The notes below the pieces were generated by a model. That model was given only the letters and a program-made list of their open reading frames with translations. It did no database searches and was not told the DNA's origin. A stretch of 64,000 bases of DNA from Ruminococcus sp. GTDB taxonomy: Bacteria > Bacillota > Clostridia > Oscillospirales > Ruminococcaceae. Numbering within the stretch: position 1 is the stretch's first letter; each line of letters begins with the position of its first letter. A program made the translations under genes and the position numbers. Below are positions 1 through 64,000 of the stretch, piece by piece. The DNA lies in assembly GCA_015066975.1 (NCBI GenBank), contig SVNI01000003.1, positions 17,951 to 81,950 of the forward strand, written 5' to 3'.

Positions 1-886
1 GATCTCTGCCGATAAAAGTATATTTAGAACTTAATTTCTGTTTCAGGTGTTCCGCACGGTGCGCACATAGTGAAATCTGTTCTTTTCCAGAATCCGCAAG
101 CCATCCGGTACACATTTCCAGAGATTGCATAATCAGATAAGACGGGCTTGTCGAGCCGAACATCTGCATATGCTGTTTCATCTGCATGACCTGCGAAGCA
201 TCCTTCATGTGCAGAAATGCCCCTCCGGTGAGTGCCGGAAGCGTTTTATGTGCGGAATCACAGCAATAATCTGCGCCAAGTGCTATCGGATGCAGATTCT
301 GTTCCAGAAATGCCAGATGTGCACCGTGTGCATTATCAACAAGCAGTCTGGCCTGATACTTCCGGCAGAGTTCCGCAAGTTTTGCAATCGGCTGAAGATT
401 TCCGGCATAGTCCGGCGAAGTGACATAAATACATGCTTCCCCCGAAATTTCCTGCAAAGCTTTCTCGAAATCCTGAATCTGATATCTTCCGGAAATAAGA
501 CTGCCCTCTGCCGGAAATACCCATTTCACTGGCAAATCCAGCAGAATACAGCTGTTCAGAAAAGCTCTGTGAACTGTCCGTGCCGAAATTACTGTTCGCC
601 GTTCTGCTTTCATCTGTGCCAGCATGGCCTGAATGCACAGCGTCGACCCTCCTGCACTCCAGCATGTTTCCGGAATGCGGTAGATTTCTGCCGTCTGCCG
701 TTCCGCCTGACGAAGAATCCCGTCTGCTTCAAAAAGACTGTCTGCGCCTTTAATTTCAGTAATGTCCCATGCATAGTACGGATTCAGCCCCGGAAGCAAA
801 CTCCGTCCCTTATGTCCCGGCATGTGCGCCCGAAATGTTTGTTTTTTGGTATAATTATCCAAAAATTCCGTTAAAATTTCTACCAT
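1..886 (-). CDS. Orn/Lys/Arg decarboxylase-family PLP-dependent enzyme (3' end runs off the window)
   Basis: Absent from the ORF track because there is no stop in the window. My reverse translation from ATG 886-884 gives MVEILTEFLDNYTKKQTFRAHMPGHKGRSLLPGLNPYYAWDITEIKGADSLFEADG. Further on comes YCCDSAHKTLPALTGG, the PLP-lysine motif of this family. GAGGAG lies about 11 nt upstream. Confidence 0.8.
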   Translation of the reverse strand, partial: MVEILTEFLDNYTKKQTFRAHMPGHKGRSLLPGLNPYYAWDITEIKGADSLFEADGILRQAERQTAEIYRIPETCWSAGGSTLCIQAMLAQMKAERRTVISARTVHRAFLNSCILLDLPVKWVFPAEGSLISGRYQIQDFEKALQEISGEACIYVTSPDYAGNLQPIAKLAELCRKYQARLLVDNAHGAHLAFLEQNLHPIALGADYCCDSAHKTLPALTGGAFLHMKDASQVMQMKQHMQMFGSTSPSYLIMQSLEMCTGWLADSGKEQISLCAHRAEHLKQKLSSKYTFIGRD

Positions 887-903
887 AAATTGAAAAACTC
901 CTC

Positions 904-932
904 TTGACAAACAGAAAAAAATCCTGTAGAAT
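904..932 (+). promoter_or_regulatory. sigma-A type promoter for the 991-1531 gene pair
   Basis: TTGACA (904-909), 17-nt spacer, TAGAAT (927-932). Confidence 0.55.
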
Positions 933-945
933 AATATCATAAAAG

Positions 946-959
946 CGAACATTTGTTCT
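946..959. promoter_or_regulatory. possible LexA (Cheo) box
   Basis: CGAACATTTGTTCT fits the Firmicute SOS-box core CGAAC-N4-GTTC. It lies about +8 to +21 relative to the 904-932 promoter. A match of this length is expected by chance about once in a window this size. Confidence 0.35.
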
Positions 960-990
960 TTTCTTAATTCACTCACAAAGGAGGCTTTTT

Positions 991-1245
991 ATGCTCGACC
1001 TGATTTACGACTACGAACAAACCAGATACCAGCTACAGAAAAGAATTTCCCGGCTGGAACGTCTGCTGAAAAACGAAAATCTGCTCACTATGGAACGCGA
1101 AAGCCTGACCGCCCGGCGTGACCTGCTTGTGACAGAACGCTATGAACTGCTCAACAGCATTAACGAGATGAAAAAACATCTCCAAAAGGAGGAACTGCCC
1201 CGTGAAATTTGCCCAGCGCATACCCGAACACATGGCCGAAGCTGA
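991..1245 (+). CDS. small coiled-coil protein, unknown function (84 aa)
   Basis: AAAGGAGG lies 6 nt before the ATG. The sequence is heptad-like (YQLQKRISRLERLLKNENLL...). The last ~15 codons overlap the next ORF in another frame. Confidence 0.5.
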   Translation: MLDLIYDYEQTRYQLQKRISRLERLLKNENLLTMERESLTARRDLLVTERYELLNSINEMKKHLQKEELPREICPAHTRTHGRS

Positions 1246-1531
1246 CCCCTCTCTGATACAGGATTTACTCAATATTCCCTATACAAACCGGGTACAGATA
1301 GAACTTTCAAAAACGGCCTTGAAACAAATTATCCAGAATGATTTGACACCACGCCAGAGAGAAATTATTCTGCTCAAGTATTACCAGAATATGAGCAATA
1401 AAGAGATAGCAAAAATTCTGCATCTGGACGCTTCCAGCGTATCGCGGACACTTACCCGCGGAAAAGCAAAAATCTATAAGCTTTTGCATGTCTATCTGGA
1501 ATATCTGTGCCATGCAAAGCTGGAATCATAA
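1202..1531 (+). CDS. sigma-70 region-4-like HTH DNA-binding protein (109 aa)
   Basis: LTPRQREIILLKYYQNMSNKEIAKILHLDASSVSRTLTRGKAKI resembles sigma region 4 / YlxM-like HTH. GTG start with AAGGAGG about 10 nt upstream. ATG 1232 is an alternative start. Confidence 0.6.
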   Translation: MKFAQRIPEHMAEADPSLIQDLLNIPYTNRVQIELSKTALKQIIQNDLTPRQREIILLKYYQNMSNKEIAKILHLDASSVSRTLTRGKAKIYKLLHVYLEYLCHAKLES

Positions 1532-1559
1532 AAAAAGCAGAAGCCTTTCCGACTTCTGC
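1530..1559 (-). terminator. hairpin terminator after tRNA-Gln (also ends the + strand pair)
   Basis: Stem GCAGAAG (1537-1543) / CTTCTGC (1553-1559). The A-run at 1530-1536 gives a U-tract on the minus strand. Confidence 0.5.
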
Positions 1560-1561
1560 AC

Positions 1562-1637
1562 TGGTTGGGACGGCGGGATTTGAACCCACGGGATGACGGA
1601 GTCAAAGTCCGTTGCCTTACCGCTTGGCTACGCCCCA
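1562..1637 (-). tRNA. tRNA-Gln (anticodon UUG), CCA encoded
   Basis: Reverse complement is TGGGGCGTAGCCAAGCGGTAAGGCAACGGACTTTGACTCCGTCATCCCGTGGGTTCAAATCCCGCCGTCCCAACCA. It folds as a cloverleaf with a 7-bp acceptor stem and anticodon loop CTTTGAC. Confidence 0.9.
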
Positions 1638-1651
1638 GTATCACAAGAACT

Positions 1652-1680
1652 ATTATAGCATATTTTTTTGATTTTGTCAA
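1652..1680 (-). promoter_or_regulatory. promoter of tRNA-Gln
   Basis: On the minus strand: TTGACA (1680-1675), 17 nt, TGc-TATAAT (1657-1652). It ends about 15 nt before the tRNA 5' end. Confidence 0.65.
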
Positions 1681-1829
1681 GTCCCTGCACATTCCTGAAT
1701 TATCCGCATAGATTAATAACAGGACTGTAAAAAAAAATATCTGCATCTGTATAAAATCCCCCTCAGATGCGATACTATCTATAAGAAGTCACACAGAAAA
1801 CCAGAACTTAAAAGGAGTTGTTTTTGCGT

Positions 1830-2177
1830 ATGATGTCCGTGAAACGAGGAGAAATTTATTATGCAGATTTAAGTCCGGTTGTCGGTTCAGAACAAGGCGG
1901 TATCCGTCCGGTACTTATCGTACAGAATGATGTCGGAAACCGTCACAGCCCTACAGTTATCGCGGCGGCCATTACCAGCCGTCTGGACAAAGCAAAACTG
2001 CCGACACACATTTCTCTGGAAGCCGCTTCCTGCGGATTGCAGAAAGACAGCATTGTTCTGCTGGAACAGATTCGCACGCTTGATAAGAAGCGACTGAAAG
2101 ACCGCATGGGTTCGCTGGATTCCAGCGCAATGAACCGTGTAGACAATGCGCTGTCGATTAGCTTCGGACTGCATTAA
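1830..2177 (+). CDS. mazF: MazF/EndoA (PemK family) mRNA interferase toxin
   Basis: [61 protein letters not shown]...[13 protein letters not shown] is close, from memory, to B. subtilis EndoA/NdoA. AAAGGAG lies ~12 nt before ATG 1830. The track ORF begins at TTG 1818. Confidence 0.9.
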
Positions 2178-2186
2178 TCCTGCAAA

Positions 2187-2220
2187 ATGCCCCTGAATGA
2201 AAAGTTCAGGGGCATTTCTT
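2187..2220. terminator. bidirectional rho-independent terminator
   Basis: ATGCCCCTGAA (2187-2197) / TTCAGGGGCAT (2205-2215) with a 7-nt loop. It is flanked by an A-run on the left and a T-rich stretch on the right, between convergent mazF and the dockerin gene. Confidence 0.75.
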
Positions 2221-2224
2221 ATGA

Positions 2225-3574
2225 TTATTCTGTAAAGCTGTCAATCAGTCCGACAATATATTTCATGAGCATGAGAGCTTCTTCAGAATCGGGCTTGCCG
2301 TTACCGTTGAAGTCGATAGCATTCAACTGTGTTTCTGTGAGAGTTTCCTTGCCGAGAACAGCCTTATTGAAGGTAATCACATCCAGAATGTCAACTTCTC
2401 CGCTGTCGTCTGCATCACCAAATACTTTGAAACTGTAATTATATTTTTCGGCATATGTTTGTGCTGTGGAGTTTTTATATCCGAAAATTGTTTTATTTTC
2501 ATTAGAACCATAGATTCCTCCGGATAAAGTTTCCGTGTTGTTATTTTCTTCATCCTCATCATAAATACTGCACTCTTTATTCCAGATATAAATTTTTTCC
2601 AATCCGGAGTCAGCAAATGCATTTTTTCCGATTTCTTTAACATTTTTAGGGATATTTATTGTTGTCAACGAACTGCATGTTGGAAAATCACTTTTTCCGA
2701 AAGCTTCTTCACCAATACTTGTGAGTGTATCAGAAAATTTAACAGATGTCAGTGCTTTGCATCCGGCAAACGTTTCTTTTTCAAGCCGGGTAATTTTAGC
2801 ATTGACAGTTACACTTTCTAAAGTCGTGCAGTTGTAAAAAGCCCCCTCGCCTATTTCAGTAACGCTTTCCGGAATTGTCAGTTCTGTGAATTCACTGGGA
2901 GAGTCAGTGCTTGAGCCTGCTTGATGAAAAAGAAATGCATCAATCTGCTTTAAATTTTCAGGAAGAGAAGCATGTTGTGTAAATTCGTTTATCATATTTT
3001 CCCATACATCGATACTGTTGCCGTTTTCATCTTTTTCAATACAATACTTGCCGTCAAATGCTTTTAATGTTTTCAGCCCTTCAATAAAAACAGGGTCAGA
3101 TTTCCGAAAAACAGTTTTTGCATTGATTCCGTTATCACTTTCAGTATGATATCTTCCAATTCTTGTAACAGTATCCGGAAGTACAAGAATCTTAACATCA
3201 GAAACAAAGATTTCTCTCACTGGCACTGAGATAGTTTCTTCTTCAATTTGAATGTCAATATAATCAGGAAACAGAGGCATATAACCGCCTTCGCCCTGAA
3301 TTACTGCATAGTACTTTCCCTGTGCATTCTGATAGATGGTGCGCTGATAACCGCTTGACAGGATATTTTCTTCATAGAGTGCATTGTGATTATTTGTTTT
3401 GCTGATATTAATATTGTTTAAGAGCATAATCTCTGTTTTTTCGACGACAGTATCACCCTCGAATGCATTTACCGAAACAGAAGGTATTTGCAGAACACTA
3501 TCCGGCAGAACCGGAACAACCGCACACATCATGCAGAGTGCGGAAACAACAGCCAGCATTTTTTTGAGTTTCAT
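2225..3574 (-). CDS. secreted BspA-type leucine-rich-repeat protein with C-terminal dockerin
   Basis: Signal peptide MKLKKMLAVVSALCMMCAVVP. LRR_5-like repeats (IPESVTEIGEGAFYNCTTLESVTV, IPKNVKEIGKNAFADSGLEKIYI). The C-terminus carries a duplicated Ca-binding dockerin motif, GDADDSGEVDILDV...DFNGNGKPDSEEALMLMKYI. Confidence 0.8.
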   Translation of the reverse strand: MKLKKMLAVVSALCMMCAVVPVLPDSVLQIPSVSVNAFEGDTVVEKTEIMLLNNINISKTNNHNALYEENILSSGYQRTIYQNAQGKYYAVIQGEGGYMPLFPDYIDIQIEEETISVPVREIFVSDVKILVLPDTVTRIGRYHTESDNGINAKTVFRKSDPVFIEGLKTLKAFDGKYCIEKDENGNSIDVWENMINEFTQHASLPENLKQIDAFLFHQAGSSTDSPSEFTELTIPESVTEIGEGAFYNCTTLESVTVNAKITRLEKETFAGCKALTSVKFSDTLTSIGEEAFGKSDFPTCSSLTTINIPKNVKEIGKNAFADSGLEKIYIWNKECSIYDEDEENNNTETLSGGIYGSNENKTIFGYKNSTAQTYAEKYNYSFKVFGDADDSGEVDILDVITFNKAVLGKETLTETQLNAIDFNGNGKPDSEEALMLMKYIVGLIDSFTE

Positions 3575-3600
3575 AAACTATATTCTCCCTTAAAATTAGA

Positions 3601-3632
3601 TTTTCAACATTCCAACTGTTGAATGTTGAAAA
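3601..3632. repeat. palindromic hairpin element (copy 1 of 2)
   Basis: TTTTCAACATTC (3601-3612) / GAATGTTGAAAA (3621-3632). It lies at the 5' end of the predicted dockerin-gene mRNA. A near-identical element sits at 57091-57124 in the opposite orientation. Confidence 0.7.
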
Positions 3633-3634
3633 CT

Positions 3635-3664
3635 ATTATACTCAAAGAAAAAAAAAAAATACAA
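3635..3664 (-). promoter_or_regulatory. putative promoter of the LRR-dockerin gene
   Basis: On the minus strand: TTGTAT (3664-3659), 18 nt (T-rich), TATAAT (3640-3635). Confidence 0.45.
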
Positions 3665-3690
3665 TACTTTTCGGAAAATTTGTTTTCAAA

Positions 3691-3749
3691 ATCTCTGAAA
3701 TGCATAAAAATTTCTGTTGGATTATAAAAAATATAACGATTCTGTTCAT
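3691..3749 (-). promoter_or_regulatory. conserved upstream motif, copy 1
   Basis: ATCTCTGAAATGCATAAAAATTTCTG (3691-3716) is identical to 4757-4782. GGATT...CTGTTCAT follows in both copies, and this copy has an extra 18 nt. The motif starts 26 nt upstream of the -35 hexamer. Confidence 0.6.
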
Positions 3750-3763
3750 GCTTTTTTTAGCTG

Positions 3764-3798
3764 AAAAGCCCCTGAAATTTTCATTCAGGGGCTTTTTT
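3764..3798. terminator. bidirectional terminator downstream of the pilin gene
   Basis: GCCCCTGAA (3768-3776) / TTCAGGGGC (3784-3792), with AAAA on the left and TTTTTT on the right. The stem sequence is the same as in the 2187-2215 hairpin. Confidence 0.7.
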
Positions 3799-3848
3799 GT
3801 AATGCTTTCTGTATGGTTTTCAAAATTAATTTTCAATAGCAAATCAAA

Positions 3849-4595
3849 TTAATACCAACCGCCCAGATTTCCATTAGCTCCTATTTGGCCGTTTGCTAAG
3901 GAAATTTTATATAATTCTTCAGCGGAGGAGTTCCCGGCATCTGTATAAATGGTACTCCATGTATTTGTGCCGACAAAATGTGCGTCTTTATTAGTATTAG
4001 CAATATATTCACCATTGACGTATGTGACTAATATACCTTTTCGATAAATTTGCATCATACGAACGGTAAAGTCTCTGTTATATACCACAACCAGTCCGAA
4101 ATTGGTATTTTCATCTTTCAGGAAATCAGCGCAAGTACCTTTGCTTCCATAAAGCAACGGATTTTTACCGCTTTTGCCTGCTTTCCATTCTTCGGAAACT
4201 GCTTCATCTAATCCGTTGGCAATGACTGTGTCGATTATCTGAGATGCGCCGTTGCTCTTTATCTTCTTTTTATAATTATACCAGCTTTTATTTGTGAAAG
4301 CACCTACTATTTCTGTTTCTCTTTCAGAGAATTTCTTATTCGTTCTCTGGTCAAGATAGAGTACTTTGTTAAAAGCTCCTGATAAATCACCGCCGCTTTG
4401 ATTAATCACAAAGCGCGACATCAGGGAGGATTCTATTGCTGTTTTGATTGTCTTTGCATCTGCAATTGCAACCGCAACCCTTGACTTTTTGACGTAGCCC
4501 GTCAGTGATGGTACAAGCATACCTCCTAAAATGCCGATAATGGTGAGGACAACAATCATCTCTACCAGCGTAAAGCCCTTTACCTTTTTTTTCAT
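3849..4595 (-). CDS. type IV pilin-like protein (prepilin N-terminal cleavage/methylation domain)
   Basis: MKKKVKG|FTLVEMIVVLTIIGILGGMLVPSL is a class III signal, with G-1, F+1 and E+5. No pilus assembly genes lie nearby. Confidence 0.8.
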   Translation of the reverse strand: MKKKVKGFTLVEMIVVLTIIGILGGMLVPSLTGYVKKSRVAVAIADAKTIKTAIESSLMSRFVINQSGGDLSGAFNKVLYLDQRTNKKFSERETEIVGAFTNKSWYNYKKKIKSNGASQIIDTVIANGLDEAVSEEWKAGKSGKNPLLYGSKGTCADFLKDENTNFGLVVVYNRDFTVRMMQIYRKGILVTYVNGEYIANTNKDAHFVGTNTWSTIYTDAGNSSAEELYKISLANGQIGANGNLGGWY

Positions 4596-4701
4596 AGTGT
4601 ATCATTCCTTTCTTGATGTTAAGTTGTTATGGTATGCAAAACATTTTCTCTGTGCTGATTAAAAATGCACAAAAATAATTACCGAACTTATTATTTATAG
4701 T

Positions 4702-4730
4702 ATTATATCACAAGTTTAATAAAATGTCAA
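4702..4730 (-). promoter_or_regulatory. promoter of the pilin gene
   Basis: On the minus strand: TTGACA (4730-4725), 17 nt, TATAAT (4707-4702). Confidence 0.6.
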
Positions 4731-4756
4731 TGCGTTTTTTTTAATTCTATTATTTT

Positions 4757-4797
4757 ATCTCTGAAATGCATAAAAATTTCTGCCGGATTCTGTTCAT
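4757..4797 (-). promoter_or_regulatory. conserved upstream motif, copy 2
   Basis: The 26-nt core at 4757-4782 is identical to 3691-3716. It starts 26 nt upstream of the pilin -35 hexamer. Confidence 0.6.
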
Positions 4798-4807
4798 ATT
4801 TTTTCTA

Positions 4808-4836
4808 TAGACAAATCAGAATTTTCATGCTATAAT
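4808..4836 (+). promoter_or_regulatory. promoter of the aldose-epimerase gene
   Basis: TAGACA (4808-4813), 17 nt, TGc-TATAAT (4831-4836). Confidence 0.5.
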
Positions 4837-4871
4837 AAAAATATAATTCAAAAAACTAAAGGAGGATTTCT

Positions 4872-5879
4872 ATGAATCAAACTAAAATTATCGAATTTGG
4901 CGGTATGAACTGTGTTCAGCTTCAGGCCGGAGGCTATACGGCTCTTATTGCACCGCAGGTCGGTTCGAATGTCATCCGACTGCATGATGATAAAAATCAT
5001 GTTGAATTTTTCCGTTTCAGTCCGGAAAATACTCTTGAAAGCCTGTTGCAGTCCGCTGAAGTCTGGGGTCTGCCGACTCTCTACCTGCCGAACCGTTTCG
5101 CTGACGGCATTCTGAAAACTTCTGATGCCACATATCAGCTCCCTGTCAACGAAAAAGCACCTTATAACAACCACATTCACGGTTTTCTGCATAAAAGAAC
5201 CCACACCGTGACAGAGCATAAATCGGATGATAACTGCGCATGGTGCAAAACAGAATACCTCTTTGACGAAAAAGATGAATTCTTCCAGTATCTTCCGGTG
5301 AAATTCAAAGCAGAATTTCTGTTTACACTTTCCGCCTGCGGTCTGGAATATGAATTCAAACTGACAAATCTTTCTGACAAACAGATGCCGATTTCCGTGG
5401 CGACACATACAACAATCAATTCTCCGTTCGTGGACGGCGCAAAACAGGAAGATGAACGTCTGCTCGCACCTATCGGAAAACGCTGGGTTCTGAATGAAAG
5501 ATGCCTTCCGACTGGTGAATTCATTGACCTGACCTCTCAGGATAACGAATACAAAAACGGCACTCGCCGTCCGGTGCTCCAGAATATCGACAACGAAATG
5601 TATTTCGCTGAACATACCGAATATAACGGCGAAAATCTTTATGGCATCATTGCAGAAGATATCAAATCCAAGAAAAAAATCTGCTATGAAGTCGGAGAAG
5701 AATATAAATTCTGGATTTTCTGGAATGACAAGGGCTACAACGGCTATTTCTGCCCTGAGCCGATGTCCGCTATGATTGATGCCCCTAATCTCGATATGCC
5801 TGACGCTGTTACCGGATATAAAGAACTCGCCCCGAATGAAAGCACTGTTTTCCATCAGCATTTCTTCACGATTCTGTAA
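4872..5879 (+). CDS. aldose 1-epimerase (mutarotase) family protein
   Basis: 335 aa with AAAGGAGG before the ATG. Mutarotase-like features (NNHIHGFLH..., ...YFCPEPMS). Located directly upstream of cellobiose phosphorylase. Confidence 0.7.
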   Translation: MNQTKIIEFGGMNCVQLQAGGYTALIAPQVGSNVIRLHDDKNHVEFFRFSPENTLESLLQSAEVWGLPTLYLPNRFADGILKTSDATYQLPVNEKAPYNNHIHGFLHKRTHTVTEHKSDDNCAWCKTEYLFDEKDEFFQYLPVKFKAEFLFTLSACGLEYEFKLTNLSDKQMPISVATHTTINSPFVDGAKQEDERLLAPIGKRWVLNERCLPTGEFIDLTSQDNEYKNGTRRPVLQNIDNEMYFAEHTEYNGENLYGIIAEDIKSKKKICYEVGEEYKFWIFWNDKGYNGYFCPEPMSAMIDAPNLDMPDAVTGYKELAPNESTVFHQHFFTIL

Positions 5880-5966
5880 AATTCGTTTCATATCTTTAAG
5901 ACAATATGCACAAATAATCAGACAGATTTTCAGCAGTGACTTTCCGGAAAAATTATCAGAAAAGAC

Positions 5967-5995
5967 TTGCTAATATTTCCGGAATATGTTATAAT
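5967..5995 (+). promoter_or_regulatory. promoter of the GH94 cellobiose phosphorylase gene
   Basis: TTGCTA (5967-5972), 17 nt, TGt-TATAAT (5990-5995). Confidence 0.55.
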
Positions 5996-5996
5996 A

Positions 5997-6020
5997 TTCA
6001 TGATGTTCTATTATCATGAA
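5997..6020. promoter_or_regulatory. operator-like inverted repeat at the cbp transcription start
   Basis: TTCATGAT (5997-6004), 8 nt, ATCATGAA (6013-6020). A third ATCATGAA occurs at 6041-6048. Confidence 0.35.
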
Positions 6021-6064
6021 CAATAAAATTTGAAATATTTATCATGAAAAGGAGTTTTTTTGCT

Positions 6065-8524
6065 ATGCAGAAATTTGGTCATTTCGATGACGTCAACAAA
6101 GAATATGTCATCACTTCTCCCAGAACCCCCTATCCGTGGATTAACTACCTCGGCACACAGGCTTTCTTCTCCCTGATTTCCATTACCGCCGGCGGTTATC
6201 ATTTCTATAAAGATGCCCGCCTGAGAAGAATTACCCGCTATCGCTATAACAACGTTCCGGTTGATATGGGCGGACGCTATTTCTATATCAACGATAACGG
6301 CACTATCTGGTCTCCCGGCTGGTCTCCGGCCAAAACCGAACTCGATTCCTATGAATGCCGTCACGGTATGGGCTATACCATCATCACCGGCAAGAAGAAC
6401 GGTCTTTCCGCAGAAGTCACTTTCTTTGTTCCGCAGGACTACAACGGCGAAATTCAGCGCGTTGTCCTCAAAAATGAAGGCAATACAGAAAAATCTTTCA
6501 AACTGTTCTCCATGATTGAATGGTGTCTCTGGAATGCACAGGATGACAGTACAAACTTCCAGAGAAACTTCAATACCGGTGAAGTGGAAGTAGAAGGCTC
6601 TACTATGTTCCATAAAACAGAATACAAAGAACGCAGAAATCATTTTGCTTTCTATACTGTAAATTCTGAAATCGAAGGCTTTGACTGTGACCGTGAATCT
6701 TTCATGGGTCTGTATAACGGCTTTGAAAATCCGCAGGCTGTTGTAAACGGCAAATCTGCTAACTCCAAGGCTGACGGCTGGTCTCCTATTGCTTCCCACT
6801 GCATCGCTGTTACCCTCCAGCCCGGCGAAACCAAAGAATTAATCTTCATTCTGGGTTATGTTGAAAATCCTAAAGAAGAAAAATTCCTTTCCGACGGAAA
6901 GAGCCTTAACAAATCCCGTGCATACGAAATGATTCAGAAATATAACACTTCTGAAAAAGTTGACGAAGGTCTCGGCGAACTCAAGGCTATGTGGGATGCT
7001 CTCCTGTCCAAGTATACTGTCAATACCCCTGATGAAAAGATGAACAGAATGGTAAATATCTGGAATCAGTATCAGTGTATGGTTACATTTAATATGTCCC
7101 GTTCCGCTTCTTATTTTGAATCCGGTATCGGCAGAGGTATGGGCTTCCGTGACTCCAATCAGGACTTACTCGGCTTTGTACACCAGATTCCTGACCGCGC
7201 AAGAGAACGTCTGATTGACCTCGCTTCTACTCAGTTCGAGGACGGCGGATGCTATCATCAGTATCAGCCCCTCACTAAGAAGGGTAATGACGAAATCGGC
7301 GGCGACTTCTCCGATGACCCGCTGTGGATGATTCTTTCTGTAGCCGCTTATATCAAAGAATCCGGCGACTATGGTATTCTGGATGAATTAGTTCCTTATG
7401 ATAACGATGCTTCCAAAGCACAGACTATGATGCATCACCTCAAGCAGAGCTTCTATCATGTTGCGCAGAACGTAGGCCCTCACGGACTGCCGCTTGCAAT
7501 GCGTGCTGACTGGAACGACTGCATCAATCTGTCCTGCTGGAGCGAAGAACCCGGCGAATCTTTCCAGACTTCCACTTCTCCCAAGTATGGTGAGGACAAG
7601 TATTCCAAGATTGCAGAATCCCTTATGGTTGCTGGTCTGTTCACCTATGCCGGCCCTGCTTTCGTTGACCTCTGCAAGTACAAGGGCGATGAAGAAGGTG
7701 CAAAGGCTGCTCAGGCTGAAATCGACAAGATGAAAGACAATATCATGAAATACGGCTGGGACGGCGAATGGTTCTTAAGAGCTTATGACGATACCGGTGC
7801 AAAGATGGGCTCTAAAGAATGCGAAGAAGGAAAAATCTTTATCGAACCGCAGGGCTTTATGGTCATGTCCGAAGTTGGTAAGGAACAGGGCGCAGACATC
7901 AAGGCTCTGGATTCTATCGACAAGTATCTCAATTCTGAACATGGTCTTGTGCTGAATAATCCGGCATTCACAAAATATTATGTTCAGTACGGCGAAATTT
8001 CTACTTATCCGGCTGGCTACAAGGAAAATGCTGGTATTTTCTGCCATAACAATGCTTGGATTATCTGCGCAGAAGCTTATGCAGGACGCGGCGACAAGGC
8101 TTTTGAATATTATTCCAAAATTGCGCCCGCTTACAGAGAAGAAAAATATTCCGACCTGCACAGAACTGAACCCTATGTATATGCTCAGATGATTGCCGGC
8201 AAGGATGCTGCACGTCACGGCGAAGCTAAAAACAGCTGGCTGACTGGTACTGCTGCATGGAATTTCGTGGCTGTTTCTCAGTATATTCTGGGTATCATGC
8301 CCGACTGGAACGGCTTAAAGGTTGACCCGTCTATCCCGAAGGCTTGGGACGGCTTTACTGCAACCCGTCAGTTCCGCGGTGCTACTTATAATATCACTGT
8401 CAAGAATCCGAATCATGTTTCTAAGGGTGTTGTTTCCCTGACAGTGGACGGCAAGGCTGTAGAAGGCAATGTTGTTCCGGCTCAGGCTGACGGCGTTCAT
8501 GAAGTTGTTGTGACTCTTGGCTGA
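6065..8524 (+). CDS. cbp: GH94 cellobiose phosphorylase
   Basis: [30 protein letters not shown]...[24 protein letters not shown] matches, from memory, characterised clostridial cellobiose phosphorylases. AAAGGAG lies ~11 nt before ATG 6065. The track ORF begins at 6044. Confidence 0.9.
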
Positions 8525-8561
8525 TAATTTCATTAAGAAAAGCTGAATTTTAAAATTAGAA

Positions 8562-8596
8562 TCCCCCGGCGGAGAAACCGCCGAGGGATTTTTTAT
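8562..8596. terminator. terminator between convergent cbp and the ydbT-like gene
   Basis: TCCCCCGGCGG / CCGCCGAGGGA hairpin with one mismatch, followed by TTTTTTAT. Confidence 0.65.
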
Positions 8597-10092
8597 TTGA
8601 TATTCGTCATAAATTCAGATAATAATTCACGGGTTTCAGTGTAGTCCAGACAGTAGAGAGTGCATTTCTGAGGCGTTTCGGCACGGAAATAGACTGTCAG
8701 ATGACACTTGTTGCTTTTCTTCTGCCAGATGTGCTGATGAATCCGCACTTTCACAACGCTGTCTGTTTCGGCGACAATCGTGTGAAATGTGAACCCCTTG
8801 CAGTATCTCATGCAGATACGGTTCTTCGAGATGCCGATTCCGCTACTCATCAGAGAAGCTATCTGTACAATCAGTTTCCAGACAATTGGTATCACTATCG
8901 TGATTTGCATCAGATTCGTGATTTCCTGTACTGCCGGAAACAGGTTTTCCAGAAACTCACCTGTCGGATAAATCGCCGCAAATCCGATAACGCACCAGCA
9001 CACATAGCCCCACCATGACTGTTTGGGAGGCCGGAGCTGATTTTTCAGAAAACGACTGCCGGGGAAAATCATCGGCATGGTTTCGATAAGCTCTTTCTGT
9101 GTCAGAATCGGCAGACAAATCGGCATCGCGCCCCTTTGATTGCCGTAGCCCGGACAGTTCACTGCCAGCGAATATACACGAAACAGCTTTGTCAGAAGAT
9201 TCTGCCGGATGTCCAGAAAATTAATTTTGTGATTCTGAAGATAGAAATATCTTGTCGTCATCAGTCCGCTTTTTACAAATAACTGACGCTTATCGCTTTC
9301 CATATAGAAACCGCCGTAGCGAATCAGATTGCTAATCATGGACAACAGCCATGATGACAGAATCAGAATTCCTACAGTTACCGCTATCGGCGGAATACCG
9401 GCCAGATGTTCAGCAACTTCACGAGAAACAGTATTCAGGCGTTCTGTCAGTTCAAATTCATTGATTAAATCACGGGCGATTCTTCCACTCTGAAACCAGA
9501 ATACAGCGATATAAAGCGCACCAGAAAAACTGCTAGAAAAAATAACAGAAAATAATAATATCTTCCACAGCCGGACTTTTCGTTCATAGTGATGGCGTTT
9601 TCCCTGCCGGAGTCTCGGCAGTGCTGAAAGAAATAACGGTTCATCTTTCTTCCGGATAAGAAGCTTGATGTCTGTCGAATTCAGCAGGCCGGATGCTGTA
9701 TCCGCATACAGATAAGAGGCATGAAACGGCCGGAGAAATAACGAATGCTCAATCGTCAGGGCAGAGAGATTTTTCACAGGCATGATGCGCTTCCGGGTGA
9801 AGATAAAACTATCCTGTACATAAAGCTGACCGTCTTCAACTGTGAATTTCCGGAAAAACCAGATGCAAAAGCCATATCCCAGAATTATCGCCAGAATCAG
9901 CAAGTCGAACCATGCACCGTTCAGCCAGTTCAGAAAAGCTTCCGGAGATAAACGAAATCCGGTTATCTGGTGTTTGTTCCAAGCTTTTAGAATATTCCAC
10001 AAACCACGCAGAAACGGAAAAATCAACAGCCATATTGTTTTCATGCTGTATTTGAGAATTCGCAGAGGATGTTCACGGTGCATGAAAAACAC
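8593..10092 (-). CDS. membrane protein, YdbT-like (bacterial PH-domain repeats)
   Basis: 499 aa with paired TM hairpins at intervals. Size and partner gene mirror B. subtilis ydbS-ydbT. The family call is from recollection only. Confidence 0.5.
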   Translation of the reverse strand: MFFMHREHPLRILKYSMKTIWLLIFPFLRGLWNILKAWNKHQITGFRLSPEAFLNWLNGAWFDLLILAIILGYGFCIWFFRKFTVEDGQLYVQDSFIFTRKRIMPVKNLSALTIEHSLFLRPFHASYLYADTASGLLNSTDIKLLIRKKDEPLFLSALPRLRQGKRHHYERKVRLWKILLFSVIFSSSFSGALYIAVFWFQSGRIARDLINEFELTERLNTVSREVAEHLAGIPPIAVTVGILILSSWLLSMISNLIRYGGFYMESDKRQLFVKSGLMTTRYFYLQNHKINFLDIRQNLLTKLFRVYSLAVNCPGYGNQRGAMPICLPILTQKELIETMPMIFPGSRFLKNQLRPPKQSWWGYVCWCVIGFAAIYPTGEFLENLFPAVQEITNLMQITIVIPIVWKLIVQIASLMSSGIGISKNRICMRYCKGFTFHTIVAETDSVVKVRIHQHIWQKKSNKCHLTVYFRAETPQKCTLYCLDYTETRELLSEFMTNIK

Positions 10093-10549
10093 CCTTTCTT
10101 TCTAAAAATTCTGTCAGCTCACAGCGGTCTGACTTTTTCAGAAAAAAAATCATGAGACTCCCCCCATAAACATATAATATCATGAAGTTCAGTCCAAGAA
10201 GTCCGTCCCAAGGGCCTGTAATCAACTGTACAAACTGTACCGACTGCAAGCGGATAGACTGTTCGCGCTGAAAAAACATTCCTGTCCTGACAGTTACCTG
10301 ACTGGATGTCACAATGCACCGCAGATTTGAGAAATATAACGGCATACAGAAAAAACTCAGCACAACAGCAGTCAGCACAAAAACAATTATCAATGCCCAC
10401 ATGATAACCGCCCAGCGCGACAGGAATTTCGTACTCGCAAAAATCAACAGAGATGCAAGCAGACAGACAATCACCTGCAACAATTTCATAGCAGACAAAT
10501 CCGCAGAATATTCTTTCAAAGACGACAGACCTCCTTCCGGAATCACCAT
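10073..10549 (-). CDS. membrane protein, YdbS-like (single bPH domain)
   Basis: 158 aa: two TM helices, then a ~80-aa soluble domain. It overlaps the downstream 499-aa gene by 20 nt. Confidence 0.5.
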   Translation of the reverse strand: MVIPEGGLSSLKEYSADLSAMKLLQVIVCLLASLLIFASTKFLSRWAVIMWALIIVFVLTAVVLSFFCMPLYFSNLRCIVTSSQVTVRTGMFFQREQSIRLQSVQFVQLITGPWDGLLGLNFMILYVYGGSLMIFFLKKSDRCELTEFLERKGVFHAP

Positions 10550-10608
10550 ATATATTATAACATAAAACAGAAATATTTTTCAAGTGTATTATGCAGAAAG
10601 GAGCAAAC

Positions 10609-11883
10609 ATGATAAAATTTCTGACAGGCCTGAATCAGATGCTCTGGGGGAGCGGTCTGGTCGGGCTTCTGCTGGGGACGGGAATTTTCTGTCTGTGCAG
10701 TCCGGATTTAAACTGTCTGAAAAGTTTCGGGTTACTGTTCCGGAAACAAGAAATTCAGGGGATACCTGTCTTTCAGTCCTGTATGACTTCGCTTGCCGCG
10801 GCTATGGGAACAGGCAATATCATCGGAGTGGCTACGGCTCTGACTCTGGGGGGCGCAGGTGCAGTTTTCTGGATGTGGATTTCTGCACTCTGCGGTATGG
10901 GACTCATCTATGCCGAAAATGTTCTGAGCTGTCACTACCGGACAGGTCAGACTTCCGGTGCGCCTGCCTATCTCCGATACGGCCTGAAAAGTCCTAAACT
11001 CGCCGGAATTTTCGCTGTCTGCTGTGTCGGCGCATCCTTCGGCATGGGCAATATGACACAAAGCCATGCCATGGCCGAAATCTTACAGGCTTCTTTTCAG
11101 ATTCCGGACTGGCTGACCGGAATTTTCATCATGATGATTCTGTTTCTGATAGTTTCCGGCGGTGCAGAGCGTATCGGCAAATTTTCGGCTGTTATCGTTC
11201 CGGTTATGACAGGCATCTATCTGATATGTGTCTGCATCATCCTGTTTTTCTACAGAAACAATCTGCTCTCTGTTTTTTCTGATATCTTCCGGAATGCATT
11301 TGGTATCCGCGCAGTCGGCGGAGGCATCAGCGGAACAGCTCTGAAATATGCCGTTTCGGTTGGTGTCCGGAGGGGTGTATTCTCGAACGAAGCAGGCCTT
11401 GGAAGCAGTGGTCTGCTTCATGGAGAAGCTTCCGGTCAAAAACCCGAATTCTTAGGCCTTTGCAGTATGCTCGAAGTTATTGCTGATACTTTCGTCTGCT
11501 GTACGGCGACGGCTCTGGTAATTCTCTGTACTGATACGCTGAAATCTGGTCAGGACGGTGCAGGTCTTGTCCTGAGCGCATTCCGTCTGGGAATGGGTGT
11601 TCTGGCTGACTGGATTCTTCCTCCGGTGATTGCTTTATTTGCATTCTGTACGCTGACAGGCTGGTGCTTCTGCGGTATGAATGCCCTGAAATCTCTGACT
11701 GTGAATCCGCATTGTCTGAAATGCTATCAGATTCTGTTCTGTATCGGGGCATTTGTCGGCACAGTCATGAAGCTGGAAGCTGTCTGGACGCTTGCTGATA
11801 TTGCGAATGCCTGTATGGCTTACTGTAATCTTCCGGCAATGATGCTTCTCATTCCGGAAATCAAAAACCGCCGTACTGCGTGA
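10609..11883 (+). CDS. alanine/glycine:cation symporter (AGCS family)
   Basis: MIKFLTGLNQMLWGSGLVGLLLGTGIF...SLAAAMGTGNIIGVATAL...GVFSNEAGLGSS is typical of sodium:alanine symporters. AAAGGAG lies 7 nt before ATG 10609. Confidence 0.8.
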   Translation: MIKFLTGLNQMLWGSGLVGLLLGTGIFCLCSPDLNCLKSFGLLFRKQEIQGIPVFQSCMTSLAAAMGTGNIIGVATALTLGGAGAVFWMWISALCGMGLIYAENVLSCHYRTGQTSGAPAYLRYGLKSPKLAGIFAVCCVGASFGMGNMTQSHAMAEILQASFQIPDWLTGIFIMMILFLIVSGGAERIGKFSAVIVPVMTGIYLICVCIILFFYRNNLLSVFSDIFRNAFGIRAVGGGISGTALKYAVSVGVRRGVFSNEAGLGSSGLLHGEASGQKPEFLGLCSMLEVIADTFVCCTATALVILCTDTLKSGQDGAGLVLSAFRLGMGVLADWILPPVIALFAFCTLTGWCFCGMNALKSLTVNPHCLKCYQILFCIGAFVGTVMKLEAVWTLADIANACMAYCNLPAMMLLIPEIKNRRTA

Positions 11884-11922
11884 ACAGTACGGCGGTCTGA
11901 TAATTCTTAATCTATCAAGAGA

Positions 11923-14900
11923 TTAGTCATTGTACATTTTGGTTAATCTTGTCAGATAATCATATCTGTCCTTAGCATTTTCGACAGCATTATCGAACAG
12001 CTTTTCAGCTCTTTCCGGATTCTGACGAGCCAGTGCATTATAACGTACTTCGCCCATGAGGAAGTTTTTATATTCTTCTACATTCGGAGCTTTGGAATCC
12101 AGAATGAACGGATTCTTGCCTTCCTTCTTGAGGTCGGGGTTATATCTGTACAAATGCCAATAACCTGCCTGAACAGCCTTCTTTTCTTCTGCCTGTGCAG
12201 TTGCCATACCGGTCTTGATACCGTGGTTAATGCAAGGTGCATAAGCGATGATGATAGATGGGCCGTCATAAGCTTCTGCTTCACGGATTGCCTTTAAGCA
12301 CTGATTCTGGTCAGCACCCATTGCAATGTGTGCTACATAAACATAACCATAGCTCATGGCAATACCAGCCAAATCCTTCTTCTTGACTACCTTACCAGCA
12401 GCGGCAAACTGTGCAATCGCACCGGTAGGTGTGGACTTGGAAGCCTGTCCGCCTGTGTTGGAGTAAACTTCGGTATCAAATACCATGATATTGACATTTC
12501 TGCCGGAGGCGATAACATGGTCGAGACCACCAAAGCCGATGTCATATGCCCAGCCGTCACCACCGAAAATCCACTGGGATTTCTTGCGGAGGAAGTCCTT
12601 TTCTGCCAGAATTGCCTTGGCATCATCACAGTCGCATTTTTCCAGAACAGCGATTAATTCTTCTGCTGCCGGTGTGTTGGCTGCGCCGTCGTTCTTGGTT
12701 TCAAGGAACTTGGCAATTGCATTCTTAACTTCTTCTTTCTGAGCCTTTTCAGCGAGAGCTTCTACTTTAGCAATTACACGGTTTCTCAGAGTTTCCTGAC
12801 CGAGGAACATACCGTAACCGAATTCAGCATTGTCTTCAAACAGGGAGTTGCTCCATGCAGGGCCATAGCCTTTCTTGTTCACAGTGTAAGGTGTGGACGG
12901 TGCGGAGTTGCCCCAGATGGAAGAACAGCCTGTTGCGTTGGCAATATACATTCTGTCACCAAAGAGCTGTGTGATGAGCTTTGCATACGGAGTTTCGCCG
13001 CAGCCTGCACATGCGCCGGAGAATTCAAGCAGCGGCTGCTTGAACTGTGAACCCTTGACAGTAGCTTCTGTGAACTTAGCAGTCACTTCCGGCTTGATAT
13101 CCTTAGTTGTACCAAAGTCAAATGCTGCCTGCTGGTCAAGCTGAGATTCCAGAGGCTTCATCACGAGAGTTTCAGCCTTCTTGTTAGCCGGGCAGATGTT
13201 TGCGCAGACACCACAGCCTGTGCAGTCCAGAACAGATACTGTCATGCCGAACTTCAGGTCGCCGATGGCCGGCTTCAGAGCAGCAAGCTTCATGGATGCC
13301 GGAGCTTCAGCAGCTTCTTCAGGAGTCAGAGTTACCGGACGCAGTACAGCGTGAGGACATACATAAGCACACTGGTTGCACTGAATACATGTATCAGGAT
13401 TCCATGTCGGAACAGTTACAGCGATACCGCGCTTTTCAAATGCGGCAGAACCAGAGGGAGATGTACCGTCAGCCAGCTTCACAAATGTGGAAACAGGCAG
13501 CTTGTCACCCTGCTGTGCGTTGCAAGGAATCTGTACATTATTAACAAAGTCTTCCAGTTCCTTGTTTGCACAGGATACCTTCGGCATACCCATAGGAGTA
13601 TCTTCAGCAGTCTTCCATGCTTCCGGAACGTTGATTTCTACAATGCCCTTATAACCTGCATCAATAGCGTTCCAGTTCTTTTCAACAACATCCTGACCCT
13701 TCTTAGCGTAGGACATTTCTGCAGCGGCCTTCATGTAGCCGAGAGCATCTTCAAACGGGATAACGTTTGCAAGCTTGAAGAATGCAGACTGGAGAATTGT
13801 ATTGATTCTTGTGCCCATGCCGGTTTCTTTGCCGAGCTTTACGCCGTCTACTGTGTAGAACTTGATATTGTTCTGAGCGATATATCTCTTAACCTGTCCG
13901 GGCAGATGCTTTTCAAGACCTTCTGCATCCCAGATGGTGTTCAGCAGGAATGTACCGCCGGGCTTGATGTCAGATACCATGTCATATTTATCAATATAGC
14001 TCTGGTTGTGACATGCTACAAAGTCAGCCTTGTTAATCAGATAAGTAGATTTAATCGGAGTTTTACCGAATCTCAGGTGAGATACTGTAACACCGCCGGA
14101 TTTCTTGGAGTCATAAGCGAAATATGCCTGTGCATACATGTCAGTATGGTCACCAATAATCTTGATGGAGTTCTTGTTTGCACCAACTGTACCGTCAGAA
14201 CCCAGTCCCCAGAACTTGCAGGAAATTGTTCCGGCAGGTGCTGTATCAGGAGAGAAGCTGTCATCCAGAGACAGATTAGTTACATCGTCTACGATACCAA
14301 GAGTAAATCTCTTCTTTTCAGTATTCTTGAAGACTGCAATAATCTGGTTCGGAGTGGTATCCTTAGAACCTAAACCATAACGGCCGGAATAAATCTTTAC
14401 ATCATGGAACTTGCTGTCATTCAGAGCAGCAACTACATCCAGATACAGAGGTTCGCCCAGAGAGCCGGGTTCTTTGGTTCTGTCAAGTACGGAAATCTGC
14501 TTTACAGTATCCGGAATGACTTCAATCAGCTTTTCAGCGACAAACGGTCTGTACAGTCTGACACGAACCATACCGTACTTGCCGCCGTTTGCGTTCAGAT
14601 AATCGATAGTTTCTTCTACAGTATCCATCACAGAACCCATTGCAATGATGATATGTTCTGCATCCGGTGCGCCATAATAGTTGAACAGCTTGTAGTTTGT
14701 GCCAATCTTTGCATTGACCTTTTCCATGTATTTCTCGACAACTGCCGGAAGTGCATCATAATATTTATTACATGCTTCACGAGCCTGGAAGAAAATATCA
14801 GGATTCTGTGCAGAACCTCTCTGAACAGGATGGTTCGGGTTCAGAGCACCGTCACGGAATGCCTGTGCTGCATCCCAGTTCATCATTTCTGCTAAATCAG

Positions 14901-15465
14901 CATCATCCCATACTTCAATTTTCTGAATTTCGTGAGAAGTTCTGAAACCGTCAAAGAAATGCAGGAAAGGCACTCTGCCTTCGATTGTGGACAGATGAGC
15001 CACTGCACCTAAATCCATAACTTCCTGCGGATTGGAAGAACACAGCATTGCATAGCCGGTCTGACGACAGGCATAAATATCAGAATGGTCGCCGAAAATA
15101 TTCAGTGCATGAGAAGATACACATCTTGCAGATACATGAATCACATTCGGGAGCAGTTCGCCTGCAATTTTGTACATATTCGGAATCATCAGCAGTAATC
15201 CCTGAGACGCTGTGTAAGTCGTTGTCAGCGCACCAGCAGAAAGAGAACCGTGTACAGTACCGGCCGCACCAGCTTCGGACTGCATTTCTACTACAGTAAC
15301 AGGGTCGCCGAACAGGTTCTTCTTGTCCTTTGCAGACCACTGGTCAGTGACTTCTGCCATAACGGAAGAAGGGGTAATCGGATAGATAGCAGATAAATCC
15401 GTGAACGGATAGGATGCCCATGCGGCGGCGTTATTGCCGTCCATGGTTTTCATTTTTCTTGCCAT
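11923..15465 (-). CDS. nifJ: pyruvate:ferredoxin (flavodoxin) oxidoreductase
   Basis: 1180 aa from ATG 15465, with GGAGG upstream. Two 4Fe-4S motifs (CIQCNQCAYVCPH, CTGCGVCANICP) and TPP motif GGDGWAYDIGFGGLDH. Confidence 0.95.
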   Translation of the reverse strand: MARKMKTMDGNNAAAWASYPFTDLSAIYPITPSSVMAEVTDQWSAKDKKNLFGDPVTVVEMQSEAGAAGTVHGSLSAGALTTTYTASQGLLLMIPNMYKIAGELLPNVIHVSARCVSSHALNIFGDHSDIYACRQTGYAMLCSSNPQEVMDLGAVAHLSTIEGRVPFLHFFDGFRTSHEIQKIEVWDDADLAEMMNWDAAQAFRDGALNPNHPVQRGSAQNPDIFFQAREACNKYYDALPAVVEKYMEKVNAKIGTNYKLFNYYGAPDAEHIIIAMGSVMDTVEETIDYLNANGGKYGMVRVRLYRPFVAEKLIEVIPDTVKQISVLDRTKEPGSLGEPLYLDVVAALNDSKFHDVKIYSGRYGLGSKDTTPNQIIAVFKNTEKKRFTLGIVDDVTNLSLDDSFSPDTAPAGTISCKFWGLGSDGTVGANKNSIKIIGDHTDMYAQAYFAYDSKKSGGVTVSHLRFGKTPIKSTYLINKADFVACHNQSYIDKYDMVSDIKPGGTFLLNTIWDAEGLEKHLPGQVKRYIAQNNIKFYTVDGVKLGKETGMGTRINTILQSAFFKLANVIPFEDALGYMKAAAEMSYAKKGQDVVEKNWNAIDAGYKGIVEINVPEAWKTAEDTPMGMPKVSCANKELEDFVNNVQIPCNAQQGDKLPVSTFVKLADGTSPSGSAAFEKRGIAVTVPTWNPDTCIQCNQCAYVCPHAVLRPVTLTPEEAAEAPASMKLAALKPAIGDLKFGMTVSVLDCTGCGVCANICPANKKAETLVMKPLESQLDQQAAFDFGTTKDIKPEVTAKFTEATVKGSQFKQPLLEFSGACAGCGETPYAKLITQLFGDRMYIANATGCSSIWGNSAPSTPYTVNKKGYGPAWSNSLFEDNAEFGYGMFLGQETLRNRVIAKVEALAEKAQKEEVKNAIAKFLETKNDGAANTPAAEELIAVLEKCDCDDAKAILAEKDFLRKKSQWIFGGDGWAYDIGFGGLDHVIASGRNVNIMVFDTEVYSNTGGQASKSTPTGAIAQFAAAGKVVKKKDLAGIAMSYGYVYVAHIAMGADQNQCLKAIREAEAYDGPSIIIAYAPCINHGIKTGMATAQAEEKKAVQAGYWHLYRYNPDLKKEGKNPFILDSKAPNVEEYKNFLMGEVRYNALARQNPERAEKLFDNAVENAKDRYDYLTRLTKMYND

Positions 15466-15513
15466 GGATAAAAATCCTCCTTGAAAATAATAATAAAATA
15501 ATAAAAATAAATC

Positions 15514-15530
15514 TGTTTGACAGTCAAACA
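15514..15530. promoter_or_regulatory. 17-bp perfect palindrome in the nifJ leader
   Basis: TGTTTGACAGTCAAACA, about +8 to +24 relative to the predicted nifJ promoter. Confidence 0.4.
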
Positions 15531-15544
15531 ACTTTTATATTTCT

Positions 15545-15573
15545 ATTTTAGCACATAAATCTAATTTTGTAAA
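15545..15573 (-). promoter_or_regulatory. putative nifJ promoter
   Basis: On the minus strand: TTTACA (15573-15568), 17 nt, TGc-TAAAAT (15550-15545). Confidence 0.5.
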
Positions 15574-15744
15574 TAGTCTATTTGTGCAAAATATCTCAAT
15601 TTTTTTGAACAATTTGCACAATTTCCCTAACGCAAAAGGAAATTATCCACGCTGTCAATTGGCATTCTCACCATAATCATTTCAAGGCATTTAGCTAGGA
15701 TGTACAAAAATTTTGTTTTTCTTCTGATTTTTTGCAAATTTCTA

Positions 15745-15773
15745 TTGACGAAAAGGCTTTTTTGAGTTATAAT
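15745..15773 (+). promoter_or_regulatory. strong promoter ~200 nt upstream of the ECF sigma gene
   Basis: TTGACG (15745-15750), 17 nt, TATAAT (15768-15773). Confidence 0.6.
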
Positions 15774-15779
15774 AATAAC

Positions 15780-15917
15780 AGTGTTAAATACGGATTTAAG
15801 TTGACGTATGATTAACACTCGTTTTGTTGTCTCCTTTCTTTTGTTCTACACAAAAATTTTATTTTATCTGAAACTTATTTCCGGCAGGGCTTCACGCTCT
15901 GCCATTTTTCTTTTTTT
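15780..15917 (+). ncRNA. candidate ~135-nt small RNA or terminator-containing leader
   Basis: Predicted start about 15780. 5' hairpin AGTGTTAA (15780-15787) / TTAACACT (15812-15819). CUCCUUUC stretch at about 15850. Intrinsic terminator GGCAGGG (15883-15889) / CTCTGCC (15897-15903) followed by ATTTTTCTTTTTTT. Confidence 0.4.
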
Positions 15918-15977
15918 CACGGGAAATGTCATATCCGCTCCGGAAATCCGTCTTATGAAACAAAGGGGGGATGTCTC

Positions 15978-16535
15978 ATGGACGATATGCAGATTATAGA
16001 ACTCTATTTCGCCCGCAGTCAGGATGCCGTCAGAGAAACACAAAAAGAATACGGCGTGTACTGCTTCAGCATTGCTGATAATATTCTTCATAATCAGCAA
16101 GACGATGAAGAATGTGTCAGCGATACATGGCTCAGGGCTTGGAACGCAATTCCGCCTCAGAAACCGTCCAGACTGAAATTATTTCTTGGAAAAATTACCC
16201 GAAATCTCGCATTCGACAAATATCGGCAGAAAACAGCCGGAAAACGCGGAAACGGCGAATTCAGTGCCGTTCTGGACGAACTCGAAGAATGTATCGCTTC
16301 GCCGGATGATGTCGAGAAAAGCTTTGATGCCAAACTGCTCCGGCAGGGACTGAATATATTTCTCAAATCTCTGCCCCAGCGTGAACGGCAGATTTTCCTG
16401 AAACGCTATTTCTATGCCGAATCAGTGAAAAGTATCGCCGGAGAATTTCAGATTACTGCCAATCACTGCACTGTAATTCTGAAACGTGTCCGCAAAAAAT
16501 TACAAACTTATCTGGAACAGGAGGGCTTTCTGTGA
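15978..16535 (+). CDS. ECF-type RNA polymerase sigma-70 family factor
   Basis: 185 aa. Region 2-like (DTWLRAWNAIPP...KLFLGKITRNLAFDKYR) and region 4 (LPQRERQIFLKRYFYAESVKSIAGEFQITANHCTVILKRVRKKL). Confidence 0.85.
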   Translation: MDDMQIIELYFARSQDAVRETQKEYGVYCFSIADNILHNQQDDEECVSDTWLRAWNAIPPQKPSRLKLFLGKITRNLAFDKYRQKTAGKRGNGEFSAVLDELEECIASPDDVEKSFDAKLLRQGLNIFLKSLPQRERQIFLKRYFYAESVKSIAGEFQITANHCTVILKRVRKKLQTYLEQEGFL

Positions 16536-18097
16536 AAAAAGAAGATTTATTCAAGGCAATCGGTGACGTGGATGATGCCTTTTTAGATGAAAATGTTACT
16601 GAAATCAAACATGATACCCGATGGATAACGGCTGTTCTCAGTCTCGTGGCATGTACCGCACTCACCGCCGGACTGATTCATTTCGTCCCGAAACCTGCCA
16701 GACAGCCTCAGGAAGAAATCAAAGTCGCAAGCTCGGAAACAACCGTCACAACTGTTGCCGAAACGATTCCAGAATTTTCTGACAGTCAAGATACTGTTTT
16801 TTCCGAAACTGCAAGCTGTCAGGTTTATATCAGCAGAATGGAAAATTATGCAGAAGTAAATAAAAACGCACCGGAAAATCTCTTTGACAGCATTCCTTTT
16901 CCGGAACTCGAAATTGCTGTCAATGCCGAGGACGGCTATGTTTCTATGCTGACAGTATTCGATTCCAACAGCCTGCCACGTGTCGGTGTCCTCACAAGAA
17001 CAGATTCCGATTTTACTTATCTCTGTCAGATAAATGGTCTGGAATTCACGCTTGAACATCCAGATGCAGAAACTTTGATTTTCCATTGTGAAAATCATCC
17101 TCTTGATGGCAGAACCCTCACGCTCTGCCGGGATGCCGTTCAGCCGTTTGCTGACCTCTCAGACGATGACATTCAGGAAGCTGTTATCTGGACGGCTTTT
17201 GAAGAAAATCAGGCACATGGCTTTATCGGACGGAAAATTTCTGATTTTGCCGATATTTTAAGAAATATGAAACTCTATTATAAAACGCTCGCCCACGAAT
17301 CCGGAGATTATTATTTTACAGTTACCCTGAAAGACGGCACAAGCTACGAGATTCAGCCGACACAGAGTTTCCTTGCCGTTAACGGCGGTTTATATTATGC
17401 AGATGAAGCAACCCGTCAGGCACTTGCCGAATTTTATCAGAACTATACAGAAGAAGATATTCCGGAATCCGTTCCCGAAACAACCGCCCCCGAAACTTCC
17501 GGAACGGAGTCACAAAGCACGACTTCCGCAGAGAGCACAGTAGAAGGTGTCATTCTGCCCTACACCACGACACAAGACCGGCTTTCACTTGAACCGCAGA
17601 TTCTCCCTTATACCACCACAGAGGGCGAAACCCAGCCCCAACCGCAGGTTCTGCCCTATACAAAATTACAGACAGAAACCACCACTACAACTGTTACAGA
17701 AGCTGTTACGGAACTTTCCACTGAAATATCAGAAATTCCGGAAGGAATTCAGAATATTATGTATGAAGATGAGGCCAGCGGAATAATCTTTTCACACATT
17801 CAGCCGGAAAATGAAACGCATATTGAAATTGCAGTGGAAAACGGCTGTTATCTGGAAAGCAATCTTTCTAATGCAATCCGATACTATCCGGAAAAGAAAT
17901 ATGCTGTTTCCATGCAGGTATTTTCTCATCTTCTGTTACAGGATATTGAAGAAGAACTTGCCGGCAAGGGAATTGAGATTCTCGGACATCGGGAATCTGA
18001 CGGACGGATTCTCGCCATTGTGACAGAAGAACAGCTCAATCTGCTCAATCAGACTGAAACTATGGGTTTCCTGATTGACCTTGTTTCACAATCCTGA
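16532..18097 (+). CDS. single-pass membrane protein, putative anti-sigma factor with large extracytoplasmic region
   Basis: GTGA start/stop overlap with the sigma gene. Short N-terminus (KAIGDVDDAFLDE), then a TM helix (WITAVLSLVACTALTAGLIHFV). The remaining ~460 aa lie outside the cell and include T/E/P-rich (I/V)LPYT repeats. Confidence 0.6.
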   Translation: MKKEDLFKAIGDVDDAFLDENVTEIKHDTRWITAVLSLVACTALTAGLIHFVPKPARQPQEEIKVASSETTVTTVAETIPEFSDSQDTVFSETASCQVYISRMENYAEVNKNAPENLFDSIPFPELEIAVNAEDGYVSMLTVFDSNSLPRVGVLTRTDSDFTYLCQINGLEFTLEHPDAETLIFHCENHPLDGRTLTLCRDAVQPFADLSDDDIQEAVIWTAFEENQAHGFIGRKISDFADILRNMKLYYKTLAHESGDYYFTVTLKDGTSYEIQPTQSFLAVNGGLYYADEATRQALAEFYQNYTEEDIPESVPETTAPETSGTESQSTTSAESTVEGVILPYTTTQDRLSLEPQILPYTTTEGETQPQPQVLPYTKLQTETTTTTVTEAVTELSTEISEIPEGIQNIMYEDEASGIIFSHIQPENETHIEIAVENGCYLESNLSNAIRYYPEKKYAVSMQVFSHLLLQDIEEELAGKGIEILGHRESDGRILAIVTEEQLNLLNQTETMGFLIDLVSQS

Positions 18098-18102
18098 AAA
18101 AA

Positions 18103-18133
18103 CCCCTTTCCGGAACAATCCGGAAAGGGGTTT
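18103..18133. terminator. bidirectional terminator
   Basis: CCCCTTTCCGGA (18103-18114) / TCCGGAAAGGGG (18119-18130), flanked by A-run and T-run. Located between the convergent anti-sigma gene and nifU. Confidence 0.75.
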
Positions 18134-18148
18134 CACTTTCGATAAGAA

Positions 18149-18577
18149 TTATTCTTTGGTGCATTCTTCACAGGAGGGGACATCGCCTACGATTAATTTC
18201 GCATCAACACCCTGTTTTGTGTAATAGTCCGTCAAAGCCGCCTTGACAGCTTCTTCTGCCAGAACCGAACAGTGTACCTTGACAGGCGGAAGTCCGTCAA
18301 GTGCTTCCATAACGGCTTTATTTGTGAGCTTCAGAGCATCGTCAATGGTCTTGCCCTTAATCATTTCCGTTGCCATGGAAGAAGTTGCAATTGCTGCACC
18401 GCAGCCAAATGTCTTGAACTTGACATCAGAGATAGTATCGCCGTCAATTTTGAGATACATCTTCATGATGTCGCCGCACTTAGCATTGCCGACTTCGCCC
18501 ACACCGTCAGCGTTTTCAATTTCGCCGACATTACGGGGATTCGTAAAATGGTCCATTACTTTTTCACTGTAATTCAT
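18149..18577 (-). CDS. nifU: Fe-S cluster assembly scaffold NifU/IscU
   Basis: Conserved Cys motifs GNAKCGD, FGCGAAIA and VHCSVLA. 142 aa. Confidence 0.9.
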   Translation of the reverse strand: MNYSEKVMDHFTNPRNVGEIENADGVGEVGNAKCGDIMKMYLKIDGDTISDVKFKTFGCGAAIATSSMATEMIKGKTIDDALKLTNKAVMEALDGLPPVKVHCSVLAEEAVKAALTDYYTKQGVDAKLIVGDVPSCEECTKE

Positions 18578-18598
18578 GATAAAATTCCCTCCTGAATC

Positions 18599-19792
18599 TT
18601 AAACTAGTTTTTTATTCTGTTTTGTGAGTGTTTCCCACATCGGGGACATGCTTCTTAATCTTTCGACAATCTGGGGAAGTACTTCAAGGATATAATCAGC
18701 ATCTTCTTCGGTGAATTCCTCGCCGAAACTCAGACGCAGAGAACCGTGTGCTACTTCGTGAACCAGCCCCAGCGATAACAGCACATGAGACGGGTCGAGC
18801 GAGCCGGATGTGCACGCAGAGCCGGAAGATGCCTGAATTCCGTAATAATCCAGCATCAAAAGCAGACTTTCACCCTCAATGCCGACAATGGAAATATTCA
18901 CATTTCCGCAGAGTCTTTTTTCTCTGTCGCCGTTAAGTCTTGTCTGGTCGATTTTCAGAATGCCGTCAATCAGCTTGTCTCTCAAAGGAGTCAGCTTTGC
19001 AATTTTTCCGGGAATATCGGCTGTCGCAATTTCCAGTGCCTTTGCGATACCGATAATGCCGGGAACATTTTCTGTTCCGGCGCGTTTTCCGGATTCCTGA
19101 CCGCCTCCATGAATCAAGTTCGACAGAAGAATGCCCTTTCTGACATACAGAATGCCGATACCTTTCGGCGCGTGGAACTTATGGCCGGAAATTGAAAGCA
19201 TGTCAATATTTTGTGCCTTGACATCAATCGGCACATTGCCGACTGCCTGAACCGCATCTGTATGGAACAGAACCCCGTGCTTCTTGCAGATTGCACCAAT
19301 TTCCGGAATCGGCTGGATTGTGCCGATTTCGTTATTGGCATACATGATAGTTACCAGAGCAGTATCTTCACGAATAGCTTTTTCGACATCTTCGGGATTG
19401 ATAAGCCCTTCCGGACTTACGGGCAGATATGTCACTTCAAAGCCATGCTTTTCGAGAAATTCGCAGGTATGGAGCACAGCATGATGTTCAAATACCGTCG
19501 TGATAATATGCTTTTTGCCTTTTGCGGCAAGTCTGTCAGCAGTTCCCTTGATAGCCCAGTTATCTGATTCTGAACCGCCGGCAGTGAAATAGATTTCCTT
19601 CGGGTCGGCATTGAGGCATTTTGCTATTCTTGCACGGGCATCTATAATAGCGCGTTCGTTTTCGCGGCCTTTAGAATAAATACTGGACGGGTTGCCAAAA
19701 TGTTCCTGAAAATAGGGAAGCATTTCTTTTAAGACTTCATCAGACACTGCTGTAGTAGCGGCATGGTCTGCGTAAATATATCGTTTTTCCAT
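18599..19792 (-). CDS. nifS: cysteine desulfurase NifS
   Basis: PLP-lysine motif [12 protein letters not shown] and active-site [10 protein letters not shown]. 397 aa. Confidence 0.9.
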
Positions 19793-19948
19793 TGTTATGA
19801 CCTTCTTTTTTGTAGAATTTTCTTATATTATACCACAACTATAGGAATAATACAATCATCGTTAGACCGGTTAACGATTCCGATTTTCGATAAACGGTGA
19901 TAGAATTTCCTGATAGAGGAGTTACAGAATTTTCCGGCACACGTTTCA

Positions 19949-19977
19949 ATTATAACAAAAAAACAAACACTTGTCAA
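19949..19977 (-). promoter_or_regulatory. promoter of nifS-nifU
   Basis: On the minus strand: TTGACA (19977-19972), 17 nt, TGt-TATAAT (19954-19949). This leaves a ~150-nt leader. Confidence 0.55.
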
Positions 19978-20000
19978 TAGAAAATCAGAAAAAATCACAA

Positions 20001-20027
20001 AAAACCTGTCCGGTCAGTCCGGACAGG
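20001..20027 (-). terminator. terminator of the 20043-20516 gene
   Basis: CCTGTCCGG / CCGGACAGG hairpin (20005-20027), with a T-run following on the minus strand. Confidence 0.7.
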
Positions 20028-20042
20028 CAATTCTGAAGACAT

Positions 20043-20516
20043 TCAGCGGATAATCTTGAAATCATCCACAAAACCAGCCATTCCGTCCCATGTGCCCTTG
20101 AGAATGGAAGCTTTCTGAGGAATCACTTCGATATTGATATAAGTATACTTATCGCTTGGAATTTCGAGTGTCAGCTTCTGCCAGCCCCTCTGGGAAAGCG
20201 AAATTGTCCGGGACTGAATTTCAGAATCATCAAACTCACAGTAGGCCATGAGCCGGGCGACTGCATCACAGTCATTTTCCAGTGCAAGGAGATTGACGGA
20301 AACAATGTCACCGGTGCAAAGTTCTGTTTTCTTATAGAGTCTGAATAAATCATGTGCCTGAACATACCATTCCCAGTATTTGATAACATGCGCATTTTTA
20401 CTGGGTGCTGGTACGGGTGCAGGCTCTTTGCAGAAACAGTAAAAATCATGGTCGCCCTCGATTTTTATGCCGTTGCGCCACATCAGAGCAGATAATTTTT
20501 CAATTGGATATTCCAT
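20043..20516 (-). CDS. hypothetical protein (157 aa)
   Basis: ORF with AAGGATGG ~8 nt before ATG 20516. No recognisable motif. Confidence 0.5.
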   Translation of the reverse strand: MEYPIEKLSALMWRNGIKIEGDHDFYCFCKEPAPVPAPSKNAHVIKYWEWYVQAHDLFRLYKKTELCTGDIVSVNLLALENDCDAVARLMAYCEFDDSEIQSRTISLSQRGWQKLTLEIPSDKYTYINIEVIPQKASILKGTWDGMAGFVDDFKIIR

Positions 20517-20619
20517 AATAAACACCATCCTTTTTTGAAATCTGAAATTTAATATATCTAATTATAACAAATTTCTTCCGGATTGTCAAGAGAAAATCAG
20601 ATAATTTTTATAGATTCTG

Positions 20620-21507
20620 TCATAACAGCACACAGCCGGCATTGTCAATTTTCAGGTCATGGACTTCCCAGCCCTTCAGCCCGGCATTATCCAGTGAGAA
20701 ACGCATTTTTCCAGCGAAATAAGTATTTTCTTCATCAGCAATAGCCATCACAGTAGGCCCTGCTCCGGAAATGTAAACCGCATATGCGCCGTGCGCATAG
20801 GCAATATCAAACACTTCCCGTGCATGGGGGATTAATGCCATCCGGTAGGGCTGATGTAGTTTGTCATGTGTCGCCGTTCGCAGATTCTCAAACTTGCCCG
20901 TCAGCAGAGAAGCCGAAAATAAAGCTGCTCTCGAAAGATTATACACAGCATCCTTATGAGACACTTCCGACGGCAGACAGGCTCTTGCCTTTTCGGTTTT
21001 CAGCTCGAAATCCGGAATCATAGCGACAAATCTCAATTTTGTGTAGACTTCCTGCTTTACCCAGTGAACGCGTCTTCCGTCGAAAACTGCCGTCACAATA
21101 CCGCCTAGCAAGGCCGGAGCAGTATTGTCCGGATGGCCTTCAATCTGTGCCGCCAAATCAACTAAATCATCCGTATCCAGCGGATTTCCGAGCAGTGTAT
21201 TTGCGCCTACAAGTCCGGCTACGATACACGCTGAACTCGAACCCAGACCCCGTGTCATGGGGATTCTGTCATGCTGAATCAGTTTCAGGCCGTCTAATTT
21301 CTTTCCGCAGACTTCAAATAAATCCTTCGCGGATGTGTAAATCAAATTCCGCTCATCTGTAGGGACATTCGGGTTTTCCGGTGCGGAAATCTCGATTCTG
21401 TCACTTTCTTCCATCTCAATCGTATTGTAATACTGCAAGGCAAGCCCCAGCGCATCAAATCCTGCGCCGAGGTTGGCACTTGTTGCAGGTACTTGTAATG
21501 TAATCAT
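20620..21507 (-). CDS. thrB: homoserine kinase
   Basis: MITLQVPATSANLGAGFDALG..., GHMP motif PMTRGLGSSSACIVAG. ATG 21507 is preceded by GGAGAGGAG. The longer track ORF (to 21693) is an unlikely extension. Confidence 0.9.
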   Translation of the reverse strand: MITLQVPATSANLGAGFDALGLALQYYNTIEMEESDRIEISAPENPNVPTDERNLIYTSAKDLFEVCGKKLDGLKLIQHDRIPMTRGLGSSSACIVAGLVGANTLLGNPLDTDDLVDLAAQIEGHPDNTAPALLGGIVTAVFDGRRVHWVKQEVYTKLRFVAMIPDFELKTEKARACLPSEVSHKDAVYNLSRAALFSASLLTGKFENLRTATHDKLHQPYRMALIPHAREVFDIAYAHGAYAVYISGAGPTVMAIADEENTYFAGKMRFSLDNAGLKGWEVHDLKIDNAGCVLL

Positions 21508-21634
21508 AATTACAGCTCCTCTCCTTGAATCAGATTGTATTTTTATTTCCGGAAGTTCCTGTTTCAGTATATGAAATATTCTCTTTCTGTGATACACGAA
21601 AGGACGGCGGAAACGCCGTCCTTTCCGGTTAAAT

Positions 21635-24535
21635 TCAAGATGCAGCCTTTTCAGCCTGCATGGCAGCACGTTTCTTGTTGCGGAGTTTCGCAATCAGGAC
21701 TTTATTATTTTTTCTGTCATACTGCCAGAACATGATGATAATGCCGACACCTACCGCAAGCATAATCACACCAAGTACGAAATAAGGCGGTGTGTAGCTC
21801 ATGGTGATGGTGTGTGTACCAGGTTCAAGCTCTACATAAATCATAGCTTTCAGACACTGCTGTGCATTGACAGTTTCCAGATTGCCTTCATCATTGGTTG
21901 TCTGTACTTTTCTGCCGTCTACCTTGACAGTCCAGCCGTCTTCATACGGAATCGAAGTGAACAGAATCTGTCCTTCCTGAGAAGTCACAGTGCCTCTGAT
22001 ATATGTTGCAGTGGCTTTCTGTACCTGCATCTGCTGGGTTTTCAGAACGTCAATATCTTCCTGATATACATCTTCATTGAAATAATAGAAATACGGTGCT
22101 TTGATGATGGTTGCATTCTGGTCGTTATCGACAGTCACGCGGAGTGCGACCTGTGTGCCGGGCTCGTAAACGCCCAAATCCAGAATACAGTAGTTCTTTG
22201 TCTCGAAATATCTGCCGAAACTGGTGAAGTTATAGTTTTCAGTTACGTTGTCCCATGTGCCGAGCCAGAGATTAACTGCCTGTTCATTTTCGGTTTTCAG
22301 ATAGGCATAAATTCTCTTGTTTTCGGTAACAGTGAATCTGTAGTCGATAGTCGGGTCACCGCTGTCCATTTTGGTGTAAGTGGCCTGACCGTTATAGTCC
22401 GACAGCGTTACCGCGCCGAGGACAGTTTCTACATACGGAACAGGAGTATAATATTCTGTAACAGAGGCAATCTGTCCGGCTTCGTCAAACTGGGTTTCGC
22501 CCATCATGGTACTGAGCAGAACATTCTGACTGTTGAAAGGATTATCATTGCCCAGATGGTCGATTTTCAGAAGGTCATCATCAACAAGATAGCCGACAGA
22601 CAGGGCATTCGGATTCTGATAAATGCTGATAGTCTTGTTTCTGGGATTGCCGTCAGCATCTTTGTCATCATAATCGTCGAAATTATATTCATCTACTTTC
22701 ACATAGGACGGATGCAGAAGATTTCTGGGAGAAGAATCGCCTCTGTCAAGAACGTACTTGATGCCAAGCAGAGAGTCAGCAAGTTCCGTTGTGCCGTCAT
22801 ATCTGGAATAGTAGCTTCTCATGTTGTAGCCCATAGTTTCAATAAAATTCAGGGTCTGGGCATTCATGACAGAGCTGGAATGTGTCAGGCCTTTCAGACC
22901 GAATGCCATGTTGTCATTGACACATCTGACATATGTCTTTTCAGAACGGTACAGACCGCCGTCAATGCCGTTGCTGTGATTCTTGTCATATTCTTCCATA
23001 AGGTCAACAGCGGCACGGCCGGACTGCACGAATGTCCTGTAAGATGCTCTTGAAGAATAAGCTACTTCTTCATCTACATCATGCATAGTTTCCACTGTAT
23101 TGAATACCAGTTCGCCGGAAATCGCACATAACAGCACTATCGGCAGAACCATGCTGTTTTTCTTGTTCAGCATTCCGTACAGAATCAGCAGATAAACTGC
23201 CGATAAGCCTACAGAAAGCCAGATAGATTTCATTTCGTCCATGCTGTCATAGTTCTGTGAGTTGATGAACAGGCAAAGTGCCAGAAATCCGAAAAAGACT
23301 CCGCCTAAATAGCTTGTGTCGATATGTTCCAGCTCACGGAATGATGTTGCCGCCATGGATAACAGAATAAACGATACAATGAAAGAATAGCGGAACGGAA
23401 GCCAGTTCGGAACTTGTCCGCCGTGCCACCACATATCCACAGGTTTGATATACATGCTGAAAAACATTACCAGCAGTAAAAAGCCATAGCCCAGCTTGTG
23501 CTTCAGTGTAATTTTTCTGTTCAGGAAGTATAACGGCACAAGGACAACTGTCAGAATACCGCAGTAGATTTCCGGACTGCCCTGCACGTTTACAGAGTCA
23601 TACTGACAGGTCAGCAACTGCCGGAACAGGATAATCGGGTCAAACTGTGTCTGAAAACTGTAATCCGGGTCAGTAAAATCAAATTTACCCAGTGACAAAG
23701 CCTTGTAAACAGGCAGAATCATGAACGCTGCACACATCACGGCAACCAGTGTACATACCCCGAATGTCATACAGGTATAGAACATATCTCTGAACTTTCT
23801 GTTCTTCTGTTCCGTACCAAAGAAGAAATAATAAATAAAATAAATCGCCGTGAAAATGCCAATCATATAGCCAATGTAGAAATTTGCCACAAACATGACT
23901 GCAATCGGAATAATATAATTCACTTTCCGGCCGTCATCTATCAGATATTCCACGCCGAGTGCTATCAGCGGAAGAAATACCAGTCCGTCCAGCCACATGG
24001 GGTCAATCGTCTGAATTACCATATAGGCCATCAGCGAATATAAAATGCCGAATATCAGCGACGGAAGTGGCTGTAGTTTCTTGCTTTTCTGTAGATAAAT
24101 GTGAAATGTCAGACTTGCTGAACCAATTTTCGCAAGTATCATGAGCAACAGGCTTGTCAGCATCATCTTTTCCGGCAGAAGCATGACTATCAGTGTGAAC
24201 GGACTCGCCAGATAATAGCCGATAACGCCCATATATCCGCCGGACAGGTTTCTGCTCCAGTTGTAGAAGATGCTTCCGTCTCCCCAGAACGCATCACGCA
24301 GAGCCTCGAAGTAATAAACATACTGTGCATTGAAGTCCAGCGCAAGCACTGACTGCTCCCCGAATGGATATAACCCGAAAATCGCGTAGCAGATATACAT
24401 CAGTATGACCGGAATGAAAAATGCCATCAGATAATAACGGCTGCGGAAGAACCAGTCTTTCAGGCCTGTTCCGGAAGATGACTTCTTCGGAGCGGTTCTG
24501 GAAACCGGTGCTTTTTCCGCTGTTGAATTTTCCAT
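21635..24535 (-). CDS. YfhO-family polytopic membrane protein (putative glycosyltransferase)
   Basis: 966 aa from ATG 24535, with AGGAGG upstream. GLYPFGEQSVLALDFNAQYVYYFEALRDAF...YYLASPFTLIVMLLP is typical of YfhO. It has many TM helices plus a C-terminal TM. Confidence 0.75.
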   Translation of the reverse strand: MENSTAEKAPVSRTAPKKSSSGTGLKDWFFRSRYYLMAFFIPVILMYICYAIFGLYPFGEQSVLALDFNAQYVYYFEALRDAFWGDGSIFYNWSRNLSGGYMGVIGYYLASPFTLIVMLLPEKMMLTSLLLMILAKIGSASLTFHIYLQKSKKLQPLPSLIFGILYSLMAYMVIQTIDPMWLDGLVFLPLIALGVEYLIDDGRKVNYIIPIAVMFVANFYIGYMIGIFTAIYFIYYFFFGTEQKNRKFRDMFYTCMTFGVCTLVAVMCAAFMILPVYKALSLGKFDFTDPDYSFQTQFDPIILFRQLLTCQYDSVNVQGSPEIYCGILTVVLVPLYFLNRKITLKHKLGYGFLLLVMFFSMYIKPVDMWWHGGQVPNWLPFRYSFIVSFILLSMAATSFRELEHIDTSYLGGVFFGFLALCLFINSQNYDSMDEMKSIWLSVGLSAVYLLILYGMLNKKNSMVLPIVLLCAISGELVFNTVETMHDVDEEVAYSSRASYRTFVQSGRAAVDLMEEYDKNHSNGIDGGLYRSEKTYVRCVNDNMAFGLKGLTHSSSVMNAQTLNFIETMGYNMRSYYSRYDGTTELADSLLGIKYVLDRGDSSPRNLLHPSYVKVDEYNFDDYDDKDADGNPRNKTISIYQNPNALSVGYLVDDDLLKIDHLGNDNPFNSQNVLLSTMMGETQFDEAGQIASVTEYYTPVPYVETVLGAVTLSDYNGQATYTKMDSGDPTIDYRFTVTENKRIYAYLKTENEQAVNLWLGTWDNVTENYNFTSFGRYFETKNYCILDLGVYEPGTQVALRVTVDNDQNATIIKAPYFYYFNEDVYQEDIDVLKTQQMQVQKATATYIRGTVTSQEGQILFTSIPYEDGWTVKVDGRKVQTTNDEGNLETVNAQQCLKAMIYVELEPGTHTITMSYTPPYFVLGVIMLAVGVGIIIMFWQYDRKNNKVLIAKLRNKKRAAMQAEKAAS

Positions 24536-24599
24536 GATGTTCCTCCTCTTTCTGATTATTTTTTGAAATTTAGCTTTCTGCAAAACCGCAGATGTAGTT

Positions 24600-24628
24600 A
24601 TTATAACATGCTTTTTTGCATTTTGCAA
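24600..24628 (-). promoter_or_regulatory. promoter of the YfhO-family gene
   Basis: On the minus strand: TTGCAA (24628-24623), 17 nt, TGt-TATAAT (24605-24600). Confidence 0.5.
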
Positions 24629-24886
24629 GGGGAAAATGCGTTTTTTCGGGTAAAAACAGAGGGTTTTCAGATATAAATTCCAAAAATCGTGATTTTGCAC
24701 AAATCCGGACTTTTTCATGACACAAATCAGGATATTTTTTCTTCCGGCTTCCGGAACATTCTATTTTCAACAGGTTTTACCCGAAATTTTTGTAAAAAGT
24801 CATAATGAAAGAACAAAATCATTGATGATTCTGACAAAAATTGCAGAAATACTTGTATCAGCAGGGAAAATATGATATAATAAAAG

Positions 24887-25273
24887 TTAATCCGTGAAAA
24901 ACTCCGGTGCGAGCCGGTCATAAACATATTTCGCCGGAATGCTTGTGAAATACCAGAAGATGCTGTGAACAAGGCATATCTGCCCGTGATAGTTCAGGGG
25001 AAGGGTGCTGTAATCCCAGACATTCCAGTGAAGATGCAGATTCACAATCACCCCCACGGCTAATTCATACGACGTGATGACAACTGCCCCCAGCAGATAC
25101 AGCATCTGTTCTGGCATGGGCGGTGCATACCGGAATAAAATACAAAGCGTTGTGAAAACTGCTCCCCCCGTCAGTGCCATTGTCCAGTGCGTATACCCTC
25201 TTGCGAAAATTTCAATCAGCGCATAGAGAAAATAGCCCAGCAGGAATGTAACTGCATATCTTGCAGATTTCAT
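24887..25273 (-). CDS. small polytopic membrane protein (possibly CmpB/DUF1113-like)
   Basis: 128 aa with 4 predicted TM helices and a WNVWDYS motif. The family call is tentative. Confidence 0.5.
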   Translation of the reverse strand: MKSARYAVTFLLGYFLYALIEIFARGYTHWTMALTGGAVFTTLCILFRYAPPMPEQMLYLLGAVVITSYELAVGVIVNLHLHWNVWDYSTLPLNYHGQICLVHSIFWYFTSIPAKYVYDRLAPEFFTD

Positions 25274-25345
25274 AAAAAATTCCTCCTTTTCCGGATTCTG
25301 TATTTTTTTGATTCATCATTAAGCTTGCCCGAAAGGAGTGCTTTT

Positions 25346-26644
25346 ATGCAGACGGTTCTGCTGATTTTATGTGTGATTCTCTGTATGATTGCCGTATTTC
25401 AGACCATACTGATTTATAAACTGATACATGCAGTAAAAGCCAATCAGCAGCAGGATTTGCAGAAAGAAATCACAAGGCTCGAAACGGCTCTGAATGCTTC
25501 TCAGCAGGTTTCCGGTCAGGCTTTCGAGAAAATGGCCGTTCTGCTCCGTGAGGAACAGAAACAGGCTTTTGAGATACAGGAAGAAAAAATCAGCTTCATC
25601 AGCAGACAAACAACACAATATCTTTCCGAAGCAAGACAGGCTTCCGAACTCCTCAGCCGTCAGACAGAAGAACGCATGAGAAGCTTTTCTCTCGAAAATG
25701 CACAGAAATTAAATCAGATTGAAACAACTGTTCAGAAACATCTTTCTGAAATGCGCACGGAACAGAATCATCAGCTTGATGACATGCGCCGTGTCGTGGA
25801 CGAAAAAATGCAGAAAGTCCTCAATGAACGCATGAATCAGGCCTTCTCCAGCGTGAATGAACGGCTCGAACAGGTTCACAGAGGACTCGGTGAAATGCAG
25901 AACCTCGCCGGAAATGTCGGCGATTTGAAAAAATTACTCACCAACGTCAAAACCAGAGGAGAAATCGGAGAAATCCAGCTCGAAACGCTCCTTGCAGATA
26001 TTCTCAGCGAAAATCAATATCTCACCAATGCCAGACTTGGTTCAGGTATTGTCGAATTCGCTGTCAGAATCCCCGATACCCAGAACAGTGAAGCCCTGCT
26101 CCCGATTGATGCCAAATTCCCCGGCGATACCTACCAGCATCTGCTGGATGCTTACGAAACAGGCGATAATAAATTAATCCAGTCTGCACAGAAAGCCCTT
26201 GCCGAACGCATCAGAAGCGAAGCACAGGACATTCAGAAAAAATACATCACCCCTCCGGTGACGACAGATTTCGGCATTCTGTTTCTCCCGACCGAAGGTC
26301 TCTATACCGAAGCCGTACGCGCAGGCCTGACAGAAGAAATCTTCCGGAAATACCGTGTCTTTGTAACAAGCCCTTCCACACTCTGTGCCATGCTCATGAC
26401 ACTGCAAATCGGCTTCCGGAGCGTGGCTGTCCAGAAACGCAGTACCGAAGTCTGGCAGATTCTTGGCGAAGTCCGCACAGAATTCCATAAATTTGCGGAT
26501 GCCCTCGCCAAAACACAGGATAAAATTTCCTCTGCCGGCGAAGAACTCGAAAAGCTTGTCGGTGTCCGTACCCGCCAGATGAACCGGAAATTAAACAACG
26601 TTCAGAATTATCTGACAGAGAATCTCTCTGGAAATGATAATTAA
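25346..26644 (+). CDS. rmuC: DNA recombination protein RmuC
   Basis: N-terminal TM, then a long coiled coil, then RGEIGEIQLETLL...LPIDAKFP...GILFLPTEGLY. GAAAGGAG lies before ATG 25346. Confidence 0.8.
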   Translation: MQTVLLILCVILCMIAVFQTILIYKLIHAVKANQQQDLQKEITRLETALNASQQVSGQAFEKMAVLLREEQKQAFEIQEEKISFISRQTTQYLSEARQASELLSRQTEERMRSFSLENAQKLNQIETTVQKHLSEMRTEQNHQLDDMRRVVDEKMQKVLNERMNQAFSSVNERLEQVHRGLGEMQNLAGNVGDLKKLLTNVKTRGEIGEIQLETLLADILSENQYLTNARLGSGIVEFAVRIPDTQNSEALLPIDAKFPGDTYQHLLDAYETGDNKLIQSAQKALAERIRSEAQDIQKKYITPPVTTDFGILFLPTEGLYTEAVRAGLTEEIFRKYRVFVTSPSTLCAMLMTLQIGFRSVAVQKRSTEVWQILGEVRTEFHKFADALAKTQDKISSAGEELEKLVGVRTRQMNRKLNNVQNYLTENLSGNDN

Positions 26645-26698
26645 AATAAATCAAGATATATGATAAAAAATTTTAAAAACTAAGGAGAATTTTGAATT

Positions 26699-28306
26699 AT
26701 GCGAAAAAGCGGTATTTTACTGCATATTTCCAGTCTGCCTTCACGCTACGGCATCGGCAGAATGGGAAAGGCGGCCTATGATTTTGTAGATTTCCTTCAG
26801 CAAAGCGAAACAGCTTTCTGGCAGATTCTGCCCCTCTCGCCCACAAGCTACGGCGATTCCCCCTATCAGAGCTTTTCGGTCTATGCCGGAAATCCCTATT
26901 TTATCGATTTCGAGAAGCTTGAAGAACAAGGTCTGCTCGAACATGAAGACTATGCTTCCATGCTGTGGCAGAGAAGTGCAGATGCTATTGATTATGAACT
27001 GCTCTACAGAAGCAATATCACTGTTCTCAGACGCGCTTTTGCCAGATTCCGCGAAAAACCTGCAAGGGGCTATCGTTCTTTCAAGAATCATAATAAAGAA
27101 TGGCTTCCGGAATATGCCCTTTTCATGGCTCTGAAAGATTCCCACGACGGAAAGCCCTGGTATGAATGGGAAACAGAACTTGCCATGCGCGAAAAAAATA
27201 CGCTCGAAAAAGTAAGAACCGAACTCGCTGACGAAATCGAACTGCAATGCTTTATTCAGTTTATTTTCTCACAGCAGTGGTCAGCACTTAAAAAATATGC
27301 CAATCAGCATCATGTCAAGATTATCGGGGATATGCCGATTTATGTCTCTTATGACAGCGCGGATGTCTGGGTATCTCCCGAACTGTTTGACCTTGATGAA
27401 AATAAAAAGCCTGTGGAAGTCGCCGGCTGTCCGCCTGACCCCTTTTCCCCGACAGGTCAGCTTTGGGGCAATCCGCTCTATGATTGGGACTATCATGCAA
27501 AAACCAATTATGAATGGTGGACTTCCAGATTAAAATTTGCTTCTTCGCTCTATGATGTCATTCGGATTGACCATTTCAGAGGATTCGAGAGCTATTATGC
27601 CATTCCGTTCGGCAGTGAAAATGCCGTCAAGGGCAGATGGCGCAAAGGCCCTAACAAGAAATTATTCCAGACAGTCGGAAAAGAACTCGGCGAACTGAAT
27701 ATCATCGCCGAAGATTTAGGCTTTATTACCCCTGCTGTCCGGACAATGCTCAAAGCCCTGCACTATCCGGGCATGAAAGTCTTGCAGTTCGGTTTCGACA
27801 GTGACCCCGAAAACGAACATCTGCCTCACAATTTCCAGTCTCCTCACTGCGTTGTCTATACCGGAACGCATGACAACGAAACTCTCAGGGGCTGGCTGGA
27901 ATCTTCTGCAAAATCTACTGTCAAGTATGCAAAGAAATATCTCAGAGTCAGCAAAAAATCAGAAATCCCAGACGCGCTTGTCGCCTGTGCATGGCAGAGC
28001 ATTGCAGAACTCGCTGTCGCACAGATGCAGGATTTCCTGCATGAAGACAAATCCTGCCGGATGAATATTCCCTCGAAACTCGGCGGAAACTGGCAGTACA
28101 GAACCAGTGAGGAAGATTTCTCTCCCGAACTGGCAAAACAAATCCAGAAACTTAACAGAATCTACGGCAGAGCGTTCAAATCCGAAGAACAGCCTCGCCC
28201 AAAAAGAAAATATACACGAAGAAAACTAAAAACTTCTGAACAGACAGAACCAGAAAATATTGCAGATGCGGAGGAAACAGCCGTTTCTCCGCAGGAAAAA
28301 GATTAA
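26699..28306 (+). CDS. malQ: 4-alpha-glucanotransferase (GH77, amylomaltase)
   Basis: MRKSGILLHISSLPSRYGIG...GDSPYQSFS...IIGDMPIYV...RIDHFRGF. Confidence 0.9.
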   Translation: MRKSGILLHISSLPSRYGIGRMGKAAYDFVDFLQQSETAFWQILPLSPTSYGDSPYQSFSVYAGNPYFIDFEKLEEQGLLEHEDYASMLWQRSADAIDYELLYRSNITVLRRAFARFREKPARGYRSFKNHNKEWLPEYALFMALKDSHDGKPWYEWETELAMREKNTLEKVRTELADEIELQCFIQFIFSQQWSALKKYANQHHVKIIGDMPIYVSYDSADVWVSPELFDLDENKKPVEVAGCPPDPFSPTGQLWGNPLYDWDYHAKTNYEWWTSRLKFASSLYDVIRIDHFRGFESYYAIPFGSENAVKGRWRKGPNKKLFQTVGKELGELNIIAEDLGFITPAVRTMLKALHYPGMKVLQFGFDSDPENEHLPHNFQSPHCVVYTGTHDNETLRGWLESSAKSTVKYAKKYLRVSKKSEIPDALVACAWQSIAELAVAQMQDFLHEDKSCRMNIPSKLGGNWQYRTSEEDFSPELAKQIQKLNRIYGRAFKSEEQPRPKRKYTRRKLKTSEQTEPENIADAEETAVSPQEKD

Positions 28307-28340
28307 CAGCAGAATATTTAAGAAAGGAATTTTTATCAGC

Positions 28341-29249
28341 ATGTTTCATCATATTACAATTGCCGGTGCAGGTGTGCAGGGTTCACAGCTCGCCGTACAG
28401 ATAGCCTTTAAAGGCTATCCCGTAACAGTATGGGTTCGCAGTGAGGAAAGCAAGCAGAGAGCTGCTGCCAAAATCAATGCCGTACAGCAGAACTATATCA
28501 ATGCCATCAAGGCTATGTCGCAGGATGCCTCTTTTTACTGCAAGAGTCTCTGTACGCCGGAGGAGGCAAAAAATCCTGAAATCCTCCGGACTATGCTCGA
28601 AAAAGCTGAAAATCTTGCAATTACCCTGACAACCTCTCAGGAACAGGCTTTCGCTGATGCTGACCTCATTATCGAAACTGTCAAAGAAGATATTGGCATT
28701 AAACAGGAATTTTATGCTATGCTCGGCAGATTCCTCAAAGAAAATGCCGTTGTGACAACTAATACTTCTTCCCTTGCTCCTTCCGAACTGATTCAGAACG
28801 AGAATTATAAAGAAAGATTTCTGATGCTCCATTTCGCAAGCCCTGTCATTAAATGCAATATGGCCGAAGTCATGCGGATTAAAGAAACCAGAGATGATGT
28901 ATTTGAATCTGTTTATGAATTCGCCGGAACAATCGGTATGTCACCTACCAGAATCAATTCTGAACTCCCCAGAGGCGTGCTGAATTTCATGCTGATTCCG
29001 TGGATGGCAAAAGCAGCTTATCTGTGGGGGGCGGATATTGCCAGCCCTCAGGATATTGATAAAACGTGGATGGCCGGTACTATGCACTGTGTCGGGCCTT
29101 TCATGCTGATGGATGCTGTCGGTCTGAATATCGTTTATGAAATCCTGATGACAATGGACGGTGCAAACACTGAAGGACATCCCTTCTGTAAAGTAAGAGA
29201 ACGAGTCGAAGAAATGATGAAAAATAATCAGAAATTTTATAATTCATAA
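28341..29249 (+). CDS. 3-hydroxyacyl-CoA dehydrogenase-family NAD-binding protein (divergent)
   Basis: ITIAGAGVQGSQLA Rossmann motif, then ADLIIETVKEDIGIKQEF and LMLHFASPV (canonical HFFNP). ATG 28341 lies after GAAAGGAA. Confidence 0.6.
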   Translation: MFHHITIAGAGVQGSQLAVQIAFKGYPVTVWVRSEESKQRAAAKINAVQQNYINAIKAMSQDASFYCKSLCTPEEAKNPEILRTMLEKAENLAITLTTSQEQAFADADLIIETVKEDIGIKQEFYAMLGRFLKENAVVTTNTSSLAPSELIQNENYKERFLMLHFASPVIKCNMAEVMRIKETRDDVFESVYEFAGTIGMSPTRINSELPRGVLNFMLIPWMAKAAYLWGADIASPQDIDKTWMAGTMHCVGPFMLMDAVGLNIVYEILMTMDGANTEGHPFCKVRERVEEMMKNNQKFYNS

Positions 29250-29264
29250 AGGAGGTATTTGTTT

Positions 29265-31667
29265 ATGCTGAATTATACAAGCGAAATCTTTAAAAAATAT
29301 TTGGAAGCTACCCTGACAAAGCCCGCTTCGGAAACCTCTCCGCAGGAACTTCACAACGCTGTCGGCGAAATGGTCATGAACCTCATGACAGAAGACTGGG
29401 AAGACAGCCGTCAGGCGCATAGACATGCACGCCATGCAAGCTATCTGTCTATGGAATTCCTGATGGGCAGAGCGGTCTATAATAATCTGCTCTGTCTGGG
29501 TATCTATGACGAAGTGGAAAAAGCTCTGAATGAAATGGGTACTTCTCTCAGCAAACTCGAAGAAATCGAAGATGCTGCCCTTGGAAACGGCGGTCTTGGC
29601 AGACTGGCTGCCTGCTTCCTCGACAGTGCTGCTGCTCTGGATTTACCCCTTGACGGTTACGGAATCAGATACAAATATGGTCTGTTCAAACAGTCCTTTG
29701 AAAACGGCTTCCAGAAAGAAGATGCTGACGACTGGACAAAATATGGTGATGCATGGTCTGTCCGCCGTGAAGAAGATACCGTCCTCGTTAAGTATAACGG
29801 TCTGACTGTCAAGGCTGTTCCCTATGATATGCCCATTATCGGCTATGGTACGAAAAATATCGGAACACTCCGCCTGTGGCAGGCTGAACCCCTGAAAGAA
29901 TTCGATTTTCACACATTCAACAATCAGAACTATCTGGAAGCCTGTGCTGAAAAAATCTATGCCGAAAATATTTCCAGATGCCTGTATCCTAACGATGATA
30001 CCAACGAAGGCAAGAAGCTTCGGCTTCAGCAGGAATATTTCTTCAGCAGTGCCTCTTTGCAGGATTTGCTGAAAAAACATCTCGAAGATTACGGAGATTA
30101 TGACAATCTCGCGGATGTTCTGACCGTTCAGCTCAATGATACCCATCCGGTTATCTCAATTCCGGAACTTATCAGACTGCTTATGAATGACGGCGTTTCG
30201 TTTGAAGCTTCTGCCGAAATCGCTAAGAAAGTATTCAGATATACTAATCATACCATCATGGCAGAAGCACTCGAAAAATGGTATGCACCTCTGGTACAGG
30301 AACTTCTGCCGGAAATCTATCAGATTATCGTCAGACTGAATGAAATGCTCATTGCTGAACTCTATCAGAAAAATGCTGAAAAAGCACAGATTAACAAAAT
30401 GCGCATCATTCAGGATAATATGATTCACATGGCGCATATGGCTATTTTCATGGGAAGCTATGTCAACGGCGTGGCGGAAATCCATACCCAGATTCTGAAA
30501 GATACCGCCCTCAAAGACTGGTATCAGTACTACCCGGAACGATTCCAGAATAAAACAAACGGCATCACACAGAGAAGATGGCTTGCCCTCTGCAACCGTG
30601 AACTGTCTGCACTCCTGACCGAACTGCTTGGCTCGGAAGACTGGGTGAAGAATCTCGATTTACTCAAAGAACTTGATAAATTCGCAGATGACGACAGCAT
30701 CATGCAAAGATTTATCAGCATCAAGCAGGAGAAGAAAAAACAGCTTGTTTCTTATATCAATTTCAGAGAAGCAGACAGATTTGATTCCCCTGAATCCTGT
30801 GAGAAATTCTTTGATGCGGAAAATACTGTTTTCGATATTCAGATTAAAAGACTGCATGAATATAAGCGTCAGCTCCTGAATGCGTTCTCGATTCTGTATC
30901 TGTATTATGGAATTAAAGACGGCAGTATTAAGGATTTACCGCCTGTTGCGTTCATCTTCGGCGCGAAGTCCGCTCCCGGCTACCGCAGAGCGAAAGCTAT
31001 CATCAAGTATATCAACGAAATCGCTAAGATGATTGATTCTGACCCGGAAGTTTCCGATAAGATTAAAGTTTTCTTTGTATCTGAATATAATGTATCCTAT
31101 GCTGAAAAATTAGTCGCTTCTGCCGATATCTCCGAACAGATTTCCACTGCCGGAACAGAAGCTTCCGGCACAGGCAATATGAAACTCATGCTCAACGGTG
31201 CAGTCACCCTCGGCACTTACGACGGCGCAAATGTCGAAATCGTACAGGAAGCAGGAGAAGAAAATAACTATATCTTCGGTGCGCGTGTAGAGGATATCGA
31301 AAAAATCAAGGATTCCTACGACAGCCGGAAAATCCTCGCCGAAAATGACAAACTCCGGAAAGTCGTGCAGACCCTCATGGACGGTACTTTCTCCGACGGC
31401 GGAAGCGGTGATTTCAAGGAACTCTATGATGCTCTTACTGAAGGCGCAAGCTGGCATGAACCTGACCATTATTACCTCATGCTCGATTTGCAGGACTACT
31501 GCGATACTAAAATCAATGCGCTGAAAGATTATCAATCCGACCGGATGGCATTCGCCCGCAAACAGTGGCATAATATCTGCAATGCAGGCAAATTCAGTTC
31601 TGACAGAACTATCCGGGAATATGCTGACGAAATCTGGCAGATTCAGCCTGTCAGCTTTGAAAATTAA
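29265..31667 (+). CDS. glgP: alpha-glucan (glycogen/maltodextrin) phosphorylase, GT35
   Basis: LGNGGLGRLAACFLDS and the PLP site TAGTEASGTGNMKLMLNGA. AAAGGAGG lies before ATG 29265. Confidence 0.95.
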   Translation: MLNYTSEIFKKYLEATLTKPASETSPQELHNAVGEMVMNLMTEDWEDSRQAHRHARHASYLSMEFLMGRAVYNNLLCLGIYDEVEKALNEMGTSLSKLEEIEDAALGNGGLGRLAACFLDSAAALDLPLDGYGIRYKYGLFKQSFENGFQKEDADDWTKYGDAWSVRREEDTVLVKYNGLTVKAVPYDMPIIGYGTKNIGTLRLWQAEPLKEFDFHTFNNQNYLEACAEKIYAENISRCLYPNDDTNEGKKLRLQQEYFFSSASLQDLLKKHLEDYGDYDNLADVLTVQLNDTHPVISIPELIRLLMNDGVSFEASAEIAKKVFRYTNHTIMAEALEKWYAPLVQELLPEIYQIIVRLNEMLIAELYQKNAEKAQINKMRIIQDNMIHMAHMAIFMGSYVNGVAEIHTQILKDTALKDWYQYYPERFQNKTNGITQRRWLALCNRELSALLTELLGSEDWVKNLDLLKELDKFADDDSIMQRFISIKQEKKKQLVSYINFREADRFDSPESCEKFFDAENTVFDIQIKRLHEYKRQLLNAFSILYLYYGIKDGSIKDLPPVAFIFGAKSAPGYRRAKAIIKYINEIAKMIDSDPEVSDKIKVFFVSEYNVSYAEKLVASADISEQISTAGTEASGTGNMKLMLNGAVTLGTYDGANVEIVQEAGEENNYIFGARVEDIEKIKDSYDSRKILAENDKLRKVVQTLMDGTFSDGGSGDFKELYDALTEGASWHEPDHYYLMLDLQDYCDTKINALKDYQSDRMAFARKQWHNICNAGKFSSDRTIREYADEIWQIQPVSFEN

Positions 31668-31683
31668 GGAGATGCGAATTTTC

Positions 31684-33156
31684 ATGAATCAGAATCATTA
31701 TGATGTTATTATTGCCGGAGGCGGTGCGGCTGGTCTGTATGCCGCTATCAACCTTCCGGCAGAAGCCAGAATCTTACTCCTGACAAAACGTGAACTTTCT
31801 CTCTGTAATACTGCCCTCGCTCAGGGCGGTATTGCCGGAGTCTATAATTCACCAGAAGATAAAACTACTCTCCACGAAAATGATACCTATATCGCCGGAG
31901 GGTTTCAGAACAATCACAAAACTGTGCATATGCTGGTGGAAGAAGCTGCACAGGATATCGGCAGAATTATCGAACTTGGTGTTGATTTCGACAAGAAAGA
32001 AGACGGCGACTATCACAGAACCCTCGAAGGCGGTCACAGCAGAAGAAGAATTTTCCATCACAAAGATGCTACTGGAAAGGAAATCGCTGACAAGCTCCGC
32101 GCTTACGTTCAGACACTTCCCAATGTCGAAATGGAATCCGATACGCTTCTCTGTGATGTCAAGAAAACCAAAACAGGCTTTTCTGCACTCACACTCCATG
32201 ACGGAAATTATGAAACCGTTCACAGCCATTTCTTCATTATGGCAACAGGCGGAATCGGCAGAGTTTACGAATTCACAACCAATTCAGCCATTGCAACAGG
32301 CGACGGCATTATGTTTGCTTACAACATGGGCGCAATGATTCGCGGACTCAGCCTGATTCAGTTCCATCCGACGGCATTCAATAACCGCCATACCCGCGAA
32401 TGCTTCCTGATTTCCGAAGCCGTCCGCGGAGAGGGCGCATATCTCCTGAACTGTAATTACGAACGCTTTATGCAGAGATATGATGACCGTCTCGAACTTG
32501 CCCCCCGTGATGTCGTCTCAAATGCTATCGTTCTTGAAAGCAGAAGAACCGGTTCAGATGAATTCTATCTGGATATCACTCATAAAGACCCCGAAGAAGT
32601 CAGAAACAGATTTCCTATGATTTATCGTAATCTGCTCGACCAGGGCTATGATATGACAAAAGACAGAATTCCGATTTATCCGTGTCAGCATTATCTGATG
32701 GGCGGTATTCAGGTCAATCCGGCATCCCGCACAAAAGTTCCGAATCTCTATGCCTGCGGTGAATGCTCGAATACTGGTGTTCACGGCAATAACAGACTGG
32801 CAAGCAATTCACTTCTGGAAGCATTGGTATTTTCTCGTCATGCAGCACAGGATATCGCAAAGAAAATGCCTCATGCACCGGAAAATTTCGAAGAAATCGA
32901 ATTCAATCCGCATACGGATGCCCAGCCTGTTCCGCATGGTATCCGGACTCAGCTCCGGCATATCTTGCAGGAAAGCTATTTTGTCATTCCAAATGCCGAA
33001 AAAATTCAGGAAAATTTCAGTAAAGTATGCGAAATTCTTCATGATTTGGAAGAAACACCGTATCTTATTAATCAGGATTATGTCGAAGCACGCTCTACAG
33101 CAACTATCGCATTCTTAATCCTGAACGAAGCCTTAATCGAGGAGAAAGGAGCTTAA
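31684..33156 (+). CDS. nadB: L-aspartate oxidase
   Basis: YDVIIAGGGAAGLYAA FAD motif and HYLMGGI...NLYACGECSNTGVHGNNRLASNSL. Confidence 0.9.
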   Translation: MNQNHYDVIIAGGGAAGLYAAINLPAEARILLLTKRELSLCNTALAQGGIAGVYNSPEDKTTLHENDTYIAGGFQNNHKTVHMLVEEAAQDIGRIIELGVDFDKKEDGDYHRTLEGGHSRRRIFHHKDATGKEIADKLRAYVQTLPNVEMESDTLLCDVKKTKTGFSALTLHDGNYETVHSHFFIMATGGIGRVYEFTTNSAIATGDGIMFAYNMGAMIRGLSLIQFHPTAFNNRHTRECFLISEAVRGEGAYLLNCNYERFMQRYDDRLELAPRDVVSNAIVLESRRTGSDEFYLDITHKDPEEVRNRFPMIYRNLLDQGYDMTKDRIPIYPCQHYLMGGIQVNPASRTKVPNLYACGECSNTGVHGNNRLASNSLLEALVFSRHAAQDIAKKMPHAPENFEEIEFNPHTDAQPVPHGIRTQLRHILQESYFVIPNAEKIQENFSKVCEILHDLEETPYLINQDYVEARSTATIAFLILNEALIEEKGA

Positions 33157-33158
33157 TC

Positions 33159-33998
33159 ATGCAGTTACTGCAAAGCTATATTGATAATATTATTAATACT
33201 GCGCTGGAAGAAGATATTCATTATGTGGATGTCACGACAGACTATCTGCTTCCGGACGGCCATACCAGCAGTGCTTATTATATCGCTAAGGCCGAAGGCG
33301 TTCTCTGCGGTCTGGATATCGCTAAGAGAGTTTTTGAACTCGTTGGCGGAAACGTTGAATTCAACGCGAATCTCAAAGACGGCGACAAAGTGAAGAAAGG
33401 CGATATTATCGCTACCATGAAAGGAGATTCCAAAACCCTCCTCAAAGGCGAACGCACTGCTCTGAATATTTTACAGCATATGTCCGGCATCGCCACAGCA
33501 ACCAACCACTGTGTCGAACTCGTCAAAGGTACAAAAGCAAAAATCACAGATACCAGAAAAACACTCCCTGGTCTCAGAAGATTGCAGAAATATGCTGTCA
33601 CCGTCGGCGGAGGCTATAATCACAGATATAATCTTTCCGAAGGCGCAATGCTGAAAGATAATCATATCGACGTTTACGGCGGTATCGTTCCGGCTGTTAC
33701 TGCTCTGCGCCGGAAAATCGGCCATATGACAAAAATTGAAGTCGAAGTCCGCAATCTGGAAGAATTACAGCAGGCTCTTTCCGTCGGGTGCGAAATTATC
33801 ATGCTCGATAATATGTCCTGCGATGATATGAAAAAAGCTGTGGAAATCACAAACGGAAAAGCTCTGCTGGAAGCTTCCGGCAACGTGACCGAAAAAAATA
33901 TCGCCGAAATCGCAAAAACCGGTGTGGATATCATTTCTCTCGGTGCGCTGACACATTCCGTACAGTGCTTTGATATTTCTATGAGATTCGACAAGTGA
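33159..33998 (+). CDS. nadC: nicotinate-nucleotide diphosphorylase (quinolinate phosphoribosyltransferase)
   Basis: KGERTALNILQHMSGIAT...DTRKTLPGLR...MLKDNH...IMLDNM. Confidence 0.9.
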   Translation: MQLLQSYIDNIINTALEEDIHYVDVTTDYLLPDGHTSSAYYIAKAEGVLCGLDIAKRVFELVGGNVEFNANLKDGDKVKKGDIIATMKGDSKTLLKGERTALNILQHMSGIATATNHCVELVKGTKAKITDTRKTLPGLRRLQKYAVTVGGGYNHRYNLSEGAMLKDNHIDVYGGIVPAVTALRRKIGHMTKIEVEVRNLEELQQALSVGCEIIMLDNMSCDDMKKAVEITNGKALLEASGNVTEKNIAEIAKTGVDIISLGALTHSVQCFDISMRFDK

Positions 33999-34008
33999 GG
34001 TGCGCTTC

Positions 34009-34644
34009 ATGAAAGCTTTTAAAACAGGAATGCTCCTGTTTCTGACGGGCTGTCTGCTTCTGGCTTCTGCCTGCGGTCAGACGGCATCACAGGAAACTGA
34101 AAATAATACTGCTTCCGTTGCTGAAACTGCTGAAGAAACTCTCCCTGAAACTTCCGGTATTGAGATTCCTGAAAATAAAACTTATCCTGACGGGACTGCC
34201 GATATTCATGTCACAATCGAGAGCGTGGAAGTCTCTCTTGCTGACCTGAAAACAAATGATTATGTCGTGCCAGTCTATGTCACACTCGACCAGAATTCCG
34301 GAATCAATTATGCCGAATGGGGTGCTTTTTACGATTCCAGATGTACTGTCGAGCAAGTTCCGTTTGATAATGATGTCATTTTTGATACTGTCTGCTCCGT
34401 CAATACAGAAAAGCATTTCTTCTGGACAGCATGGGCGACAGCAAATGATAATCCGCAAACCGGAAATCTGGTTCGTCTGGATGTGACGCTTCCACAGGAT
34501 GCCAAGGCCGGAGATACTTTCGATATCACATATTCTCCCGTATCTATGGCGGACAGACCTCACATCTGGAATAATTCAGAAAACGACTGGGTGGCTGACG
34601 GCGTTGTCGGCTGGACAGACGGCGGTATCACCGTGACAGAATAA
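34009..34644 (+). CDS. lipoprotein with cohesin-like domain
   Basis: Signal plus lipobox MKAFKTGMLLFLTGC (a second possible lipobox is LLASAC). A T/E-rich linker follows. The ~150-aa module reads like a cohesin pattern: VPVYVTLDQNSGINYAEWGAFYDSRCTV...LVRLDVTLPQDAKAGDTFDITY...GGITVTE. Confidence 0.55.
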   Translation: MKAFKTGMLLFLTGCLLLASACGQTASQETENNTASVAETAEETLPETSGIEIPENKTYPDGTADIHVTIESVEVSLADLKTNDYVVPVYVTLDQNSGINYAEWGAFYDSRCTVEQVPFDNDVIFDTVCSVNTEKHFFWTAWATANDNPQTGNLVRLDVTLPQDAKAGDTFDITYSPVSMADRPHIWNNSENDWVADGVVGWTDGGITVTE

Positions 34645-34671
34645 CCAATACACAGAGAGGAGATTTTTATC

Positions 34672-36606
34672 ATGTCAAAATTTTATATCACAACCCCGAT
34701 TTATTATCCGTCGGGCAATCCACATATCGGCCATTGCTATACCACAACAGCCTGTGATACTATCGCACGCTACAAGAGAATGCAGGGACATGAGGTAATG
34801 TTCCTGACCGGAACGGATGAACACGGCCTTAAAATCGAACAGAAAGCTAAAGAAGCCGGCATCACTCCAAAGGAATATGTTGACGGCATTGTCGAAATCT
34901 TCAAGAAATTATGGTCTTATATGAATATCAGCTATGACAGATATATCCGGACAACGGATGACTATCATGTCGAAGCTGTGCAGAAAATTTTCAAGGATTT
35001 GTATGACAAGGGCTATATCTACAAGGGCAAATATACAGGAAAGTACTGCACCCCCTGCGAAAGCTTCTGGACTTCCTCACAGCTCAAGAACGGCAAGTGC
35101 CCCGAATGCGGACGTGATGTCATTGATGCCGAAGAAGAAGCCTATTTCTTCAAGATGTCTCCGTTTGCTGACAGAATTCAGGATTTGCTCCTGAATACTG
35201 ACTATCTCCAGCCCAGAACAAGAGCTGTTGAATTGGTGAATAACTTCATCAAGCCCGGTCTCGAGGATTTATGTGTTTCCAGAACGTCTTTCAAGTGGGG
35301 AATTCCTGTGACGTTCGATACCAAACATGTTGTTTATGTCTGGATTGATGCACTCTCGAACTATATCACAGCTCTGGGCTATGATAATCATGCTTATCAG
35401 GATTTCGAGAAGTTCTGGCCTGCTGATGTCCATATGGTCGCTAAGGATATTATGCGTTTCCATGCTATCATCTGGCCTGCTATGCTGATGGCTCTTGATT
35501 TGCCCCTTCCAAAGCATCTCGCCGTACACGGCTGGATTACCTTCAATGGCGAAAAAATGAGCAAATCCCTCGGAAATGTTGTTGACCCGTTCATCCTCGG
35601 CGAACGCTACGGCGCAGATGCTATCCGCTATCACATTCTCAGAGAAATGGCACTCGGCGCAGACAGCGACTTTTCCAACGAAATCATGATTAACAGAATG
35701 AATTCTGACTTAGCAAACGGTCTCGGAAATCTGGTTTCCCGTACTGTCGCTATGATTGATAAGTATTTCGGCGGAACGCTCCCCGAAGACCGTCAGGCAG
35801 AGCCGATTGATGATGAGTTAATCAATCTTGCTGTTTCCATCCGGAATGCTGTTGATAATTATTTTGACGAAACTCAGCTTAAAAATGCTTTGATTGAAAT
35901 CTTCAAGCTCGTGGACAGAGCCAATAAATATATTGATGAAACAACACCTTGGATTCTTGGCAAGGATGATTCCAAAAAGGCAAGACTCGCAAGCGTATTG
36001 TATAATCTGCTGGAAAGCATCAGAATTATTTCTTCTCTGCTGTATCCGTTCATGCCCTCTACTATGCCGAAGGTATGGGAACAGATTGGTGCTTCTGCGG
36101 AACATGTCACATATGAGAATGCCAATCAGTTCGGCGTTCTGCCGGTGAATGTCACTGTTCACAAGGGCGAAATCCTGTTCCCCCGCATTGATGCTGAAAA
36201 GGAAATCGAAGCCCTGAACGAAATCATCAAGCAGAATCTCCCGAAAGATGAACCGGCTTATGAGCCTGCACCTCTTGCCGAAGAAATCAGTATCGAAGAT
36301 TTCGCAAAAGTAGACTTGCGTGTTGCAAAAGTCCTCTCGGCCGAAAAAGTCAAGAAATCAAAGAAGCTTCTCTGCCTTCAGCTTGATGACGGCATGGGCG
36401 GTCGTCAGGTTGTCTCCGGCATTGCCGAATGGTATGCGCCGGAAACACTTGTCGGAAAGAAAGTCATCATTGTGGCGAACCTGAAACCTGCAAAGCTCTG
36501 TGGTGTGGAAAGCAACGGCATGATTTGTGCGGCTGACCTTCCGGACGGAAGCGTTGTCGTACAGTTTGCAGATGATTCCTATCCCTGCGGTGCAAAATTA
36601 AGATAA
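34672..36606 (+). CDS. metG: methionine--tRNA ligase with C-terminal tRNA-binding domain
   Basis: HIGH motif (NPHIGHCYT), KMSKS, Zn knuckles (CTPCESF...CPECG). C-terminal EMAP-like domain (DLRVAKVLSAEKVKKSKKLL). Confidence 0.95.
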   Translation: MSKFYITTPIYYPSGNPHIGHCYTTTACDTIARYKRMQGHEVMFLTGTDEHGLKIEQKAKEAGITPKEYVDGIVEIFKKLWSYMNISYDRYIRTTDDYHVEAVQKIFKDLYDKGYIYKGKYTGKYCTPCESFWTSSQLKNGKCPECGRDVIDAEEEAYFFKMSPFADRIQDLLLNTDYLQPRTRAVELVNNFIKPGLEDLCVSRTSFKWGIPVTFDTKHVVYVWIDALSNYITALGYDNHAYQDFEKFWPADVHMVAKDIMRFHAIIWPAMLMALDLPLPKHLAVHGWITFNGEKMSKSLGNVVDPFILGERYGADAIRYHILREMALGADSDFSNEIMINRMNSDLANGLGNLVSRTVAMIDKYFGGTLPEDRQAEPIDDELINLAVSIRNAVDNYFDETQLKNALIEIFKLVDRANKYIDETTPWILGKDDSKKARLASVLYNLLESIRIISSLLYPFMPSTMPKVWEQIGASAEHVTYENANQFGVLPVNVTVHKGEILFPRIDAEKEIEALNEIIKQNLPKDEPAYEPAPLAEEISIEDFAKVDLRVAKVLSAEKVKKSKKLLCLQLDDGMGGRQVVSGIAEWYAPETLVGKKVIIVANLKPAKLCGVESNGMICAADLPDGSVVVQFADDSYPCGAKLR

Positions 36607-36611
36607 AAAAT

Positions 36612-36643
36612 TCCCCCTTTCCGGAAACTTCCGGAAAGGGGGA
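36612..36643. terminator. terminator after metG
   Basis: TCCCCCTTTCCGGAA / TTCCGGAAAGGGGGA hairpin. Same core as the 18103-18130 hairpin. Confidence 0.7.
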
Positions 36644-36662
36644 TGCTTTCTGAAACGTTTTT

Positions 36663-37097
36663 TTATTTTGTAGCTTCTTCAAGCATCTGCTTCATTTCTT
36701 CTTTTTCTTTATCGGTTTTGGCATAGCGCATCATGCATCTTTCAAAGATTTCAGAAGGCGTATTTTTTTGATAATCTTCCAGAACAGTGCGAATTTCATT
36801 TCTGAAATCTTCCGGCAGTGTGTCATTCTTCACGAGCGTTGATAAATACACTACCTGAGAGGCTTCTCTGGCATCTGAGAGGGCAGTTTTTTCGTCATCG
36901 GAAAGGGTATCGGGAGCATTTTCGGCTTTTTCGGATGCTTTCTTATACTTCAGATAGAAAGCTCTGTCGGCTGGGCGGTGCTTGTCTTTAAATTCGTTCT
37001 GTGCCTTTTCTACAAGGACATCCATTTTTTCACAGGCTTTGAAATTGGCGATACCGCTCTTTATCATATCACCCATAGCTTTGAGACCTTCAAACAT
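36663..37097 (-). CDS. hypothetical helical protein (144 aa)
   Basis: ATG 37097 with AAGGAA upstream and its own promoter. Lys/Glu-rich, with no recognisable family. Confidence 0.5.
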   Translation of the reverse strand: MFEGLKAMGDMIKSGIANFKACEKMDVLVEKAQNEFKDKHRPADRAFYLKYKKASEKAENAPDTLSDDEKTALSDAREASQVVYLSTLVKNDTLPEDFRNEIRTVLEDYQKNTPSEIFERCMMRYAKTDKEKEEMKQMLEEATK

Positions 37098-37142
37098 AGA
37101 AATTTCCTTCTTTCTGTTAAAATTTATAAATTTTGTAATTTT

Positions 37143-37171
37143 ATTATAGCACAGAATCATTTTTATGTCAA
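37143..37171 (-). promoter_or_regulatory. promoter of the 36663-37097 gene
   Basis: On the minus strand: TTGACA (37171-37166), 17 nt, TGc-TATAAT (37148-37143). Confidence 0.55.
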
Positions 37172-37188
37172 GATTATGAAATAAAAAA

Positions 37189-37392
37189 TCAGGAATCTGT
37201 CTTGTCACCCTGCCCGTAGTAAGTATAAATTGCATCATCCGGATGTATAAGATAGTTTTCCAGCGGAACAGGAGGAAATCCGTCTTTTAAAAAAATTGCA
37301 GTCCATTCTCTGTAAAAATTAAGTTTTTCAAGAATAGCATCATCTGACCAGCCCATTGCTTTCATTTTTTGAGCGAATTCTGCTTCCGTCAT
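37189..37392 (-). CDS. hypothetical small protein (67 aa)
   Basis: ORF only (MTEAEFAQKMKAMGWSDDAILEKL...). It lies immediately downstream of the tRNA pair. Confidence 0.4.
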   Translation of the reverse strand: MTEAEFAQKMKAMGWSDDAILEKLNFYREWTAIFLKDGFPPVPLENYLIHPDDAIYTYYGQGDKTDS

Positions 37393-37450
37393 AGCCTGTC
37401 ATCTCCATATTTAAGAAAAAATAAAAATTCCGGTATTTTCATACCGGAAC

Positions 37451-37535
37451 TGGTGGGAGAGGATGGATTCGAACCATCGAAGCAAGAAGCAACAGATTTA
37501 CAGTCTGCCCCCTTTGGCCACTCGGGAACTCTCCC
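37451..37535 (-). tRNA. tRNA-Tyr (anticodon GUA), long variable arm, CCA encoded
   Basis: Reverse complement is GGGAGAGTTCCCGAGTGGCCAAAGGGGGCAGACTGTAAATCTGTTGCTTCTTGCTTCGATGGTTCGAATCCATCCTCTCCCACCA. Confidence 0.9.
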
Positions 37536-37561
37536 AATATTGAATTTTATCAGTAAGAAAA

Positions 37562-37637
37562 TGGAGCTGGTGGACGGACTCGAACCCCCGACCTGCTGAT
37601 TACAAATCAGCTGCTCTACCAACTGAGCTACACCAGC
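37562..37637 (-). tRNA. tRNA-Thr (anticodon UGU), CCA encoded
   Basis: Reverse complement is GCTGGTGTAGCTCAGTTGGTAGAGCAGCTGATTTGTAATCAGCAGGTCGGGGGTTCGAGTCCGTCCACCAGCTCCA. My fold has one G:G mismatch in the T-stem. Confidence 0.85.
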
Positions 37638-37678
37638 ATTTTCTTTGCTGTATCGTCTCTTGCCTGACGACAGTATTT

Positions 37679-37707
37679 ATTATATCACAAGTCTGTTCAT
37701 TTGTCAA
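37679..37707 (-). promoter_or_regulatory. promoter of the tRNA-Thr/tRNA-Tyr pair
   Basis: On the minus strand: TTGACA (37707-37702), 17 nt, TATAAT (37684-37679). Confidence 0.65.
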
Positions 37708-37812
37708 GCGTTTTTTCAAAAAAATTTCAAAAATTTTTTTATTGTGAAAAATAAATAAATCTCAACAGAATTTTTCGTTCAAAATTCTGCCGGGTGCTTT
37801 TTGTCCAAACCC

Positions 37813-37841
37813 TTGACTTTTTGCAGAAAAAAGAGTATCAT
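37813..37841 (+). promoter_or_regulatory. promoter of guaB
   Basis: TTGACT (37813-37818), 17 nt, TATCAT (37836-37841). Confidence 0.5.
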
Positions 37842-37872
37842 AAAAATAATACCTTATATATTAATATTTTAG

Positions 37873-39357
<1,485 letters not shown>

Positions 39358-39371
39358 ATTAATTAAAAATT

Positions 39372-40856
39372 ATGATGAATCAGCCTGTGAATTTCTATCA
39401 GATCACTCGCTGTACAGAAACAAATGCTTTCACAGCCATGCTCCGCTATCAGAGCGGTAACTTCGCTGTGAAAGCTAAATCCAAAGAAATCGACTCCATG
39501 AAAATACTCGCTGATGCGTTATATTCTCATGGAGTTGCTGTTTCTGAAATGGACGGCTTCTTTCTGTCAGTGAGTTTCCGCTTCGGAAAAGAATTTGATT
39601 TGCTTAAAATCAATGATTCCGCCTGTCTGAATCTGGAACTAAAAAGCACATTGCAGAATTATTCCTCCGAACAGGCAGAAGAAAAAATCCGCAGTCAGCT
39701 ACGGAAAAATAAACATTATCTCTCTGTTCTGGGAAGAAAATTATATCTCTACACTGTCGTAACGGATTCCATGAAATGCTATCGCATGTCAGAAGACGGC
39801 GGATTCAAAGAAATCTGCTTTTCTGAAATCGTATCAGCCGTGAAGCACTTCTTCGGCGCGTATCTCTCCGATATTGAAAGTCTGTTCCGGCCGTCGGAAT
39901 ATCTGGTTTCTCCGCTGAATCATTCCAGAAAATTTCTGGAGCATATCTATTTTCTGACCCACGACCAGGAAGAAAAGAAAAAAGAAATTCTCGAAAAAAT
40001 GCGTTCGAATTCTGTCATGTTCGGCCTGACCGGGGAAGCTGGTACGGGCAAGACCCTCATGCTCTATGATATTGCAAGAGAACTCGCACAGGATGCGCCT
40101 GTTCTGACGATACACTGCGCTTCGGAAATTCCTGTCGGACTTTCAGCAATCGAACATCAGATTCAGAATCTGAAAATTCTCCGCCCGAAAGATTTTCAGA
40201 ATCAGGACTTGTCCGCCGTTCTGAATAAGTATCAGTATATTCTTACAGACGAAACACAGAGAGTCTATTCCGGTCTGATGACACAGATTTATAACTATAT
40301 CCGGAACAAGCACAAGTCTGCATTTATCTGTTTTGATTCCAGACAGACACTCAGCGTTCAGGAGGAGAATCAGAATATTGCACAATGGGCATATCAGCAC
40401 TGTGATAAAATCTATACGCTGAAAAATACTATCCGGACGAATGCCGAAATCATGCACTTTATCCGGAAACTGCACAATCTGAACTATCACATTCCGGCGC
40501 AGGTGCAGGCGGAACTGCCTGAACATGTCCGCATCTGCTATGCTGGAAATGGTCTCGAAACAGATAACTTTCTGGATTATTACAGACTTCCCGGAAATGG
40601 ACGGTATCAGTTTATTTCTCTCGATTCCTGTAATGCCGTTATCGGGCAGGAATTCGATAATGTCATGTTGATTCTGGACAAGATATTCTATTATGATGAA
40701 AATCAGAAACTCTGCGCTCATAATAATCAGGAATTTTTGTATATGCACAGGCTCTATCAGGCACTGACACGCGCAAGAGACAGGCTCGTGCTGATTATCA
40801 CAGATAAAAATTTATTCATGCAGATGATTTCTGCGTTAGGAGATGAACTATCATGA
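39372..40856 (+). CDS. PD-(D/E)xK/NERD-like nuclease domain fused to a P-loop SF1/DUF2075-like ATPase (494 aa)
   Basis: N-domain EFD76LLKINDSACLNLE89LK91 followed by Q109LRKNKHY116. LTHDQEEKKKEIL. Walker A GEAGTGKT (40032-40055). Walker B YILTDETQR. C-terminal VIGQEFDNVMLIL and LYQALTRARDRLVLII. No Shine-Dalgarno sequence before ATG 39372. Confidence 0.7.
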   Translation: MMNQPVNFYQITRCTETNAFTAMLRYQSGNFAVKAKSKEIDSMKILADALYSHGVAVSEMDGFFLSVSFRFGKEFDLLKINDSACLNLELKSTLQNYSSEQAEEKIRSQLRKNKHYLSVLGRKLYLYTVVTDSMKCYRMSEDGGFKEICFSEIVSAVKHFFGAYLSDIESLFRPSEYLVSPLNHSRKFLEHIYFLTHDQEEKKKEILEKMRSNSVMFGLTGEAGTGKTLMLYDIARELAQDAPVLTIHCASEIPVGLSAIEHQIQNLKILRPKDFQNQDLSAVLNKYQYILTDETQRVYSGLMTQIYNYIRNKHKSAFICFDSRQTLSVQEENQNIAQWAYQHCDKIYTLKNTIRTNAEIMHFIRKLHNLNYHIPAQVQAELPEHVRICYAGNGLETDNFLDYYRLPGNGRYQFISLDSCNAVIGQEFDNVMLILDKIFYYDENQKLCAHNNQEFLYMHRLYQALTRARDRLVLIITDKNLFMQMISALGDELS

Positions 40857-41284
40857 TTAACTGGTTAAACAAACAAGAGGAAGCATGGGAAGGTACGTTC
40901 CGGAGCGAATTCTTCCGGAATGAGGATAATCAGAATGAATTATTCGTATGTGCCGAAGCTCCCGTTGATACCGATTATGCGGAAAAAGCAATTGAAAATT
41001 TCAACGCTCTGCCGGAAGATGTCATTCAGGAAATCTGCAAAGGCATTGTCAGACTCGCAGGGCAGGGCGGAATAAATGAAGATTTCACCCTTCCGGAACT
41101 TTCCGTTCCTGAAGAAATTCTCGAATACTGCTGGTTTACAACGCTCTATATCAACGTACAGGAAAACGGTGAAATTATTCTCGAAGGTGAGGGAGAATGG
41201 GAAGAAGTTATCGACATTGTGCTGAAAAATAATCAGATTGTCTATATCGGAACGGAGTATTTTGATTATGATTCAGAATCTTGA
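40853..41284 (+). CDS. small acidic protein, paralogue A (143 aa), unknown family
   Basis: Its ATG overlaps the stop of the ATPase gene (ATGA), with AGGAG 10 nt upstream. It shares WEGTF.S.FFR, YAEKAIENFNALPEDVI, ILEYCWF, EGEGEW and Y.GTEY with the next two ORFs. Confidence 0.7.
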   Translation: MINWLNKQEEAWEGTFRSEFFRNEDNQNELFVCAEAPVDTDYAEKAIENFNALPEDVIQEICKGIVRLAGQGGINEDFTLPELSVPEEILEYCWFTTLYINVQENGEIILEGEGEWEEVIDIVLKNNQIVYIGTEYFDYDSES

Positions 41285-41696
41285 GTATGATGAAGAAGGC
41301 ATCGGAGAGGGAACTTTCAAGAGCCGTTACTTCCGTGATGATATGGGGGAAGATGAATTTACAGTCTATCTCAAAGGTAAATCTTTTCTCGGCTATGCGG
41401 AAGAATGTGTTCAGCATTTCAATGCTCTGCCGGAATCTGTGATAAATGACATCTGTCAGAAAATCATAGAGTATGTACAGCAGGATTATGAAGATTTTCC
41501 GCTTCCGGCGTTCGGAAAGCCTACAGAAATTCTGAATTACTGCGGATTCGGTTCGCTTGAAATCGGCTGTCCGAAACATGGAATCGCTTATGTGATACAG
41601 GGCGAAGGCGACTGGGGAGACTCTTTTGAAGTCATTATCAAAAACGGTCAGCCCGTCTATGCCGGAACAGAATATTTATACGAAGATTGGAGTTAA
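41268..41696 (+). CDS. small acidic protein, paralogue B (142 aa)
   Basis: GGAG lies 10 nt before ATG 41268, and the ORF overlaps paralogue A by 17 nt. Motifs: GIGEGTFKSRYFRDDMG, VQHFNALP, ILNYC, QGEGDWG. Confidence 0.7.
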   Translation: MIQNLEYDEEGIGEGTFKSRYFRDDMGEDEFTVYLKGKSFLGYAEECVQHFNALPESVINDICQKIIEYVQQDYEDFPLPAFGKPTEILNYCGFGSLEIGCPKHGIAYVIQGEGDWGDSFEVIIKNGQPVYAGTEYLYEDWS

Positions 41697-41699
41697 ATC

Positions 41700-42131
41700 A
41701 TGATAAAATTCAATTATGCTCCCGACGGCATCGGAGAAGGCACTTTCAAGAGCAGATATTTCAGAGACGATATGGGCAGTGATGAATTTCTCGTCTATAT
41801 TTTCAGTAAAGATTATGCCAAGTATGCCGAAAAATGCGTTCAGCATTTCAACAGTCTGCCGGATAATGTCATTAATGTGATTTGCTATCATATCATTGAA
41901 TCTGCAAAGCAGAATCTGCATAACCCCGGCTTTGTCCTTCCGGAACTTGAAAAAAATACCGATATTCTGAATTACTGCTGGTTTAAAGCCATGATAGTCA
42001 GCATTCCCGGTGATGATTCCAAAGCTTCTTACATCATGCAGGGCGAGGGCGACTGGGGCGAAATGATTGGCTTTGTTGTCACGGAAGATACTGTCACCTA
42101 TGTAGGGAAAAATTATATGCCCAATCGCTAA
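41700..42131 (+). CDS. small acidic protein, paralogue C (143 aa)
   Basis: GGAG lies 7 nt before the ATG, with a 3-nt gap after paralogue B. Same motif set: GIGEGTFKSRYFRDDMG, VQHFNSLP, ILNYCWF, QGEGDWG. Confidence 0.7.
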   Translation: MIKFNYAPDGIGEGTFKSRYFRDDMGSDEFLVYIFSKDYAKYAEKCVQHFNSLPDNVINVICYHIIESAKQNLHNPGFVLPELEKNTDILNYCWFKAMIVSIPGDDSKASYIMQGEGDWGEMIGFVVTEDTVTYVGKNYMPNR

Positions 42132-42148
42132 AAATTTCTGAAAACCCC

Positions 42149-42177
42149 TTGCAAAAGTGTAAATCTTATGTTACAAT
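42149..42177 (+). promoter_or_regulatory. promoter of the second GH94 gene
   Basis: TTGCAA (42149-42154), 17 nt, TGt-TACAAT (42172-42177). Confidence 0.55.
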
Positions 42178-42211
42178 AAAAATATAAAACTTTTCTAAAA
42201 GGAGAGAAAGT

Positions 42212-44608
42212 ATGCAATACGGATATTTTGATTTGAAAAACAAAGAGTATGTGATTACCCGCCCCGATACCCCTGCACCATGGGTTAACTATTTAGGTTC
42301 TCCTGAATATGGCGCAATCATTTCCAACAATGCCGCCGGATACAGTTTCGTGCAGTCCGGTGCGAACGGCAGAATTGCACGTTTCCGGTTCAATTCCATG
42401 ATGGCTCTGCCCGGCAGATATATCTATCTGCGCGATATGGATTCTAATGACTACTGGTCTGCAACATGGCAGCCTGTCGGCAAGTCCCTCGAAGAATACA
42501 AGAGCGTATGCCGTCACGGTACAGCATATTCTGTTATGACAAGCGATTATTCTGCTGTCAATACAGAAACAACTTACTATGTTCCTGCCGGTCAGACTTA
42601 TGAAGTTTGGAGAACCAAAATTACAAACAATGATACCAAGGCAAGAAAGCTTTCTGTATTCGGATTTATCGAATTCACAAACGATAACAATTACGAACAG
42701 GACCAGGTAAACCTTCAGTATACATTGTTTATTACCAGAACTGAACGCAAGGGCAATAAAATTCTCCAGCATATCAACGAGAATTCCGGCAAGTGGGCTG
42801 ACGGCTCTAACCATAAGGAAAGATTTTTCGGCATGGCTGGCGCAGAAGTGCTCGACGGCTGCGGAAGTCTGGAACAGTTCATCGGACCTTACAGAACCTA
42901 TTCTAATCCGATTATGGTCGAAAAAGGCAAGTGCGACGATTCTATGAACTTCAATTCCAATGCCTGCGGTGCGCTCCGGACAGAAATCACTCTCCAGCCC
43001 GGCGAATCCAAAGAATTAATCTATTTCTTAGGCCAGAAAAATGATGCAGAATCTGCTGAAATCCTCAAAGCTTACGAACAGCCCGGAAAAGTTGATGCCG
43101 AACTCGCAGAGCTGAAATCCTACTGGCACGGCAAACTTGCTAATTTCGAGGTAGAAACACCTTCTGAAGAATTCAATAACATGATGAATGTCTGGAATGC
43201 ATATCAGTGCTTTATCACGTTCATCTGGTCGAGAGCAGCTTCTTTTATCTACTGCGGATTAAGAAACGGCTATGGCTACAGAGATACTGTTCAGGATATT
43301 CAGGGTATTATCCATCTTGACCCCGAAATGGCTGCCGAAAAAATCAGATTCATGCTTTCCGCTCAGGTCGATAACGGCGGCGGTCTGCCTCTGGTAAAAT
43401 TCAATCATAATGCCGGTCACGAAAATACTCCCGATGACCCCGAATATGTCAAGGAAACAGGCCACCCGTCCTACCGTGCTGATGATGCCCTCTGGCTGTT
43501 CCCGACTATCGTGAAATATATCGGTGAAAGCGGTAATGCTGGTTTCCTAGACGAAGTTATCGTCTATGCTAACGGCGGTGAAGATACCGTTTATGAACAT
43601 CTCAAGAGAGCTATCAAATTCTCTATGGAACATATGGGCGGTCATGATATGCCTGCCGGTCTCCATGCTGACTGGAACGACTGCCTGAGACTCGGTGCTA
43701 AGGGCGAATCTACTTTCGTCGCATTCCAGCTCTATTACGCTATGAGCGTTATCAGAGATATGGCAGAATCCAAAAACGATACGGATTATATCAAGTATAT
43801 CGACGACGTGCAGAAGAAACTCGGCGATTCTCTCGAAAAGTGCTGGGATGAAGACAGATTCATCAGAGGTATCAGAGAAGACGGTGTTATCGTCGGTGCA
43901 AAGAAAGACCCCGAAGCTAATATGTGGCTCAATCCGCAGAGCTGGTCTGTTATCTCCAAGTTTGCAAGCGATGAACAGGCTGACAAAGCTATGAACAGTG
44001 TTCACGAAATTCTGAATACGCCTTACGGTGCAAAGCTCCTCGAACCGCCCTATAAAGAACATTATTTCGACGGTGCACTAATGCATATCTTCAATGCGGA
44101 TACCAAAGAAAACGGCGGTATCTTCTCCCAGTCGCAGGGCTGGCTGATTCTTGCCGAAGGTCTGCTCGGACACGGCGACAGAGCTTTTGAATATTTCCTC
44201 GAAAGCTCCCCGGCTACTCTGAACGATAAGGCGGAAATCAGAGTGCTCGAACCGTATGTTCACGGACAGTTCACCGAAGCAAAGCATTCTCCGTTTGCAG
44301 GACGTTCCCACGTTCACTGGCTGACAGGTACGGCTTCTACGGTAATGGTCGGCTGTACAGAGGGTATCTGCGGTATTCGTCCGGATGCTGACGGCATCAC
44401 GATTTCTCCCTCGATTCCTTCCGCATGGGACGGCTTCAAGATGAAGAAGAATTTCAGAGGCAAAAAGCTGAATATCTCCGTTGAGAATCCGAATCATGTG
44501 CAGAGCGGTGTGAAATCCGTATCTGTCAACGGAACAGTTCAGGAAAGTGCCTATATCAAGGCATCTGACCTGACTGAAACTAATGAAATCATTATCACAT
44601 TAGGCTAA
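42212..44608 (+). CDS. GH94 glycoside phosphorylase (chitobiose/cellobionic-acid-phosphorylase-like clade; specificity unknown)
   Basis: MQYGYFDLKNKEYVITRPDTPAPWVNYLG...GRYIYLRDMDSNDYWS. 798 aa. Same fold family as 6065-8524 but clearly diverged from it. Confidence 0.8.
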   Translation: MQYGYFDLKNKEYVITRPDTPAPWVNYLGSPEYGAIISNNAAGYSFVQSGANGRIARFRFNSMMALPGRYIYLRDMDSNDYWSATWQPVGKSLEEYKSVCRHGTAYSVMTSDYSAVNTETTYYVPAGQTYEVWRTKITNNDTKARKLSVFGFIEFTNDNNYEQDQVNLQYTLFITRTERKGNKILQHINENSGKWADGSNHKERFFGMAGAEVLDGCGSLEQFIGPYRTYSNPIMVEKGKCDDSMNFNSNACGALRTEITLQPGESKELIYFLGQKNDAESAEILKAYEQPGKVDAELAELKSYWHGKLANFEVETPSEEFNNMMNVWNAYQCFITFIWSRAASFIYCGLRNGYGYRDTVQDIQGIIHLDPEMAAEKIRFMLSAQVDNGGGLPLVKFNHNAGHENTPDDPEYVKETGHPSYRADDALWLFPTIVKYIGESGNAGFLDEVIVYANGGEDTVYEHLKRAIKFSMEHMGGHDMPAGLHADWNDCLRLGAKGESTFVAFQLYYAMSVIRDMAESKNDTDYIKYIDDVQKKLGDSLEKCWDEDRFIRGIREDGVIVGAKKDPEANMWLNPQSWSVISKFASDEQADKAMNSVHEILNTPYGAKLLEPPYKEHYFDGALMHIFNADTKENGGIFSQSQGWLILAEGLLGHGDRAFEYFLESSPATLNDKAEIRVLEPYVHGQFTEAKHSPFAGRSHVHWLTGTASTVMVGCTEGICGIRPDADGITISPSIPSAWDGFKMKKNFRGKKLNISVENPNHVQSGVKSVSVNGTVQESAYIKASDLTETNEIIITLG

Positions 44609-44615
44609 AAAAATA

Positions 44616-44646
44616 TCCCCGGCTGTGCAAGCCGGGGAATTTTTTA
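44616..44646. terminator. terminator between the GH94 gene and the convergent coiled-coil gene
   Basis: TCCCCGGCT / AGCCGGGGA hairpin followed by ATTTTTTAT. Confidence 0.7.
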
Positions 44647-45171
44647 TAGTATATCGTGATATTTCATCCAGTAATCTGCTTTCTGATAAGCGAGCTGTTC
44701 TTTCTGCATTATCAGAGCGGTTTCGCTGTTGGAAGCAGAAATCTGTGCATACTGTGAAGCAACAAGAGAATTCTGTTCGGTATTGACTGCGCTTTCCTGA
44801 ATGCGCTGTAAAGATGCAATCATCTGTTGATTCTGACTGAAAAGCATTTTGTTTGTCTGTGCCTGTTGTAGAATCATTTCTCCCTGATTGCTGATAATCT
44901 CATCCAGTTTCTTTTTAATGGCATCCAGATTTGCCTGAATCAGAGCACTTTGCAGACTTTGCTGAGAGGTGGACAGATAATCATAGAGATAATAAACTCC
45001 CTCGATATTGCGGAACTGCAACGGAATGATATTTGCAGAATAGGCTCTTGAAAGTGCGGATTTGAGCTGATTTTGTTCGGCTTCGATTTCTGCGATAAGC
45101 TGGTTAATCTCCTGTTCGAGTTTTTTTATTTCTAATTCTTCCTGTTGTTTTTCCTGATTGAAAGCATTCAT
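44644..45171 (-). CDS. Gln/Asn-rich coiled-coil protein (175 aa), unknown function
   Basis: ORF with strong heptad character (EELEIKKLEQEINQLIAEIEAEQNQL). No SD. TATAAT ends 6 nt before the ATG. Confidence 0.5.
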   Translation of the reverse strand: MNAFNQEKQQEELEIKKLEQEINQLIAEIEAEQNQLKSALSRAYSANIIPLQFRNIEGVYYLYDYLSTSQQSLQSALIQANLDAIKKKLDEIISNQGEMILQQAQTNKMLFSQNQQMIASLQRIQESAVNTEQNSLVASQYAQISASNSETALIMQKEQLAYQKADYWMKYHDIL

Positions 45172-45371
45172 TTGCGTATTATAGTCAGCAAGCTGTCTCT
45201 GATAGTTTCTTTATTTTTTCAGTGAATAAAACTTTATACTTTCTATTTTACACAAAAAAAAATACAACTATTTTTTCAAAAAATCTTCAAAAATTGTTTT
45301 TTTTAAATAAAAAATGCCGGATTTTGCAAATCAAAGTTAGCAAAATCCGACATATGGATTATCATGCTTTT

Positions 45372-45578
45372 TTATCTGCCCAGTTTGCGCTTGTTGCCGT
45401 TTTCATCCATGATGTAAGTATGCTCAAGCTGGGCAACCAGATTCCTGCGGAATGCAGAAATATATTCATTTCTAAGCTGAGTCTGTTCCTGTTTTTCTTC
45501 TTCGGTCAGGCCTTCGGCCTTGGACTTCCGCGCCAGTTCGTTGATGCGCTGAATTAAACTCTGTTCCAAAATTATCAC
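45372..45578 (-). CDS. DUF896 (YnzC-like, UPF0291) protein
   Basis: LIQRINELARKSKAEGLTEEEKQEQTQLRNEYISAFRRNL resembles B. subtilis YnzC. The start is ambiguous between GTG 45578 and TTG 45569. Confidence 0.7.
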   Translation of the reverse strand: MIILEQSLIQRINELARKSKAEGLTEEEKQEQTQLRNEYISAFRRNLVAQLEHTYIMDENGNKRKLGR

Positions 45579-45589
45579 ACTCCTGAATT

Positions 45590-45620
45590 AAAAAAACGAG
45601 CGATGGGGAGAAACCATCGC
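45590..45620 (-). terminator. intrinsic terminator (minus strand)
   Basis: Minus-strand GCGATGG-UUUCUCC-CCATCGC followed by TCGTTTTTTT. Confidence 0.7.
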
Positions 45621-45725
45621 TTTCATTGAGATTAAATCAAATAATGGGGGGAATTGGGGGGATTAACAAATTATTTCAACTCACATGACAGATGAAACTT
45701 AAGGGGGAATTTCTTAATCCTCTTA
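45590..45725 (-). ncRNA. candidate C-rich small RNA or deoD 3'UTR-derived RNA
   Basis: Non-coding stretch between the deoD stop (45786) and the terminator. On the minus strand it carries CCCCC (45707-45703), CCCCCC (45661-45656), CCCCCC (45651-45646) and CCCC in the terminator loop (45608-45605). Confidence 0.35.
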
Positions 45726-45785
45726 TATTGTACCCCGGAAAGCTTAAAGTAATCTTAAAGCGATAATTTTTTTTTTAAAATTTTT

Positions 45786-46493
45786 TTATAAATTTACAAC
45801 TGTTTCCAGCGCAAGCTTCATCATGTTTGTGAAGCCCGTCTGACGTTCTTCCGCAGAGGTGAATTCATGCCGGAGCGGACAGTCTGAAACCGTACAGATA
45901 CAAAGTGCTTCTTTTCCGGCTCTTGCAGCATTCATATAAAGCGCGGCGGATTCCATTTCAATTCCGAGTACATGCATCTTTGCCCATTCTTCCAGAGAAT
46001 TCGCATCATCATAGAACGTATCACTACAGAACAGATTCCCCGTTTTAACCGGAATGTTTAATTTCTCTGCGGTTTCGGATGCCGTTTTCAGCAGACGGAA
46101 AGAGGCTATCGGCGCATATGTTCCCGGCAGACGGTACTGCATGGCAAAATTGGAATTTGTACAGGATGCCTGACCAAGTATCACATCACGAAGCTTGACT
46201 TCCGGTGCAATCCCTCCGGCTGTGCCGATTCTGATAATGCTCTTGACATCAAAGAAATGATACAGTTCATAAGAATAGATTCCGATAGACGGAATGCCCA
46301 TTCCGCTTCCCTGCACCGATACCGGAACGCCCTGATATGTTCCTGTATAGCCCAGCATTCCGCGGATTTCGTTGACACATTTCGGGTTTTCGAGATAGGT
46401 TTCAGCGATGAATTTCGCTCTCAGTGGGTCGCCCGGCATGAGCACAACCGGTGCATAATCGCCTTTCTGACCCTGTAAATGCGGTGTAGACAT
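45786..46493 (-). CDS. deoD: purine nucleoside phosphorylase, DeoD type
   Basis: VVLMPGDPLRAKFIAETYLE...GMGIPSIGIYSYEL...RIGTAGG. Confidence 0.9.
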   Translation of the reverse strand: MSTPHLQGQKGDYAPVVLMPGDPLRAKFIAETYLENPKCVNEIRGMLGYTGTYQGVPVSVQGSGMGIPSIGIYSYELYHFFDVKSIIRIGTAGGIAPEVKLRDVILGQASCTNSNFAMQYRLPGTYAPIASFRLLKTASETAEKLNIPVKTGNLFCSDTFYDDANSLEEWAKMHVLGIEMESAALYMNAARAGKEALCICTVSDCPLRHEFTSAEERQTGFTNMMKLALETVVNL

Positions 46494-46520
46494 AAAAAAC
46501 AGCCTCCTTTAAAATAAAAT

Positions 46521-47201
46521 TTATTTTTCGATTTTCTTGCCTTTCTGACCGATTTTGCTTTCTGTACCGTTTTTCAGACGTTCGATATTGGAACGATGCA
46601 TATATATAATTATAGAAGCCATAACGCACAGGGAGGCAAAATGCAGAAACATCTGATTCAGCGTGAATTCCTGATGATGCATATCATTCCAGAAATACTG
46701 TGCCCCGAACGTTACAAACGGACAGCAGGCTGTTGCGATGATCGAAGACAGGCTCACATATTTGGAAATCACCAGCACCAGCGCAAAAATACCAATCAAG
46801 ATTAAAAATACTCTCCAGTCAAGAATCAGAAAGATAGAAACCCCGACAAGTACGCCCTTTCCGCCCTTGAATCCGTGATACAGCGGGAAAATATGCCCTA
46901 ACATCGCAAAAATCCCGGCAACGCATCCAAGCAGATATAAATCTGTATTTTCTCCGGAAAGCATTTTTCCGAATGTCTGGCTTAACAATACGGCTACTAT
47001 GCCTTTTGATAAGTCCCCGATAAGCGTAATCAGAGCACAACCCTTTCCGAAGCATCGGAGCGTATTCGTCAGACCAGCGTTTCCGCTTCCGAAATTCCGG
47101 ATATCTTCATGCTTCAGAAGCTTGACAGTCAGAATCGCCGAATTGATGCTCCCGAACAGATAGCCCAGCACTGCCGAAATCAAACAGGAAAGAAGTATCA
47201 T
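46521..47201 (-). CDS. plsY: glycerol-3-phosphate acyltransferase PlsY
   Basis: GYLFGSINSAI...NFGSGNAGLTNTLR...FKGGKGV. Polytopic membrane protein. Confidence 0.9.
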   Translation of the reverse strand: MILLSCLISAVLGYLFGSINSAILTVKLLKHEDIRNFGSGNAGLTNTLRCFGKGCALITLIGDLSKGIVAVLLSQTFGKMLSGENTDLYLLGCVAGIFAMLGHIFPLYHGFKGGKGVLVGVSIFLILDWRVFLILIGIFALVLVISKYVSLSSIIATACCPFVTFGAQYFWNDMHHQEFTLNQMFLHFASLCVMASIIIYMHRSNIERLKNGTESKIGQKGKKIEK

Positions 47202-47219
47202 AAAATTATATTCCCCCTG

Positions 47220-48548
47220 TTAGTCATCATTCCGGTTGCGTTCGCGGACAATCATCCGGATGGGAGTCCCTTCCATGCCGAATGTCGAGCGTATCTGATT
47301 TTCGATATATCTCTGATAGGAAAAATGGAATAAATCCGCTCTGTTGACAAATAACACAAATGTCGGCGGTTTGGAAGACGCTTGCGTCATGTAGTAGATT
47401 TTCAGTCTTCTGCCCTTATCGGACGGAGGCTGAACCCTTGCAACGGCATAGGCAAGAATATCGTTCAGCATACCTGTGCTGATGCGCAAGGAATTTTGCT
47501 GATAAACATGCTTAATCATCTCGAATAATTTTTCGACACGCTGGCCTGTTTTCGCTGAAATGAAGATAAACGGCACATAAGACATGAAACTGAAATCATT
47601 TTCGAGTTTTGTCTTGTATTCGTTCATAGTTTTATCAGTTTTTTCAACAGCATCCCATTTATTGACGGCAACAATACATGCTTTGCCCTGTTCATGAGCA
47701 TATCCGGCAACTTTGGAATCCTGTTCGGTGAATCCGGTTGTTGCATCAATCATGATAACGCAGACATCTGCACGGTCAACAGCCATGTAAGCTCTTAACA
47801 CGCTGAAATGCTCGATTTTTTCAGTAATTTTGGATTTTTTACGGATACCTGCTGTATCAATGAAAACATATCTGTCTTCACCGCGTTCGATAATCGTATC
47901 AGTTGCATCACGGGTCGTTCCGGCGATATCGGAAACAATAACGCGTTCTTCTCCGGCGATTCTGTTAATCAGGGAAGATTTTCCGGCATTCGGTTTGCCG
48001 ATGACAGCTACGCGGATATCCGATTCTTCGTAATCATCAATATCACCTTCGGGGAAATGCTTGATAATCTCGTCAAGCATATCGCCTGTGCCGTGACCAT
48101 GAACGGATGAAATCGGGAACGGTTCGCCGATTCCCAGATTATAGAATTCATAGACATCCATAGGGACTTCGCCGAGGGTATCGCATTTATTGACAGCGAG
48201 AACAACAGGTTTTCCGGATTTCTGAAGCATATCGGCAACAGCATAGTCATTGGCTGTGACACCACTCCGGACATCGGTCACAAAGACAATTACATCTGCA
48301 TGAGAAATTGCAAGTTCGGCCTGCTGTCTCATGAGAGTAAGCATTTTATCATCTTCCTTAGGTTCGATACCGCCGGTATCGACGACCATAAATTTATGGT
48401 CTCGCCATTCGCATTTGGAATAGATTCTGTCACGGGTGACACCGGGGGTATCTTCCACGATAGAGAGTCTCTGTCCGATTAATTTATTAAATAATGTCGA
48501 TTTTCCGACATTTGGTCTGCCGACAACGGCAACAACGGGTAACGGCAT
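47220..48548 (-). CDS. der: ribosome-associated GTPase Der (EngA)
   Basis: Two G domains (GRPNVGKSTLFN, GKPNAGKSSLIN) plus a KH-like C-terminus. Confidence 0.95.
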   Translation of the reverse strand: MPLPVVAVVGRPNVGKSTLFNKLIGQRLSIVEDTPGVTRDRIYSKCEWRDHKFMVVDTGGIEPKEDDKMLTLMRQQAELAISHADVIVFVTDVRSGVTANDYAVADMLQKSGKPVVLAVNKCDTLGEVPMDVYEFYNLGIGEPFPISSVHGHGTGDMLDEIIKHFPEGDIDDYEESDIRVAVIGKPNAGKSSLINRIAGEERVIVSDIAGTTRDATDTIIERGEDRYVFIDTAGIRKKSKITEKIEHFSVLRAYMAVDRADVCVIMIDATTGFTEQDSKVAGYAHEQGKACIVAVNKWDAVEKTDKTMNEYKTKLENDFSFMSYVPFIFISAKTGQRVEKLFEMIKHVYQQNSLRISTGMLNDILAYAVARVQPPSDKGRRLKIYYMTQASSKPPTFVLFVNRADLFHFSYQRYIENQIRSTFGMEGTPIRMIVRERNRNDD

Positions 48549-48569
48549 GTTATCTCCTCCTTTATCTCA

Positions 48570-48911
48570 TCACTGATATTTCATCAGTTCTTTTGCAAAA
48601 AATTCTCTGTGGCACTGCTGTCCGTCCGCTGAAATATAATAATAACAGCAGTGATATTTAAAATTCCAGAATATATCCGTAATCTTTCCGATACGCTCCG
48701 GATGGCGGACAATCCGGACAGTTTCACCATAGGCGAATTCCGGCGGTGCGGATAATGTTTTTAATTCCATGACGGAAAATTTCAGCCCTTGGACATGTTC
48801 CGGCTGAGAAAGAATTGCTGTTTTTTTATCTGCATCCAAATCGAATGCAACTACTTTATCACATAGTTTATTTTCTCGGATGACTTTGCTGTTGAAACAG
48901 ACACCCCACAT
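48570..48911 (-). CDS. hypothetical protein (113 aa)
   Basis: ORF packed between DUF512 and der, with 18- and 21-nt gaps. No recognisable motif. Confidence 0.5.
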   Translation of the reverse strand: MWGVCFNSKVIRENKLCDKVVAFDLDADKKTAILSQPEHVQGLKFSVMELKTLSAPPEFAYGETVRIVRHPERIGKITDIFWNFKYHCCYYYISADGQQCHREFFAKELMKYQ

Positions 48912-48929
48912 AGAAACACTTCTTTCTGA

Positions 48930-50240
48930 TTAGTATTCATTGCCAAGCATGGCATCCAGAAGCTCGAAACCGTCGCTGTTGGTAATCTGAATTTCAATAT
49001 CCAAAGCCTTTTCTACATCAGAAATATGCAAATCATCCAGAAATACATCATCATTCCGGCGAATCATACTGCTCGACAGCAATAATTTATCGCCTAAGGG
49101 CTTGCCTTTAAGCTGGGCGATTAAATCCTGTGCCGTGATTAAGCCCGTCACAGTGATAGTTTCCCCGAAAAAGTCATTCCTGATACAATATACATGACAG
49201 GTAAGACCCGGAAACTTTTCTTCGGCTTCTCTGGCGAGTCCGCATAAGAATTCATAAGGGCTTCTGCCTGTGGCTATCGAAACAGTACGGGGCAGATTTT
49301 CAGAATCGGCAGTTTCAAGTGCCTGATGAAATTCATCCGCTAAAGAGCGAAGCATCCCGACGCCATTTTCATACTGCGGATATTCTTCATAATAATCAGC
49401 GTCTGGAATCTCACGTTCTGCAATTAAGAAAAATTCATCTGACGGGAAAACCGCTCTTGTGCCGAATTTTTCAAGAAATTTTTCCTGATAGCTCTGAATT
49501 AAATCAATTGCATCTCCGGCAGTCTGTTTCGTAAATCCCGTGAGTGGATAGAGATTTTTCCGATATTTCGACAATCCGACGGGAACAACCGCCACACTGG
49601 TCAGGTTCGGGAGCATTTTCCCTAAATCCTGAAGGGAGCGTTCCAGTTCTGCGCCGTCGTTCAGTCCCGGACAGAGCACTATCTGACAGTTAAGCTGAAT
49701 GCCGGCTCTTGCCATCTGCCAGAGAAAATCTAGCTTTTCGCCGGCAAAGCGATTATGCATCATCTTGCATCTGAGTTCCGGATTGGTCGTATGCACCGAA
49801 ACATTGATGTTTAATTTCATCTCGATAATTCTGTCAACATCTTCCTGAGTCATATTCGTGAGCGTGACATAATTCCCCTGCAAAAACGACAGACGGGCAT
49901 CATCATCTTTAAAATAAAGCGTTTCACGCATTCCGGGAGGCATCTGGTCAATGAAGCAGAACACGCATTTATTTTTACAGCTCTGCTTGTTATCCATCAG
50001 AAAGCTTGCAAATTCCAGACCTAAGTCATCATATTCATCTTTTCTGATTCTGATTTCCCGCTGCTGTCCCTGATTCTCAATTATCAGATGCACATCTGTT
50101 TCGGCGGCATAATACATATAATCCAGAACGTCCCTGACTTTGTGCTGATTCATGGAGACAAGGAATTCTCCTTTGCAGATTCCGGCACGGTATGCCGGCG
50201 AACCCTGAATCACACCTGTAATTTCAACCAGATAAGTCAC
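48930..50240 (-). CDS. DUF512 domain protein (PDZ + radical-SAM-like)
   Basis: N-terminal PDZ-like (VIQGSPAYRAGICKGEFLVSMN), then CKNKCVFCFIDQ and LQGNYVTLTNM. This family commonly precedes der. The start codon is uncertain because GTG 50240 directly abuts the SD. Confidence 0.7.
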   Translation of the reverse strand: MTYLVEITGVIQGSPAYRAGICKGEFLVSMNQHKVRDVLDYMYYAAETDVHLIIENQGQQREIRIRKDEYDDLGLEFASFLMDNKQSCKNKCVFCFIDQMPPGMRETLYFKDDDARLSFLQGNYVTLTNMTQEDVDRIIEMKLNINVSVHTTNPELRCKMMHNRFAGEKLDFLWQMARAGIQLNCQIVLCPGLNDGAELERSLQDLGKMLPNLTSVAVVPVGLSKYRKNLYPLTGFTKQTAGDAIDLIQSYQEKFLEKFGTRAVFPSDEFFLIAEREIPDADYYEEYPQYENGVGMLRSLADEFHQALETADSENLPRTVSIATGRSPYEFLCGLAREAEEKFPGLTCHVYCIRNDFFGETITVTGLITAQDLIAQLKGKPLGDKLLLSSSMIRRNDDVFLDDLHISDVEKALDIEIQITNSDGFELLDAMLGNEY

Positions 50241-50269
50241 TCCTTTCTGCTGAATCCGGCATTATGTTT

Positions 50270-50298
50270 ATGATAACATATTTTCCGGCTTTTGTCAA
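50270..50298 (-). promoter_or_regulatory. promoter of the DUF512-der-plsY-deoD operon
   Basis: On the minus strand: TTGACA (50298-50293), 17 nt, TGt-TATCAT (50275-50270). Confidence 0.55.
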
Positions 50299-50360
50299 TG
50301 AAAAGATAAAAAAGCATGATTTTTTCAGAAGAAATCTGTATGATTTTTTTCAGAAACTAC

Positions 50361-50389
50361 TTGACAAGCCCGGCAATTTGTGTTATAAT
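50361..50389 (+). promoter_or_regulatory. promoter of rpsF-ssb-rpsR
   Basis: TTGACA (50361-50366), 17 nt, TGt-TATAAT (50384-50389). Confidence 0.65.
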
Positions 50390-50478
50390 ATGTCTTAGCT
50401 GTTGTGACAGCGATATTTTATAAATCCTTGCCTGTTTTCTGAAAAACAGGCGGAATCCAGAAGGAGGTGCTATGAGAA

Positions 50479-50772
50479 ATGGCAAAGTTAAGCGAAAATT
50501 ATGAAGCTATGGTAGTATTCAGCCTCAAGAACGAGGAAGAAGAAATGAGAAAGCTTATCGAAAAGTTCAAGGGTGTTATCGAAAGACACGGCAGCCTGAC
50601 AGAAGAAGTAAACGAATGGGGCAAGCGTAAACTCGCTTATCCGATTAACTACGAAACAGAAGGTTACTATGTACTGTATACTTTCACATCTGCACCGGAA
50701 TTTCCGGCTGAACTGAATCGCCGTCTGAACCTGAGTGACGGTGTTCTGCGTGCATTGGTAACAACCAAGTAA
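50479..50772 (+). CDS. rpsF: 30S ribosomal protein S6
   Basis: YEAMVVFSL...WGKRKLAYPINYETEGYYVLY. GAAGGAGG lies upstream. Confidence 0.95.
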   Translation: MAKLSENYEAMVVFSLKNEEEEMRKLIEKFKGVIERHGSLTEEVNEWGKRKLAYPINYETEGYYVLYTFTSAPEFPAELNRRLNLSDGVLRALVTTK

Positions 50773-50800
50773 GCTACAAATATTGGGGAGGTTCATTACT

Positions 50801-51445
50801 ATGAACAAAGTATTTTTTATGGGGAGATTAGTGGCAGACCCGGAATTCAGCATGAGTCAGAGCGGTATGGCATACTGCCGTTTCCGCATCGCGGTGGACA
50901 GAAGCTATAATAAGCCGGGTGAAGAAAAAAAATCTGATTTTTTCAGAATTACATGCTTCGGCAAATTAGCTGAACATGTCAGCCATTATTATACCAAAGG
51001 CAAGCCGATTCTGGTGGAGGGAAAAATTCAGAATGACAACTACACTGATAATAATGGGGTTCAGCAGTATCGTGATACGATTATTGCCGACAGTGTAAGC
51101 TTTGTACTTTCTGACCCGACAAGAAACGGCAATAACGGCGGTAATTACAATAACGGTGGCTATAGTAATGGCGGTTATAACAACAATAACGGCTATAACA
51201 ACGGCGGTTATAATAATAACGGCTATCAGAACAACAATTACAATAACGGCGGTTATAACAATGGCGGTTACAATAACGGCGGTTATCAGAATCAGCCGAA
51301 TTATAACAACGCTCCGCCTCAGCAGTTCGCTCCACCCGTACAGCAGAGCCAGCCGAAAGATGTTCAGCTCGGCAATGACAGCGGAAAAAGCGACGACTTC
51401 AACGATTTTGAAGAAATCATCAGCGACGGCTCACTGCCGTTCTGA
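50801..51445 (+). CDS. ssb: single-stranded DNA-binding protein
   Basis: OB-fold N-terminus MNKVFFMGRLVADPE...DFFRITCFGKLAE. Asn/Gly/Tyr-rich linker. Acidic tip DFEEIISDGSLPF. Confidence 0.9.
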   Translation: MNKVFFMGRLVADPEFSMSQSGMAYCRFRIAVDRSYNKPGEEKKSDFFRITCFGKLAEHVSHYYTKGKPILVEGKIQNDNYTDNNGVQQYRDTIIADSVSFVLSDPTRNGNNGGNYNNGGYSNGGYNNNNGYNNGGYNNNGYQNNNYNNGGYNNGGYNNGGYQNQPNYNNAPPQQFAPPVQQSQPKDVQLGNDSGKSDDFNDFEEIISDGSLPF

Positions 51446-51483
51446 TTCATCATTATTTTTCAGAAAGGAGTTAAATCAGTATT

Positions 51484-51726
51484 ATGGAACGTGAGAGAAA
51501 TTCCCGTCCTTCCAAGCGTCCGCGCAAGAAGGTTTGCATGTTCTGTGTTGACCGTGTAGAAAAAATTGACTACAAGGACATCACAAAGCTTAAGAAATGC
51601 ATGACAGAACGCTCTAAGATTCTGCCTCGCCGTGTGACTGGCACTTGTGCTTTCCACCAGCGTGAACTGACTGTTGCTATCAAGAGAGCAAGACATATCG
51701 CCCTCCTGCCTTATGTCAGCGACTAA
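51484..51726 (+). CDS. rpsR: 30S ribosomal protein S18
   Basis: [63 protein letters not shown]. Confidence 0.95.
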
Positions 51727-51750
51727 TGAGCGAATTATATAGATGATATA

Positions 51751-51780
51751 AGCCGTTCCGGTGTGCCGGGACGGCTTTTC
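51751..51780 (+). terminator. terminator after rpsR
   Basis: AGCCGTTCCGG / CCGGGACGGCT hairpin followed by TTTTC. Confidence 0.65.
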
Positions 51781-51851
51781 TGTGATATTTTCGGAAGTTT
51801 GTACATATCATGAATCAAGTCCGGATTATTCTTCTGAAAGGATTTGATACA

Positions 51852-54434
51852 ATGAAAGGTCTGACTTCCGTACAGGTACAGGCACTACAGAAAGAACACG
51901 GTCTGAACACGCTCGCACAGGTCAGACCGCCCAGCCCTCTGAAAATATTTTTCAGTCAGTTCAAAGATGCTATGGTTCTGATTTTAATCGCTGCAACAGG
52001 GATTTCTGCCCTGCTCGGTGAGTGGACGGATGCCATCACGATTATTGTCATTGTGATTCTGAATGCCGTGCTCGGATTTATTCAGGAATACCGTACCGAA
52101 AAAACACTCGAAGCTCTCCGGAATATGACCGCTCCCACAGCAAAAGTATATCGTGATGATGTGCTTCAGGAACTCCCGGCAGAACAGCTTGTTCCGGGGG
52201 ATTTGATTTCTGTCGAAGCCGGGGACTGTGTTCCGGCGGACTGCATTCTGCTGACTGCAAACAGACTCTATGCGAATGAATCTGTTCTGACCGGAGAGGC
52301 TGAACCTATCGCGAAATATGCCGGAACGCTTCGGGATGATACTTCCGGTCTGCATAAGCCTTATGTCATCTACAGCGGGACGGCTGTCACCAGAGGAAGC
52401 GGAACAGCACAGGTTATCGCTATTGGAAAAAATACCCAGATGGGCTTGATTTCCGGAATGCTTTCCGAAATCAGAAGAACAGAAACACCTCTCCAGAAAC
52501 GTCTTGGCGAACTTGGAAAAATGCTTGCTTTGATTTGTATCGGGGTCTGCATGGCGGTTTTCGCGGCTGGCGTTCTGCGTGGTGAGCCTATTTTTGATAT
52601 GCTCATGACAGGCATTTCTATCGCGATTGCAGCGATTCCGGAAGGACTTCCTGCCACAGTCACCATTGCCCTTGCCTTAGCCGTCAACAGAATGATGAAG
52701 CAGAAAGCACTTGTCAATCGTCTTCACAGTGTTGAAACCCTTGGCTGTACTTCTGTTATCTGCTCCGATAAGACAGGCACTATTACCGAAAACCGCATGA
52801 CTGTCACTAAAATTCAAACGCTTGAACAGGAATTCGACATTACCGGAACGGCACTCAAAAAAGACGGCGCAATTCTGGAAAATCATGCTCCGGTGCAGGT
52901 CAAGTCCGTTCCGGCTCTTGAATCGCTTCTGATTTGTGCGGTACTCTGCAATAATGCTGAATTATCTGAAAAAGATGCTTCTGAATGGAACGCTGTCGGC
53001 GACCCGACCGAAACCGCTTTGCTTGCAGTATCGGCAAAAGGCGGAATTTCTTCTAAAATCCTGAACGCTTCCAGAATCGAAGAAGAACCTTTCGACAGCG
53101 ATTCCCGAAATATGAGTGTCTTTGTCCGGAGAAATCAGCAGGGATATACTTACTCAAAAGGTGCAGTGGATGTGATTTTGAATCAATGCGATTCCGTCAG
53201 AACCCGGAACGGTGATATCAATTTATCTGCTGTATTCAGAAAACAGATTTCCGAACAGGCCGAAAAATTATCATCTCAGGCTCTGCGTGTGCTTGCTTTC
53301 GCCGAAAAGAAATCCGATAAGCTTTCCAGCAGCGGCATGACTTTTCTCGGACTGACCGGAATGCTTGACCCGCCCCGCCCGGAAGCAAAAGAAGCTATCC
53401 GGAAATGTGCATCTGCATCCGTGAAAACTGTCATGATTACCGGCGACCATAAGAAAACCGCTTCCGCTGTTGCACGGAAAGCCGGACTGCTCCGGGGAGG
53501 AGAAGTCATCACGGGGGATGAACTTGACCTCATGACGGAATCTCAGCTTGACAGAAGATTAGCAAAAATATCCGTTTTTGCAAGGGTGAACCCCTCCCAT
53601 AAATTAAGATTGGTCAGAGCTTTTCAGCGTGCCGGAAACATTGTTACCATGACAGGCGACGGTGTGAATGATGCCCCGGCCATCAAGGAAGCTGATGTCG
53701 GCGTTGCCATGGGGCTGACTGGAACAGATGTAGCAAAACAAGCTGCTGATGTCATCTTGATGGATGATAATCTTGCAACCCTCGTTTCCGCTGTCGAACA
53801 GGGAAGGGCTATCTATTCCAATATCCGGAAATTTGTCAGATATTTGTTATCCTGCAATATCGGCGAAGTTATCACTATGTTTCTGGGAATCCTGATGGGA
53901 ATGCCTGTTGTTCTGCTTCCGGTGCAGTTACTGCTTGTGAATCTCGCTACAGACGGACTCCCGGCAATCGCCCTCGGACTCGAACCGCCGGAATCCGATG
54001 TCATGAAACGCCCTCCCCGTAAACCCGATGAAAGCTTTTTCGCTGACGGGCTTCTGACAAAAATCATCTGGAGAGGTGTCATGATTGGCTTGTGTACGTT
54101 AGGGTCATTCAGTACGGCACTCCGGTTCGGCGGAACACTTACCGAAGCACGCACTTGTGCGCTGTTCACGCTGGTGCTGTCGCAGTTGATTCATGTATTT
54201 GAATGCAAATCCGAACACGGAACGATTTTCAGTGTGCATTACTTCTCAAACTGGAAACTGATTTTTGCTGTTCTGATTTCAGCTCTGATGTTAGTCGTTA
54301 CCATCTGGATTCCGCAGGCACAGGGGATTTTCTCGACTGCGCCCCTGACCGGAAATCTGCTGTATCAGGCGATAGCCTTTTCCTTTGCCGTTCCGGTGAT
54401 GACTTCTCTGTTCACAGGATTTGCTAAGAAATAA
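51852..54434 (+). CDS. cation-transporting P-type ATPase (Ca2+/PMCA-SERCA-like, type II)
   Basis: DKTGTITENRMTV, MITGDHKKTA and TGDGVNDAPAIKEADVGVAMG. ATG 51852 after AAAGGA is the preferred start, although the track ORF begins at 51810. Confidence 0.85.
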   Translation: MKGLTSVQVQALQKEHGLNTLAQVRPPSPLKIFFSQFKDAMVLILIAATGISALLGEWTDAITIIVIVILNAVLGFIQEYRTEKTLEALRNMTAPTAKVYRDDVLQELPAEQLVPGDLISVEAGDCVPADCILLTANRLYANESVLTGEAEPIAKYAGTLRDDTSGLHKPYVIYSGTAVTRGSGTAQVIAIGKNTQMGLISGMLSEIRRTETPLQKRLGELGKMLALICIGVCMAVFAAGVLRGEPIFDMLMTGISIAIAAIPEGLPATVTIALALAVNRMMKQKALVNRLHSVETLGCTSVICSDKTGTITENRMTVTKIQTLEQEFDITGTALKKDGAILENHAPVQVKSVPALESLLICAVLCNNAELSEKDASEWNAVGDPTETALLAVSAKGGISSKILNASRIEEEPFDSDSRNMSVFVRRNQQGYTYSKGAVDVILNQCDSVRTRNGDINLSAVFRKQISEQAEKLSSQALRVLAFAEKKSDKLSSSGMTFLGLTGMLDPPRPEAKEAIRKCASASVKTVMITGDHKKTASAVARKAGLLRGGEVITGDELDLMTESQLDRRLAKISVFARVNPSHKLRLVRAFQRAGNIVTMTGDGVNDAPAIKEADVGVAMGLTGTDVAKQAADVILMDDNLATLVSAVEQGRAIYSNIRKFVRYLLSCNIGEVITMFLGILMGMPVVLLPVQLLLVNLATDGLPAIALGLEPPESDVMKRPPRKPDESFFADGLLTKIIWRGVMIGLCTLGSFSTALRFGGTLTEARTCALFTLVLSQLIHVFECKSEHGTIFSVHYFSNWKLIFAVLISALMLVVTIWIPQAQGIFSTAPLTGNLLYQAIAFSFAVPVMTSLFTGFAKK

Positions 54435-54437
54435 TAA

Positions 54438-54478
54438 CAGGCAGTCCGGCACGTTCCGGACTGCCTGATTTTTATTTT
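54438..54478 (+). terminator. terminator after the P-type ATPase gene
   Basis: CAGGCAGTCCGG / CCGGACTGCCTG hairpin followed by ATTTTTATTTT. Confidence 0.8.
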
Positions 54479-54547
54479 CCAAAAATGATTTATTATACAA
54501 AAATAAAATCTAATTTTTGAAAATATCATAGAAATTTACAAAAACCC

Positions 54548-54576
54548 TTGACAAACCGGATTTTATGAATTATAAT
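54548..54576 (+). promoter_or_regulatory. promoter of the SSS transporter-amidohydrolase pair
   Basis: TTGACA (54548-54553), 17 nt, TATAAT (54571-54576). Confidence 0.65.
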
Positions 54577-54650
54577 AATTACAGTTGCTTTTATGCGGAA
54601 AAGCGTTAAAGCTTTAAATCAAAAAATAATCAAAAAAGAGGGTAAGAATT

Positions 54651-56255
54651 ATGATCAAATGGCTCATTCTGGTGCTGTATCTATGTCTTATGGTAGGCAT
54701 TGGCATTTACTGCAACCGGAAAACAAAAAGCGTCAGCGATTTCGTGCTCGGAGGAAGAAGCATAGGCCCGTGGTTTTCGGCTTTTGCATTCGGAACATCG
54801 TATTTTTCAGCAGTCGTCTTTATCGGCTATGCCGGACAGTTCGGCTGGAAGTACGGCATTTCGGCTTCTTGGATAGGTCTGGGAAATGCGCTGATAGGTT
54901 CGCTTCTGGCATGGGTGATTCTCGGCAGAAGAACCCGCACAATGACAAAATTCCTCGACTGCGCGACGATGCCGGAATTCTTCGAGAAACGCTATCAAAG
55001 CAAAGCACTGAAAATTGCATCTTCGCTGATAGTCTTCCTGTTCCTGATTCCTTATACGGCATCTGTCTATAACGGCCTGTCCAGATTATTTGAATCTTCG
55101 CTGGGTGTGCCGTATATTTACTGTATCATCATCATGGCAGTATTTACGGCAATTTATGTTATCGCCGGTGGATTCCATGCGACAGCACTTAATGACTTCG
55201 TACAGGGCATTATCATGCTGATAGGCATTATTGCTGTCGTGCTTACTATCGTGAACTATCAGGGAGGATTCGGCACAGCAATGCAGAATCTTGGAAAAAT
55301 TGCCGATGATTCCGGCAATACACAGACGCTGAATTCTGTATTCGGCCCTTATCCGGCTGACCTGATGGGCGTTGTGATTCTGACTTCGCTCGGCACATGG
55401 GGACTCCCTCAGATGATTCAGAAATTCTATTCCATTTCTGATGATAATGCCATCCGCAGAGGAAGTATTATTTCTACAGTCTTTGCTGTGATTGTTTCTG
55501 GCGGATGCTATTTCCTCGGCGGATTCGGCAGACTGTTCGGCACAGCAGATGCTTCCGATACTTCTAAAGTATTTATTAACACTATCAACGGCAAACTGGA
55601 ATATGATGCTATCGTTCCGGCGATGCTTCAGACGGCTCTGCCTGAATTCTTAATCGGCCTGATTGTCGTGCTGGTGCTGTCTGCTTCCATGTCGACACTT
55701 TCTTCTCTGGTACTGACATCCAGTTCGACACTGACACTTGACTTAATCAAGCCAGCGATGAAAGGCAAAATGGATGAGAAAAAGCAGGTGCTTTTTATCA
55801 GAATCTTTATCGCTGTATTCCTGCTGATTTCTGTCATCATGGCAGCGAATAAGAATGCCTATATTACAACCTTGATGAGCATTTCATGGGGTGCGCTGTC
55901 GGGTTCGTTCTTAGCACCGTTTATGCTCGGCCTGTTCTCGAAAAAAATTACTCCTGCCGGAGTGTGGGCATGTTTCGGATTTGCGGTTATTTTCACACTG
56001 ACACATACTGCATTGTTCATGTTGGGATGGTTTCCGGAACTCACAAAGGCTGCTGCAAGTCTGCCGATTCCGTTCACAATCACATCTCCGCTGAATGCAG
56101 GCGCATTCTGCATGATATTCTCTCTGATTCTCTGTCCTGTTGTGAGCAGTTTCACAAAAGTTAAGGACGCTAAGGAAGTTGACAGAATTTTCACATGCTA
56201 TCAGCCGGAATCTGAAACAAAACCTGTTAAAAGCAGTCAGGAGGCACTTTCTTGA
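54651..56255 (+). CDS. sodium:solute symporter (SSS) family transporter
   Basis: 534 aa with ~13 TM helices. The N-terminus SDFVLGGRSIGPWFSAFAFGTSYFSAV is typical of PutP/PanF-type SSS proteins. Confidence 0.75.
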   Translation: MIKWLILVLYLCLMVGIGIYCNRKTKSVSDFVLGGRSIGPWFSAFAFGTSYFSAVVFIGYAGQFGWKYGISASWIGLGNALIGSLLAWVILGRRTRTMTKFLDCATMPEFFEKRYQSKALKIASSLIVFLFLIPYTASVYNGLSRLFESSLGVPYIYCIIIMAVFTAIYVIAGGFHATALNDFVQGIIMLIGIIAVVLTIVNYQGGFGTAMQNLGKIADDSGNTQTLNSVFGPYPADLMGVVILTSLGTWGLPQMIQKFYSISDDNAIRRGSIISTVFAVIVSGGCYFLGGFGRLFGTADASDTSKVFINTINGKLEYDAIVPAMLQTALPEFLIGLIVVLVLSASMSTLSSLVLTSSSTLTLDLIKPAMKGKMDEKKQVLFIRIFIAVFLLISVIMAANKNAYITTLMSISWGALSGSFLAPFMLGLFSKKITPAGVWACFGFAVIFTLTHTALFMLGWFPELTKAAASLPIPFTITSPLNAGAFCMIFSLILCPVVSSFTKVKDAKEVDRIFTCYQPESETKPVKSSQEALS

Positions 56256-57052
56256 ATTATATTGATTTTCATGTTCATGCCTTTGCGGATAAAATCGCTG
56301 AAAGAACTATCAGGTCATTAGCTGAAACCGCAAAAGAACCTCCCGAAACAAACGGTACTCTTTCCGATACGGAACGGAAAATGCAGAACTGGGGCATTGA
56401 TGGCTTTGTTCTGCTTTCGATAGCTACCAAACCAACACAGCATCTTGTCTGCAACAACTGGGCGGCATCCTGCAAGTCGGAACATATATTTCCGTTCGGG
56501 AGCGTTCATCCGAACGGGGAAGATGTATTTGAAGAACTGGAGCGAATCAAACAGCTAGGCTTGTACGGAATCAAACTGCATCCGGATTATCAGGGCTTCT
56601 ATGCGGATGAACCGCGCATGTTCCCGATTTATAAGAAATGCGGAGAATTAGGCCTTCCGATTCTGTTTCATGCCGGAGTTGACCCCATTTGTCCGGAGGA
56701 TATTCACTGTACTCCGAAAATGGCTGTCAAAGCACTGGAATCCGCTCCCGATACGACTTTTATTCTGGCGCATCTGGGAGGAAATCAGCTCTGGAACGAG
56801 GTAGAATCCATCTTAGCAGGAAATTTCGGGAATCTGTATCTTGATACGGCCGTTATCGGTCAGCATATGCACGATGATGCATTATTGTTCCGTATTATGG
56901 AAAAGCACGGCTTTGATAAAATTCTGTTTGCAAGCGACTGTCCGTGGGATAATCCGGCGGTCACAGCTGAAAAAATCAAGCGTCTGGGGCTGAATCCGGA
57001 ACAGGAACATGCAGTGTTCGCCGGAAATGCCGAACGGCTCTTAAATCTGTAA
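56252..57052 (+). CDS. amidohydrolase-2 family metal-dependent hydrolase (TIM barrel)
   Basis: IDFHVHAF..., GIKLHPDYQGF, PILFHAG, ILAHLGG and ILFASDCPW. The TTG start overlaps the transporter stop (TTGA). Confidence 0.7.
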   Translation: MNYIDFHVHAFADKIAERTIRSLAETAKEPPETNGTLSDTERKMQNWGIDGFVLLSIATKPTQHLVCNNWAASCKSEHIFPFGSVHPNGEDVFEELERIKQLGLYGIKLHPDYQGFYADEPRMFPIYKKCGELGLPILFHAGVDPICPEDIHCTPKMAVKALESAPDTTFILAHLGGNQLWNEVESILAGNFGNLYLDTAVIGQHMHDDALLFRIMEKHGFDKILFASDCPWDNPAVTAEKIKRLGLNPEQEHAVFAGNAERLLNL

Positions 57053-57055
57053 AAA

Positions 57056-57095
57056 ATCAGCACAGCGGAATGCACCGCTGTGCTGATTAAGTTTT
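57056..57095 (+). terminator. terminator after the amidohydrolase gene
   Basis: 13-bp stem ATCAGCACAGCGG / CCGCTGTGCTGAT, followed by TAAGTTTT. Confidence 0.7.
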
Positions 57096-57124
57096 CAACA
57101 TTTGCACGTTGGAATGTTGAAAAC
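57091..57124. repeat. palindromic hairpin element (copy 2 of 2)
   Basis: GTTTTCAACATT / AATGTTGAAAAC. The reverse complement shares GTTTTCAACATTCCAAC with 3600-3616. Confidence 0.7.
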
Positions 57125-57130
57125 TGATTT

Positions 57131-58141
57131 TTATGAAATAGTTTTCAGTTCCGTTTCCGGATAGTAATAAGCCAGAATTTCCCGGTAGTCCGCGCCCTGA
57201 ACTGCCATTGCATTCGCGCCGTACTGACTCATGCCGACATCATGACCATAGCCATAAGTCGTGAAAATGAAATTTTTATCCTCATAGCGGACTTGAAACA
57301 CTGCCGACCGCAGACCAAAAATCGTTCTCAGTTCCTGCCCTGTGAAAATGCTCGTCCCGACTGGAATTTGCAGAACTGTTCCGGCTTCGGAACATTCTGC
57401 CTCGCCGAACCAGTGTTCCGTATCCGTTCCCAGAAATAAACCCTCTCTGGATGCAGAAAGCATGTCCTTAACCTGTTCGGCAGTATAGGAAACATTCTGC
57501 TCGAACTGGGGGGCATTTCTGTCGGCACTGCTGTCAACAGACTGGAGATAGGCGATTTCACTTCCCCAGACGTTCTTAGCGGATTCGGTTTTTCCGCCTG
57601 ACATGGCATGAAATGCCGCAATAATCGGCTCGTCCTGATATATCAGAATTTCATGCAGAACGGAATCTACAGCATTTTCGAGTTTCTGATAATTCTGTTC
57701 AAACTTGTCAGCATATAGTTTCTGTAGTTCTTCTGTTGTGTAGAAAGCCTGATACTGACTGGCATCATCAGAAAAGTCTGCGCCTTTGAGTTCCGGACGG
57801 CGGTCGGCAAGTTCTTTCTGGCGTTCCGCGTAAGTATGTGCTGCAACGGCCTGTGCTTTGAGAGCTTCCGGCTCGAAGGTGACAGGCATTTCCGCACCGA
57901 CTGCGCCAATCAGATACTCTCTGACCGGGACTTCCAGAATTTCGCCTGTATCGGCATCCAGCACATGATAATTTTCCGGTTCTGCTGTTCCTGTCGGAAC
58001 AGATTCTGCAACGCTTTCTGAAATATCTTCTGCCATTTCGGCAGAAGTCTGCTGGTCTGCTGTGAACAGTTTTGCCGGAATCAGGGGTATCATTGTCATA
58101 AGCAGGCATAAGAAACTATACAGCATCAGATTTTTTTTCAT
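57131..58141 (-). CDS. spoIID: stage II sporulation protein D (SpoIID/LytB-domain lytic transglycosylase)
   Basis: Signal/TM N-terminus. AVAAHTYAERQ, FHAMSGGKTESAKNVWG and GYGHDVGMSQYGANAMA. ATG 58141 lies after AGGAG. Confidence 0.85.
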   Translation of the reverse strand: MKKNLMLYSFLCLLMTMIPLIPAKLFTADQQTSAEMAEDISESVAESVPTGTAEPENYHVLDADTGEILEVPVREYLIGAVGAEMPVTFEPEALKAQAVAAHTYAERQKELADRRPELKGADFSDDASQYQAFYTTEELQKLYADKFEQNYQKLENAVDSVLHEILIYQDEPIIAAFHAMSGGKTESAKNVWGSEIAYLQSVDSSADRNAPQFEQNVSYTAEQVKDMLSASREGLFLGTDTEHWFGEAECSEAGTVLQIPVGTSIFTGQELRTIFGLRSAVFQVRYEDKNFIFTTYGYGHDVGMSQYGANAMAVQGADYREILAYYYPETELKTIS

Positions 58142-58191
58142 GAAAATCACTCCTGTTTGATTTTAATTTTTTTGCAGATGGTTTCTCCCTC

Positions 58192-58220
58192 TTGACTTGC
58201 TATGCAAAAAATGCTATAAT
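58192..58220 (+). promoter_or_regulatory. promoter of the citrate synthase gene
   Basis: TTGACT (58192-58197), 17 nt, TGc-TATAAT (58215-58220). Confidence 0.65.
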
Positions 58221-58265
58221 ATAAGCTAAAGATGATATATTCAAATACAAGGAGGCAATATTACA

Positions 58266-59624
58266 ATGAGCAAGATGTTTTCAAATGCTGATATGCAAAA
58301 TTTATGCAAAGAGTTAGAAAAACATTCCAGAATTGACCAGCAGTTATATCAGAAATTTCATATCAACAGAGGACTCCGCCGGAACGACGGCACAGGTGTG
58401 CTTGCAGGCATTACCAATATCTGCAATGTTCATGGCTATGTTGTGAATGAAGGTGAAGTGGAAGCCATTCCCGGCGAGCTTATCTACAGAGGATATGATA
58501 TTTATGATTTAGTCCACAATGCCGAAAAGGAAAACCGCTACGGCTATGAAGAAACTGCTTATTTATTATTATTCGGCAAACTGCCTACAAAAGACCAGTT
58601 AGAAGCTTTTCAGCATTATCTTTCCATGCAGAGAACACTGCCGTCAGGTTTTGTTGTCGATATGATGATGAAAGCTCCCTCTAAAAATATCATGAATAAG
58701 CTGGCACGTTCCATTCTGTCACTGTATTCTTATTATGATGCGGACTGCGAAAGCACCAGCCTTGAAGATGAAATGCGGACAGCGGTCAGCCTGATTGCCA
58801 AAATGCCTATCATGATGGTGAATGCTTATCAGGTAAAACGCCGTCATTTCGATAATCAGACATTATATATGCATCCGCTCAGACCGGAAGAGAAAACAGC
58901 AGAAACGATTCTTTCCATGCTTCGCCCTGACAGACAGTATACCAAAGAAGAAGCCCAGCTTCTCGACTGTCTGCTGATGCTCCATGCAGAACACGGCGGA
59001 GGAAATAACTCTACTTTCACATGCCGTGTGCTGACATCTTCCGGAACAGATGCCTATTCGGCATATTCTTCAGCAGTCTGTGCCCTCAAAGGGCCTAAGC
59101 ACGGCGGTGCAAATATTAAAGTATCTGCTATGCTGGAAGATTTCAAAGCCAATGTCAAACACTGGGACAACGAAGGCGAAGTCGCTGACCACATCCGGAA
59201 AGTACTTAGAAAAGAAGCTGGGGACGGAAGCGGTTTGGTTTATGGTATGGGACATGCGGTTTATACGCTTTCTGACCCCCGTGCCGTGATTCTCAAGAGA
59301 AAAGCTTTCAAGCTCGCCGAAGGCAAAGAAATCGAAGCAGAATTCCATCTGCTGGATACTATCGAAAGACTGACCCCTGTCATCATGAAAGAAGAAAAAG
59401 GCACAGAAAAAACATTCTGCGCCAATGTCGATATGTATTCCGGACTGGTTTACAGAATGCTCCAGATTCCCGAAGATTTATATACTCCCTTGTTTGCCGT
59501 TTCCAGAATGGCAGGCTGGTCGGCACATCGCATGGAAGAACTTATGACCGGCGGAAGAATCATCCGTCCGGCGTATAAGGCCATCCCTAAGAAGAAAAAA
59601 TATATTCCCATTTCTGAACGATGA
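58266..59624 (+). CDS. citrate synthase family protein
   Basis: LMLHAEHGGGNNSTF, LKGPKHGGAN, GMGHAVYTLSDPRA. Confidence 0.85.
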   Translation: MSKMFSNADMQNLCKELEKHSRIDQQLYQKFHINRGLRRNDGTGVLAGITNICNVHGYVVNEGEVEAIPGELIYRGYDIYDLVHNAEKENRYGYEETAYLLLFGKLPTKDQLEAFQHYLSMQRTLPSGFVVDMMMKAPSKNIMNKLARSILSLYSYYDADCESTSLEDEMRTAVSLIAKMPIMMVNAYQVKRRHFDNQTLYMHPLRPEEKTAETILSMLRPDRQYTKEEAQLLDCLLMLHAEHGGGNNSTFTCRVLTSSGTDAYSAYSSAVCALKGPKHGGANIKVSAMLEDFKANVKHWDNEGEVADHIRKVLRKEAGDGSGLVYGMGHAVYTLSDPRAVILKRKAFKLAEGKEIEAEFHLLDTIERLTPVIMKEEKGTEKTFCANVDMYSGLVYRMLQIPEDLYTPLFAVSRMAGWSAHRMEELMTGGRIIRPAYKAIPKKKKYIPISER

Positions 59625-60946
59625 ATTTTTTGAAAAAATCATTCTGTTGTCTGTTTTCGCTGATGCTGACGGGATGTTCCATCAGCATCAATGTCGATAC
59701 TATGCTCACCCCCCCGAAACTCAGCGGTGAACAGGAACAGATTTATCAGGCACTTCAAGAAGCCGCTGGCTCTGATATCCGGTTGAAATATCCCAAAAGC
59801 GGAAGCTATCTTTCCGCTTTTATCATTGCAGATATCGACAATGATGCCGGAGAAGAAGCCATTGTCTTCTATGAAAAAAATTCCGCAAGCGGTCTGCGGA
59901 TTAACATTCTGGATAAAATCGACGGCAGATGGCAGTCTATCTGCGACAGAAGTGCCGAAGGCTCGGAAATCGAAAAAGTTATGATTTCTCAGCTCGGAAG
60001 CAGTGACAGAATGAATATTATCGTTGGCTACAGTACAGCGAACCAGTCAGAAAAATATCTTTCTGTCTATGCCTATGAAAATAATTACCTCGAACAGCCT
60101 TTGACACACAGCTATGCACTGTTTGATGTCGCTGATACCGGAGGAACACACCCGGATTTGATTCTGCTCGGCGCAGTCAGCACCGCAGAGCCGGCTTATG
60201 CTGCTGTCTACCGCCTTGCCGAAGATGACCGCTATCATGAATATAAATTCCAGTTTACAGATAACTATACAGATTATCAGCAGTTGAGTTACGGAAAGCT
60301 TTCTGATGACAGAATCGCCCTCTATGTGGATGCCGCAACTGGTACAGCCAACTTACAGACCGAAATCCTCTGTCTGGAATCTTCTGCTGATGCCGATTCC
60401 GATACAGAAACTGATATCCGGCTTGTGAATCTGCTCCAGAGATGCGGAAAATCTGCCGAAGAAACTATCCGCCGTGCCGGGCTGGCTTCTATGGATATCG
60501 ATAATGACAATATCCCCGAAATTCCTGTCCAGCGGGTGTTCAGGGGCTATGAGTCCGCCCCGGAATCTGAACAGATTCGTCAGACGGACTGGCTTAAAAT
60601 GCAGGATAATCAGATTTTTACAGAATATGAAAGCTATTACAGCATCAATGACGGCTATCTGTTTATTCTTCCTGAACAATGGCAGAAACATGTCACAGTC
60701 ATCAATAATATGACCGAAAATGAAATCCAGTTCTGTGCTTATGATGCGGATGAACCGGAAACTCTGCCTGTTCTGCTCAGAATCTATATCGCCTATGATG
60801 ATGCCGACCGGAATGACCATCTTCATGCCGGATATCAGCTTTTACATACCAAAGGAACAGCAAGCTATCTTGTCAAAACCGAACCCGGTGAGGAACTTTC
60901 GGTTTCTACAGGAGAAATTCTGCTGTGCTTTCAATTTTCAGATTAA
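59621..60946 (+). CDS. lipoprotein, unknown function (441 aa)
   Basis: ATGA overlap with the citrate synthase stop. Signal plus lipobox FSLMLTGC. Two DxDNDxxxE stretches (ADIDNDAGEEA, MDIDNDNIPE). Confidence 0.6.
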   Translation: MNFLKKSFCCLFSLMLTGCSISINVDTMLTPPKLSGEQEQIYQALQEAAGSDIRLKYPKSGSYLSAFIIADIDNDAGEEAIVFYEKNSASGLRINILDKIDGRWQSICDRSAEGSEIEKVMISQLGSSDRMNIIVGYSTANQSEKYLSVYAYENNYLEQPLTHSYALFDVADTGGTHPDLILLGAVSTAEPAYAAVYRLAEDDRYHEYKFQFTDNYTDYQQLSYGKLSDDRIALYVDAATGTANLQTEILCLESSADADSDTETDIRLVNLLQRCGKSAEETIRRAGLASMDIDNDNIPEIPVQRVFRGYESAPESEQIRQTDWLKMQDNQIFTEYESYYSINDGYLFILPEQWQKHVTVINNMTENEIQFCAYDADEPETLPVLLRIYIAYDDADRNDHLHAGYQLLHTKGTASYLVKTEPGEELSVSTGEILLCFQFSD

Positions 60947-60970
60947 TTCATGAAAGGAGTATTTCCGCCT

Positions 60971-61672
60971 ATGAAACGTATTCTTGTCTGCGAGGATGAA
61001 GATGTCATCCGGGATTGTGTTGTGATTAATCTCAAACGCGCCGGATATGACGTTGTGGATGTCAACTGCGGTGAGAGCGCATTACAGAAGTTTGAAGAAG
61101 AAAACGGCAATTTCGATATTGTTCTGCTGGATATCATGATGCCCGGCATTGACGGCTTCACCGTCTGCAAGCGTCTGAGAGAAAAAAGCTCTACGCTCGG
61201 TATTATCATGCTGACTGCCAGAACACAGGAAATGGATAAAGTCAGCGGTCTGATGATTGGTGCAGATGACTATATCACAAAGCCTTTCTCCCTTTCAGAA
61301 CTCACTGCCCGTGTAGATGCGATTTATCGCCGTGTCTGCATGAGTTTTAATTCTGATGAGAAAAGCCCCGTGATTGAATCAGGCCCTTTTACACTTAACC
61401 TCAAAAGCCGGACTGTCGCCAAAAACGGCGTGCCTATCGACCTGACACAAGTCGAATACCAGATTCTTGAATACTTTATGAATAATAAAAATACTGCCCT
61501 TGACAGAGCCAGCATTCTCAATCACATCTGGGGCGAAAACTATTACGGCGATTACAAGATTGTAGATGTCAACATCCGCAGAATCCGCCTCAAAATCGAA
61601 GATGAGCCCTCTAATCCGCAGTATATCGTGACTATCTGGGGCTACGGCTATAAGTGGAATGATAAAATTTAA
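60971..61672 (+). CDS. OmpR-family response regulator
   Basis: Receiver domain (KRILVCEDE...LLDIMMPGIDG...ITKPF) plus winged-helix output (TQVEYQILEYF...IVTIWGYGYKW). AAAGGAG lies 12 nt before ATG 60971. Confidence 0.9.
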   Translation: MKRILVCEDEDVIRDCVVINLKRAGYDVVDVNCGESALQKFEEENGNFDIVLLDIMMPGIDGFTVCKRLREKSSTLGIIMLTARTQEMDKVSGLMIGADDYITKPFSLSELTARVDAIYRRVCMSFNSDEKSPVIESGPFTLNLKSRTVAKNGVPIDLTQVEYQILEYFMNNKNTALDRASILNHIWGENYYGDYKIVDVNIRRIRLKIEDEPSNPQYIVTIWGYGYKWNDKI

Positions 61673-63086
61673 AAAAAATACCCTAAAGAAAAGAAGCATC
61701 ACACAACGCTGGATTACTAATAATCTCGCAGTTGTGGTGTTAATCATGATTTCTATCATGCTTGCATTTGTCTATGCAATTCAAACATTCTATTATGCCA
61801 GCGCACGGCAGACCCTCACCAGCGAACTCACCTCGATTGTGAATCTGCTCAACCGCTATGCACAGGATTCCGAAACAAATCTTTCTTCAGAAATGCGAAG
61901 CACTTTTGAGAGCTTTTCCGCAAAAGACAAGATGGAACTCATGGCTGTGAATTCCAAAGGTCGTGTTGTATTGACATCTTCAGGATTTTCGCCCTCTGCC
62001 GGAACAGCGATTCCGGATTATGAAAATCTTCTCAGCGGCGGTGACGGCTACTGGGTCGGAAAAGCTGAAAATCAGGAAAAAATCATGGCCGTCTGTGCAG
62101 ATATTTCTTCTTTCAGCAGTGAATATCATGTCGTCAGAGTGGTATGTTCTCTGACGGAAATTGACAGAGCTGTCGGAACAGTCATTATCGGGGCGACAAT
62201 TGTATGTTCTATGATTCTGCTGATGCTCGTGCTCACTGGAATTTACTTTGTCGGCAGTATCATCAAGCCGATTATGCAGGTCAGCAATATGGCCGGAAAG
62301 TTTGCGAAAGGCGATTTCTCCAGCAGAATCCGCTATCAGGATTCTGATGAAATCGGTGATTTGTGCAAAGCCATCAATCATATGGCGGATGAACTCTCAA
62401 CTGCCGAAGAAATGAAGAACGAATTTATTTCTTCTGTCTCTCATGAATTAAGAACTCCTCTCACTGCCATCAAGGGCTGGGCGGAGACTATCTCCTATGC
62501 CGACAATGACCCCGAAACCGTCCGCAAAGGCATGAACGTTATCGTTAACGAAACAGCAAGACTTTCTCAGATGGTTGAAGAACTGCTCGATTTCTCCCGT
62601 ATGCAGAGCGGTCACTTCACGCTACAGAAAGCGACTATGGACGTACTCGCCGAACTCGGCGACGCAGTTCTTATCTACATGAATAAGAAAGTTCAGGATA
62701 ATATCAGAATCGAATATGATGAACCCGAAATGCTTCCGTTCGTCTACGGTGATAAGAACCGAATCCGGCAAGTATTTATTAATATTATTGATAATGCCGT
62801 GAAGTATTCCGACCCCGGCGGACATGTGCGAATCAAGGCATTTGAACAGGACGGAAATGTCTGTGTCAGCGTTTCGGATGACGGTTGCGGAATCAAGGCT
62901 TCCGACCTGCCGAAAATCAAGACGAAATTCTACAAGCCGAATCATACAAGACGCGGTTCGGGAATCGGGCTTGCCGTCGCGGATGAAATTATTTCCGAGC
63001 ACGGCGGTTCTATCGACATCACCAGCGAAGAAGGCATCGGAACGACGGTTCTGATTACGCTCCCGCCGGAATCGCATGAAATTTGA
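61659..63086 (+). CDS. sensor histidine kinase (2 TM, HAMP, HisKA, HATPase_c)
   Basis: H-box FISSVSHELRTPLTAIKGW, N-box NIIDNAVKYS, G-boxes DDGCGI and GSGIGLAV. It overlaps the response regulator gene by 14 nt. Confidence 0.9.
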   Translation: MIKFKKNTLKKRSITQRWITNNLAVVVLIMISIMLAFVYAIQTFYYASARQTLTSELTSIVNLLNRYAQDSETNLSSEMRSTFESFSAKDKMELMAVNSKGRVVLTSSGFSPSAGTAIPDYENLLSGGDGYWVGKAENQEKIMAVCADISSFSSEYHVVRVVCSLTEIDRAVGTVIIGATIVCSMILLMLVLTGIYFVGSIIKPIMQVSNMAGKFAKGDFSSRIRYQDSDEIGDLCKAINHMADELSTAEEMKNEFISSVSHELRTPLTAIKGWAETISYADNDPETVRKGMNVIVNETARLSQMVEELLDFSRMQSGHFTLQKATMDVLAELGDAVLIYMNKKVQDNIRIEYDEPEMLPFVYGDKNRIRQVFINIIDNAVKYSDPGGHVRIKAFEQDGNVCVSVSDDGCGIKASDLPKIKTKFYKPNHTRRGSGIGLAVADEIISEHGGSIDITSEEGIGTTVLITLPPESHEI

Positions 63087-63118
63087 AACATAAAATATTA
63101 TAGTAAGGGTGTGAATTT

Positions 63119-64000
63119 ATGAGCGAAGAAATCAAACAGAATCCCGAAACCTGCCCCATGAATCCCCATAAAAGCAAAATCGGCGGACAGGCACTTATCG
63201 AAGGCGTTATGATGAAAGGGGCTTACAAAGGCGCAATGGCCTGCCGTCTGCCGGACGGCACTATTGATGTCGAAACCTGGGACTTGAAAGGCGGTGGCAA
63301 AAATAAGCCTTGGTATCGGAAACTTCCGCTGATTCGCGGGTGCTACAGCTTTATCTTCTCCATGGCGGACGGCTATAAATGCCTCATGAAATCCGCCGAA
63401 AAACAAATGACCGAAGAAGAAATCGAACAGGAAGAACAGCCTTCTAAATTTGAAGCATGGCTTGATGCACATTTCAATGAAAAGACTGTCGAAGCTATCA
63501 TGATGGTTGGAATGGTGCTCGGAGTGGTGCTGTCGCTTGCACTGTTCCTGTTTCTGCCGAAATGGGTTGTCGGGCTGATGAAACCCCTCACGGCGAACAG
63601 AGTCATTCAGTCGTTTTCAGAGGGTATTCTGAAAATTATTGTCTTTATCGGCTATATGGCGATAACCAGCACTATGAAAGATATCCGCAGAACTTACGAA
63701 TATCACGGCGCAGAACATAAGACAATCGCCTGTTTTGAAGCCGGACTGCCCCTGACTGTCGAAAACGTACAGAAACAAGTCCGTCTGCATCCCAGATGCG
63801 GAACAAGCTTTATCTTCCTGACATTATTCATCAGTATTCTGGTGATGTGCCTTGTGCCGTTTACCATTCCGTGGCAGAGATTTCTGTGCAGTCTGTGTCT
63901 GCTTCCGATAACTGTCGGCTGTTCCTTTGAATGCATCCAGTTCGCCGGAAGAAGCAACGGCGCAGTTGCGAAGTTCATTTCATGGCCGGGCTTACAGCTC
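63119..64000 (+). CDS. DUF1385 (YqhQ-like) membrane protein, 3' end off the window
   Basis: Absent from the ORF track because there is no stop. My translation from ATG 63119 gives MSEEIKQNPETCPMNPHKSKIGGQALIEGVMMKG...YEYHGAEHKTIACFE...RLHPRCGTSF. The frame stays open to position 64000. Confidence 0.8.
   Translation, partial: MSEEIKQNPETCPMNPHKSKIGGQALIEGVMMKGAYKGAMACRLPDGTIDVETWDLKGGGKNKPWYRKLPLIRGCYSFIFSMADGYKCLMKSAEKQMTEEEIEQEEQPSKFEAWLDAHFNEKTVEAIMMVGMVLGVVLSLALFLFLPKWVVGLMKPLTANRVIQSFSEGILKIIVFIGYMAITSTMKDIRRTYEYHGAEHKTIACFEAGLPLTVENVQKQVRLHPRCGTSFIFLTLFISILVMCLVPFTIPWQRFLCSLCLLPITVGCSFECIQFAGRSNGAVAKFISWPGLQL

Follow-up and report, generated by a model that had tools for sequence, protein, structure and literature searches.

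A divergent Nhi/AbiO-family nuclease-helicase gene downstream of guaB in a rumen Ruminococcus, followed by a DUF6985 array as its likely passenger

Four tightly packed genes between guaB and a GH94 phosphorylase gene of a rumen Ruminococcus had been proposed in a first-pass annotation to form an undescribed defence module, in which a nuclease-ATPase would be gated by a triplicated small partner. Our analysis of the window (the whole 64,000-nucleotide stretch of DNA that contains these genes) instead assigns the large protein to a single-gene anti-phage system that is already included in PADLOC. We favour, with reasonable though far from complete confidence, a reading in which this protein is a lone-acting chromosomal Nhi/AbiO enzyme and the co-transcribed array of DUF6985 genes behind it is a passenger whose function is that of its own family. 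Because DUF6985 genes are nearly everywhere else found alone among housekeeping genes, the apparent four-gene defence module probably reflects a juxtaposition specific to this lineage.

The architecture of the locus (Table 1) was confirmed by reading the sequence, and the four packed same-strand ORFs, their overlaps, their Shine-Dalgarno sites and both flanks are exactly as first described. The stop codon of the large gene, hereafter Nhi, overlaps the start codon of the first small gene (S1) in an ATGA at 40853-40856, the second (S2) starts 17 nt within the S1 ORF, and a gap of 3 nt separates S2 from S3. Each small ORF is preceded at a distance of 7-10 nt by a GGAG (40839-40842 for S1, 41254-41257 for S2, and 41689-41692 for S3); a longer alternative start of S2 exists (TTG at 41238), and homologues favour the ATG. 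Since no terminator-like sites were found between guaB and position 44616, the guaB promoter probably drives the whole set by read-through. Promoter-like sites within the 3' end of Nhi were not more frequent than in shuffled sequences, and we claim no internal promoter. Beyond guaB, which is 92-100% conserved across all syntenic loci, tRNA genes lie upstream.

Table 1. Features of the guaB-GH94 region in window coordinates.
Feature	Position	Strand	Remarks
Promoter-like site 5' of guaB	37813-37841		
guaB (IMP dehydrogenase)	37882..39357	+	Pfam IMPDH/CBS on identical protein; upstream housekeeping neighbour
Nhi/AbiO-family nuclease-helicase (predicted), 494 aa	39372..40856	+	PADLOC, Pfam, AF2, Foldseek
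PD-(D/E)xK motif, D76 ... E89-L-K91	39597..39644	+	Invariant in alignment
Walker A, G221-EAGTGKT-228	40032..40055	+	G221, G224, T225, G226, K227, T228 invariant
Walker B, D293-E294	40248..40253	+	Invariant; codons GAC GAA
Low-divergence (recombination) tract, window vs L004	40791..42054	.	Covers ~65 nt at the 3' end of Nhi and nearly all of the DUF6985 array
S1, DUF6985 paralogue, 143 aa, pI 4.05	40853..41284	+	Pfam PF22481 E 5.9e-12
S2, DUF6985 paralogue, 142 aa (from ATG), pI 4.14	41268..41696	+	Pfam PF22481 E 4.8e-10
S3, DUF6985 paralogue, 143 aa, pI 4.84	41700..42131	+	Pfam PF22481 E 5.6e-9
Promoter-like site of GH94 gene, TTGCAA-17-TACAAT with extended TG	42149..42177	+	Downstream cassette boundary
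GH94 phosphorylase gene	42212..44608	+	Pfam GH94_b-supersand, Glyco_hydro_94 on homologues
First strong terminator, 3' of GH94 gene	44616-44638		

Judged by its sequence, the 494-aa protein is a new, divergent, full-length member of the already described single-gene Nhi/AbiO anti-phage family. Its match to the PADLOC AbiO profile extends over positions 2-465 of 468 (361 bits, E 2.1e-108) and that to the Nhi profile over positions 3-467 of 470 (353 bits, E 4.9e-106), and Pfam finds SLFN-g3_helicase, AAA_30 and Viral_helicase1 domains. An AF2 model (pLDDT 88.4) retrieved RecD2, SLFN11/14, Pif1, Dda and Upf1 with Foldseek (E 1e-9 to 1e-6); helicases dominate the best 50 matches, among which the fold of the N-terminal nuclease domain has no match of its own. 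The earlier description of a PD-(D/E)xK nuclease joined to an SF1/DUF2075-type P-loop helicase of the defence type, which had already named the likeness to Nhi, thus holds, and the nuclease and Walker residues are indeed conserved: D76, E89 and K91 do not vary among 20 homologues with identities down to 34%, the Walker residues are invariant in the same alignment, and further invariant helicase residues (Q325, R355, G425/E427 and R467) indicate that the SF1B motifs are intact.

In its length of about 500 aa, its N-terminal PD-(D/E)xK domain and its central to C-terminal SF1B (DUF2075/Schlafen group 3) helicase with all motifs, the window protein resembles Nhi of S. epidermidis (SERP2475; PADLOC PDLC02372 / PDLC02350, with lactococcal AbiO). 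It differs in being encoded on the chromosome, only 14 nt behind guaB, outside the defence islands or mobile elements that are the typical, not the defining, location of such genes; in having no Shine-Dalgarno sequence of its own; in a deletion of ~20 residues between helicase motifs relative to other homologues; and in its coupling to DUF6985 genes, which was seen in no other sampled homologue. Identity to the other sampled relatives is at most 40%, and to plasmid-borne ones at most about 35%. For SERP2475 and three homologues, a single gene has been shown to suffice for phage defence; Nhi has nuclease and helicase activity, forms a dimer and blocks phage DNA accumulation, and one of its homologues is toxic on over-expression (bioRxiv 10.1101/776245). 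AbiO is built from the same pair of domains, and at high copy number it is toxic (PMC13064643).

The family assignments of the four proteins, the intact catalytic motifs, the distribution of the linkage and purifying selection are direct results of the analysis. How the window enzyme would operate we infer from this published work on Nhi and AbiO, and that the DUF6985 array is independent of it we infer from the results described below. By homology, Nhi most likely acts alone, probably as a dimer: Its SF1B helicase domain would load onto phage DNA replication intermediates, which the N-terminal PD-(D/E)xK domain would then degrade so that phage DNA accumulation is blocked, with collateral toxicity possible at high Nhi dose. 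The gene would be transcribed as a distal part of the guaB transcription unit, directly 5' of a tandem array of one to three DUF6985 genes that is predicted to be co-transcribed with and translationally coupled to Nhi, yet is most likely a passenger and does not belong to the defence system.

The small proteins are acidic paralogues, as the first-pass annotation had stated; its view that they belong to no named family has to be revised, since all three score above the Pfam threshold for DUF6985 (PF22481; 46.8, 40.6 and 37.1 bits for S1, S2 and S3 at a cut-off of 24.5) and are assignable to this family on that basis. The copies have diverged to 35-50% identity (S2 is 41% identical to S1 and 49% to S3), and all of them contain the invariant motifs EG-F-S-F, DILNYC-F, EGEGDWG and Y-G-Y; an alignment of S1-S3 with 20 relatives has 18 invariant columns common to all. 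With 179 representatives among 1.84 billion proteins, the DUF6985 family is small. Its members are acidic alpha/beta proteins of the cytoplasm of Clostridia, about 140-147 aa in size and usually encoded as single copies in housekeeping operons. Searches of the PDB by sequence and profile, using S1 and the DUF6985 alignment, returned nothing below E 0.7; a Foldseek search of PDB and BFVD with the AF2 model of S1 (pLDDT 91.8) gave no match at E ≤0.001 and TM-scores of ≤0.4 among the best 50. The small genes have no match among PADLOC profiles, and a full-text literature search for DUF6985/PF22481 found no papers.

The HMM E-values (2e-108 for Nhi; 6e-12, 5e-10 and 6e-9 for the small genes) together with dN/dS values of 0.06-0.26 against orthologues argue that all four ORFs are real genes and not chance ORFs. 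That the small ORFs are annotation artefacts, i.e., remnants or chance ORFs behind an inserted defence gene, is accordingly an explanation to which we give almost no weight. Single copies can decay, as illustrated by a third copy that is truncated to 46 aa in one related locus (L006) and shortened to a 118-aa ORF in another (L004). But the three window copies are intact, score above the Pfam threshold, retain the 18 family-invariant residues and evolve with dN/dS of 0.12-0.26, and the one copy that was modelled, S1, folds with high confidence; taken together, these results refute decay.

The proposed gating partner should travel with its effector, and DUF6985 mostly does not. Among 71 metagenomic DUF6985 loci, 64 carry a single copy among metabolic genes and no Nhi (at least 1.6 kb of upstream DNA was present in 42 of the loci scored as solitary), and four further solitary contexts found by look-up are all without Nhi as well. 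These genes of gut and rumen Clostridia resemble the window copies in threshold, motifs, size and pI; they differ in that each stands alone in a housekeeping operon, whereas here three diverged tandem copies lie behind a defence gene. Many are stable single-copy genes within leu/ilv/aro operons, and the order leuC-leuD-DUF6985-leuB recurs in 4 of 21 subgroups. A tblastn search with S3 against all plasmid and phage records yielded no DUF6985 match, and when viral contigs were scanned with the DUF6985 alignment, the one match (L020) was weak and partial and was not borne out by the HMM.

Small, acidic, cytoplasmic proteins in a tandem, recombining array of variable copy number are also reminiscent of the poly-immunity clusters of polymorphic toxin systems, and DUF6985 proteins could accordingly be inhibitors of competitors' nuclease toxins, unrelated to Nhi. 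Some details would fit: Rare fusions link DUF6985 to DUF1963/YwqG-type, DUF7832 or second DUF6985 domains, in L023 a DUF4241 gene lies 3' of the array, and a DUF4303 gene, of a family predicted as a cognate immunity domain in one preprint, lies 5' of the solitary copy in L035-L040. The first-pass annotation had itself named homologues that mostly lack the ATPase, for example beside LXG/T7SS or other toxins, as a finding that would refute its proposal; homologues do occur overwhelmingly apart from the ATPase, so that the idea of a triplicated gating partner fails by this measure, but their neighbours are housekeeping genes instead of toxins. A Pfam census of 110 dereplicated neighbours found metabolic and housekeeping families only, and no toxin, LXG/WXG100, Rhs or secretion gene was present among these neighbours, in the window flanks or near about 80 loci. 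Most members are single-copy genes in metabolic operons, with stable copies in leu/ilv/aro operons in particular, purifying selection on them is uniform (about 0.15), and published work (PMC4275035) interprets DUF1963 as a domain for protein-protein interaction or with a chaperone-like role rather than one for immunity. We thus regard an orphan immunity array as quite improbable.

The linkage of Nhi and DUF6985 is confined to one clade. All 7 of the 71 metagenomic loci with Nhi or cassette context belong to rumen Ruminococcus/Oscillospiraceae and share the guaB-GH94 site, with arrays of one to three DUF6985 copies; a search of genome contigs with the Nhi protein alone found at least 5 close relatives, which are syntenic. 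The cassette is thus clade-restricted and not a genus-wide core arrangement; invariant core synteny was another finding that the first-pass annotation had named as refuting its proposal. Outside this clade, Nhi homologues present in 211 plasmid records are stand-alone genes without DUF6985, no DUF6985 gene was found beside 35-40% identical Nhi homologues (three gut contexts) or beside five viral-contig homologues, and distant homologues adjoin TIR, WYL/HIRAN, DUF3800, Fic or resolvase genes or are plasmid-borne. Co-occurrence of the two families across unrelated genomes or sites was thus not observed in the sampled loci. The loci collected included neither an ancestral guaB-DUF6985 pair lacking Nhi nor an empty guaB-GH94 site; outside the clade, the neighbourhoods of the four nearest GH94 homologues are rearranged.

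Within the clade, several observations weigh against the view of the array as a passenger and speak for lineage-specific co-option, in which a housekeeping-type DUF6985 gene was captured, triplicated and coupled to Nhi as a copy-number-variable partner. Its products could be an acidic, DNA-mimic-like brake on the enzyme until infection or diversified phage sensor or adaptor subunits, making the locus a multi-gene Nhi variant. The ATGA overlap is kept in every S1-bearing locus with the Nhi/S1 junction on the contig (L001-L006 and L021-L025) and persists between loci with saturated synonymous sites (dS about 1), so that the predicted translational coupling is conserved. Every Nhi locus of the clade keeps at least one DUF6985 gene directly downstream. 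Copy number varies (3, 2, 2 plus a fragment, or 1, with one chimeric copy), and tandem duplication, copy-number change and chimera formation are limited to Nhi-linked arrays; solitary loci are single-copy except for some fused double-domain proteins. The proteins are strongly acidic (pI 4.0-4.8), and since AbiO and one Nhi homologue have been published as toxic on over-expression, a buffering partner is biologically plausible.

Yet we consider co-option unlikely. The linkage arose only once, at one site in the chromosome, and as all cassette loci derive from one ancestral arrangement, retention alone cannot separate function from inertia. Neither Nhi nor DUF6985 needs the other anywhere else sampled, and the most distant cassette locus (L007) has a single S3-type copy (71% identical to S3) after Nhi, with a 34-nt gap replacing the overlap. 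Acidity, invariant residues and dN/dS of the cassette copies are the same as those of solitary members. We considered and rejected both faster evolution of the cassette copies, whose dN/dS (0.12-0.26) is like that of solitary genes (0.14-0.16), and their specialisation as DNA mimics, since solitary members are equally acidic. The genes are under purifying selection.

Recombination bears on co-option in two ways. Between the window and L004, the flanks have about 10 mismatches per 100 nt and the low-divergence tract 1-2 per 100 nt, and dS is 0.00-0.15 for S1-S3 compared to 0.44-0.53 in Nhi, guaB and the GH94 gene. The DUF6985 array has moved between lineages without Nhi. A tract that covers the array suggests exchange of array alleles, which speaks for co-option, but an array exchanged without Nhi counts against tight cognate pairing.

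The two-component helicase/nuclease systems Gabija (GajA/GajB) and Hachiman (HamA/HamB) and toxin-antitoxin (TA)-like pairs share with the window locus a nuclease-helicase activity with tightly linked small genes; PADLOC reports a weak local similarity to GajB (E 4e-7), and the ATGA overlap provides the operonic linkage and translational coupling expected of a TA-like module. Unlike in these systems, nuclease and helicase here form a single polypeptide, no PADLOC profile matches the small genes, and these co-occur with the effector family in one clade only.

With the passenger reading preferred, a false "undescribed defence system" is removed from the list of candidates, and its effector would be an ordinary, if divergent and unusually placed, Nhi/AbiO enzyme. 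The locus would then present Nhi/AbiO-type defence as a vertically kept chromosomal gene of an uncultured rumen Ruminococcus that is probably read through from guaB. For DUF6985, a family with a confident model and no structural relative in PDB or BFVD, the recurrence in leucine-biosynthesis operons offers a handle on function. Should co-option nevertheless be true, the locus would be the first Nhi variant made up of several genes, would give DUF6985 its first function, and would illustrate how an immune enzyme consisting of a single protein gains a regulatory partner.

The 494-aa product of the first cassette gene matched the PADLOC profiles of the defence proteins AbiO and Nhi end to end (E values of 2.1e-108 and 4.9e-106, respectively), and Pfam detected Schlafen-group-3/DUF2075 helicase, AAA_30, and Viral_helicase1 domains. 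In an alignment with 19 homologues of identity down to 34%, the PD-(D/E)xK residues (D76, E89, K91), the Walker A (G221, GTGKT 224-228) and Walker B (D293, E294) motifs, and the helicase residues Q325, R355, G425/E427, and R467 are invariant throughout, the window protein included. Its AlphaFold2 model (pLDDT 88.4) is matched structurally by the SF1B helicases RecD2, Pif1, Dda, and Upf1 as well as by human SLFN11/14. Nhi has been described as a dimeric single enzyme with nuclease and helicase activities that is sufficient for defence and blocks the accumulation of phage DNA, with protection against it possible via a phage single-stranded DNA-binding protein (bioRxiv 10.1101/776245); AbiO combines the same pair of domains and becomes toxic when present at high copy (PMC13064643). 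Because full-length profile matches, invariant nuclease and helicase motifs, fold, and the published single-enzyme action of Nhi agree, the protein is a member of the described single-gene Nhi/AbiO system and not the effector of an undescribed one, as the first-pass annotation had proposed. Nhi proteins of the cassette clade lack around 20 residues near ~410-415 that all other aligned homologues contain; the deletion falls where the central helicase lobe joins the C-terminal one (FINYS...HH segment of the alignment).

The four same-strand reading frames, their packing, and their GGAG sites are as originally placed: the large gene and S1 share an ATGA stop/start overlap, S1 and S2 overlap by 17 nt, S2 and S3 are 3 nt apart, and GGAG lies 7-10 nt 5' of each small gene.

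Genes of the cassette in window coordinates
Gene	Position	Strand	Product
Large gene (Nhi/AbiO)	39372-40856	+	494 aa
S1 (DUF6985)	40853-41284	+	143 aa
S2 (DUF6985)	41268-41696	+	142 aa
S3 (DUF6985)	41700-42131	+	143 aa

Upstream, guaB stops at 39357, and neither a promoter nor a terminator was found between guaB and Nhi (junction at 39358-39377), a spacer that measures ~6-57 nt in relatives. Since the Nhi start (ATGATG) follows only 14 nt past the guaB stop without a Shine-Dalgarno sequence, and since the first convincing terminator (44616-44638) lies 3' of the GH94 phosphorylase gene, the cassette is probably transcribed from the guaB promoter, which suggests low-level expression of Nhi, a potentially toxic enzyme, by read-through. 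The GH94 gene starts at 42212 and is preceded by a TTGCAA-17-TACAAT site. Just upstream of guaB, tRNA-Tyr(GTA) and tRNA-Thr(TGT) genes occupy the opposite strand (37451-37637, - strand) behind a perfect 12/12 TTGACA-17-TATAAT promoter with extended TG (37679-37707).

The order guaB-Nhi-DUF6985(n)-GH94 was found at the same site in all close relatives of the window locus, comprising five species-level rumen MAGs, two contigs whose Nhi protein is identical to that of the window, and seven contigs from metagenomes, with 3, 2, 2 plus a fragment, or 1 DUF6985 copies per locus. The second copy of locus L003 (7915-8334) is an S2/S3 chimera, implying deletion by unequal crossing-over. In L006, S3 is reduced to a 46-aa C-terminal remnant (4486-4632), and in L004 the third copy was called at 118 aa (8329-8685), with tblastn similarity reaching S3 residue 143. 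In L023, a 245-aa DUF4241 gene (4534-5271; E 3e-67) separates the third DUF6985 gene from GH94. As a genus-wide core synteny the cassette does not qualify: four GH94 homologues (80-89% identity) are preceded by other genes, and both Nhi and DUF6985 are absent within 6 kb. In a related genome with an 89% identical GH94 homologue (L093, 2101-8397), guaB lies nearby but inverted, with an aspartokinase gene between and no cassette, so this region is rearranged and not a simple empty site.

The small proteins, which the first-pass annotation could not assign, each score above the Pfam threshold for DUF6985 (PF22481), a small family with 179 representatives at E <=1e-3 among 1.84 billion cluster representatives. 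Searches with S1-S3 returned no PADLOC match and nothing meaningful in NCBIfam (a single row for S1, 15.7 bits against a cut-off of 223). The confident S1 model (pLDDT 91.8) matched no PDB or BFVD structure significantly, a DUF6985/S1 sequence search of PDB gave none either, and a literature search found no paper naming DUF6985. In a few members, the domain is fused to another DUF6985, to DUF7832, or to DUF1963/YwqG; published work reads DUF1963 as a domain that is chaperone-like or serves protein-protein interaction (PMC4275035).

Outside this clade, the two families were found apart. Among 71 metagenome DUF6985 loci, 64 are solitary, i.e., single-copy and without an Nhi homologue, as are four further contexts that we looked up; in one scoring of loci as solitary, 42 carried 1.6 kb or more of DNA on the upstream side. 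Nhi homologues occur on 211 plasmid records and DUF6985 on none; three sampled plasmid homologues stand alone, followed by 600-1300 nt of empty sequence. Three gut Nhi homologues (35-40% identity) have TIR, WYL/HIRAN, DUF3800, Fic, and resolvase neighbours without DUF6985, which was also not found beside five viral-contig homologues. This distribution is the outcome that the first-pass annotation itself had named first as refuting its proposed module of an effector gated by a triplicated partner.

Cassette copies are also unspecialised by the measures applied. They retain 18/18 family-invariant residues, and their acidity is the family norm (solitary members, pI about 4.05-4.4). Purifying selection acts on all four cassette genes, with dN/dS of 0.06-0.10 for the large gene and 0.02-0.04 for flanking genes; the 0.12-0.26 of the small genes matches solitary subgroups (median 0.14-0.16). 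A rough NJ tree clusters S1 with solitary Ruminococcus genes and joins S2 and S3 as sister duplicates. We consider it probable that a canonical though divergent Nhi/AbiO nuclease-helicase acts alone, and that in one rumen Ruminococcus lineage its gene is fixed behind guaB, with a tandem array from an unrelated small-protein family, specific to this lineage, downstream of it.

Comparison with L004 (~7420-8690) revealed a sharply bounded tract (~40791-42054) that takes in the final ~65 nt of Nhi and almost all of the array, with 1-2 mismatches per 100 nt and dS of 0.00-0.15, against about 10 mismatches per 100 nt and dS of 0.44-0.53 in Nhi, guaB, and GH94. Such a contrast indicates that the array was recently exchanged as a unit by homologous recombination between the two lineages, independently of Nhi. 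Exchange as a unit would fit a lineage-specific co-option of DUF6985 as Nhi modulator, which we regard as unlikely. Duplication, loss, and chimera formation were likewise seen in Nhi-linked arrays only, every S1-bearing locus with the junction on its contig keeps the ATGA overlap that joins Nhi to the first DUF6985 gene despite saturated synonymous sites, and a brake is plausible given the published toxicity of AbiO and one Nhi homologue. However, the array moved without Nhi, L007 has Nhi with one S3-type copy only, after a 34-nt gap, and the linkage has a single evolutionary origin, so that retention is indistinguishable from inertia.

Even less probable, in our view, is that the array represents orphan immunity genes, for which the DUF4241 gene of L023 and the DUF4303 gene directly upstream of solitary DUF6985 in L035-L040 are the sole hints; DUF4241 and DUF4303 are both small families, and DUF4303 is predicted as a toxin-immunity domain in one preprint. 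A Pfam census of 110 dereplicated DUF6985 neighbours returned only housekeeping families and no toxin, secretion, or defence families. One large human-gut subgroup sits between ilvB/ilvC and aroA-cmk. Within the branched-chain operon ilvC-x-ilvD-x-leuC-leuD-DUF6985-leuB of L097 (142-8290), DUF6985 has a 377-aa double-domain form; L045, L054, L058, L060, and L061 also place it in this operon, often with a DUF815 AAA ATPase gene 3' and an unannotated 189-aa acidic protein 5'. The order leuC-leuD-DUF6985-leuB recurs in 4/21 DUF6985 subgroups, and this recurrent placement in the leucine operon is a lead towards the real function of DUF6985.

Follow-up and report, generated by a model that had tools for sequence, protein, structure and literature searches.

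Nhi from Staphylococcus epidermidis and AbiO from Lactococcus are anti-phage nuclease-helicases encoded by single genes, and the original report on Nhi is said to describe a single-protein system. The DNA-mimic inhibitors Ocr, ArdA and Ugi are small, cytoplasmic and strongly negatively charged. Polyimmunity loci, of which tandem SUKH/SMI1-KNR4 or Imm33 arrays are examples, consist of tandem distant paralogues in the same orientation, are polycistronic and vary in content between strains (PMC3482391). Here we describe three tandem, mostly strongly acidic genes in a 64,000-nucleotide stretch of a Ruminococcus sp. genome (the window), and we compare them with each of these systems.

Organization of the locus

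The three genes belong to an accessory island of rumen Oscillospiraceae that lies between two conserved flanking genes, all on the + strand. On the left is guaB, encoding IMP dehydrogenase (37882..39357, +; Pfam IMPDH/CBS on orthologues), and on the right is a GH94 cellobiose/chitobiose phosphorylase gene (42212..44608, +; Pfam GH94 on orthologues). The island itself holds a 494-aa gene for a predicted nuclease-helicase (39372..40856, +) and the paralogues A (40853..41284, +; 143 aa), B (41268..41696, +; 142 aa) and C (41700..42131, +; 143 aa). These four genes occupy about 2.8 kb. The first-pass annotation had proposed A, B and C as a triplicated acidic gene, and all three reading frames are indeed intact and co-oriented. 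It had missed their membership in a catalogued family and the nature of the 494-aa neighbour.

Two PADLOC profiles match that neighbour over their whole length: AbiO with an E-value of 2e-108 (profile positions 2-465 of 468) and Nhi with 5e-106 (3-467 of 470). Pfam assigned SLFN-g3_helicase, AAA_30 and Viral_helicase1 to it, and its translation holds a GEAGTGKT Walker A motif and DETQ. The gene is thus predicted to encode a full-length Nhi/AbiO-type defence nuclease-helicase, with an SF1 P-loop helicase and an N-terminal domain. Its homologues occur in defence islands and on 179 plasmids.

The genes of the island are tightly packed. Only 14 nt separate the guaB stop codon from the Nhi-like gene, whose TGA overlaps the ATG of A in the sequence ATGA (4 nt); A and B overlap by 17 nt, and B and C are 3 nt apart. 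A Shine-Dalgarno-like GGAG precedes the start codons of A, B and C by 7-10 nt (within AGGAGA at 40838-40843 for A, at 41254-41257 for B and at 41689-41692 for C). The mechanical ORF call placed the start of B at TTG 41238; we set it at ATG 41268, which gives an N-terminus MI..., because the family consensus starts with MI, and this is most plausibly the true translation start. A consensus scan found no terminator-like sites between the Nhi-like gene and A, B and C, and Rfam detected no RNA features in the island. The transcription unit that runs into the island probably starts with guaB. The 80-nt gap between C and the GH94 gene holds a promoter-like site, TTGCAA-17-TACAAT with an extended TG (42149..42177, +; consensus scan, pattern match only), which is the likely start of a separate GH94 transcription unit.

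Sequence and predicted structure of the DUF6985 proteins

All three proteins fall in PF22481 (DUF6985), which Pfam lists as a domain of unknown function. Their scores of 46.8 bits (A; E 5.9e-12), 40.6 bits (B; E 4.8e-10) and 37.1 bits (C; E 5.6e-9) exceed the gathering threshold of 24.5 bits, and the matches cover about positions 2-143 of the 148 in the profile. The family shares their length, at about 140-165 aa. The motif order that had been read by eye in the three proteins is real, with 39 columns invariant among them. The block GIGEGTFKSRYFRDDMG is common to B and C (41298-41348 and 41727-41777); exactly the seven codons listed in the first-pass annotation differ between the two copies (9 nucleotides), and all the differences are synonymous. 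Protein identity is 50% for B-C, 39-41% for A-B and 35-36% for A-C, as the earlier estimate had it.

The high acidity attributed to the proteins was also borne out, with a pI of 4.05 for A, 4.14 for B and 4.84 for C, D+E counts of 33, 27 and 20, and net charges of -26, -18 and -7, respectively. C is only mildly acidic. In close subfamily and distant members alike, the median is -21 for a protein of about 145 aa.

The three proteins belong to a divergent Oscillospiraceae/Lachnospiraceae branch with GEG[DE]WG in place of the CxWExEHG of the wider family. Near-invariant residues across the wide family are only C, W, Y and G. Within the subfamily two cysteines are invariant and the polar positions E13, S18, E44, N51 and E113 are well conserved; this polar conservation would be expected more of proteins with one conserved partner than of proteins that face many variable toxins. 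Taken together, the acidity, the few invariant residues and the loss of CxWExEHG from A, B and C suggest a binding protein rather than an enzyme.

The AF2 model of A (pLDDT 92.3) was compared with a model of the distant member P0296 (pLDDT 95.4). Both have the same order of three strands, three helices and four strands, so the predicted fold is shared between them. Searches of the PDB with profiles from the three-gene alignment and from the wide-family alignment gave no credible match; the best PDB profile match, 8ugc (FD15), was rejected since no stretch of it passed the E-value cut-off alone. In Foldseek comparisons of the two high-confidence models with the PDB and BFVD, the best E-values were 2.1, 0.04 and 0.28 and TM stayed below 0.35, and no structural match to solved immunity proteins or DNA mimics was found in these collections. 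A, B and C had no match in PADLOC, PHROGs or NCBIfam, and within the literature library searched no paper named DUF6985 or DUF4241.

Age and selection

Selection was assessed by Nei-Gojobori estimates of dN/dS. Among the paralogue pairs, for which dS is saturated (1-2), dN/dS was 0.31-0.43. Related rumen Oscillospiraceae carry a separate orthologue for each of the three genes, and the A-type clade stands apart from the B/C clade. The triplication therefore predates the splits of those genomes. Orthologue dN/dS was 0.18-0.22 for A, 0.19-0.26 for B and 0.10-0.13 for C, at protein identities of 67-98%, 71-99% and 70-96%, respectively. The separate orthologues and these values, all well below 1, indicate that the triplication is old and under purifying selection, in agreement with the first-pass view that selection on the protein has maintained long-standing duplicates. 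DNA identity among the copies is only 60-74%, which argues against both a recent amplification and an assembly artefact, and the three-gene array was found in the independent assemblies L008, L016, L020 and L001.

The flanking genes are far more constrained. guaB is 95-98% and the GH94 gene 94-98% identical in amino acids to relatives, each with a dN/dS of 0.02-0.04, and dN of A, B and C is 4-10 times that of these two genes. The Nhi-like gene and the array both evolve faster than the flanks.

Turnover and probable recombination of the array

The content of the array differs among relatives whose flanks are 94-98% identical. We found three copies, A and B with a C remnant, A with an in-frame B/C mosaic, A with a remnant, the C type only, and three copies with an added DUF4241 gene. 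Only A is intact in L018, and only the C type is present in L009, the most distant related island. Where GH94 orthologues are 86-89% identical, synteny differs, which shows that the island is absent there but does not establish a clean "empty" site between guaB and GH94.

Comparison with L016, the closest public genome, gave a mismatch density of 2.3% for the array, 9.6% for the Nhi-like gene and 9.0% for the GH94 gene (Fisher p 2e-16). Likewise, dS was 0.00-0.07 for A and B and 0.44-0.53 for the flanks. By mismatch density and dS, the low-divergence tract (40791..42054) takes in the array and leaves out the Nhi-like gene and the GH94 gene. These patterns suggest that the array was recently exchanged by recombination without the Nhi-like gene.

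Genomic context of DUF6985 elsewhere

DUF6985 accounts for 190 clusters among 1.84 billion representatives, and its distribution is patchy, mainly in gut and rumen Clostridia. Most of its genes are single and lie inside housekeeping operons (leu, pur, rnf). With X standing for the DUF6985 gene, the arrangement leuC-leuD-X-leuB was found in about 12 species plus one very distant member, and purN-X-IMP cyclohydrolase in 4-5 lineages; other members come after rnfB, upp or a nucleoside phosphorylase gene. In leu operons where LeuD and LeuB are 95-96% identical, the DUF6985 proteins are 51% identical. Independent tandem arrays at L081, L082 and L117 represent at least three more duplications. The only fusions found were with DUF7832.

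When the nearest genes on both sides of about 160 loci were compared with Pfam, the 25 commonest neighbour families of each scan included no recurrent toxin family. Neighbours of the immunity type were occasional, with low raw counts of loci: five for DUF1963, two for SUFU, two for DUF4241 and one independent locus for Imm33. One TPS-domain protein was the only toxin candidate beside a DUF6985 locus, and it is encoded on the opposite strand. In the window, no toxin or secretion genes were found within about 10 kb. The wide-family metagenome scan was highly redundant, because several of its contigs were identical.

Discussion

In the reading that we favour, with a probability of about 0.4, the three genes form a small "polyimmunity-like" array and encode conflict-type binding or inhibitor proteins. 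DUF6985 proteins would then act in the cytoplasm as immunity-type or inhibitor-type binding proteins, strongly acidic and without enzymatic activity. Each would probably bind a basic protein, likely one directed at nucleic acids, in a one-to-one manner and so neutralise it, and three diverged copies would widen the range of partners, in the manner of the "homogeneous polyimmunity loci" of polymorphic-toxin systems. The array would be a module of its own: although it lies in one operon and one island with the Nhi-like gene, it would not depend on that gene.

The likeness to polyimmunity loci (PMC3482391) is one of organization. As in those loci, distant paralogues are tandem, co-oriented and tightly packed, they are probably polycistronic, and close relatives differ in how many of them, and which, they carry; some DUF6985 arrays also include an unrelated small gene (DUF4241). 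The differences are that, among the neighbour families listed for about 160 loci, DUF6985 was not found directly downstream of a toxin-domain gene, the arrangement that would define an immunity family, that SUKH and solved immunity proteins have no fold or sequence relation to DUF6985, and that here just three genes stand behind a phage-defence gene and not near a secretion system. The first-pass annotation had suggested specificity variants, immunity-type proteins or DNA mimics. These suggestions are consistent with the data but unproven: the proteins are acidic, fast-evolving and re-duplicating, with no family-wide catalytic residues, and on the other side, the scans around about 160 loci revealed no cognate toxin, and neither phage or plasmid carriage nor a structural match was seen.

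Less probable is the main competing reading, in which the Nhi-like enzyme has A, B and C as accessory subunits: acidic DNA-mimic-like proteins that would hold the nuclease-helicase inactive in the manner of an antitoxin or would tune what sets it off. Each paralogue would then confer its own regulatory or sensing specificity, and the locus would be a multi-gene variant of the single-gene Nhi/AbiO systems. Nhi/AbiO is catalogued as single-gene, whereas here the Nhi-like gene shows apparent translational coupling, clade-wide, to one to three DUF6985 genes: the ATGA overlap with A is kept in L001 and L016-L021, and no terminator-like site intervenes. All eight of the lineages that carry the Nhi-like clade (60-100% identity) have at least one DUF6985 gene directly downstream, the surviving copy differing among them. 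The faster evolution that the Nhi-like gene shares with the array, and the strong negative charge that a nucleic-acid competitor needs, also favour an accessory role, as do the varied, tightly linked partners of other Nhi-like genes, namely DUF3800 and an overlapping GIY-YIG gene. However, the pair occupies the same chromosomal site (guaB...GH94) in all eight lineages, which therefore count as one evolutionary event rather than as a repeated association; the pairing was seen only at this site of one clade, and not in independent sites or lineages. The Nhi-like gene is absent from about 154 other DUF6985 loci, five other Nhi-like contexts are without DUF6985, and the array appears to have been swapped without the Nhi-like gene. 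Nor is any one paralogue always kept, as L018 and L009 illustrate, and Nhi has been described as a single-protein system (PMC11470126). An obligate partnership with Nhi is accordingly rejected at the family level. In a more specific and rather unlikely version, DUF6985 would be a new fold of acidic DNA-mimic-like regulators that this clade has recruited as partners for an Nhi-type nuclease-helicase, and the locus an undescribed Nhi variant with several components, whose diversified paralogues would gate the enzyme or retarget it.

Being mostly single in housekeeping operons, DUF6985 proteins could instead have a physiological, non-conflict role in biosynthetic operons, such as that of a small regulator or chaperone; the presence of three copies here would reflect an expansion specific to the lineage, without any bearing on defence. 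We consider this improbable as well. The recurrent leu and pur arrangements and the members after rnfB, upp and the nucleoside phosphorylase gene speak for it, as does the probable position of the present array within the guaB transcription unit. The two invariant cysteines of the subfamily also fit, and the C...CxWExEH motif of distant members could bind metal, but A, B and C have lost that motif. The operons moreover differ (leucine, purine, Rnf, pyrimidine salvage), so that no one pathway is implicated. A patchy distribution mainly in gut and rumen Clostridia, evolution far faster than that of the operon neighbours, and gain, loss, duplication and mosaic formation among close relatives all argue further against a physiological role.

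Two last readings are very unlikely. Anti-defence DNA mimics of the Ocr/ArdA type that a phage or plasmid had left in the chromosome would be small, extremely acidic and next to a defence gene, as A, B and C are, and the negative charge of DNA mimics is matched by A and by the family median; such an origin is largely refuted by the lack of any relative in IMG/VR viral contigs, INPHARED phages and PLSDB plasmids, and the lack of a PHROG match, the absence of similarity between the models and any PDB or BFVD entry (best BFVD E 0.28, TM below 0.35) and the housekeeping surroundings free of prophage genes weigh against it too. That the copies are decaying or non-functional is suggested by the C remnants in L018 and L021 and by the stop at the invariant Trp in the C copy of L016, and is refuted for the window copies by orthologue dN/dS of 0.10-0.26, with intact frames, a Shine-Dalgarno-like GGAG before every copy and the 39 invariant columns pointing the same way.

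This locus and the family-wide pattern provide the first concrete functional lead for DUF6985. Extreme acidity, fast evolution, repeated tandem duplication and loss, and apparent recombination of the array together suggest a binding protein of the conflict type. Should the proteins act together with the Nhi-like enzyme, a layer of regulation would be added to a defence system so far regarded as single-gene; should they be orphan immunity proteins, they would constitute a new family in the interbacterial antagonism of gut and rumen Clostridia.

Three tandem DUF6985 paralogues

Three ORFs lie in the same orientation on the forward strand: A (40853-41284), B (41238/41268-41696) and C (41700-42131). 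For B, ATG 41268 is the likely start, because the resulting N-terminus (MI...) is common to the whole family. A GGAG-type ribosome-binding motif precedes every start codon by 7-10 nt. All three proteins score over the curated threshold of Pfam PF22481 (DUF6985), an uncharacterised family, and none has a match in NCBIfam, PADLOC or PHROGs; the papers of the literature searched do not mention DUF6985. The first-pass annotation had described the copies as acidic, with B and C about half identical and A more distant. Indeed, the pI values of A, B and C are 4.05, 4.14 and 4.84, and protein identity is 50% for B-C, ~40% for A-B and ~35% for A-C. The same 17-residue block, GIGEGTFKSRYFRDDMG, occurs in B and C, and exactly the seven synonymous codon differences listed for it earlier were recovered (nine nucleotides, all synonymous). 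DNA identity among the three copies is only 60-74%; this rules out both recent amplification and misassembly, in line with the first-pass annotation.

Searched exhaustively with a profile, a set of 1.84 billion representative proteins yielded just 190 clusters at E ≤ 0.001, and DUF6985 is therefore a small family. Close relatives are almost all from gut or rumen Oscillospiraceae, Ruminococcus and Lachnospiraceae; protein A is 98% identical to its counterpart in L016, a goat-omasum Oscillospiraceae MAG. Strong acidity is family-wide (median net charge -21), and only one Cys, one Trp, one Tyr and one Gly are near-invariant across the wide family. Where distant members have the CxWExEHG motif, the three window proteins have GEG[DE]WG, with a two-residue deletion. 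In alignments A4 and A5 of the wide family, the near-invariant C...CxWExEHG of the distant members could be a metal site; the AEKC cysteine is also lost in A. AlphaFold2 models of A (pLDDT 92.3, pTM 0.86) and of the distant member P0296 (pLDDT 95.4) share a predicted topology of three strands, three helices and four strands. Foldseek searches of the models against the PDB and a viral structure set gave no significant match (best E 2.1, 0.04 and 0.28; TM <0.35), and profile searches of PDB sequences found nothing credible for the family. Two long proteins (P0322 and P0355) carry DUF6985 fused to the uncharacterised DUF7832, and several other longer members have extensions without a Pfam match.

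Age and selection

Between paralogues dS is saturated (1-2, Nei-Gojobori) and dN/dS is 0.31-0.43; orthologue pairs provide the informative comparison. A, B and C each match their own counterpart in the related locus L001 (70%, 73% and 83% identical, respectively). Across related assemblies with the same array, dN/dS was 0.18-0.22 for A, 0.19-0.26 for B and 0.10-0.13 for C. Since each copy pairs with its own orthologue, the triplication is older than the lineage split, and the orthologue ratios indicate that all three genes are under purifying selection, in agreement with the earlier view of old duplicates maintained in this way. A, B and C form a three-copy array that is old and maintained by selection, within a family that is catalogued but uncharacterised. 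They evolve fast relative to the flanking guaB and GH94 genes, which are 94-98% identical in relatives with dN/dS of 0.02-0.04.

A predicted defence gene upstream of the array

Directly upstream of A lies a gene (39372-40856, +) for a 494-aa predicted Nhi/AbiO-type anti-phage nuclease-helicase, a full-length PADLOC match to AbiO (E 2e-108) and Nhi (E 5e-106). Both profiles stand for anti-phage nuclease-helicases that are listed as systems of a single gene. PMC11470126 describes Nhi as a nuclease-helicase of innate immunity in Staphylococcus epidermidis. Identity of the window's Nhi-like gene to its counterparts in relatives is 79-83%, and dN/dS is 0.10. A gap of 14 nt separates it from guaB, and at its other end the TGA overlaps the ATG of A (ATGA). 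No terminator-like site was found between guaB, the Nhi-like gene, A, B and C, and the 80-nt gap upstream of the GH94 gene holds a promoter-like site. Judged from this gene layout, the array appears to be translationally coupled to the predicted defence gene.

The surroundings are housekeeping genes, in the order glycogen phosphorylase, nadB, nadC, metG, guaB, the island (Nhi-like gene, A, B and C), GH94, deoD, plsY and der; no toxin or secretion genes were found in the wider window neighbourhood. Two tRNA genes (37454-37535 and 37565-37637, -) lie just upstream of guaB, and L016 differs from the window by a ~200-bp indel at 37201-37400. A second variable spot lies downstream of GH94, where similarity to L016 and the related L017 is lost at 44601-45200 (~40% identity); the product of an ORF there (44644-45171, -) is 175 aa long, is rich in Gln and Glu and has no Pfam match.

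The island varies among relatives

The Nhi-like gene occupies the guaB...GH94 site in eight lineages, and in all of them one or more DUF6985 genes follow it immediately. A, B and C follow it in the window, in L020 and in L016, where a stop codon replaces the invariant Trp of C (GEGD*GE; 8848-9279), reflecting a fresh pseudogene or a MAG sequencing error. In L001 the three copies are followed by a 245-aa DUF4241 gene (7307-8044; also in L002 and L003) between C and GH94, which the window lacks; one metagenomic locus likewise has DUF4241 next to a distant family member. L021 retains A and B but only a C-terminal piece of C, and L018 A and a 17-residue remnant of C. L019 has A and B on a contig that stops ~235 nt past B, with a C copy possible beyond. 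L009 has a single C-type gene after a Nhi-like gene just 60% identical. In L017, A is followed by an in-frame mosaic (8434-8853) with a C-like N-terminus, B-like middle and C-like C-terminus in place of B and C, a pattern suggestive of unequal crossing-over or gene conversion among the paralogues. Upstream of GH94 orthologues with 86-89% identity there is no Nhi-like and no DUF6985 gene. The Nhi-like gene with A, B and C forms a small, variable chromosomal island, and it is restricted to a narrow clade.

When the window is compared with L016, the Nhi-like gene and GH94 show 9.6% and 9.0% nucleotide mismatch, respectively, but the array only 2.3% (Fisher p 2e-16), that is, ~98% DNA identity in the array against ~90-91% in the adjoining genes. 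The confinement of this low-divergence tract (window ~40791 to 42054; L016 ~7940-9200) to the array indicates a recent recombinational exchange in which the array moved as a unit and the Nhi-like gene stayed in place.

DUF6985 and Nhi-like genes elsewhere

Among 80 species genomes with the close subfamily, six carry the Nhi-like gene, all from the window's own clade; the other 74 have none and are nearly all single-copy for DUF6985. None of 80 metagenomic loci of distant DUF6985 members has a Nhi-like gene, and the other Nhi-like homologues examined have no DUF6985 alongside. Those homologues occur between DUF3800 genes, beside a TIR-domain gene, within a type I restriction-modification locus that also holds an integrase gene and several hsdS genes, and on 179 plasmids. 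On a Rossellomorea plasmid, a GIY-YIG nuclease gene overlaps the Nhi-like gene. These more distant Nhi-like genes, whose tightly linked neighbours vary, include those of L179/L180, L178, L012-L015 and L184.

These distributions bear on the main rival explanation, that A, B and C are accessory, perhaps DNA-mimic-like, partners of the Nhi-like enzyme. The pairing is kept across the whole clade and the Nhi-like gene and A overlap; however, every pairing goes back to one locus, all other family loci surveyed lack a Nhi-like gene, and recombination has moved the array separately from the enzyme gene. We consider such a partnership unlikely, though a serious contender.

Most DUF6985 genes sit co-oriented within housekeeping operons. 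The order leuC-leuD-DUF6985-leuB was found in ~12 species and one very distant member (leuD-DUF6985-leuB loci: L069, L076, L077, L081, L083, L084, L087, L089, L090, L092-L094 and L096), and purN (formyltransferase)-DUF6985-IMP cyclohydrolase in L100, L102, L117, L141 and L158; other sites follow rnfB, upp or a nucleoside phosphorylase gene. The leu-operon DUF6985 proteins are 30-64% identical, compared with 66-96% for LeuD and LeuB; in one comparison DUF6985 is at 51% and LeuD and LeuB are at 95-96%. A physiological role tied to these biosynthetic operons is more doubtful still.

Tandem arrays arose independently three more times, in leu operons (L081, two copies; L082, at least four) and in a pur operon (L117, two). 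The L082 copies (3-1720), three of them nearly identical, lie upstream of leuB at the contig start, and in one ORF a piece of the leuB N-terminus is duplicated; the L082 array was either amplified recently or misassembled.

Interpretation

DUF6985 proteins would be one-to-one binding proteins in biological conflict. Their extreme acidity, lack of family-wide catalytic residues, fast evolution, repeated duplication and loss, mosaic genes with an intact frame and exchange by recombination fit a protein of this type. Among arrangements already described, homogeneous polyimmunity loci in polymorphic toxin systems come closest (PMC3482391), and by this analogy the array may be a comparable set of conflict binding proteins, a tentative reading to which we assign a probability of roughly 40%. 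Immunity-type neighbours (DUF1963, SUFU, Imm33 and DUF4241) occur in a minority of DUF6985 loci, and the large neighbours are housekeeping proteins, with one TPS-domain protein on the opposite strand. No toxin was found adjacent to DUF6985 among the neighbour families listed for ~160 loci, and for want of this defining adjacency we do not file DUF6985 as an immunity family. A phage-derived anti-defence origin is largely excluded by the absence of relatives from the viral contigs, phage genomes and plasmids searched, as is pseudogene status by the orthologue dN/dS of 0.10-0.26.

A, B and C join a known uncharacterised family; what is new is the link of this array to a defence gene of the Nhi type, together with the evolutionary pattern seen across the family.
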